Notes under the pieces: model-generated
Told to the model about the DNA's origin: nothing
The model's input: only the letters and a program-made list of their open reading frames with translations
Databases searched by the model: none
Part shown: piece by piece, positions 1 to 64,000 of the stretch
Layout: each line of letters begins with the position of its first letter
Position numbering within the stretch: the stretch's first letter is position 1
Assembly (NCBI GenBank): GCA_024137785.1
Contig: JAHRHZ010000069.1
Coordinates: 22,280,750-22,344,749 of the forward strand
Direction: 5' to 3'
Length of the DNA: 64,000 nucleotides
Source of the DNA: Ginglymostoma cirratum
Lineage: Eukaryota
Program-made: the position numbers and the translations under genes

Positions 1-706
1 CTAATTGTCCTTAAACTGACTTGAGTTGCTAGGCCATTTCAAAGGTCACTTGAGAGTCAACCCCGTTCCTACGGGGCTGGAGTCACATAGACAAGAGTGA
101 GTAAGTTTCTAATGTAGAAGGTTCAATAACTAAAGGATATATTTTCGAAATAATTGGCCAGGAGTCGGGATGGAAGTGAAGAGATTTTTTGTAACATGGC
201 AAGTCGATATGGTCTGGAAAGAGTGGTACAAGATTCAACAGTAATGTAGAAGGCACTGTGTGCTTGAAGAAGAAAACTTTACAGTGCCAAGGGGAAAGAG
301 CAGGGAGTGGAACTGTTAGGATAACTCTTTTAAAATACTGCACAATGTGCAAAAAGGCCTTTTATTGTGCAGTGTGATTCTGTGATCTTCATTATATTTT
401 TATATTATTAACAAATTGGTCAATGATCTTATAAATTATCTGAAGCCAATGAACTATAGAAGTAGTTAATTGTATATGAAGAGCTTTGAGATGTCTCATG
501 ATGTGTTTATCAGTACAAATCTTTTCCTTCTCTCATTGCTGATGTTACAGTAATTAGACAACGCTTAGAACCTTGAATCAACTGGAAGACTATTTTTGCC
601 ATTCTACCAGTGCATTCAGGTCTCACAAGCAACAAGGGTCATTGAGCTACTTAATCTGTAGTTAAATATATTACGTGGTGTGGCACTTCATTACCAGTGA
701 ATCCTT

Positions 707-821
707 TCAGAACCCTCTTCCCCTCCCCCATTTCTGATGAAGGGTTTCGGCCCGAAACGTCAAGTTTTCCTGCTCCTATGATGCTGCTTGACCTGCTGTG
801 TTCATCCAGCCCCATGCTTGT
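707..821 (+). mobile_element. Short Penelope-like pLTR-derived insertion with hammerhead motif
   Basis: Near-identical to the copy at 23577 and similar to 61104. TSD aatcctt at 700-706 and 822-828. Confidence 0.75.
730..765 (+). ncRNA. Minimal type I hammerhead ribozyme motif, intact core
   Basis: attt-CUGAUGA-a-GGG uuucgg CCC-GAAAC-GUC-aagu. All conserved core bases present; stem III reduced to palindromic ACGU; predicted cut after C761. Confidence 0.7.
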
Positions 822-3502
822 AATCCTTAACCTACACCTGAATTCTTCAATTAGCCCTGGTAGCTCAAGGTTATGGTGAGGAACTGTGAGCTGGCTGTGT
901 GCATATGTGGGACAATAGAACTGAGATTAAATGGGATGGATCTCACTGTTCCTAAATTCAAATCTCAAAGAATAAACTCTTAAGTGAAGTACCATGAAGC
1001 TTCAATGGAATTATATCTCAGCAGGATTTGTAGCTTCTACAGAGGAGGGGTAAGGTGAAGCATCTGAGAAAAGTGGGAAGAAGCAGGTTTTGATAGCCAA
1101 ATCTCAAAAGCAGACTTGAAGTGTATAGAATAAAGCCATTTGGCCAGGAACACCATAAGTGGTTAGTATAGCGTTTTTGATGCCAACACTGACAGATGGG
1201 GCAGTCTGCTGGAGACCACAGTTCTCATGCTGCTATCACATAGAGCCTTTATCTGTCTTGACATTTGCCTAGTGGATTTCATAAATGTGATAATTTTGCC
1301 TTAAATGGTCTAATATTCTATCTGCTGCGTTTGACACTTTTTTGGTTTAACCTGAGCTCTGCTGCACACCAGTAGTGACTAATCAGCTTGTAATGGTGTG
1401 AGAAAGATCAGACACAGTGAACTATTTATAAAACGATGCATCTCTGCAGTGCAGAATAGTGCATCAATATTTAAGTAACTGATGTTGAATTGTACCCAAT
1501 TACAATTTCAGTGATATCCAATGTGATATGTACCTATGGTAAAACTGTTAGGGGCAGATAGAGTCAAAGAATATCTATCTTTTAAATCTGTATTTATCTT
1601 TATTGAGGACAGAGAGCTTAGCCTCTCTGCAAAGAGAACTCGAAACCGTCCCAGAGTCCAATGTTCCACAGCCCTTCTAAGTTGACACAATATTCAGGGT
1701 GCTTCATTTTATCTCTGTGTCCTTGGACAAAGAGGGGAAAAGTTCAGCTGTGATTTTTCACTTGTGATTGGCATGCATGGCCCTTGCTGAAAACTTGTAG
1801 GAGTGAATGCATGTCACCAGACTTGGCTAGCTCTCTGCCCTGAAAGGAGAACCTCCAAAAAGGCAGAGTGCTGGAGGGCTGACACCAGTATTCGTGTAAG
1901 AGGAGAGACAAGGCAGCAATTCGTGGGGCCATATTTTTGGAATAAGAAATATTCTTCAGATTTTTACAGTTTTATTTTCCAAATAGAACTTTATGGAAGA
2001 TGAAGATAAAATGGATATTGTTAAAGAATAGGGAGAGACTACAGGTAATTCAGCTTAGCACATGATTACTCAAGCAGACACCCAATCCAGATTTTGAGAG
2101 AGGCCTAAAATCATGATCTTGTAATGTTGGGAATAATATGAAGTATATACAGTGGTGGAGGGGGAAAGAGATAAAAACTACAAGTTCCATCAAAATTCTG
2201 CCTCATTAATCTCAATTTATTACATGAGATAAAATACATGCATCGCAGTCAGGATAGGAATGATTTATAGACTTTACATGGATTGTCAAATACCTTTAAC
2301 TAAATAACATTTTTAAATCAGGCTTCCAGCTGTTTCAATCATCCTTTTAATAGCATAGATAAATTATATTTAGTGCATGTGTCTGATTGATGCTGTGAAT
2401 TACACACTGGTACAATTCAACATGGTAATGACTCAGCTTCTGTAAGTTCCAAGCTCTGGCATCAAGTGGAATCCTGTAAAGCTCTGTATCTGGAAGCTTC
2501 TATGTATTTTGGCAATACCCAAAATGAGTTAGAGTTAGCTTTCAGTAGGTTGTTTACAGCCATGAGAAAGGAGGATGCATGCCTTTAATAATCATAACAT
2601 TCAAAAAGAAAGCTGGATTCTGAATGCTGAATTCTGACATTAATATCATTTGAGTTTGATCATCTTTCATACACTTTGCTAGGTATACATAATGCTAGCC
2701 TAGTTGCTGGATGGAGATTCCATGTCAGAGGTATAGCTGCACCTTTTGTTGGTTGATCCTGTTGGCAGCAACCATGGAGAAGCATTATTGCTGGGATGGA
2801 TGTATGATTCCTTATTGGAGATTGCTCATTTTGCAGGCAACGTAAGGAAGTAGGAACAAGTTCATAATGATCGGTATAAATGCTTTTCTTTGTGAACGTT
2901 ATGCTGCAGTGTAAACCTTCATATTTTTATATGACATAGCTACCAGAAGAGATTAGAGTAATGCAGAACTTTATTGAAGCAGCTCTGTCACATCTGCACT
3001 GTCATTCTGCATACATTTGTGAGGTGTTGTAATAGTTGGGTATCCATAAACCCATGAATGTTGCTCTGCTTGCACAAGCTTATGAATGAAAAATGGCTGG
3101 AAGTTATGTAAGTAGGGAAGCAAGTGAAGTTTAAGAAAAATTGAATTCCTGCAGTTTGAATGGGAACATTAAGATTCCTTTTTATTTTGCTGTTACCAGT
3201 TTCCCATAGCTGAAGTTGTGGAAACTGTTTTGCTTCTGCTTGCAGGATTTGATTTCTTAGGCCATGCAGATTTGTTTAGACTGCTAGCCTCAAGGCTGCT
3301 GATTCACAAGTCAGCATTACCTAGGATTCATTGTGCTATAATCTATCTCATCAGACTATGAACACAATGGCTGACACAGAACTTATCACGGTCCAAGAAC
3401 TATATGCTCACAACACGTTTAGAGGATTTCCTATGTTTTTTTTTAAGAAGTTGTGTTATTGCAATGCTTCTAAACGTGTGTTCTTGTTTTGCTATCTTAC
3501 AG

Positions 3503-3531
3503 GGCCGCCTCCGAAGAAAAGCCCCAAGTCG
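3503..3531 (+). CDS. MAGI1: MAGI1 29-nt micro-exon (G)PPPKKSPKS, just after PDZ2
   Basis: Acceptor ttcttgttttgctatcttacAG, donor TCG|gtaagt, phase 1 to 0. Peptide resembles mammalian GLPVPKKSPKS and joins the next exon in frame. Confidence 0.88.
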
Positions 3532-4333
3532 GTAAGTTCGCTATGAAATACGTGGATCTGTGTAATTGTTGCTCTTCCAATTTTATGATTGTTTTGCACA
3601 CATAACTGAGCTGTGTGAATATGTGTTATCTATGAGTGTGCCATCTTTGTTTGGCTGAAATGGCTGATCAAACTGATATTTAGGATAGAATGCAGAAGTT
3701 GAGACTGATGGGCAATAAATCATGTTTTTCTGCCTTATCCCTAGATTGTGTTTATTTTTTCCCCCCTTAACCAAGAAGGAGTTCCCAAAATAGATAATTA
3801 ATGCACTTTTAATGGTTGCAAGGCAACGCTGATTAAAGTCACATTTAAGTATCTTCAGGCCCGCTCCATTGTCAAAATATATTAGACCTGTGAAGGGGAA
3901 ATGTGGTTGCATTTCCTATCAAATCATAGAAATGTCAGCCTTCATGTGTCTGTTTGTCAGTTTCAAATAAATTTACCCTTTGGCAGAATATATCTGTGTG
4001 CAAGCAATATGTTCACTTAGTGTATTTTGTAATTTTTATTTCATGGTTACCTTCCTCTCCTGTTAAAAGAAAGCAATTTCCTATTATTTATTTTTTGAAC
4101 CTGATATAAAATGCATAACTTGCTTTACAAGGGTTGGAAATATTATGTTCCAATACTAAAAATTCTCGTTCCCTTTCAATGCGTTATACAATTTTAATGA
4201 TGGGCTGCTGTAAAGTACCCAGCTGCAAGTAAACAACCGAACTTTGAGAAGAGACTTTTTCCAAAATGGGAGCATTGTATTGATCGCTAGCACTCACTGA
4301 AAAGCTGGAATGACCTTCTGTTCTCTTGAATAA

Positions 4334-4609
<276 letters not shown>

Positions 4610-7239
4610 TAATAAGTACACAAAATAAAGGCTGTCATTGCGTCGTTCTGATTTATGTACTTTGCAATTCAGTGTTAGTTTTTATTTAACTCACGGAATT
4701 CAATGGCATAACCAAATGTTAAAATGACGAAGTTATCTCAAGCTATCACTAAATCAGAAAATTGCTGCACCTCAGTAACGAACTATTTAGTATTTTCACG
4801 ATGACCTTTAACTCAAACGTATAATTGTTTTACTGAGTTAAATAGATTTGGACTCCACTGAATGCATTGCACTGTTAGTGACAATCAGTATGTAATGTTC
4901 CTGTGTCATTGTCTTTTAATCATGTCAATCAAAATGATTGCAAGTAACGCTTAAGTGTCATCCTGCCAAATTACATTGCAAAAAAAATTAAGAGCTGTTG
5001 GGTGAAGCAATTTAAAAGGAGCTAGAACAGTTCAGCAAGAATAGTTCCTGTCTTTAATCCCACATCTCAATTTAAAAAACAATCCTTTTTTCACTTCAGT
5101 ATTTGATTAATAGCCTCAGCAAAAGGTTAGAAATAGATGTAGACTAGAAATAGTTGTGTGGCGTATAGTAACATATTGTAAACAGAATATCATAACAAGC
5201 TGCTCCAATGTAGTGTTGTATATGGTTTTCATTTGGGGCTACAAATCATATTGTGAACAGATGCCCTGTGTAATGTGTTGAAACTGCAGTTTGGCTAAAT
5301 ACTTCCTTTTTTTATTGCACTTAGTCATTGAAGCCATTTAGTTATAGTCTTACCAAAAAAAAGGTATATATCATAAATAATAAGCAGAGAATTGGATAGA
5401 ACTTGACAGTGGAACATGGGCCTTTTCTCCCTGCTGGTTCATACCAATGTTTCAATGCTCCACTTGCACCCTATATGATCTAACCCAACCAACATAAACT
5501 CTTGCATTTCAGAAGATTTCCAGATGTTATCACTCACATATTGTTTGACCGTGCCTCTTTTTTGCACAAATGATTAATTCATGATCCATTCCGACGCACC
5601 TTCCATTTATAAATTTGCAACAAAAATCCATTTAGTTAGTTTCTTACACCTTGTGCTAAATGCAACCAAATAAGCTGGAAAACTGCTGGTGGCATGTTAG
5701 TATTCTTCTACCTCAAATGCATCTAAGCAAGAGCAGTTTGAAGAAGATTTCCCTGTCGTGAATGACACTTCATGATGCAGTGTGCTAGTGTTCTGACACT
5801 GCCAAAACACCAGGAGACATTTATTGATATCACTGTGATTAGCGTTTTAACTTTTTCACTGTAATCTACTCATGTCATAATATAATAAATCCAGTATATT
5901 AGGAACACACTCCAGGAATTGAGAAGGAATGTTTGATGTACTTGAGGAAAAGACCTTCATGTGACAGTAGTGGATTAAACTCTAAAGTTAACTTAAGTGG
6001 GAATCTCAGTAGGATTATGTGATTCAAGGAGTCTGGCCAATGTTTGCAATGTTGTGGATCACAGTATATTTCTTTTGCTTATTGATGTTTTGTCTTCTCC
6101 GAATGCAAAGAAGAACTTTTATACATTTGTCATAATTGTTCAAGGTTCAGATGAAGCAACTGGGAATATGTTGAAAGCTGCTGAGAGAACAGGAGCACGT
6201 TGGAGCTCCTAGCAGTGCCGTTGCTACAGACAGACAGACTAAAGCCAGTTGTATGTCAAATAATATGTGAATGGTAACAGAATCCCATGTGGTGGCTGTG
6301 CACTTGCGTTCAAAAAAAATACTTTAAACAAACTAAGTTTTCATCATCATAGAATTGCTAATTATATGTGCAGTACATGACATTTAACTGCTGTTCAGAA
6401 AAAGTAACAATGATAATTGCAGTAGCGATCTTATAAATGCATTTTGTTGTGTTATTAGTTGCTTCAGTTAACATTATCATCAGCCAACAATTTTTTTTGA
6501 TGGATTTGATTGTTAAATGTGATTTGTAATTCTGCTGCACTGATTATTTCCTGCAGGAAAGCTACTGATAAATCACATGAATGTGAATGAACTTTTTAAT
6601 GGCCAGTGGCACCGGACAGAAATAACTGTTTACATGCATGGTAGCGTTGAGGACAGCTAGGTGAACCAATAAATAAACCAAAGGCTCACAATGGGTGGCA
6701 AATTTCCAATGCTCATTAGTTGTGTTTCTTCGTAACCAAACTGTGGAATTTCACCCATCCACACTGGGAATTTTAAGCATGAGATGCGATTCATTCCCTT
6801 ACTGTTTGTATTTTGGAAAAAAAACCCTTATTGAATTTAGAATCCTAATTTTCTCATTCTCCTACTGTTCCAGTGCTGTGCATCTCTTGAGCATCATTTC
6901 TTGTTCTTGATGTATTTGATTTTCTTCATGTTAAATCATACTCTTACTTTTCCTCGCTCCTAATTTATGTGTAATTCCTATATGTTTCTTTTTATTCCAA
7001 CATTTAGTCCATTTTATGTCATAACATAGGGAAATTGTGTACTTGTGGACTACAGTTATTAGCTCAATATTTTCCTTCCTTGAAGATTTACATGTTTTCC
7101 CTTCAGTTTGTCTTTAGAAATGGGAGAAGGTGAAGGGACAAAACATCTCAGAAATTGAGAAGACTGAGGGGGAGAAAAACATCCAATGTAAGAAAGGTAG
7201 TAAATCATACAAAGGAAGAGGTGCTGGAAACCTCCTCCA

Positions 7240-7360
7240 CAGAGGAATAGGAGTAGGCCATTCAGCCCATCAGACCTGCTGCACTATTATATTGATCGTA
7301 GCTGATCAAACACTTCAATGCCTTTTCCCCACACTACCCCACAACCCTTAACATTGCTGC
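7240..7360 (-). mobile_element. CR1 LINE 3' end fragment
   Basis: ggagtaggccattcagccc is the CR1 3' terminal motif in reverse. Confidence 0.6.
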
Positions 7361-7424
7361 CAGTTAGCAGTTTAACTGTAGGAAACACCACAGCTAAATG
7401 TGATAGTGCCCTTGCCCCATATTA

Positions 7425-7717
7425 ACAGTGTGGGAGCAGGCCATTCGGCCCATCTCATTCACACTAACCCTCTGAAGAGCATCTCACCCAATTCCAGCCC
7501 CCTACTCTATCCCTGTATCTCTGCATTTCCCACAGCCAGTCTACTTAACCTGCACATCTTCGGACCGTAGGAGAAAACTGGACCACCCGGAGATAACCCA
7601 CGCAGACGCAGGGACGATGTTCAAACTCCACACAGACAATAGCCCTCGAGTGGAATCGAACCCAGGTCCCTCGTGCTGAGAGGCAGCAGTGCTAACCACT
7701 GAGCCATAGTGCCACCC
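7425..7717 (-). mobile_element. HE1-like tRNA-derived V-SINE
   Basis: Reverse strand shows box A TGGCTCAGTGG, box B GGTTCGATTCC, V-domain (tgtgtggagtttg...gatgtgcaggtt) and a CR1-like tail. Confidence 0.85.
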
Positions 7718-8803
7718 ATGTATAATCATGAATGCCAAACTTCTGGCAGTGTTTTAGTGAATAGTAGTCAGGACTAGGGCTAATAACTGAGTTTTATTTG
7801 CCTTCCCTCACCTTCAAGGCACTGAGGTCCAGTGCAGTCTTCCTAGATTTAGCACAGCTAAAGTTTGAACCTGGAGCCATTTTGATTTAAGTGGCTCAGC
7901 AAGAGGGTAATCCATTAACTTACTGATGCCATCAAATTAACATCCTTTAGATAAATTTCAATTACTTAATATATATTTTATCTCAAACTAATTTAACTTA
8001 ACCAATTGTGTCTCTTGTTTTGATTTTGCATTCACCCTGTCAGCAACTTCATTGGGAGCTGAAGTGTCAGAATTTTGAGTAATGTAGATGGTTAGGTGCG
8101 TATAAAATGATTGCTGATGTAGTAATTGCTCAGTGGATACTTGGAGGAGCAAGGTGACAGATAAATGATTTAAGTACTGCTGATATTCAACAGTAGGCAT
8201 GAGGGAATATTATTATTATTATTATCATTATCAATAAAAGAACTGTCCTAACAATGCAGACATTAAAATTTATGACCAATTGGGCCATTGATTTCACTCA
8301 ACTTTTAACCAGTTAAAAATCTAATTGAATGCACAGTGTAGAAGTATGTGCAGCTGACATTTTGATTTCTCGAATGGTATAACCAGATTCGCCATGAGTT
8401 GTAGAATGCTCCAAATAGCTGCTACTTAATCAGGTTATAATCTTACTTGCACTGCCTGGTATAATTCTAACAGGACATCTGCTATCCACCACTGAGAAAG
8501 AAGGTGAGGTCCGGTCAAAGTGTCAGAGATTTATTGTCAGCAATGCCCTTATTGAGTTTCTACCCTGCAGCCAACTTGGAGACATTGCCATGATTCACAG
8601 CCTAGCTGTTGCAGTAAATTGCAGCACTAAAACCACAGTCTGTGATTTAGACCTAAAATCAATTGGGGATGGTGACACTGATTCTAACAGTGGAAGCCTT
8701 TAATTTGATAGTGCCATTTTCTGAACCATTCTAAAGCTCTTAAAACTGTCGGTACAGCAAACAAAATACTGTCTCTGTCCAGTTGTTAATGAAAGCCAAT
8801 TGA

Positions 8804-8962
<159 letters not shown>

Positions 8963-10988
8963 TAAAGTTGACTTGCTATTGCTTTTATTTGTAACGCTAC
9001 ATTTGGGAAATTACAATTTACCCTGTTTCTATATTGAATATGATGTGAAACAAAGGCGTACTTCCCATTGTAAAATGACAAGTTGTATACCAATTATTTG
9101 TGTATTATATTTTGACACAGCTTTGGTAAATTCAGTATTGTCTGTGACATGAGCTGAGCTTATGGAGCTAATTGGTGTTGAATTCATTTTTATCACACAC
9201 ACAGTAAACTGAATTCGTTTTCCAGTCTTAGTGGCCAGTCCTACAGAGGAAAGGAGTACCTCCAAAGTGATAAGTCACCTTCCTTCCCTTTAGATAGTAA
9301 CAAAACTTATTCTCTTGCTTTTAATGAAATTTAGTACCTTCCTGAATGCCAAGTACATTTCTGACAGTAATGGTTTGGCATATTTGGCTGCCCAAATAGC
9401 ATTAGGAGCATTTTCACTAAGTTACATAAGTTATGCTTTTTTTTAATCTTAGAAATCCATATGTGAGCCCAGCTATACAAGAGTCTAAATTATTTCTGAT
9501 TCATCTGTAACGATGCATATCAACAGGAACATCTACTGCTTTAGGTTCAATAGGCTTTATTAATAATATATTGTCATTTTCATTATCAAGTTTGGTTGCA
9601 GGTTGAGGAGAGCAAAATTATCAGAATAAATGGAGGCTAAACTTAACTTGCTTTAAAACTCTGCACATTTCAGGATATTTTTCATAAATTCAATTCTTGA
9701 AATCTCCTCTTTTCACGAAGTTTGGGACCTGGGGCTTTGCCACATTTAACTGTAGCCAGCCAGAGTTTCCATACCCTCGGGGCGTGGAACAGCTGCCCTC
9801 ACACAGCACTCCTTGTGGGCAGGAGGAACAGAATGCCCTCCTCCCAGCTCCTCAGACTCCCTCAGCAGTAAAACCCCTTCCTGAAGCAAGCGATGATTGC
9901 TACTGCCCTCCACCTCCACCCTAGTAGCATGCGGTTTGTTTCCCCAACTCGGGGATTGAAATGTCTTCAGGTGGGGAAACCTACTTATGACTTTGGATAC
10001 ACAGTTTCATTGTAAGATAGCACAGCATGCCACCAGCCACCCACTGCAGCCACTCATCCCTACTCTCAGCACATCAGCCAAGAAGAATTACGCCAGCACG
10101 TCAGCCGAATTAACATTTAGATTTAACATAAAGATTTAAAGTTCTCTAAGTTTAAAACTGTACTGAATTTGTAGCTATGGCAGTTTTGAAGATTATCTGT
10201 ATTTTAAGTTGAACAAAGATTCCCTGCTGTGTAGTCTTTTAAGTGTCAAATTCTGAATTTGCATCTGTTGTTTCATTAAAAATTCATTGTTGAGGGTATA
10301 AGGAACTCATTTTCACTCTTCAGTGCATAAACATGCAGACTGTGATTACACACAGTCTTCCCACTGAAGTTTGTATAATCACTGCAGTTACCACAAAATG
10401 GTAAATGTTTTGAATGATCATTTCAATAAATTTGGCTTTGCAAGCTATTGAAGTAACTAGTTGAGTTCCTGAAATATTTTGAATATTCTCCAATTTTCAG
10501 TTTCCCACAAAATACTCCATTCTTGTGCTTTTCTGTTCTCATTGGAGCAATAGTCTTGGGTACAAAAATACTACACTTCTTTCAGAAAATAATTAAACAT
10601 TTCTTACAGGCCTCACATTTTTTTGTATTTTGTCTTGGACTCTGCAGTAAAAGCGTGGAGTCAATGGCAATGTTTTTATTTTGTTAAACAGTGAAAGAAC
10701 CATAGTATTTTCATCTGCTTAAGATGAACATACAAGATTAGTCCAAAATGCCATTACTTCAGTGGGCACTACATTTGACTCGTGGATGTATGTATTCTGT
10801 GTGTTCTGTTTAATTCTACTCGTAATATCTCCATTTTTTAAATGACTGCAATCTGTTAATGCGCTTTTGTTAGAACTACATTGGGCTTTTGTTTTCCTTT
10901 TCCTTTTCCTCTTGCATTTACTTGTGAAACATGGGAATTAATTGTGCCGAATCTACTCAATTGACATGACTGGTGCTAGGCATTGTGA

Positions 10989-11261
<273 letters not shown>

Positions 11262-13059
11262 TAGCTGTCAGCGTGTGATTGGAAACGAACCACATCGCCT
11301 TGTTCTTGCAAGAAAGGTCATGTTCCTGAAATACAAAGGTTTTTGCAAAGACTTTTGTACGTTACATAGGACAAAATTATTTTGTTTTTGCCATTTTTGA
11401 ATTAAATCTGCAAAACAGTTTATTTATTAAATTACAATTTTACTCTTAGTTCATTTCATCATGTTCCTCCAACTACCTTATTTCATTTACATTCCACGTT
11501 TCAGAATCTTTGCTGCACACCCTGATGCAGTCTATTAATAAGTGGAACCAGTGGCTCTCAAAAGTTGACAGTCTTTCTTCCTAATTGTAGTTTTTCCATG
11601 ATCTATACAGTTGTTAGAACCTTTTTTTCTCCCTAAGTGCATATCCTCCAGATGAGACAAATGCTTTTATCATCTGTGCTGTACAGCTTGGGGACAGCAA
11701 CAAGCAATCTGCATCATCTTGGAATGAATGCTGGGCCAGAATTGAGATTTCTGGATGATTCACTCAGCTATGAGTCATCCAGCTGCATTCATTGAAAAAT
11801 GGCCTAAGAATCAACTTGCATTAGTGATAGTGATAAACCTGGGTAGCAGCTCATGCCAAGGACCGTTCTGTAAGTTCTTGGAAAACCTGGGAGGTAGGAA
11901 ATACTGTGTTCCTAACTTACACTTTTAGACCCTACACTTCACACGCTGACTATGTTGGAGGTTAGGAATTCTGCTGGTTTGTGTCAAAGTCTTGACAAGG
12001 CTATCATTGCCCTTGAAAACAACATTTTTTTGAAATCATGGGATGTATCATTTTCCATTGTACATGAAGCTTTTTAATCTCATGGGTTTCCTGGCATGTG
12101 TTTGAACATAGTGAGCTGCCTCGTATCTCAGAAGAGGGTGCCTTTGTGATGTGCTCAAATTTGCCACTTTTCAAATTACACACAAAACTGCCCTGAGTAA
12201 TGCGTATGTGAGATAGGGCTTGGGAATGGTTTTGAGACTCTTTGGGGATGGAAGCACACTCTCCTTCTCTGCTCTAAGGAGCCTGGCATTTTTGAATGTG
12301 ACCAACTGTTCGGCAGCATGCTAAATTTGGATGGAGCAAGGTTTGTTTGGTTGAGTTTGAAGGTCCTGCTTTTCTACCTGATGTTCACATCTGCCAGGCA
12401 TTCTCTGCAGGTTTACAACCTTAGCATTCCAACTGACCATGAGATTTCAATCTCTTATTCTCTGCCTCACCAAAGCAATCTTCCACCTGTCTAAGCACTG
12501 TCTTACTCTGCACTCGGTCTAACCTTTGCTGAAAACTACATCCGTGTTAGTATTTGTTTTGTCAGGCTAGACTGTACCAGTTGCTTCTGGCTGGCCATCC
12601 ATCTTTCACACTCTGTAAACCTCCGCCCATCCAGCATTCTGCATCGTGTATCCTGTTCATTCCTACATCTTTTCTCTGCTATAATAGCTCCAAGTCCAGC
12701 AAAGCCTCAAAGTTAAAATTGTCATTCTTTTCTCCCTTCATGGTCTCATCCCTCCCTCCCTCTCTGTAATTTCCTTCAAGCCCACAATCCTCTGAAATCT
12801 CTGTCTCCTGTCTCCTCCTTCTAATTCAGACCTTTTATGCATTCCAAATGATTTTGCTTTTACATTGGCATCCATGACTTCAGGGGTTGTCATTTTTATC
12901 TCCCAGCAGGAGTGGAAAGGGAGAGGCTGGGTATAGGCACACTTTGTAAATGGCGTTCCAAAATAGCATGATTGTCTACTGATGCTTCTGTGACCAGCTG
13001 GAACTGTTAAGTGTGGGGATAGCACTGCCCTTAAATCTCCAATGAACCTGCTGAATAGA

Positions 13060-13755
13060 GGCATAAATTGTTTTCAAAATGGAGAAAGGCTTTAAAAATC
13101 TGAAGCACAGAGGAAGTTGGGAGTCCTAGTTCTGGATTCTGTTAAGATTAACATCATTTAGCTGTTAGAAAGGCAAAGTTAGCATTCATTTTGAGAGAGA
13201 TTGGAATACAAGAGTAGTGATGTACTACTGAGGCTGTATAAGGTTCAGGTCAGACTGCGTTTAGAATATTGTGACCAGTTTTGGGCCCTGTTTCTAAGGC
13301 AGGGTGTGCAGAGGAGATTTGCAAGAATGATCCCAGGGATGAAGGGCTTGCCATATGAGAAATGATTGAGGACGCTGAACTCAAAGTAGTTGAGAAGGAT
13401 AAGGGATGAAACTTTAAGAGTACTGAGATGCCTGAATAGAGTGGATGTGGAGAAAATGTTTCCACCAGTGGGAGAGACTAAGATCAAGGGCACTCTCTGA
13501 AGGGATGTCCCTTTTAGAACTGAGATGAGGAGGAATTTCTTCAGCCAGAGGGTGGTGAATCTGTGGAACTCATTGACACGGAAGGCTGTGGAGGCCAAGT
13601 CATTGAGTGTATTTAAAACCGAGAGGGAGAGGGTCTTGATTATTAAGGGTTTTGGGGAGAATGCAGGAAAATAGGGTTGACAAACATATGAGCCATGATC
13701 GAGTAGCAGAGCAGACTCGATGGGCAAATGGAGTAATTCTGCTCCTGTAACTTGT
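13060..13755 (+). mobile_element. CR1 LINE 3' fragment within an older L2 remnant
   Basis: Decayed ORF2 end (LEYCDQFW-like) and ttcttcagccagagggtggtgaatctgtggaa. L2-like pieces lie at about 12430-12870 and 13880-14110. Confidence 0.8.
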
Positions 13756-14757
13756 CCTGAGCTTGAGGGGTGGGGAGGGCTACTGTCACTGATGCAGTGT
13801 AGGTGTGTGACTTGGAAATGATCTGGGTCTCCAACTCCTAGCTGCAAATTAAAGACCCAAATGAAGAGTCTGAAATTCTTTCCCTAGCTCTATCCACCAC
13901 CTCCAAACCCCACTCATGCACTCGCGCTCTCTCTCTCCACCTCCTTACCCTCTTCCTCCTTTATAGACACACCTTAGAATCCTTTGATCAAGGTTGTAGA
14001 CCCCATTCCTAATGTTCAGTTTAGTGACTCAGTGCCTCTTTTTGACTGAGACCCTTTCTGTTGGCTCAGGACATTTTGCTATTAAAAGCAATCTTATAAA
14101 TGTAAGTTGTGGTTAAGTGTGTTCAAAAATGGGAATCCAAATTGATTTTTGTTTTGCTGATGTAAGGGACTGAGGCCAGTCGTACTTGCTCCATTTTCTT
14201 GTAGATTGTAACTGTCTGGTAACTTACTCAATATAGGTTGGGAATCCTTATACTTGCATGGCTCAGGTACTTGCTGAACAACTTGATTAATCTTTCAGGG
14301 AAACTCCAAGCTGTTGGTCATGAAGAGTTAAACAATATTGAATCTTACGACCCAGTTAACAAAACGAAAAGCAATTTTGTTAGAGCCAGTCACCTTGTTG
14401 AAAAGAAAAACAAAATGTAAACCATTTTTCATTCCTCTGACAACTTTTGGGATTTGGTTCCAAACTTTCCATGTTGCGGTAATTCAGTGAACCTAGAAAT
14501 TACTGCTAGCTGACCGACTGTGTGTGGCATCACATCTTAGATTAACCAAGTCTTCAGCCACATTTTGCAGATAGGATAGTAGGCCTGATGCAGATCAGAG
14601 CTAGGAACTCCAGGCTAATTTTTATGCTAACCCCCATTTCCCCTGACAAGCAATTATCATGGTAGATCTACTGCCCAAACTGACGTTAGCTAAGGATGGA
14701 TCAGTCTTCTTCCTCTCTGTAATTCTTTCAGCCTTAGAGTGCTCAAGTGTCAACTGA

Positions 14758-15120
<363 letters not shown>

Positions 15121-16279
15121 TGAACTCCGAATAATGGATTCATGAATGCACACATGATACACTACAGTGTACATGTTTGACGATGACCAAAGCTATTAGA
15201 TATTTAATTGCGCTGAACCAGTACTTGTATGGTGAACCCACTCCTGTATGATTTGCTTATCCAGTCATTCAAATGAGTTGTGTATGTACAGGCATTTTTA
15301 ATGCAGTCCATTATTTTATTACTAATTTGTCTTTTGTATTAAAATCACAAGGTAATTGCAAGTATTTAATGTTTAGTACTGTTTGTTTGGAAAAGCACTG
15401 GACCAAACTACTTTACAGAAACAATAGATTAATTGTATCTGTAGATTAACATGGCATAGTATAAGATTTGTTAATATTGTGTGGATTTATTATGGTCATT
15501 GGACTTGTCTATAACCCCGCATGAAATGCCTGCTTTCTGCTTTGCCTTGCTTCTTGTGTGGTTCATTTAACTGAGCAATTTTTTTTGGGTTCCAATGAGT
15601 GTTCTTTCTTTGCTAATGATTAAATGTAACTGATTCAAGCTTGGCTTTTATGATTTTTAAGTTTGAGGTTCTATAAGAATCCACACAGTTTACTTGCCGA
15701 TACATGCTGCAGCTCACGGTTTTTAATTAGTGATTTTATTTTTCTTGCGTATCAAAGCTGTAGCATAGAAACTAACGTTTTTTTGGTTCCAAATGGATCT
15801 CACTGGATTTGAGGTTTGCTTGCCTTTCTGCAATGAGAAAGAACAGAACATTGGCAAAGTGCTAAATTTACTCACATCATAGAACTCCTAAACTTGGCCT
15901 AATCAATACCGGAGGTGAGCACCAGAGACTGTGGCACCAACCACAACCACAATTAGTGTTGATTTGCATTTGGATGCTTCATTATAATCTTGACATCATG
16001 AAGGAATGACATTATACCAAGGTGTCTCCTTTGACCTCTGGAAGTTTCACAGTATCCCACCCCAAGATAGTTGTGTTTTTTATGTGCAGTGTTTGCTGAT
16101 CCACAGTTCTGCATTGCATTAATTAACCAGAACAAGATCTCAGATGCCTGAATATACGCTGTTTAAAAAAGACATCTAGTTATTCATGAGCCTCCAAATT
16201 TTCCAAGAGTGTAAAGTACATGAATCAAATTTTGCCTTTCCCTGGGAAGGAAAAAGATGCTCTTGTGTTTGTGACAGAA

Positions 16280-16570
16280 AATTTAGACAATAGGTGCAGG
16301 AGTAGGCCATTCGGCCCTTCGAGCCAGCACCACCATTCATTATGATCATGGCTGATCGTCCACAATCAGTATCCTGTTCCTGCCTTATCCCCATAACCCT
16401 TGATTCCATTATCTATAAGGGCTCTATCCATCTCTTTCTTGAAAGTATCCAGAGACTTGGCCTCCACTGCCTTCTGGGGCAGGGCATTCCATACATCCAC
16501 CACTCTGGGTGAAGAAGTTTTTCCTCAACTCTGTTCTAAATGGCCCACCCCTTATTTTTAAACTGTGTAT
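16280..16570 (-). mobile_element. Well-preserved CR1 LINE 3' end
   Basis: ggtgcaggagtaggccattcggcccttcgagcc and the ORF2 terminus in reverse. Confidence 0.85.
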
Positions 16571-17145
16571 ATAAATCATTTTTTAACTTAATTAAAGGCC
16601 CCAGAATAATTCTCTCAATATTTATTCCATTTGTCCTTTTTAATGCCCACAATACTGAGAGCTTGAAACATTATATGTTGACTTGCATGAGGATTGTCAA
16701 TTTGCATTTCATTTTTTGAATTGCCATTATTAAATATCACTGAGATAATAGATTTCAGTAGAGCACCTGCTTCCTGTAGCAAGTGGCACCCCTTGCAGTT
16801 GGCATTTCCTTGCTAGACTCCTGTCCTACATGTCCACTAGAAGACTGCGGATGCATTATTTTACTAGAGAAGGAAACAGACCCTGGATCCACCTAGGAAC
16901 TGCATGCGACCTCTTGAAAACCCTGCAATATCTGTGGGAAATCATCTTTGACTATTGACAGCTAAAAATCTTTAGAAGAGCTAAAGAGGGAGCTGCGCAT
17001 TACTACTTCACAGATGCATTTTGTAGAACAGATTGCCAATGTTTTGATCATCAACCATGGGATGTAAAGCATTCCATCATTAATTTTGCTTGGTGGCACA
17101 GTAAATTAACCCCTGACCTTCTGTCTCCCTGTCCTCCTCTCCTAA

Positions 17146-17415
<270 letters not shown>

Positions 17416-18159
17416 TGACAGAAACGAGACACCTGACACTTCGATTACATGTTGCAAATTGACAGTGACTTTACAAATTCTCCTGCTTTAATTTGTGGCA
17501 TATTTTTATTTTCAAGATTTATTTAGCTTTGATTCAAATTGTCGATTTTGTTTTAAATCTGTAAATGAAAAGTCCTACAAGTTCAAGGTGTAACAATTTA
17601 ATATGACATATTTATAAGGTGGTAACAGTAATTTTAATGATTTGGCACTCCCAGCATGACGTTTTTTCCAATTGGGAAACCCATTGTCAGTATGGGTCTA
17701 GGGCACCTGATTTGTAGCTCGTCCAATCTTCTGCCCTTCATTTCCTACACGATCTTTTCTTTCTTTTATTGTAAACTAGTTCAAATTAGTCTATGCCCAA
17801 GCCACAGGTAATTTACTTTTTCTTACGTATGATACCACAACCTTTGCAGATATTTCAGTGGTCATATTTCTTGGTTCAGATCATCTAAAATGCAACAATG
17901 GTAGCTGAATATGTCAAATTTTGTTTTTATTAAGTGAAATTACAAGATTTGTATTGGTGCTTTCTAAAAAAAAATCATATTCATTCATTTTCAGTAGAGA
18001 CTAAACAATCAGAAACCTAATAATTTAAAAGTTGGATTTCACAATAGAATTGTAAGCATTCCAAGAACTGTCAGCATGTGTGAAGCTACGTTTCTGATGT
18101 TTGTGGAATGATAACAATGAAAAATGTTTCTCTTTTAACATTTTCACACTCTATTCTGC

Positions 18160-21100
18160 ATGATGATTATTAACATGTCTGTCTGGATGTAATCCATTGA
18201 GAGAGAATTTGAGAAGAATCCACCATCCATAACTAACAAAGTTCAGGATGGTATCAAGTTGAAAGAAAAACCCTGCAGCTTTGAAGATTAGTGATAGGTC
18301 GGGAGGTTAGGAACACCTTTAAAACCATTAAGGGAAGAAAGTGAAATATGAGAGTAAGCAGACAGGAAATGGAAAAACCAACATTAAGAGCATCAAAGAA
18401 AGCTAAAGTAAATGTTGGTCCCCTGTGGGATGAGATTGAAGGATATGATAAAACCTTGAACAAGTACTTTGTATTCATCTGTATGATAGATAACACAAAA
18501 AGCATTGTAATAACAGTTAAGAAAATCAAGGGTAAAAAGGGAGGAATACGAAGTAATCATTATCACTGGAGAAGTACTGGGTAAACTAATGGGATTATTG
18601 GTTGACAAGTCCCCTTGTTCTGATGGCCTGCATTTCAAGATCTTAGAAAAAGTGGTGGCTGGGATAGTTAATGTATGAATTGATTGATTGTAAAGTGCCA
18701 GAAAGCACAGTGGATTGGCAAACTGCAAATGTTCATGTCTAATCAGAAAGGAGGAAGACCGAAATTAGGGAACTATAAGCAAAGCAAAACACAACGGGCG
18801 TTGAAAATCTGAAATAAAAGCGGGAAGTGCTGAAGAAACTTAGCAGGTCTAGCAGCATATGTGGAAAGAGAAAAACAGAATTACGTTACAAGTCCTCTTC
18901 AATTTTGAAGAAGTGACAGCAGAATGTTTGGAAAATCATAAGTGTTGTCTCCCCGTGCTTGTATTATGAAAGGAAGCTCATGCTTGATAAATTTATTTCT
19001 TCCTTCGAGGTCTTTGAGTCCTTGGAAGATGTAACAAGCTTGTTGGATTAAGCAAGACCAGTAGATACAATATATTTGGATTTCCAAAAGATATTCAATG
19101 AGTTGCTAAATAAAAGGTTACTGGGCAAGAAAATGGCTCCTGGTGCTGGGGGTGATGGATTAGCATGGATAGTGAATTGACGAACAACAAACAGTGTCAG
19201 GAAAAATGGCATGTTTTCGGGTTGGAACACTCTAATTAGTAGAATGCTACAATAGGCTGAAGCCTCAACTACCAATAGACGACATTAATAACCAGAATGA
19301 AGGGACTAAATTTGCTGATGATTCAAAAATAGGCAGGAGAATAAATAGGCTTACAGGATGAAAGGCCTGGATTTTCACAGAATTAGGTGAGCCATTTGAA
19401 TCATTTAAAGTGGCAGGTGGGTTCTGATTCTGGGATTTCAGCATCTCCCAGATTTTGCTGGCAAGCAGGGAAAAAAGCCATAATTTTGGGGAAAGATAGG
19501 CTGGTGTTTCTACATTTGAGTGTTAATCAATAAAAGAAGCTTTAAGCATTTCATGCCTCTTAATCATGTAAACATATATGTTGAGACAATGACAAAACAG
19601 ACGCAAAATATAATTTATAACCACATGAAGATGTTAAACAGAAACAAAATTTGGTCTGTACCTGGTGTATCCTGGCTGAAATCAACCGAGAAGTCCATAA
19701 GTTGGCTTGGGAGCTATGATGGGACGTAGGATGGATGAGTATGAGTTGTCTTGGGAATTGTGAGGGCTAAAGCGCCTGATAGATTTTAATACAACTAGTT
19801 AGAGGTCCCAGAGAACTGAGCTGGGCCTCTTGACCAGTCCACATTGACACTTCTCCTCTCCTATAGCTACTTCCAGTCTTCCTCCCTGGAACAATGGGTC
19901 TGAGTCCATCCCATGTTGCCCTAATGTCACATCCCTGCAGCATATCTCCAGCCATCCATAGGCCTTTCTGCAGCAAACCTCCAAGGAAAAGAGTCTATAA
20001 AGGCACATATGTAAGTTGAATGAATGGACAACAATTTGGCACATTAAATATAGTTTAGGATTCTGTGAGGTTTTCCACTTCTGCAGAAAGAAGAGAAAAG
20101 CAGAACGTTATTTAAATGGTGACACACTGCAGAATGCTGTAGTCCAGAGGGATTGGGATGTCCTCTCACATGAATGACTGACAGAGTTGACATGCATGTA
20201 CAGCAAGTAATTTGAAGGCAAATGATGTTACCCTTCAAGCAAGAGAATAGAGTATGAAAGTGGGAGGTATCTTGGTCCATATTGGTGAGATTATATGCAG
20301 AGTACTGTGTACCATTTCGATTTTGTTATTTAAGTAGTGATTTATTTTTGGTCACTAAGTTGATTTCCGGGATGAAAGGGTTACCTTTTGAGGAAAGTTT
20401 GAGGATTTTGGGCCTTCAATTACCAGATTTTAGAAGAATGATGCTGTTGAAACGTAGGCCTAAATAATACGGGGGCGGGGAGACAACTAAGTAATCTAAT
20501 ACACAGGACATTGCGTGACATCTCATTTTGGAGGGTATCCCATCCTCTGCAGCTCCTGTAGTCTTGGCAATTTCAAAGCTCAGTCATTTGCACTTCTACA
20601 AATGCAGGGCGGTCCATAAAGAAGCCAGCTATGGATCCTGAAGCACGATACATCATGTGTGGGTGGTGTTCACGCAGCCTCAGGTGGGGCTGGAGTTGTG
20701 GGTTTTGAAGTATAGGTTGGTAAGAAAGAAGGAGCATACCGTCTTGTCAGAAGTCACCCAAGAGGGTAAGGACACCCTCTAAAATTGGACCCTGCCACCA
20801 TTCCTTCCTGTCATTTTTATATTTGAAGAAACAAGCTACCCATATCATGGTTTATGGTATGGGTACAGGGTAACCTTGGAGTCAATTCAGCTCTTAGCAA
20901 GCTCACTTGAACCTTAATTATTTATTTGTATATGGCTAGTGGCTACTGATCCCAGTGCCCACTCCCTCTCTGTACCCAGCAGGTGCGCTCAGGGCTGGGT
21001 AGGAAATTGATGGGCTAGATACCCCAACTTATATTATGGGCCCACTTGTCAAAAAACCACCCAGTAGGGGCACATAATATCCAAATCATAGATTCTAAAG

Positions 21101-21445
21101 GGACTTGACAGTGGAGATCCTCAGGGAATTTTCCTCTCGTGAGGCATTCTTGAACTGAGAACACAATATCAAAACAAGTGACCTCCCATTTAAGATGGAG
21201 GTGAGGTCTCTCTTCCCTCAGACATTTCTGAATCTTTGCAGTTGTTTCTCAAAAGACAACTAGGGTCTGGGTCGTCGAAATTTATTCAAGGCTCCGTTAG
21301 ACAGGCTTCTAATGTACAATGGAGCCAAGCGTTATGTAGCCAAGAAGGGAAATGGATCTAAAGGCACAATCAAGCCAACCATGATCTTATTGAATGGTAA
21401 AGCAAGTGCACGTCATATGGCTTGCTCCTGCTCCTGTCTATTAGG
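18160..21445 (+). mobile_element. Fragmented old CR1 LINE with nested insertions
   Basis: Collinear decayed ORF2 pieces (aagtccccttgttctgatggcctgcat; atatatttggatttccaaaag; aaatttgctgatgattcaaaaataggc) and a 3' end near 21440. Confidence 0.65.
18781..18955 (-). mobile_element. Old PLE pLTR fragment nested in CR1
   Basis: gaaacttagcaggtctagcagcatatgtgga resembles 24281-24310. Head-to-head junction cttcaa-tt-ttgaag near 18897-18910. Confidence 0.5.
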
Positions 21446-21513
21446 AAAATAAACGAATGTGTCTAAAATAATCAGTGCAATATTGTATCTAAAGATTTTT
21501 TTTCTTCTTATAG

Positions 21514-21607
21514 AATCCTCCAATCCATCCTTGCTAACAAATGCAGAAAAGATTGCAACAATTACAACTACTCATAACCCTCAGCAGCCACCACAGGATG
21601 GTGGAAG
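21514..21607 (+). CDS. MAGI1: MAGI1 exon, PDZ4-PDZ5 linker (ESSNPSLLTNAEKIATITTTHNPQQPPQDGGR)
   Basis: ttttttttcttcttatAG acceptor, AAG|gtaaga donor, 94 nt, phase 1 to 2. LLTNAEKIATITTTH as in mammalian MAGI1. Confidence 0.94.
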
Positions 21608-22831
21608 GTAAGATATGTCCTTATTGCTTTGTAGTTACTGTGATGTAGCAGTATTTGGAAGCACTCCATTTGTTTCCAGTTTAGAGCAAAATCAGCCCAG
21701 TTCCAATATCCTCACTACTATTTGTTAACTTCTATCTGGGCATAACATAGGAGTGAACGTCTCTCTGCCATCAAATGTCATCCCCTCCCCCAAAAATAGT
21801 TGTTATAAGCAAAAATGGAAAGTTTAGTTTAACAAAACTACCACCGGCAGCAAGCTGAAGGCAAGAATAGGCTTGGCTGCCAGTCGATAATATCTGTTTG
21901 TTCATGACAGATGATCAGCATTCACATGCATTACCAGGGGGTTACCAGTCATCATAGAACTGAGCCCCAGCCACATCTCCACATACAGGAGAGAAGGACA
22001 GAGAGCAGTGGGGGATGAGTTGTGGGGAAAAAAGGTAAAATTGGAGATAAGTCATTGGCCTGAAGTTTATAGTCAGCAGCAGTGATGACCCTCACATTTG
22101 ACATTGAAGAAAGCTACTCACATAGGTTGGGCCTCCTTTCAGGAGGATCTCCTGGCATCCGGCAGCAGGATTGTGAGCAAGCTGTTTACACATCAAATGA
22201 GACTGAAGAATTCAAACAGATAACAAACCAAGAAATAAAGTATATAGATTATCTTCCCTGTTTATTATTTTACAGGGATTGAAATAAAGTTTGGCACATA
22301 CCAAGAGAAGACAAAATTTAGCTTTCTAATAAAACATTTTTATCAAAATGGAAAATTTTAGTCGTGCAGTTATAAAATGTGTTTCCATTTCTTGATTTAT
22401 TTAGGAACCTCATGAGATTCTTAAGCAATAAATCTGACTTAGTGTGTAGTTATAAACCATGTCCACCACATTAACAAGGTGTAATTTTTTTTGTGTGTGT
22501 AAGAGCAATGTTACTGCTTAACACAAGAAATTCTCATCAATTCAGTGATTTCTAAAGCATTGCCATCCATGGGAACTTCAGCACAATGTGTAGAGGAGCG
22601 AGGACAATTTCCTCACTGAAATAGTGAACACTGGGAGGATCACAATCAGTAGAACCCCAAAATACACCAATGTGTAATAGGTAATGCAGAAGAATTGATA
22701 GCTTGATTTTACCTTGTTCTGTAAAATGACTTTAATTATGATTTTTTAAAATAGGATTTGAGCTCAGTGTAAATAAATGACTTGGAAGAACTCAAAACTC
22801 AATTTGTATTTTCTTTAAATTTTGTTTTAAG

Positions 22832-22883
22832 GAGTAACACAAAACCAAAGCCAGATGGATCGTATGATTATAAGTCAGCTCAG
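22832..22883 (+). CDS. MAGI1: MAGI1 52-nt linker exon (SNTKPKPDGSYDYKSAQ)
   Basis: ttttgttttaAG acceptor, CAG|gtatgt donor. Phase 2 to 0 bridges the flanking exons exactly; resembles mammalian NTTKPKQESQFEFKAPQ. Confidence 0.88.
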
Positions 22884-23576
22884 GTATGTTCAGGTGAATT
22901 TAATTACTGAAAATAGATGCAGTGTTTGATGAAATGGTATTAGATCAAGGCCATTTAAAGATGGGAATACTTATTAATATTATGTTTAGTATTATTATCT
23001 TAAATCCAGTGCATGTGGAGATCAGGGAGAGGAGTTGCAGTCATGTAATTTTATTGCCATTCACTCACTATTTGATCAGCAAGGTGTTCACTTGACCCCT
23101 GCCACTTTTCAATCAGCGTCTCTGGAAGCACTAAAATGAGCTAAATTGCTTTATTTTCTGTTGTTTCCTCCAACTTCATGAGGCAATGCTTGTCTTCTGC
23201 TCAATTTCTGCTGCTTAATTCACACTTGCCTCAAAAGCTTTTGGGGAGATTAGAGATGGAAACTCCCAATGTGACGTCAATTCTTGCCACCACACAGCAA
23301 AACGTATTAGTGTACCATTATAGTATTGGGCCAATATCTCAATGTTTGATGTTTTGGTAAGGTAGCTGACTTTGCTTCTGAAAATTACCTTTTGGCCTTA
23401 GCATTTATTTCCTGTTTGTAGGAGGCTAGCCAGTGTGTTATTTTAATGCAAGCAAACAATAAGAAGGATTTGAGTCCATAATTATTAATTTAAGTACATT
23501 AATACGATTTTAGTGTAACCAGTCACAACTGAAATGCTTAAACTGAGTGAACTAAACGGTTAAGCCAAACTCCTTT

Positions 23577-23670
23577 TTTCTGATGAAGGGTTTAGGCCCA
23601 AAACGTCAAGTTTTCCTGCTCCTATGATGCTGCTTGACCTGCTGTGTTCATCCAGCCCCATGCTTGTTAT
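23577..23670 (+). mobile_element. PLE-derived insertion with hammerhead motif carrying G12A (CCCAAAAC)
   Basis: Two differences from the 707 copy over about 90 nt. TSD ctccttt at 23570-23576 and 23671-23677. Confidence 0.78.
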
Positions 23671-24117
23671 CTCCTTTGCATCACTACTTTTTTGAGGTGC
23701 AACAAATTTTGAAATGACTTAAAACTATCAATACTAGATGAATTATTGAGCAGTTTCGTTAAGAAACACAGAAGCACATTGTTTTTGACAACGTTGTTGC
23801 TGATTTTTATTTTGTTTAATAATCCAAAACTTACATAGAATATTTCAGGAAAAAAAACAGACATTCTGCCAAACAGATCTGTTGTGGTGTTTGTTACACA
23901 TGAACCTCCTTCCATTTGAACTCCTATTAGCACAATCTGTTCAGTTTTTTGTTAATTATCTGACTATATTCTCCAGTTATGTCTTTGTAATTATCTTTTT
24001 TTTTCTTCAATAAATCCATATTTACCTGAACCATTCTGTTTACATTCTGATTGAAGAACTTTGTCCTGAATTGCTTATTGGATTTTGGTATTTTTAATCA
24101 TCCTGTCTAGGGATGTT

Positions 24118-24200
24118 ATAATACACCTCTGGAGCAGGTGAGACTTGAACCCAGCCCTCCTACCTCAGAGGTGGGGGCATGTTCACTGTGCCACGAGAGC
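24118..24200 (-). mobile_element. tRNA-derived SINE head
   Basis: Reverse strand TGGCACAGTG ... GGTTCAAGTC (A/B boxes); similar to 32388-32468. Confidence 0.5.
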
Positions 24201-24257
24201 TTTCTTGAACTTACTCTGCCAAACTTCTTCATAATTTGAAGAACCTGTTTATGTCTT

Positions 24258-25032
24258 CAACGAACGCAGAAAATGTTGGAGAAACTCAGCAGGTCTGGCA
24301 GCATCTGTGGAGAGAGAAGCAGAGTTAATACTTCAAGTCAGGTTTGACACTCCCTCAGAACTGAAAGGTGTTGGAAACTTTTTTTTAACGTACTCTTAAC
24401 AGAGGTGGAGAAGACAAAGAGGTTGTTACTGGTGAATGAAAACAAAAGGATGTAAAATGGGTGTAAATTAAGGTATGGAAAGGAGAGACTTGCTTCTTTC
24501 TATTAATTAAAAAGGAAACAAGACATAAACAATAAGGCTATGGGGGAGGGAATGGAAGAGAATTAAGAAAAATGGAGAACGACATAATGGAGTCAGTTTC
24601 TGAAGTTATTGAATTCAATATTGAGACCTTGAAGCTGTTATGTGCCAAAGCAGAAAATGAGTTATTGTTCCTGTAGCTTGCATTGTGTTTTGCTGCAACA
24701 CTGCAAAGCGGCGGTGGTCAACAAAGCAGTCACCCAGACTGTGTTTGCCTTGCCAATGTAAACTCTGTGGCGAATAGTGCATACAGAGGACCAGGTTGAA
24801 AGAAGTACAGGTGAACTTCCACTTCGCCTGGCAGGTATGATTGGGGCCTTGGATGATGACGAAGATGGAAGTGAATGGCAAGTGTTAATCCTTGTGCAAT
24901 TATATGGATAGGTGCCATGGAGAAATGAGAAAGCATTAGAAGTGATGCAGGACTGGACCAGTGAGTCACACAGGGAGTAGTCTGTGCAGAATTTCAAATG
25001 TTCAGCATCCGCAGTATTTTGTCTTTATTCAA
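24258..25032 (-). mobile_element. Degraded Penelope-like element: GIY-YIG endonuclease remnant plus pLTR, with inverted end
   Basis: Minus frames give FTCTSFNLV, VYIG and SLGDCFVDH, typical of the PLE GIY-YIG region. Decayed pLTR/hammerhead at 24260-24365. Degenerate TSD at 24245-24257 and 25033-25045. Confidence 0.7.
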
Positions 25033-28000
25033 CTGTGTGTGTCTTTTTTTTTCTGTAGAACCCCAGCCTACTCGGCTTTCCTGATACTTCCCTGATACTA
25101 ATGAACGCCTTGAAAACAACCTTTAATGTATTGCTTTTTCAATGCTCCCTTGAGCAAGGCACCATAAAATATTGCATTTAATTCTTCAAAATATTTCACT
25201 ATCAGTTTGTGATTTGTGCTGATCACAGTATGAGCAGTCATTTGGCTGAGATTGATGTAAATGTTTGCCTTAGAAAGGGAAATCTTTCTGCAGTTTGAAG
25301 GGCCAAATAAGCTTGCTTTCTGCAAGATCTCCTGCATTCTATTGCATGTAAAGCCACTGCAACCGTAGGTAATGGGTACTGAGAAATGTAATTAATCAGG
25401 GCCTTTAGTCTGAACTATGGAGCTACATTAATGTCAGTCATTCACGACACCTATTGAATCATTGCTTTATAGACCACAGTATTGAGCCCCTTTTTGTACT
25501 TCAATTTGAATAAAATGAACATTTGACAAACTGAACCAACCTTTGATATCTCAGTTAGAAGTTACACTGTCTGGTATGTGTCAAGGTTTGTTCAATATGT
25601 TACAATTGGCCTCATGACTCTGTGTAGAATAGAGTCAAATTGTTTGAGTTCCCACTCCTGATGACTGGCAAGTGACCTCTGGAGGAGATGTATATAACTT
25701 GAGTGGAATGTGATTAGATTCAGCTCTAAGTGTCGTCATATTGCCTGGTTATCAGGCATTACTGATGTGGGGTGGGGAAAATCAATATTTCTGTTCCTTC
25801 TCTACCTCCAAACAATGAGTTGACCTCGCTTAACAAATGTTTATACTTCTCTAATTTGTGTTCTGAGATTTCAAGATTTCTATGAAATTAAAAAGATCTA
25901 CTTGCTATCATAATTTCAGCTGTCAAGATTTTCATAGGGAAACCTTTCTCGTAAAATATTTTCTTTATTTATTGGAAATTGTTTGTGGTGGCATCACACT
26001 GCAAAATGGAGCAACAAATCCAAACAGTTTTCTGATGTGAAATCAAAGGAACAAGCAATTAATATAAATCCCTGAGTTTAAAATCTAGTCTGCAAAGGTT
26101 TGGTTTTCAATTGAATTGGATTCTTCTTTGTAATGATGAGTCATCTTTTTCAAAGTTATTACTTTGTTCCAGGCAATGTGTATCACTGCGTATATTCAGC
26201 CACTGGTTATCTGGCAAAATGTCTCATTGTGGGATTGGAGTCAGCATCGAATTAGATTCACTTGTACAACAGCCAAATTTATCAATCTCAAATCATCAGG
26301 ATTGACCCCCATATTCATCAGGTTCATGCTTGGTGAAGGAATATTCACTGATACAGGGGTGTTCTAGTCATTTCTCCTTTCCAAAACAGTCAGGTGCCAG
26401 AAGTATCATTTGAACAATACGTACAGGCTCAGTCAAGGCTTCTGTCGAGTGTGTCTGCAGCCAGTGTTCCATGGGAATGAGTGCCCTTCTGCTAATCCCA
26501 CAAATATTGGAGGGCATCAATGGGTACAATTCTTGGTAAAGCCACAGGAATACTGTAGATTTTTGAAACATTTATTCTAACTTCACATAAAACTCTGCTT
26601 TCTTAAATCAGGCCATCTATTAAAATGTTCTTAATCACTTATGTAGGGAGCATCTGGCATTGCATCCTTTACAGAGGAAACTAAATGGTTTAATCCAACA
26701 ATTTGGAGAATATTAATTGAAAAGTCTCGAAGCATTTTTGTTTCTTCTTCTGATGACAACAGACTTTTATTAGCATAGCTTTAATTACATTATTGACCTT
26801 GTTACTATGATGCATTAAAATAGAAGATTTAACCAGCATTCCAAAATTTGTATCATGGCTTGTTTTTCCTTTTTAATAGCTTAGCATACCTAACCTTTTA
26901 CCTTTGGAAAGCTGCGTTCTTTAATTTGGTATTGCTTTTGTATGTATCTGCCAAATAGAAATGTTTGATGTTAATTAAAAGCAGAATAGAAAGCTCCACG
27001 GGCACCATTGTACAGGTGGGTGGCCCAAACAGACTGCAGCTGCAGTGTGAGCACATCCCTACAAGATCTAAAGAAATAGAAATTACAGTGAGCCTATCAG
27101 GCCTGCTGTCCTAGAGGAAAATTAATTGTTTGCATTAAGGAATCTAAAATGATTGATTAACTCAATCAAAGTGCATTTATTTTCCAGTAAAAATTGTTGT
27201 GTTGATTTTTTTTTTTAAAAAATATAATGCGAGGGAGCATGCATCCCTCCATTCTATATGTAGGACCTATTCCAGGACCACACACTGTCTGATGGAGACC
27301 TCTGATGTGATTGTTACTCATGTGACTGTCATGTTGTTTCTGCCTCCTCTCTAGTCAGATGCCTTGCCCCCACTCAGAAGCTGTTTAGAGGTGACTAAGA
27401 AATGTAGGAGCACAAAGATTATCTACCACGATTACTCTACTCATGACTTTACATTACATTACCTAAACAGTATAGTGTCAAATTGACAAAAGATCCCGAA
27501 TCAAGGATAAGTAGTGTTAGGACACAAAGTGTTCAAGAAATATTAATGGATTGGAACAAAGACAGACATTATGCAAAAATACACACCACTGCTGTGAATT
27601 TTGCTGAAATACAGTGTGGAGCGATGAGCAATTCTTTGTTCTAAACAGCAAAAAAATGTTAGTGTAGTCTTTAATTAAGACCAACTAAGAGTGCACAGGG
27701 AAATGTAATTCAGTTATGTTGTTTCTGGGAATGTAACTGCATTGGAAGTCGTTTAGGAGAGAAAGGAAAACACCAAGCACCCCCTCCCCTTTAATTAAAA
27801 TAAAATCAATTAAATAAAGATACATTTGTCACTCCAATTTAATGGCTCCGGAGATAGTCCACAATTGAGGAATACGCTTAATATAAGATTATAATTACAG
27901 AAAAAGATAAGAGAAAAGCTCAGGAATTACAGGAGTGCTGTGTTGCAGAGAACCTCTATAGAAGTAATAAAAGTCCAAGAAAGCACAAGAACTGATATCC

Positions 28001-29164
28001 TTGTGATGGAATTATTATGATCAAAAGCCTATCTGCCCTAAAAGGAACCAAATTTAGCTACCATTTTCTTTATGGCTTGCAGTTGCTTTTCACTGAGGAA
28101 TTCACAATGCTTTTGCTGACTTTGTAATATGAGGCAATGAAAAAGGATCTTGTCCTAACCTCGAGTTACATTTTTGTGTGATACTAAGTTTGCTTACTAC
28201 AGATTCCCAGTGGCAGGTAGAACCTGCACTTGACGCAACTGTGCAAGTTTGGAATAGTTGAGGAAAGTAAAGTAGCTTCAGGATAAACAAGGCTGAGTGA
28301 TCTGAATGACAGCTCATCTATATCATGTTTTGTTATGGATCAGATTTAGTAATCGTGTTCCACAGGGAGCCCAAACCAAGTGAAATCTAAGGGTTAGAGT
28401 GAAGAATGCTTGAACAAAAGAACGTGAACTAATTCAGTCTTCATTTTAGAGGATTACATTCTGTCTTTTATTCATATATAATGCTTCTATAAAGTTTTTA
28501 ATTTGGACAGTACATTTATTTGAGCATTTGAGTTTTTCTGCAGTGCAGTTTAAGGCTCCTCACAGGCTGAGGAGTTTAAACTGAAGTATAAGCGTGCCAA
28601 CACAAGTGGGAGGGTGCAGATGCAAGGTGACAAGTTCATATTGGCAATTCCTACTATAAATGTGGACATACTTTATAAAATCAACTTTTCCCATTATAAA
28701 CTATGAGTAGACATAAGATTTTTAATACATTATGGATGATGCAGTTGAGCAGAGCAAAGCAAGTGGGAGTTGTGTTCAAATAGGAATGATTAATCTGCTG
28801 GAATGAATAATCCTAATTGATTACTGATATCAAAGAGGTGTCTGTGAGGAAAGCTGGGGTTAAAATGTTTTCTGAAGTAATTGTTCCTGCTCTTGGAGTT
28901 AATTGGTTCTCTGGACAGGAGGATAGATTCACCGGTAAAGACAACAGAGCAATTACAACTGGGTCCCAAGAACTTGATGTGGTATTAATATGCAAAACTC
29001 CCCCAGACCAGGGTGACCATTTTCTTTTTTTAAACCAATAAGGTGTCTTATTAGTGGGATATATAGGCACTCATTTATCTAGATTTTTTTTCATGTATAT
29101 TTGTCATTAAGATTTCATAAGTCAAGAAGACACCACTTTTTTTTTTGTTTGCAAACATTGTTGA

Positions 29165-29338
<174 letters not shown>

Positions 29339-32300
29339 TAAAAAGCAGCATCAAAAACAGATGGTACATGTATTAATTGTTAGATACCAAAAGCAAGTTA
29401 TTACATTCTATGCTGAAAAGAAAACTGATCAAACTTATCAATTCAACCATGTGCCAGGAAGCCTGCTTTGCCATTTGGTATATGATCATCGTTGATTTTC
29501 TGCATCAACTGCACTTTCTGGCCAGTTTCCCATAACATTTGATTCCTCAATGGAGCAAAAGTTTGTGCCCCAGCTTGAAATACAATCAGTAACAGGGCAT
29601 TGTTAAACCTTTGGGATAGACAGTGCCAAAGATTTACAAATCTTTGAATGAAGAGCCATTTCCTAATCTTGGTTGTAAACTATCAACCCCATAAACTGAG
29701 ATTATGGCTGGAATCTTCCCATCCCCTGAATGATGTGGGCATTCATGAGGAAGTTGAGAGACTCACGTGGGATCAACAGTGAGGAGCTTCCTGCCATTTG
29801 TGAGTAAACAGTCTCCTTGTAGGAGTAACCACCCCACTCCCCCGCCCCCAACCGGGGATGAAAACTGGGGAGGGAGGCAGGCAGGATTCGGGCAAGTGGA
29901 AGATGTTTGTTCGGGCAAAATCCAGTTGATGCAAGGAGAAGGCCAAAGAATCTTCCCCGAATCAGAAGGAAGATCAGTGACACACACTGATTTTTGCAGT
30001 GAGAATACAGCTTTTTACAATAATCAAACACTGCATAGTCACTGTCCTTCGTTCTTAATCCATACACCCAATCCCATGGCTCACTTAATGATCGGCAATC
30101 CTGTGGACTGCCCCAGATTCCCATGGCCTTACAGCATTTGGAATCTCTTGGCTTTGGGGTCTTTCTATGAATCCAAATCATTCCATTCCAAATGTTTGCT
30201 GGCTACACTCCTTCCAATCTGTCTCAGGCTTCTTATCTCTAAGGACAGTCTATTATTCACTGTACTACGTATGCTTTAATTTATCAAATTCAGCCATTGC
30301 TCTAATATTTCCCACTGTCCCAATTACATAACGTTAAAATAAAAAGTCAGTGAGTTTTAAACTAATTGCTACAAGGTTAATTTCTGTTATAAAGTTAATT
30401 ACAAAGTATAATGTTACACAACTAATTCTACTGTTAACATTTTGTAGTTTATGGGTTGTGAGCAATCTATTTTGTTCAGGCTATAACAGAAGATGTCTCT
30501 TAAGGCTAGTTAACCTTTACATCCATGCTTAGATGTTTTTTAAATGCTTGTATTATATTCTGGTTATGCATTGAAATCAACTTCTATGATTAAAGCATTT
30601 TTAACTAGAAAGTATTTAATATTGTAAGTACCTTCAAAGAAGTGACTATTTACTACGAAATAACTTTAGCTGTTGTCCTTGCAGCTGCTTAGGGATTTAA
30701 TGTAGCACCTGATGTTATTCATTCACTGGGACAATCATCCTTTCATTAATAAGACTAGAACTAGTCATTTATCTGTCCTAAGGCATTCTTTTATCAGAAC
30801 TGTCTCTGATGGGAACATACAGTGTTCTTTTACTGATCTTTTATAGCAGTTCTGTTCAAAGGCACAGTTCAATTTCACTGTCTGAGCAGGCTGCTTAGTT
30901 TTGTTTACCTTCTGTCTGCCATCTTGTAAGCAGGCATGGGCTGTTTAGTGTGGTCAGGTACAAGTCACTTTATGTAGACAGGTACAGGTCACCCATACAC
31001 ACATGATCCATGTGTTAAACTGAGAGATGAGATTCCAGCATCGGGTGGTGAGAGGCCTAATAGGCACTGGCATATATTAACATTGTCTTTATTATATCTT
31101 CTTACCTCATTAAAATGCAGCTTCCTATTCTCACACCCACTGCATAGAAACTAGTTTAGGCAAATTCCTAATATGTAAGTCAGAGCAAGTACCTGGCAAC
31201 TCCAGCTCAGCGCTTGTTCCTCCGCAATTCGGCAACATTGCAGGGCACATTCCATGAGCTGTAACCATACACACTGTCCATCCAGCAGGGCCTCCAGGTC
31301 CCCATTGATAAAGCAGGTTGTCAATAATCCTTTATCTGACATGTCTGGGACAATTACCATGACCTATACAGGGCGGTGGTGCACTGCCAGTGCCTGTCTG
31401 GGTTTCTTGATGGACTTTCTGGCTGGTGCCAGAAATCCTATGATATTCCAGACAGCACATCCATCTGTGGCAAGTGGGTAAATTAGACAGTGGTAGGGGT
31501 GTGGTGCATGATTAATGAGTTGAGTCTGGGGTAACACAAGAAACTCCACTAGAGCTTGAGGAGAGCAACTTGTGAAACTTGCCAAAACTGAACTTAAGTC
31601 ATTTCTGATAAGATTCAGTCCCGTGTTCCTGTGCAGTCAGTGTCCAGCCAGGACAATCACCTCTCATTCTGCTCCACTCCAGACGGTCAGGACCACATTT
31701 TACTCAGCCTCTCATGATGGAACCTCCCTAACATCCCACAAGTTAATTAGCCTTTGGTGTGCCACTGATGAAGCAATGTCGTATTCTTTGGACATAGCGA
31801 AGGAAATAGTGCACATTTCTCTCCACAACCTGACACAATTGTAGCAAGACTTGCTAATCTGACAAGTAAATCCCCATGCAGTAAAGGCCAAAAGTTAGTT
31901 TGACTTTCTGCATGCTAATTTACAAATACACCCAATTCAAATGAACAATAATTAGAAGTTTTGCATCTTAAAAAATTGAGTTTCTATGTTTTACTAAAGA
32001 AGTGAATAACCTTGTAAACTAATGTATCGAGTTTGTCCTATCTTAAGTGGAATGAAAAACAAGGTTCAGGCTCAATTGAGAAATGAAACATCGCATTGAG
32101 TTGATTGAGTGTTCATATCATTAAAGTATTACTTTTATTGTATGTATGGTTAATGTTTTAGTTTGTGGAGTAGTCTATTTTACTGCAGCAGTAAAACGGT
32201 ATCAAAATTTTCTGTCAAAACTGAAATTTAGGTGGTGAAGGAAAGAACACTAAAGCCAAGACTTTATTCATTTACAAAATTTTATTTTCAGAAACTATTA

Positions 32301-32387
32301 CATATTGCATACTGCCAACAATTTTTATAAAAAGATCTTTCAACTTCCTCTTGTATAAATAAATATTTCTAATTGACTTGTTGAGAC

Positions 32388-32468
32388 ATGTTATGACAGA
32401 CCTCGAAAGGAGGTGGGACTTGAACCCAGACCTTCTGTCAGGCACGCTGCCAGAGCATCACAAAACCT
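32388..32468 (-). mobile_element. tRNA-derived SINE head, second copy
   Basis: aggtgggacttgaacccag shared with 24137-24156. Confidence 0.45.
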
Positions 32469-33389
32469 CTAACAATAACCAGGGCTCTGGCTTACTATTC
32501 CTATGACATTACTACTATTCCAGTATTTTCTCTTTCCAATTAATATCCAGTACCTGAATACAATGAGCCCTTAATTAATGTACACTTAACTTCCAAATGA
32601 TTTTACTAACTTAAATATTAGAGAAGTTGAATAGCTGGAAGAGGCAAGGAATGGATAAGGCCAAGTGGATGTAAGTTCAAACAAAAACTGGATCATCTGA
32701 ATGAGTTCTGATTTTTCTGCTTCACTGAGAAAAAATGTTCATTGATTACGTAAGATGAATAGATACAGTACTCCTAACTTATAAATGGAGAAATCTGATG
32801 ATCTATAGCTTAAAATGGTGAAGCTGTAGTTTTCAGGTTAAATTTTTTCAGAACAACATTTCCCTTGACCGCATTGGCATTGTAATGAAGCTGTCCTATT
32901 CTAGCCGAACTGTTATCCATCACTGAAACTTTCTTTTTATGATGAATGCTGGTGCAAGCATGACATAGTAACAACAAACAAGAAGACATGCATACTGAGT
33001 GATTTTTATCCTTCCTTTTAACGCAAGGTGAAGATGTATATTAGTAATCAGTGCTATGGTTTGCAAACCAAATGTATCCTCATGACTGCCAAAGCAATAT
33101 TATTTATTTATTTATTTAAATACAATAATTTCTTTAAATGTGCAATAGAATATTCCCCCACTTACTCTTGGCTTGATTGCAATCGTAAGTCATGTGTATT
33201 AATAAGAAACCACTGAATTAAGCACGCAGATTAGACATTTCAACTACCGTAATGAAGAACGTGAACAAATAAGGACAATGGTAAATTCTAATACAATGTC
33301 CTGAAATGACTAAATGAGTAGATTAGGAACTGTTAGACTGCAGTGCTGAAATTGATCACCCTGTCTTAGTTTATGAATTATTTGTCACT

Positions 33390-33598
33390 CGTTATCAGAG
33401 CAGGGAAGTTATCCTTGTTGTCCTGGCCAGTATTTATCTTGCAATCAATATAGCAGCTAGTGAGGGCTGACTGCACGTCAGTTGGCTGCCATGTTTCCTA
33501 CATTACAATTTGACTACATTTCAAAAGAATTGTATTGACCGTAAAGTGCTTTCTAATATCCTGTGCTCATGAAAGATGCTAGATAAATGCAAATACTC
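33390..33598 (+). mobile_element. DeuSINE (SacSINE1/AmnSINE1-like) remnant
   Basis: gtcctggccagtatttatc...ttggctgccatgtttcctacattacaa...gtaaagtgcttt...ataaatgcaa matches the recalled Deu domain and tail. Confidence 0.7.
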
Positions 33599-33679
33599 AT
33601 TTTATAGTAGAGTACTTGAATATTGCAATAAAAACAGACGTGCTGTTGGTTCTTTTCATCTTGCAGTCATCAGAACGGA

Positions 33680-34230
33680 GCATAGGATTCAGGAGTAGGA
33701 ATAGTCTGTTTGACCTTTTTTGAATCTCTTTTGAATTTCAGTTAGATCATGGTGGATATGGTTGTAATCCCGGCTCTACTTTGCAGCCTATATCGTCGAA
33801 GATCTGTCAAATTCCATCTTGAATAAGCTTTAAAGACTCATCCTCCGCTACCTCCTGGGTTTAAAACAACTCTTTGTTGTACACAGTAAACCTCTTATTA
33901 AACATTGTCCCCTTGTTTTGCTCTCTCCTAAAAGAGGAAACATTCTTCCTCTGAGTGCCCCAAGATCGTAGATGTTTCAAAAAACACCTCTTCCTTCTAA
34001 ATGCCAATGGATATAGGCCTGATCTGTTCAATCTACATTCATAAAATAAGCCCTTCATCCAGAAGTCAGGAAAACTTTCTGTGTACTCATTGTAAAACAA
34101 TAATTTTTTTTTCAAGTATAGAGACTGAAGCTGCACACAGTCCTCTGGTTGTGGTCTGACCAATGCCCTGTACAGCTACAGTTAAACTTGCTACTTTTCC
34201 ATTCCATTCCCCTGACAATAAACAAAAAGA
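33680..34230 (-). mobile_element. CR1 LINE 3' fragment
   Basis: Minus ORF remnant MVRPQPEDCVQLQSLYLKK...RLNRSGLYPLAFRR. Confidence 0.7.
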
Positions 34231-34582
34231 ATCATAAAGTACACTGTGTTTCAAAGGGACAACAATTTGTACTGCATAACAAAAGGGTGATCTCTAGTTG
34301 AGGTGTTGCTATGGAAAATGTAGCAGACAACAGTGATCCTAAACTTTTGTTTAAATTCAAAGCAGGTAATTTGACTCTGGTCAAGATGGTGGAAAGCGCT
34401 AGGAATTTTTGTTTGATCCTTGTGGTAATCAGCAGTTTTAGAAGGCAAGTGGAGAAAATAGGAAAGGGTGATTTTTAAACAAAATAATTATCCAGTTTAA
34501 AAATGTTTGACTTTCTCAAAGGTCCCCTCGTGTGGCTCTGGTGAAATCTTCTTATTTATATTTACGATTATTTTGTTTTTAG

Positions 34583-34771
<189 letters not shown>

Positions 34772-35036
34772 GTGATTGCTTCCTCTTTTTTTTCTGTTAA
34801 GATTTGGAAATTGTCTCCTTTTTTCACAAATGTCTTATCTTTGTACAGTTTTTGGTTCTAATCTGCTGATACTAATTCTGTACAATTGCTATTTTCCTTT
34901 AAAATGGACTGGAGTAAATATAAGTACAGGCAGGACAGCATCTTTTTCTAACAGGAATATTTGACTTTGTTCAATTCTTCATTGTTCTCATGCCTACTGT
35001 GTATATAACTATACAACAAAATGTTTGTTAAATGGG

Positions 35037-35042
35037 AATAAA
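35037..35042 (+). terminator. Candidate intronic poly(A) signal for isoform A
   Basis: First AATAAA downstream of the isoform A stop. Usage unverified. Confidence 0.3.
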
Positions 35043-35965
35043 ACCACAATTTGAGTTTCCATCCTGGAGCCAAAAGTGGATTGGAAGTGTTTCAATATTT
35101 ACTGATTTAAATGATCATGTTTGCATTAGTCATCATGAAAACATTGTCTTATTGCCAATTATTTAGTTACAGATAGATTTTAATTAACAGCATACTGTAA
35201 TCTCAGTTATCTTTTTTAAAAAATTGCATAAATGCAAAACAGTTTTATACTTGCAATCTGCAGTACTTGTACTCCAGACCTTTCTGATGGAATTTTCTAT
35301 TTAACAAGCTGGTTTACTCGAAAGATATATTCGGATGCTCTTGATGATTTATTTAATGTCTTGCTGCTTCCTTGAAAAGTTTGTGAAGTTTTACATGAGA
35401 ATATGAAGCTGAATTTTAACACTTAAATTTACTAACACCTCTCTTGAATTCAAATGAATGGAATTAATTATTATTTTTAAAAAAGCTATAGTTACCCAAA
35501 ATAGAATTCTCAACTTCCTAAACTTTTGATTTTTTAAAATCTCCATCGCAGTGATGAGCCTCACCTATCTGTAGGGGTATATATTTTTGTAACAAGTTCT
35601 GTAATTAATTTTAAAATGATACATAATGTTCCATTGGATTTAAATGTAATTTGTAAATATTTAAATGAGTCATTGTTTATATGCAATTTTGACTTATTGT
35701 ATTGTGATAAAAAAAATGGAATGCATTTCCCAGTAGAACTTCCTGGTGCTCTTTTTTTTCTGTATCCTTTGGTCTTGCAGCTGCTGTCTTTGCAGTCTAA
35801 TTGATTTTTGCCTGGACAATCTGACTGGAACAATAATAAACATCTTTCCACGATCAACAGAGTGATCAATCCTGTTGCTGCTTACTAATAGGGAATCTAA
35901 ATCTATCTTCTGCTCTTTTTCTCTCTCATCTTTTCTGGGTGCTGGGCTCTTCGTTCTGCCCTCAG

Positions 35966-36054
35966 CGATGATACCTCCTAATCTCTCCTCATGCATGAGA
36001 AGTGACAAGCACGGGGAGTCTTGCTTCTACTTAATGGGCCCTAATCAAAATACG
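35966..36054 (+). CDS. MAGI1: MAGI1 isoform B cassette exon (AMIPPNLSSCMRSDKHGESCFYLMGPNQNT), frameshifting
   Basis: Long pyrimidine tract then ccctcAG, donor ACG|gttggt, 89 nt, phase 1 to 0. Matches recalled mammalian MAGI-1B AMIPPKIAACMRNEKLGEACFYLMGHNQT. Confidence 0.9.
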
Positions 36055-37659
36055 GTTGGTAGACAAATCAATATTTGCTGCTTCCATCTTGCTGCCTTAG
36101 GCTCATACTGTGTTCCATTTATGTCCATTCAGCCATATATCCATGAATATGCTTACATTCATCAATATGCAGGTTTCCAACTGATCATGCTAGCAGAATT
36201 CATTCATTTTGCCTACATTTGTGGGACGTGAGCTGTTTTAGAAGAACCTGATGTTTTTGTATTTAATATAATTCTGTTTTTACGAAGATGGAACATCATA
36301 TTACAATTGGATAAGTCCACCATATCAGTTAGTACACCTTGATTCCACAAATTGAAATTAATGGTGTTTAAAAATTGTATTGACGATGTAAGCAATTGCC
36401 CTAAGTCTTTATTTCAAGAGGTAAATATTTCATGATTCTGAAGGAGGAGGAGGCATAAAATTGAATATTTCATTTTCAAATTTTGTTTCCTTATGAAGCC
36501 TTAAATAGAACAGTGATGTACTTGATTTGCTGTACTGAATATCAACAGAACTTCTTTTGGCCAAGGCATAACAGACAGTTCGGGGTTAGCTGGCTGCTGT
36601 TAAACAGAATCAAATTGTCTGCTTTGAATTTAAAGAAAATTTTGGGATCACTGTTGCCTGCTACACTTTCCATGGCAACACCTCAACTAGAGTTCACCAA
36701 AAAGTATCCTTTCCTTATGCAGGTCAAATTGTTGTCCCTTTCATTTTGAAGTCAGTAGAAAGCGAATTGGATAACCTGTACGGTCCATTATATTTATCTC
36801 AAATTTGGATGATGCACTTTGGAAGTTCTTCATTTGAAGTTATGGTAGAGTTTCAGAATGGAATATCATACCTATTCCCATCATTTGGAGTGAACAGCAA
36901 GACATCTTATCACAAATAATTCTCATCTCTTGTAATTTGTTTTATACAGCCCTGTTTATTGATTTGAAATTGATAAACCTAAATTTTGCTGATTTTGACG
37001 TTGTTACACAACCTGTGAAACAAAAATTGTTATATTGCAGTAGAGATTTTGTTATGTGTGCTAATATCAGAATTTATTTTGTCGATTGAATTGCAAGTCT
37101 TCAGACTAAATTTGAGCCAGTACGCTATGTATAAACTCTATTGTGGTATTAAGTGCATTTAAGTGTTTCTTGAAAAACACTATGCACGCTGCTTACCAAG
37201 GACCCTGTATGTTAAAAGTTTCAACTGAGTATTCGACATTACCAATTTTGGCATTTTTATTCATGTACTACTGTACTCCCAACATAATCGTGCTTCAAGT
37301 TACTCTCATCACATTAAAGGTGTTTTCCTACAAAAGAGGGAAAAAATAAGGTTGCATTACATGATGCCCAACTTGCCTTTTGGATCGGGGGGCTTGAATT
37401 ATTTGTATGTATGAATTGATGCACATCATGAAAAATGGAATCGGATCCTTCACGAGTGCATGAAAGAAGAGGTTAGACTATGGAAATGATAGTGTCTCTA
37501 ATATATTACCATTTGACCAATGAAAAAGATGCAATACCAAGGATTGTATGCAAATTAAATTAGTTAATGAAGAATAGCAGTCCCTGTGCAATTAGCCGCT
37601 CAGTCACCCAGCACAATGTTTGGTTTATCCTATGACTCTTGACTTGGGATTTAAAATGG

Positions 37660-39466
37660 TTTCAAATATAGTTAATGCTAGAAGGGAATGCAAAGTGGCC
37701 TTGGGTTTTATTTGAAACTGGAACTCTGTAGATACCTTAAAGATCAAAGAGGTCGTCGGTGTGGAACCACAGGAAATGAGAGCGATTCTAAACAAATGTT
37801 TTGCAGCCGTATTTACTGTGAACAAACACATGGAACCTAAGGAACTCGGGGAAATAAGTTTTGATGTTTTGCAAACAGTCCATATTACAGAAGTGGAGGT
37901 GCTGGGGGTCTTTTAAATAGATAAATAAATCTCTGGGACCTGATCAAGTGTATCCCAGGACGTTTTGGGAAGCGAGGGAAGAAATTGTGGGGCCCTTAGC
38001 AGAGATATTTGTATCATCTACAGCCACGGGTGAGGTGCTGGAAGACTGGAGGGTGGCTAATGTTGTTGTGCCTTTATTTAAGGAAGGCTGCAAGAAGAAG
38101 CGTGGGAACTACAGACCAGAGAGTCTGATTTCTGTGGTGGGTAATTTGATGGAGGGGATTCTGAGAGACAGGATTTATATGTATTTGGAGAGGCAAGGAC
38201 TGATTAGGGGTATTCAGCATGGCTTTGTGCGAGTGCAGTCTCTCAAACTTGATTTGAGTTTGTTGAGGATGTGACCAAGAAGACAGATGAGGGCAGAGCA
38301 GTAGAGATATTGACTACACGGACTTTAGTAAGGCCTTTGTCAAGGTTCTGCATGGTAGACTGGTTAGTAAAGTTGGATCACATGGGATTCAGGGAGAGTT
38401 TGCCAATTGGGTACAAAATTGGCTTGATGAGAGGAAACAGAGGATGGTATGGAGGGTTGTTTTTGGATTGGAGGCCTGTGACTAGCGGTGTTCTACAGGG
38501 ATTGATGCTGGGTCCACTGCTGTTTGTCATTTATACAAAATGATTTGGATGAGAATATAGGGCGCATGGTTTGGAAGTTTGTGAATGACACGAACATTTT
38601 TGGTATAGTAGACAGTGAAGAAGGTTATCAAAGATTACAAAGGGATCTTGATCAATTGTGCCAATGGTTTGAGGAGTGGCAGTTTAATTTAGATAAATGC
38701 GAGTTGCAACATTTTGGTCAGATGAACAAGAGCAAAACTTACACAGTTAACAGGAAGTTTTGTCGAACAGAGAGATGGAGGGGGTTCAGGTACATAATTC
38801 CCTGAAAGTTGTCACAGGTAGATGGTAATAAAGAAGGTATTTAGCACACTTACCTTCAGTTACTCAGACCATTGTGTGTAAGAATTGGAACGTCATGTTG
38901 AGGTTGTACAGAATGTTGCTGAGACCACTTTTGGGGTACTGAGTACAGTTTTGGTTGCCCTGCTATAGAAAGGATATTATTGAATTGGACAGGGTGCAGA
39001 AAAGATTAACAAGGATGTTAATGGAACGAGAGGGTTTGAGTTATGAGGAGAGGCTGGATACCCTGGAGCTTTTTTCATTGGAGCATAGGAAGTTGTGGGG
39101 TGACCTTTAAAGAGGCTTATAAAATTGTGAGGGACATAGATAAGGTGAACAGCAAAGGTCTTTTCCCTGAGATAAGGGAGTTCAAAAGTAAAGGGCACAG
39201 TTTTAATGTGAGAGGAGAAATGTGTAAAAGGAATTTGAGGGGCAGATTTTTAAGAGGATGGTTCACGTGTGGAATGAACTACCAGAGGAAGTGGTAGATG
39301 CAAGTAGTTACAACTTTTAAAAGACATTTTACATGAATAGGAAAGGTTTAGAAGGATACGGGCCAAACTTAGGCAAGTGGGAGTAGTTTAGTTTGGAAAA
39401 TGTGATCAGCATGGATGAGTTGGACCTAAGGGTCTGTTTCCGTGTTCTATGACTGTATGACTCTAT
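37660..39466 (+). mobile_element. CR1 LINE, 5'-truncated, with frameshifted RT remnants
   Basis: YPRTFWEAREEIVGPLAEIF, GNYRP, SGVLQGLMLGPLLFVIY and KFVNDT, ending in a (ctatga)n-like tail. Confidence 0.9.
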
Positions 39467-40199
39467 ACATCAAGTTACCCCATCTATTGTTAAAGAAATG
39501 CTCCAGAGAGTGTGCACAACTGTACATTTTTTAATATTAGGATTACTGCAAAAGATGTAAAAGTGCCTGGATGGTCAACTGGGATCAATTTAGCTGTTAC
39601 AACTAAACAGTGAATTAGGAGGAATAGAAATTTTACAATGATCCCCAAGTTATCTTAGTTCGGCTTAAAGTGTAAGTGTTCTCCAAAGAAACCAAGTGAT
39701 GATTGAAACAATAGGACAAACATTTGGGAGATTAAAATGATAACTTAAGTCTCTGAGTTCCAATTTTCAGATTGTAACTTAAAAGATATCTGAACAAGGT
39801 TATATTTAATAGCATAATGTCTCTTCTATGGATATCCTTGGGGTATTTCTTTGCTAAATACCTAAATTCCTTGATTTGATTGAATGTTTGCAAGATTTGA
39901 ATATGTTTTTCAGAAAATATGAAGCAGATTAATTCCCCTGTTCTCTTTGTCTGTTTCTCATCTCTTTCTCAGCCCTGAGATTATCTGATGACACAGTCAT
40001 ATTTGGAATCCCAGAGATGTTCTGTGCAAATAAACTGACCTGAAAATGACATTGTCTCTGTTTCAGCAACAAGCTGGCACAAAACCGACAAAAAAAAATT
40101 CAAAATCTAAGCTGCTAACTTTGGCTCCTAGATCTAATTCTACATAGGAACATTTGAGAAAGCTACAGAGCTGCTCATTTCAAATAAACTGCTTCACTA

Positions 40200-42330
40200 T
40201 TGATTTAACCTGAACCTTGCCAACTGTCCATATAAACTCTCCTGTTCATGTTCATGGACATCCCAATACTCTTATCCTCCCAAGTGTGGCCTCATTCCCC
40301 ATCATTTAAATCATTGAGAAAGCCATCTCTAACTTTTTTAATCACACCCCCTACCATTCTCCAGCCACTTCTAACCCCACGACTCATCTCTTCTGGAATA
40401 TCTTTTCCCACAGTCACTTACAACAATGTTTCACAATTTCCCCTTTGGTTTTTATCCTTGCATTTGCCATGATGCTTCTGCAAATATCAGTTTGCTCAAT
40501 CTCACCATCGTGTCTACCTTTTAATGCCTCAGTAACCAGTTTCATTGTTATTTTCCTCAGTACCATCTCCATTTTCACTCCGTAAAACACGGAGTGCAGA
40601 CTTTAATGTTTTGAAACAGGACTGATGTAGCCATTCATCAGCAGGTCTGGATGATTCGCAGTAAATAATACTGGTCCTCCTGTCCTCTGCCAAAACTGCT
40701 TACTGTTCCTGAAACACAAAAATAACTTTTGACTCCTCCTCCGCCTGCTTCTCTGCTGCCTGGCCTGCTGTCTTCCTCCAGCTCCACACTGTTATCTCTG
40801 ACTCCGGCATTGGCAGTTCTTACTATCTCTGAATAACTTTTGACTGTTTTTCTCTAATATCATCTTTCTCCTAAAACTCCCCCTCCATCTTTTCAACCTC
40901 ACCTCCCAAGTGTACAGTAACTCGTGTGTCTGAAATTCAAATCTGTTCAGATGCCTCTGAAACTTTCCTCCTTTGCCATAGCTCTGAAGGTAATTTTTTT
41001 TTTTAGTTTTTTGCCCATATATCCCATCATGTCTTGTCTGAAATCAGCTTGCCTTTGAGAGACACTGCCTTCTTCCTGGGCCCTACTTCCTCTGAACTAA
41101 TGACCATTCAGTTCCTTTTCCTGACCTCTACATGAGCTGATTTCATAAATGTTTCCCTTTTAGACGCAGTCTGTCTGCTTGCCTTTCAAATCTGCCAGAA
41201 TTGTTCACTGCTTCATACAATCCATTTATGGCCATTCTATCCTTGCAAATTGCTGCCCATCTCCCTTCATGTCTTTCCTCTCCAATCAGATTTCCAACCA
41301 GCTGCAGGTGAAAATGGATGTGATCAAAATCACAAATTACCTCCAATATAATTGTAACCATGTTGCATGATCCGTCTTGATCCTTCTTAACCTTCTTGCA
41401 ACTTTTCCATAGTTGACCCCACATTCTCCTCCAGAATATCATCTGGATGGCACTGTGTTTCTGCTTTTACCTATCCAATTAGAGAATCCTCTCTGGTGGC
41501 TTCTCTTCCAATTTCTGTGCAATTACCTTCGGGCCCGCTACCTTAGTCTGTTTTTTTATTTTTCATTGATAACAAAAACAGAAAAATTTCAGACTCCACA
41601 TGTACACTGATGGCCAGCCCTACCTCATCACTAACTTTTGCTTCATCTATTGCCTCAGACTGCTTGTCTGACACCAAATCCTGGATAAGCTAAGACCTAT
41701 TTCAGTTAAACATTGGGAAGGCAATTGCCATTCCGTGGTCACATCCCTTTTCCGAGTCATTGACTAAGGCTGTATCAGAGTGTGCATAATCTTAACCTTC
41801 AGTTGACCGCACAACCCATATCCTCTCCATCAAGAAAAACACAGACTTTCACTTTTGAAATATCGCTCAGCTACACACCTTCCTCAGCAGAAACCCTCAC
41901 CCATGCTTTGATTATCTGCAGACTCAATGATTCCAATGTGCACCTAGCTAGCCTTATGGCTCCCATAGTCTAAAAAAAAATTAAAGTTCTGCTGTCCTAA
42001 TGCTAATGCGAACCTATTTACTCCATGCCTTGTCCTGTATTCATTCTCAAATACAGCCACTGTAAAATTCTCATCCATGTGTTCAAATCATTGCTTCATC
42101 CCATGCCTGTGTTAGTAACATACCCCCATATAACCCTTGGCCAACTCTGGCCTTTTTACTGTCCCTGTTCCTTCACGTTATCATTGTTGACCATGCATCC
42201 TATTGTCTTGGCCTTAAGCTTTGGAATTTTCAATATATTTTTGTCTCTCCAACCCTCCCCCTTCCATTCAGACACTGTTCAAAATTTCCCTCTTCTCCAA
42301 TCCTAATGCTTCATGCTTTGAATTGATGTC
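40200..42330 (+). mobile_element. Ancient L2 LINE remnant
   Basis: Pyrimidine-rich. 41600-41730 resembles the L2 RT segment YADDTQLY...SDCLSD..SW...QLNIGK. Confidence 0.6.
40735..40831 (+). mobile_element. Related PLE pLTR 3' fragment without hammerhead core, nested in L2
   Basis: tgctgcctggcctgctgtcttcctccagctccacac resembles the tails of the other copies. Perfect 14-bp TSD aataacttttgact at 40721-40734 and 40832-40845. Confidence 0.7.
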
Positions 42331-42722
42331 AACATTTGAATTTACATGTGAATTTAATATGTTAAAGGAGTTACGCGAATATAAATAACTGTTGAACATC
42401 CAAGAAATCTGCCGCCTCCTAGCTGGTGAATTAATGATTGTAGTCAGGCCATTGGATAAAACAAAGCATAGATAGGATGGCACATTTATTAAAAAGGAAG
42501 TAAAGCCTTGCATCAGCAGAAATGTCCCATCTATGAGGCCACACCATGGTATGAAGGAGCCTGACTGGTAATTTATCTATCCTCTTGACTGCTCACTATT
42601 TCAGGAAGCAACTATCGTTTTTTTTCCCCCCCTCTCTCTCTCTCAAAAGTGTATTCTATTTGAATTAAAAATGTTGAGTTGGAAAAATGCCAGGATGTTA
42701 AATATAAAATCCTAAACTAACA

Positions 42723-43032
42723 GGGTGGCATGGTGGCACAGTGGTTAACACTGCTGTCTCATCGCAACAGGGACCTAGGTTCGATTCCACTCGGGTGACT
42801 CTCTGTGTGGGGTTTGCACATTCTTCCCGTGTCTGCATGGGTTTCCTCCGGGTGCTCTGGCTTCCTCCCACAGTCCAAAGATGTGCAGGTTAGGTGGATT
42901 GGCCATGCTAAATTGCCCAGTGTTCAGGGATGTGTAGATTAGGGGGAAGTGTCTGGGTGGCATGCTCTTCGGAGGGTCAGTGTGGATTCGAGGGGCCAAA
43001 TGGCATCCTTCCACACTGTAGGCATTCTATGA
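42723..43032 (+). mobile_element. HE1-like V-SINE
   Basis: Box A TGGCACAGTGG at 42734-42744, box B GGTTCGATTCC at 42778-42788, V-domain, tail ending attctatga. Confidence 0.88.
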
Positions 43033-55954: not shown

Positions 55955-57320
55955 AAAATCATAGAATCATACAGCATAGAAAAAGCCATTCAACCCATCA
56001 AGTCTGCACCAACAAAAAATACTCTAAATGTACACTAGTCTCACTTTCCAACACCTAGCTCATAGCTATAAATATTATGATGTTTCAAGACTCAGCCAAG
56101 TACTTTTCAAAGGTTGAGAGATTCCCACCTCAACTATCCTCCAGATTCCCACCAAGATCTGGGGGGGGGCGGGGGAAATGTCCTCACACCCCCTCTAAAC
56201 CTCCTGCCTTTCACCTTGAAATGTTGCTCCCTTGCTCCCCTTCAACTAAGGGGAACAGGTGCTTCCTAACCACATTGTGCATGCGCGTCATAACCTTATA
56301 CACTTCAGTCAGGTCTCCCCTTGGCCTTCTCTGCTCTAAAGAAAACAGCCTGAGTTTATCCAGCCTCTCCTCACAGCTAAACCACTCCATCCCAGGCAAC
56401 AACCTGGTGAATCTCCTCTGCACCACCTCCAGCACAGTCATATCCTTCCTATAGTGCAGTGACGAGGACTGTACATAGTACTGCAGCTGTGGTGTAACCA
56501 AAATTTTGTACTGCCGCAAGATAACCTTCCTGCTGTTATAGTCAGTCTCATAACTGATATAGGCAAATGTCCCATTTGCCTTCTTAACCACCCTATTTAA
56601 CCTGTCCTGCTACATTCAGGGATCTATGGACAAGTGCCCCAAGATCCTGTTCCTGTGTCTCCTAACATTCATTGAGAATTCCCTTGTGCTGTTACTTTTT
56701 CCAAAGTCCATCACCTCACATTTATCATATTAAATTCTATCTGTACATCGGATCAATCTGTCTTCATCTTGCAACCTTGGATCTTCTTCCTCACCGGCAA
56801 CCACCTAGCCAGTCTTTGTGCCAATCATAAACATATTTTTCAACCCATGACCCTCCCCCTGCAACATTTTCTATTGTGTGTGTGTACATTATATATTGTA
56901 TATGCACACATATAATCATTATCAATGAGGGATTCAGCACCGATTGCTGCGGTGCACCACTTGACACTGGCCTCCAGTCACCCAGAGATTTCTACCGCCA
57001 CCTTCTGTATACCTTCCACCGAGCTAGTTTTGGATCCAGCTAGCCATGTTACACTGGATCCGCTGTGCTTTCACCTTCTTAACCAGCTCCACATGGAAGA
57101 CTTTGTTGAAGGCTTTTCTGAAATCAATACAAACTTCACCAACTAAATTCCCATCATCTACACGTTATCTCAAAAAGAAACATCAAATTTGTTGGGCATG
57201 ACCTCTCTGAAAAGCCAGGCTGACTATCCCTAATCAAACCTTTCCTCTCCAAGTGCAGATTAATCCTCTCTTTTAGAATTTTTTGCCAGTAGTTTCCTTA
57301 CTGCTGATTGTGAGACTCAC
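55955..57320 (-). mobile_element. CR1 LINE remnant
   Basis: Minus ORF KKANGTFAYI...LEVVQRRFTRLLPGM...RGDLTEVYK; atcatagaatcata tail. Confidence 0.85.
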
Positions 57321-58089
57321 TGGAAGATTTTGGATAATTTCCAAATACTACATCATTTAACAATAAATGTAACATGGGCAATCTGTGACAAGTCATATCA
57401 AAACTCCAAAACATGGTAACTAAACCAACTGTGGCATATTTTACTTTAGTGATGCAGATCGATGGCAATGTGGAATTCCATGTTATTTCAATATACTTCC
57501 CAAATGTTTTCTTACTGTCATTGCTACTTTGCAGAGTTTGGAAGAGTGGCCATACACAGTACCTGTAGTTAAAAGTGAGTTTTCCCCTTGTATGGAATTA
57601 TTGTGAAAATCAAGAATCCAACATATAAATGACATTAATTTCGTTCAGAGGGATTTATTTTCTTATTCAGTTCTTTGTTGTAGTTGGGTGACCCTCCCCA
57701 CACTGGAGGTTTTGGGAGCAGGGACCCTTTATTCTGGGCAATAGCAACAGCATTGGGTTAGGCCAGTTTGCTGCTTTGTATCCTGCAAGCTTATGTTATT
57801 ACCACAATAGGCAATGTTAACACCATATAGCAACTACACAGTCAGACAAAATCCATGCTAAAGTGCAAGATTCTATAGAAACTACATCCACACTGATTAA
57901 GGTACAGATGTGCCTGAGGTTATTTCTCTAATATCAGGCCATGATTCACCCAATAATGTTACCATCATCCTGTTACGTGCACATTCTGTGATTAATTGCA
58001 CCTAGTTATTCATTTAACTGATGTATCCTTATCTCCTATAATTAAGCTAATTATGTAGACAGATGCCTGCAGTGAAATGAGGTCACAGA

Positions 58090-58756
58090 GCGGCAGAACC
58101 ATTACAAGTTTATAGCACACAAACAGGCCATTTAGCCCAGGACATCAGTGCTGCTTTTTATATTCCACGTGTACCTCCTCCCACCTTATTTCATCCCACC
58201 ATCTCAAATACCCTATTCCTTTTTCCCCCGTGTACATAAATAGTACAATTCAAGAAAAGGCCCTTCGGCCCACCATGTCTGTACCAACTATGACACCATT
58301 CTAAACCCATCTGTCTGCGCATGATCCATATTCCCAGATTCCTTGCCTGTTCAGGTCTGTCTAAATGCCTCTTAAACATTGCTATCATAATCTACTTCTA
58401 ACATCTCTCCTGGCAATGCATTCCAGAAAAGGCCACCCTCTGCATAAAAAATCTAGCCTCGCATGGTTTCCTTTAAACTCTCCCCCTCTCACCTTAAACT
58501 TATGCCCCCTAGTATTTGACATTTCCAACTTGGGAAAGAGAATCTGACTATCCATCCTATCCACGCTTCTCATAATTGCATATAGTTCTATCAAGACACC
58601 CCCTCAGTCTCTGATTCTCTTGTGAAAACAACCGAAGTCTGTTGAACTTCTCCTTATAGCTAATATGCTCCAATCCAGGCAACATCCTGGTAAATCTCTT
58701 GCTGCACCCTCTTCAAAGCCTCCTTCCTATAGTGTGATGACCAGAACTGCACATAA
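58090..58756 (-). mobile_element. CR1 LINE 3' remnants
   Basis: IELYAIMRSVDRMDSQILFP...NTRGHKFKVRG. Confidence 0.8.
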
Positions 58757-58860
58757 TGTTCTCACCTAAGTTTCCCTTAAATGTTTCTACGAGAAGTTGG
58801 ATTCTCAAACCTTGGTATGTTGGGCAGAATACACTGATTGGCTACAGGGCAAGAAGTACC

Positions 58861-58973
58861 TTGTATATTGGGCTTGTGTATCTATGGTACTGTGGCTTGT
58901 ATGTTGGGCTTGTGTATCTATGGTACTGTGGCTTGTATATTGGGCTTGTGTATCTATGGTACTGTGGCTTGTA
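58861..58973. repeat. Minisatellite, 36-bp unit x3.1
   Basis: ttgtatRttgggcttgtgtatctatggtactgtggc head-to-tail with one mismatch and no spacers. Confidence 0.95.
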
Positions 58974-61103
58974 AATAAACTGTTGGTTTCTCCATTATTT
59001 GAAAATACCACTCTATTGCCAGTTCTGAGGATGATAGTATTGTGACATGAAAAACAAAATCACCTGAAAATTCTTAGGATATGCAGAGAAAATTGGGGAG
59101 AATGAGAGAGAGAAACACAAACTACACAAATGGAAGATGTAGCAGCACAAACTAGGGGAGAGTGAGGGGTAAAAAAGACAATTAGGAAAGGGAGAGATTT
59201 TAAAAAAATGCGAGAGTGCAACGCATGCATATACTTAAAAGGAGAGGGAAAGAAGGAGGAACACAAACTAGAGTGGGAAAGAGAGACAACTTTGGATGAG
59301 GCCCTTTCATGCTATGTTGCGTGTTGTGTTTCATTATGAGATTCAGGCAACTTTAGTGCTGTGGAAGACAATGAGTTCTATTATTTTTGGTTTTATTTAT
59401 TATTTTTATGTCTTGCTGCATTACAAAATGTCATAAAATTGTAAGAAAACTGAATCCAGATGTTGTGTCAGTGTTTTGATTGTGTCTGTAGCTGGTTGAT
59501 GTTGCTCATTGCTGTCGATATTCCCCAAACATAACAGAAATAGTGAACATGGGGGTGCGAATTTTAGGCCTTAGTCTATTCAATGTCGCTGGGCATGTTT
59601 GTGCTGTTGGACCATGAGGCACATTGCTGCTGTATCTTTGGTGATTTTCTGAAGGCTGGATTTGTAGTGGTGACATTGGTCATGTACAAGCTGTGGGTAA
59701 CCACTTAAGCGTGTTGTAGATCTGCTAAGGCTTATAGTCAGAGGCTGGCTAGAATTTTGCATTTGGTTTCCAGGCGCCCAGAGGCATTAAGACGCAGGGC
59801 AGCTACCTAGAGATGGCCTTAAAGACTTGAGACCAGAATTCCTGGCAGGCTTTGATGCCCTTTTTGCACGTTTTCATCTGCAGCCACAAGCTAACCTGTT
59901 TGAGGATTCTGTCCATCATCATTGCCAAGCTGCTGAGGGTATTTTCACATCAAAGCTTAAAATATTGGAGGTTGCCTGTACCTTGGAGTGATCATTTATC
60001 TCAAAAAGACATGTTGTTTCTTCAGTGTCAGACAGTCTCCTATTGGCCCTCCAGCTTTGAGACCCCAAGAATGGTGAGCCTACCTTTTTGTCAATAATTG
60101 GCTAATTCATGGAAAATTAAAGTTGGTGAGTTTTTCTCACATACTGTGGACTTCTGACTGTTATTTGACTCAGGCATTATGATTCTGAAGCCCATGGAGA
60201 AAATTTTGTCCTGGATATATTCCCTGGAGTTTAGATGAATGGGAGAGGTGATCTTAATGAATAATACGAAATCCTAAAGGAATTTGACTGAATAGATCCA
60301 GGGATCCTCTAGCAAGGGAGTCTGGTCTTATTGACTCAGAGTCAGCATGAAGGAGGACTGAGAGAAATTTGTTCGGACAGTCATACAGCACAGAAACAGA
60401 CCCTTTGGTCCAAATAGTCCACACTGACTATAATCCCAGACTAAACTAGTCCGACCTGGCTGCACTTGTCCCATATCCCTCCAAACATTTGTTTTTCATG
60501 AACTTATCTAAATGTCTTTTAAACATTGTAACTGTATCTGCATCTTCCTCTGGAAGTTCATTCCACAAACGAACCACTTTGTGTAAAATAAGTTGCCCAT
60601 CATGTCCTTTTTAAATCTTTGTTTTTCCTTCTTAAAAATATGCCACATCATCTTGAAATCCCCCACCCCAGGGAAAGACATCTGCCATTCACCTTATGTA
60701 CATCCCTCATAATTTTATAAACCTCTGAGTCCACCCCTCAACCTCCTACACTCCTGTGGAAAAAGTCCCATCCTATCCAACCTCCCATAACTCAAACCCT
60801 CCATTCCTAGCAACATCCTGGTAAATCTCTTTGAATCCTCTCCAGCTTAATAATATCCTTCCTGTAACAGGGCAACCAGAACTGAACACAGTACTCCAGA
60901 AGAAACTTCATCAAAGTCCTGTACAACCTCAATATGATGTCCCAATCCTATAGTCAAAAGTCTGAGCAATGAAGGCAAGCGTGCTAAATGTACTCTTACT
61001 CACCCTATCTATATATGATGCAAACTTCAAGGAATTATGTACCTGAACCCCTAGGTGTCTCTGTCCTACAACACTACCCAAGGCCCTACTTTTAATTGCC
61101 CTT

Positions 61104-61207
61104 CTGATGAAGGGTCTAGGCCCAAAACGTCAAGCTTTCCTGCTCCTAAGATGCTGCTTGACCTGCTGTGTTCATCCAGCTCTACACCTTGTTATCCCCT
61201 ATTATCT
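61104..61207 (+). mobile_element. PLE-derived hammerhead-bearing insertion (G12A) nested in a CR1
   Basis: Perfect 15-bp TSD cttttaattgccctt at 61089-61103 and 61208-61222. The insert begins at CTGATGA. Confidence 0.82.
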
Positions 61208-61949
61208 CTTTTAATTGCCCTTGTTTGTTTCACCAAAATGCAATACCTCACTTTTATCCAAATTAATCTCCATCTACCATTCCTTGGCCCATTGACCCAG
61301 TTGATCAAGATTTCTTTGTAACCTTAGATATCCTTCTTCAGTGTCCACAATACCACCAGTCTTGGTGTCATCTGCAACTTGCTAACTATGTCTTCTATAT
61401 TCTCATCCATATCATTTATTTAAATGGCAAACAAAAGTGGATCCAGTAGCAAACCCTGTGGATTGCTGGTCACAGGCCTCCAGTCTGAAAAACATCCCTC
61501 CACCATCACACTCTGTTTCTTGATGTTAAGCCAATTTTGCATCCAATTGGCAAGCTCATGTTTAATCCCATGCGATCTAACTTTATTAATCAGTCTGCCA
61601 CGTGGAAACTTGTCAAAGGCTTTACTAAAGTCCAAGTAAACAATGTCTACTGTGCCACCCTCATCGAATGTCTTGGTTGCTTCCTCAAAAAACTCAATCA
61701 GGTTTGTGAGACATGATTTTCTTTGCACAAAACCATGCTGTCTATCCTTAATCATTCCTCACCTTTCCAAATGCATGTAAATCCTATCTTTCAGAATCAC
61801 TTGCAGCAAATTACCCACCACTGATGTCAGACTCACAGGTCGATAGTTCCAAGGTTTCGCCTTACATTCCTTCATAAACAAAGGCACAACATTAGCCACT
61901 CTCCAAACATTCAGCACCTCACTAGCAGTAAAAGATGATACAAATATTT

Positions 61950-62341
61950 ATAAGGTCTTAGTGAAAATTTGTAGCTCGTGTTGTGGATGCAGTTGTCCCA
62001 GTCGAACTGATGGCCCTCATTGTCTGTGTTTATCGAGACAAGTGAATATTGGTCATGTCTTTTTACTGCCAGCTGGGGTTCGTATCAGGGCCATCAGTTC
62101 GACTGGGACAAAGTGACTATACTGGGACAAGCGAACAGCAGACATGCAAGGGAATTTCTGGAAGCCTGGTTCTCAATACAGGAAGTGACAAGACCCACAA
62201 CACCAGAGGATCATACAAATTCAGAATGGAGCAGAACACCAATGCTTTGATTAGAGGTTGCACCGATGATGTCACCTGGAAGGGTAATGAAACGTCTGCA
62301 CACCACAGAACAACCAGTTTGGTGAGCAAACAAACAACTGT
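61950..62341 (+). mobile_element. Second PLE family (Penelope/Poseidon-like) 3' fragment nested in CR1
   Basis: ORF remnant GHQFDWDKVTILGQANSRHAREFLEAWFS resembles the PLE endonuclease C-terminus. 15-bp TSD atgatacaaWtattt at 61935-61949 and 62342-62356. Confidence 0.75.
62259..62300 (+). ncRNA. Degenerate minimal hammerhead motif (U4C)
   Basis: ugca-CcGAUGA-u-gucacc uggaag gguaau-GAAAC-GUC-ugca. Stem I is ugca/ugca; core and stem II carry mutations. Confidence 0.55.
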
Positions 62342-62979
62342 ATGATACAATTATTTCTGCAAGGGGCCCTGCAACTTCCTCCCTAACTTCCCAATAACTT
62401 CCCACTACATCCTGTGATATCCTGGATCAGTTCCTAGAGATTTATCCATCTTCACATTTTCTAAGACCTCCTGCACTTCCTCTTCTGTGACGTGAGCTAT
62501 CTTCGAAACATCAGTATTTATTTCCTTGAGTTTGTTAGCCTCCAGTTCTTCCTCCATTGTAAAAATTGACCTAAAATATTAATTTACCATCTCTCCCATC
62601 TCCTGAGGTTCGACACAAAGATGACCTCGTGTATCTTTAAGGGGACCTATTTTCTCTCTAGTTGCTCTCTTAATGTACTTATAGAATCTCTTTTTGGATT
62701 ATCCTTACCCTTATTTGCCAAGGCTATCTCATATCCTCCCTTTGCCTTCCTGATCTCCCTCTTCAGAATATCCTTACCCTCTTTATACTGGTCAAATGAT
62801 TCATTTGAACCCAGTTGTCTCTATCTAATATATAATTCCGTTTTACGCTTGTTCATTCAAAGGGTTAGAAGTTTTTAGAATTCTTCCACCAGAGAACGGT
62901 GGGGATATTCAATCATTGAAGACAGACTACTCGAAATTTAGGTACTAATGAAACCATATGGATATTGCAGGAATGTTAA

Positions 62980-63970
62980 GGTGAGCATCTTTTGCCCTCC
63001 TGAATTACCCTTGTGGAAATGTCAAAGAGTTATCTTCTTAGACTGCTGCTGGCCATGTAGTGTATAGTACCCACACAGTTATTAGGAAATTCCAGTTTTA
63101 TGGCCCAGCAGTAGTAATGGAACAACAAAATATTTACAAGTCAGGATGGTATGTGATTAGAGCAGAATGTGCACATGATGGTGTTTTCATGCATCAGCTG
63201 GCCTTGTCCTTCTAGATTGTTTGTTTATTGTTTGCTACTGAAAGAGCCTTGGTGAGCTGCTGCTGTTCCTCTTGGAGATAATATACAATGTGCTGGGTGC
63301 AGGAATTCATGTTTAAGGCAATGAATGTGGTGCCAGGCAGGCCGCACTGTGTTGGATAAGAGTTTCTTGAGTAATGTTGCAATTGCACTCATCAAGACAA
63401 ATGGATGATATTCTACCACATCCTTGATTCATACCATGAACATGTTGGAAAGCTTTGTGGAATTCAGAATTGGGTTACTCACCTCTGACATATTTGTGCA
63501 GTGACAGTGTATATACGGCAGGTCTGGTCAAGTTTCTGGTCAATGGTGACCCCAAAAGCTGATGATGGTGTGAGATCCAGTAATGATAATGTCTGTTGAA
63601 ATCAATTGGAGGTGGTTAGATTCTTGCTTGTTGGAGATTGTGCCACAAATGTGCCAGGCAACAACAATGTTACTTACTATTTATTAGTACAAGCCTGAAT
63701 GTTCTCCACGTTTTGCTGCACATGGACACAGATTGTTTCATTATCTGAGCAGTTGTGAATACAGCTGAAACACTGAGAAACCTCAATAAACCTCCCTGTA
63801 TAGCCTGCTGATGAAGGGAAGCTGATTAATGAAGCAGCCAGCTGAAGATGCTGGGCCTAAGACGCTCCCTTCAAAAACTCCCGCAGCAATGTCCTATATC
63901 TTGTTTATACCACACTCTTTCAAACTGTACCGTTGACACTAAGGCAATCATTCTCAAACTCATCTCTTTC
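62980..63970 (-). mobile_element. Old non-LTR retrotransposon remnant (CR1/L2 group)
   Basis: Reverse of 63810-63885 resembles GV.QGSVLGP.IFS.FINDLP. Confidence 0.5.
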
Positions 63971-64000
63971 TTTCCATATTTATACCAGATCTGTAATGAA

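Follow-up and report, generated by a model that had tools for sequence, protein, structure and literature searches.

A minimal hammerhead motif in a MAGI1 intron of Ginglymostoma cirratum lies in the truncated end of a young Penelope-like element and is very probably an inert passenger

The window analyzed in this work is a stretch of 64,000 nucleotides of the Ginglymostoma cirratum genome (contig JAHRHZ010000069.1, forward strand), and the gene that hosts the features described here is MAGI1, on the + strand. Used as a query, the exon at 14758-15120 returns MAGI1-named proteins, the best of which are from sharks and rays with up to 85% identity, and these proteins align exon by exon with the + strand between -340,663 and 53,462 (window coordinates). 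The host intron extends from about -6148 to 3502 (9.65 kb), and the end of the preceding exon lies about 6.15 kb ahead of the window. The exon mapping bore out the placement, in a preliminary description of this DNA, of a hammerhead core in sense orientation in the intron ahead of a 29-nt exon. The features of this intron are the following:

700..706, + strand: left target-site duplication (TSD) AATCCTT, whose final 2 nt also match the element; it occurs just once in run X15, where the site is empty
707..821, + strand: 5'-truncated 3' end (pLTR) of a young, probably Neptune-type Penelope-like element (PLE), without the optional tail; 115/115 identity with 8 copies
730..733, + strand: AUUU, putative helix I 2.x strand by sequence (predicted pairing probability as a monomer at most 0.02)
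734..741, + strand: catalytic box CUGAUGA (734-740, C3 to A9) and the extra nucleotide A741, according to the consensus of PMC4209133, Fig S3 (in part)
742..753, + strand: helix II of 4 bp in total, formed by G742-C753, G743-C752, G744-C751 and the wobble U745.G750, with a UUCG loop
754..761, + strand: GAAA (754-757), the palindromic ACGU (757-760) and C17, which is C761; the putative scissile bond is 761/762
762..765, + strand: AAGU, helix I 1.x strand that pairs with 730-733, one of the pairs being U.G
822..828, + strand: right TSD AATCCTT, whose ATC overlaps the usual end of the element
3503..3531, + strand: 29-nt MAGI1 coding exon with AG/GT borders that terminates the host intron (protein-to-genome mapping)

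In a related species (run X15) the orthologous site is empty, and its contig reads the left flank, one AATCCTT and the right flank. Because of this empty site, the TSDs on both sides and the 115-bp length of the insertion, both part of the preliminary description, are confirmed, and the insertion is lineage-specific; this comparison is based on one species, whose contig over 841-2400 shows 103 substitutions and 20 gaps and whose identity in this intron is about 92%. Contigs of four sequencing runs were also inspected over 200-1500; none of them bridged the insertion site, and repeat matches dominated. Further along the intron, run X11 matches 1583-2400 at about 96% identity, and runs X13 and X14 show no differences over parts of it; one run, whose RNA type is only a guess, contains 330 intronic bases.

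The origin of the insert is evident from its copies. Positions 707-821 are identical (115/115) to 8 copies in L101-L108, found among 10 long loci that were fetched and chosen for similarity. In L101 the identical 115 nt start 133 nt behind a frame of 694 amino acids with reverse transcriptase (RT) and GIY-YIG domains, which agrees with the earlier assignment of the motif to the minimal type I hammerheads of PLE pLTRs. When the genome was searched with the insert, with a query that included the TSD, the 40 copies scored out of 1667 candidates were all 98-100% identical; with 734-812 alone, the 40 scored out of 1181 were all 100% identical, and the element end-points were counted from this second search, given that the insert query is biased by its TSD. 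Longer copies extend 5' into the frame with RT and then a C-terminal GIY-YIG domain. The L101 frame matches RVT_1 with an E value of 3.3e-6 (27.4 bits, below the cut-off of 29.6) and GIY-YIG with 4.7e-5 (24.1 bits, above the cut-off of 22.6); the CCHH motif of the endonuclease and the CX2-5CxxC linker are present, the latter as C-x4-C-x2-C. This linker is described in Neptune and Nematis, and not in Penelope/Poseidon (PMC8557442, in part), and since a preprint on retrozymes (bioRxiv 10.64898/2026.07.22.740005, in part) finds only Neptune and Poseidon in vertebrates, Neptune is the likelier clade of the parent element.

With the Neptune EN+ elements (PMC8557442, in part) the family shares the single RT and C-terminal GIY-YIG frame, the CCHH motif and the linker, as well as an optional tail of 30-40 bp and inverted 5'-truncated neighbours; in contrast, the MAGI1 copy is a non-coding stub of 115 bp, and the clade was assigned by motifs. 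The tail is found in 10 of 30 copies, which end about 35 nt further on, and 12 of 73 young copies adjoin an inverted copy. For the 30 loci taken from the 734-812 search, most attempts to call a TSD were uninformative, for instance because of inverted flanks. A junction test was carried out on 33 young copies, the MAGI1 insert included (the 73, minus the 12 with an inverted neighbour and 28 without usable flanks); at least 7 bases were shared at both junctions in 20 of the 33, versus 4.4% of 1056 mismatched pairs. A full pLTR-ORF-pLTR tandem was sought in the 10 long loci, in which the copies were 5'-truncated, inverted or covered only in part. The PAc Poseidon elements of Anolis (PMC11167929, in part) likewise carry a hammerhead in the pLTR, and two alternative 3' ends give rise to the tail; they differ in belonging to the Poseidon clade, which lacks the linker motif, and in that their reverse transcription starts without homology to the target, whereas several of the shark TSDs overlap the element end. 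These TSDs open with 1-4 bases that match the 3' end of the element (700-706/822-828, 23570-23680, C17:29975969, C17:29992996 and C28:36362943), hinting at microhomology-assisted priming. It was also observed that at L101:5054-9175 a near-intact PLE (the 694-aa frame) interrupts another RT-coding repeat, whose frame resumes beyond it.

The segment 730-765 fits every feature of the consensus of PLE minimal type I hammerheads (PMC4209133). The CUGANGA and GAAA..UH boxes are present (734-740, 754-757, U760 and C761), A741 is the extra nucleotide between 9 and 10.1, G742-C753 is the G10.1-C11.1 pair, and the topology is of type I with a helix I that is short by sequence (4 bp including one wobble). 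Positions 15.2/16.2 are palindromic and helix III is lacking; the ACGU palindrome at 757-760 supplies it in a dimer only. The preliminary description had read CUGAUGA, a GC stem II, GAAAC followed by GUC and a 4-bp stem I in sense, and the sequence is as it claimed; its stem II of 3 bp is right for the three G-C pairs, which a fourth U.G pair extends to 4 bp. The core pattern has 2 matches in the window (734 and 48282) and none in 100 of 100 shuffles. A hammerhead search of the Infernal or RNAmotif type, as suggested at that time, gave a divided outcome: a structural descriptor found 13 motifs in 464 kb, while all 20 Markov controls, of 447.5 kb each, were free of them, and the Rfam hammerhead families gave no match at the gathering threshold, nor at E values up to 10 within 1-3000.

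Published PLE minimal hammerheads have the same CUGANGA box with the extra nucleotide, G10.1-C11.1 pair, GAAA and palindromic CG at 15.2/16.2, the same short helix I without helix III, and occur mostly as solo 5'-truncated copies. They differ in that the 56 motifs in Fig S3 of PMC4209133 (in part) include no cartilaginous fish, in that helix II is short here (4 bp with a UUCG loop), and in copy number, published as about 4,000 in coelacanth and 9,000 in Xenopus versus an extrapolated 10^5 or so in this shark. PLE hammerheads are already published for fish, amphibians and reptiles; among the papers listed by our searches we found, by title and abstract, no report of them in sharks, and the retrozyme preprint (in part) covers one chondrichthyan, with supplements that may list shark motifs.

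The core had also been described as intact, which holds for the sequence and not for the predicted fold. Nearest-neighbour folding, which does not include the tertiary energy of the core, co-transcriptional folding or proteins, gives -3.4 kcal/mol for the hammerhead monomer versus -9.3 for a misfold in which the first box pairs with the cleavage strand, and, for the dimer, -5.1 for the hammerhead versus -23.8 for the best alternative. In the bare 36-mer, helix II is predicted with a probability of 0.99 and helix I with at most 0.02. When the flank is included, 699-712, which contains the TSD, is predicted to pair with 732-747 (P=0.99) in a 14-bp helix that would trap the core; the folding of the region is no better than that of its shuffles (z -0.41). 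Within the element itself, 707-715 is predicted to pair with 739-747, which includes the 5' strand of helix II (P=0.95 for 707-780), and this pairing is a possible built-in off-switch in all the copies that keep that flank. Besides its fold, the motif depends on a partner: in the Forster-type dimer model (PMC4209133) the cut site belongs to the partner strand, and for this reason cleavage at 761 needs another intact core. A single minimal hammerhead of S. mansoni is inactive and its dimers are weak (PMC4209133), and the hammerhead of the anole PLE requires the protein of the element, with no reads ending at its site (PMC11167929, in part). No tandem repeat was found at the insert and no intact partner motif within the host intron, where the families have only one other match, at -3676, a family-B copy whose motif is broken.

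Elsewhere in MAGI1 the same families are abundant. The gene contains 72 matches (37 sense, 35 antisense), of which 11 are complete motifs (4 sense, 7 antisense); the copy at -300,351 differs from the 730-765 motif by one loop base. Three further sense copies lie in the window:

23577..23671, + strand: second sense copy, from the family of 707-821, with G12 changed to A and a 7-bp TSD
48282..48351, + strand: sense copy from the second of the two hammerhead families, with the core intact and the 5' arm of helix I absent
61102..61197, + strand: third sense copy, from the family of 707-821, with G12 changed to A and a 15-bp TSD, beyond the last coding exon of MAGI1

The two G12A copies are ready-made natural inactive controls. 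Around five MAGUK genes (1,685,329 unmasked bases), 379 matches to the two related families include 38 complete motifs, which extrapolates to about 10^6 family matches and 10^5 complete motifs in the whole genome, from a sample that is not random.

Selection on the inserted copies was evaluated by orientation, decay and covariation. Complete motifs across the five genes are distributed as 13 sense and 18 antisense (p=0.47), and incomplete copies as 120 sense and 129 antisense (Fisher test versus complete, p=0.57); with 31 complete intragenic motifs, mild selection is still compatible with this result. A hint of a depletion of complete motifs in sense had appeared in the first 1.0 Mb (7:16, p=0.09); the test was fixed before new sequence was added, in which orientation is supported by exons, and there the ratio was 6:2, leaving the depletion unsupported. 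One DLG-type gene carries 6 complete sense motifs in 200 kb. Decay was followed in 62 of the 198 family-A copies, picked by flank only: non-CpG core sites differ in 16 of 606 cases (2.6%) and control sites in 68 of 2216 (3.1%; p=0.69, gaps excluded), and the CpG sites of the core in 42 of 246 (17%). Broken boxes occur in none of the 17 youngest, 12 of 27 middle and 10 of 18 older copies. At the family level the core thus decays at the rate of the control sites, with no sign of purifying selection after insertion; the MAGI1 copy alone is too young to tell.

Across subfamilies, on the other hand, the majority bases of the catalytic boxes are constant, in contrast to N7, loop II and helix I, which vary. 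As far as sequence comparison goes, this suggests selection on the active element and not on the inserted copies, and, because the boxes are constant, the motif is probably functional within the element itself. In 161 parsed copies out of 204 spanning ones, the pairs II.1-II.3 of helix II do not covary, and II.4 shows a one-sided change between U-A and U.G; in helix I, pair I.3 is G-C in family B (38/59) versus U.G in family A (39/102), with a U/C mismatch in another 39/102. The preliminary description had taken missing stem I/II covariation among genomic copies as a sign against the ribozyme; what exists is weak, one two-sided change between families at I.3 and none at II.1-II.3. In an apparent age series of family-A copies (L031-L240), helix I grows from 2 bp in the older to 3 and then to 4 bp in the youngest, and loop II ends as UUCG, changes that may reflect selection on the active element.

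From these analyses we consider it very probable, with the folding part dependent on prediction, that the MAGI1 intron carries a TSD-flanked, 5'-truncated 115-bp end of a Neptune-type PLE whose hammerhead is an inert passenger that looks intact only through its youth. The endonuclease and RT of the element would have inserted the truncated 3' end by target-primed reverse transcription, which may have begun at the closer of two initiation sites and broken off once 115 nt had been copied. If the motif acts at all, it would do so in the tandem RNA of the element, where a partner copy, with the ACGU helix III shared between the two, and probably the element's protein would allow slow cleavage; alone in the MAGI1 pre-mRNA it would have no partner and a misfolded core. 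Even a rare slow cut in this intron would probably be compatible with splicing, given that slow intronic hammerhead cleavage is compatible with splicing and a fast HDV cut is not (PMC2995048, in part). A meaningful self-cleavage site in MAGI1 pre-mRNA, where the preliminary description saw a possible one, is not supported: the motif is one of 11 complete ones in the gene and of about 10^5 in the genome by extrapolation, its intron contains no intact partner, the predicted fold is a misfold, the relative lacks it in the orthologous intron, and the family to which it belongs shows neutral decay without sense depletion. Against the inert reading we counted that other transcripts could in principle provide many trans partners. 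The single MAGI1 locus matters little in itself, although the confirmed empty site makes it a clean example; its family provides an age series and naturally occurring G12A controls, and a useful negative, since introns appear to tolerate PLE hammerheads on the sense strand in very large numbers. This apparent tolerance fits the view that the motifs are nearly inactive outside the element.

An unlikely alternative is that cleavage is conditional, occurring at a low level when the PLE protein or another PLE-bearing RNA provides a second core in trans, and leaving MAGI1 output unchanged or nearly so. The motif has every catalytic nucleotide as well as the ACGU palindrome, a protein-assisted PLE hammerhead has precedent (PMC11167929, in part), some young copies retain a long open frame (694 aa in L101), and the possible partners number about 10^5 by extrapolation. 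However, the intermolecular contact would amount to just 8 weak pairs, the predicted dimer fold lies far above its alternatives, the core is predicted to be sequestered by the local helix, and G12 is missing from the two neighbouring sense copies, 23577 and 61102. A bolder version, to which we give very little weight, is that the protein and RNA of an expressed Penelope element activate in trans the roughly 10^5 complete minimal hammerheads of this genome, many of which lie in sense within introns, and nick host pre-mRNAs genome-wide, MAGI1 included; if true, transposon activity would be tied directly to the integrity of host pre-mRNA.

It is highly improbable that the motif is a domesticated intronic ribozyme that regulates the splicing or termination of MAGI1, similar to the ultraconserved intronic hammerheads of amniotes (RECK and others; PMC6155905, in part). 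These conserved intronic hammerheads set a precedent, being also of type I, intronic and in sense, and the MAGI1 motif has intact boxes and lies in sense orientation 2.7 kb upstream of a micro-exon. Nonetheless, the amniote motifs have canonical folds and are conserved at orthologous sites, whereas the MAGI1 motif is of the minimal kind, confined to one lineage and carried by a mobile family: the relative, whose intron is about 92% identical, has an empty orthologous site, the insert is 100% identical to transposon copies, helix III and a loop-loop architecture are absent, and near-identical copies exist elsewhere in MAGI1 on both strands. Non-LTR retrozymes (bioRxiv 10.64898/2026.07.22.740005, in part) also carry PLE-derived type I hammerheads, many of them intronic, and differ in forming tandem arrays with at least two motifs, in contrast to the solo copy in MAGI1. 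That part of a repeat resembles a hammerhead by accident is just as hard to sustain, in spite of the missing Rfam match, the scarce compensatory change in the stems and a helix I of merely 2 bp in older subfamilies, given that shuffles yield no matches, the published PLE consensus is matched in full at the expected pLTR position, and the changes between subfamilies avoid the boxes.

Other structures were observed in the window. In the same intron, 2467-2566 forms a long imperfect hairpin with a weak match to the Rfam mir-30 family (19.6 bits, E value 0.67, gathering threshold 50.2), probably due to chance. A degenerate 24-bp repeat is located at 53135-53329 within the last MAGI1 coding exon, and a tandem repeat of 36 bp (3.2 units) at 58860-58973 downstream of that exon.
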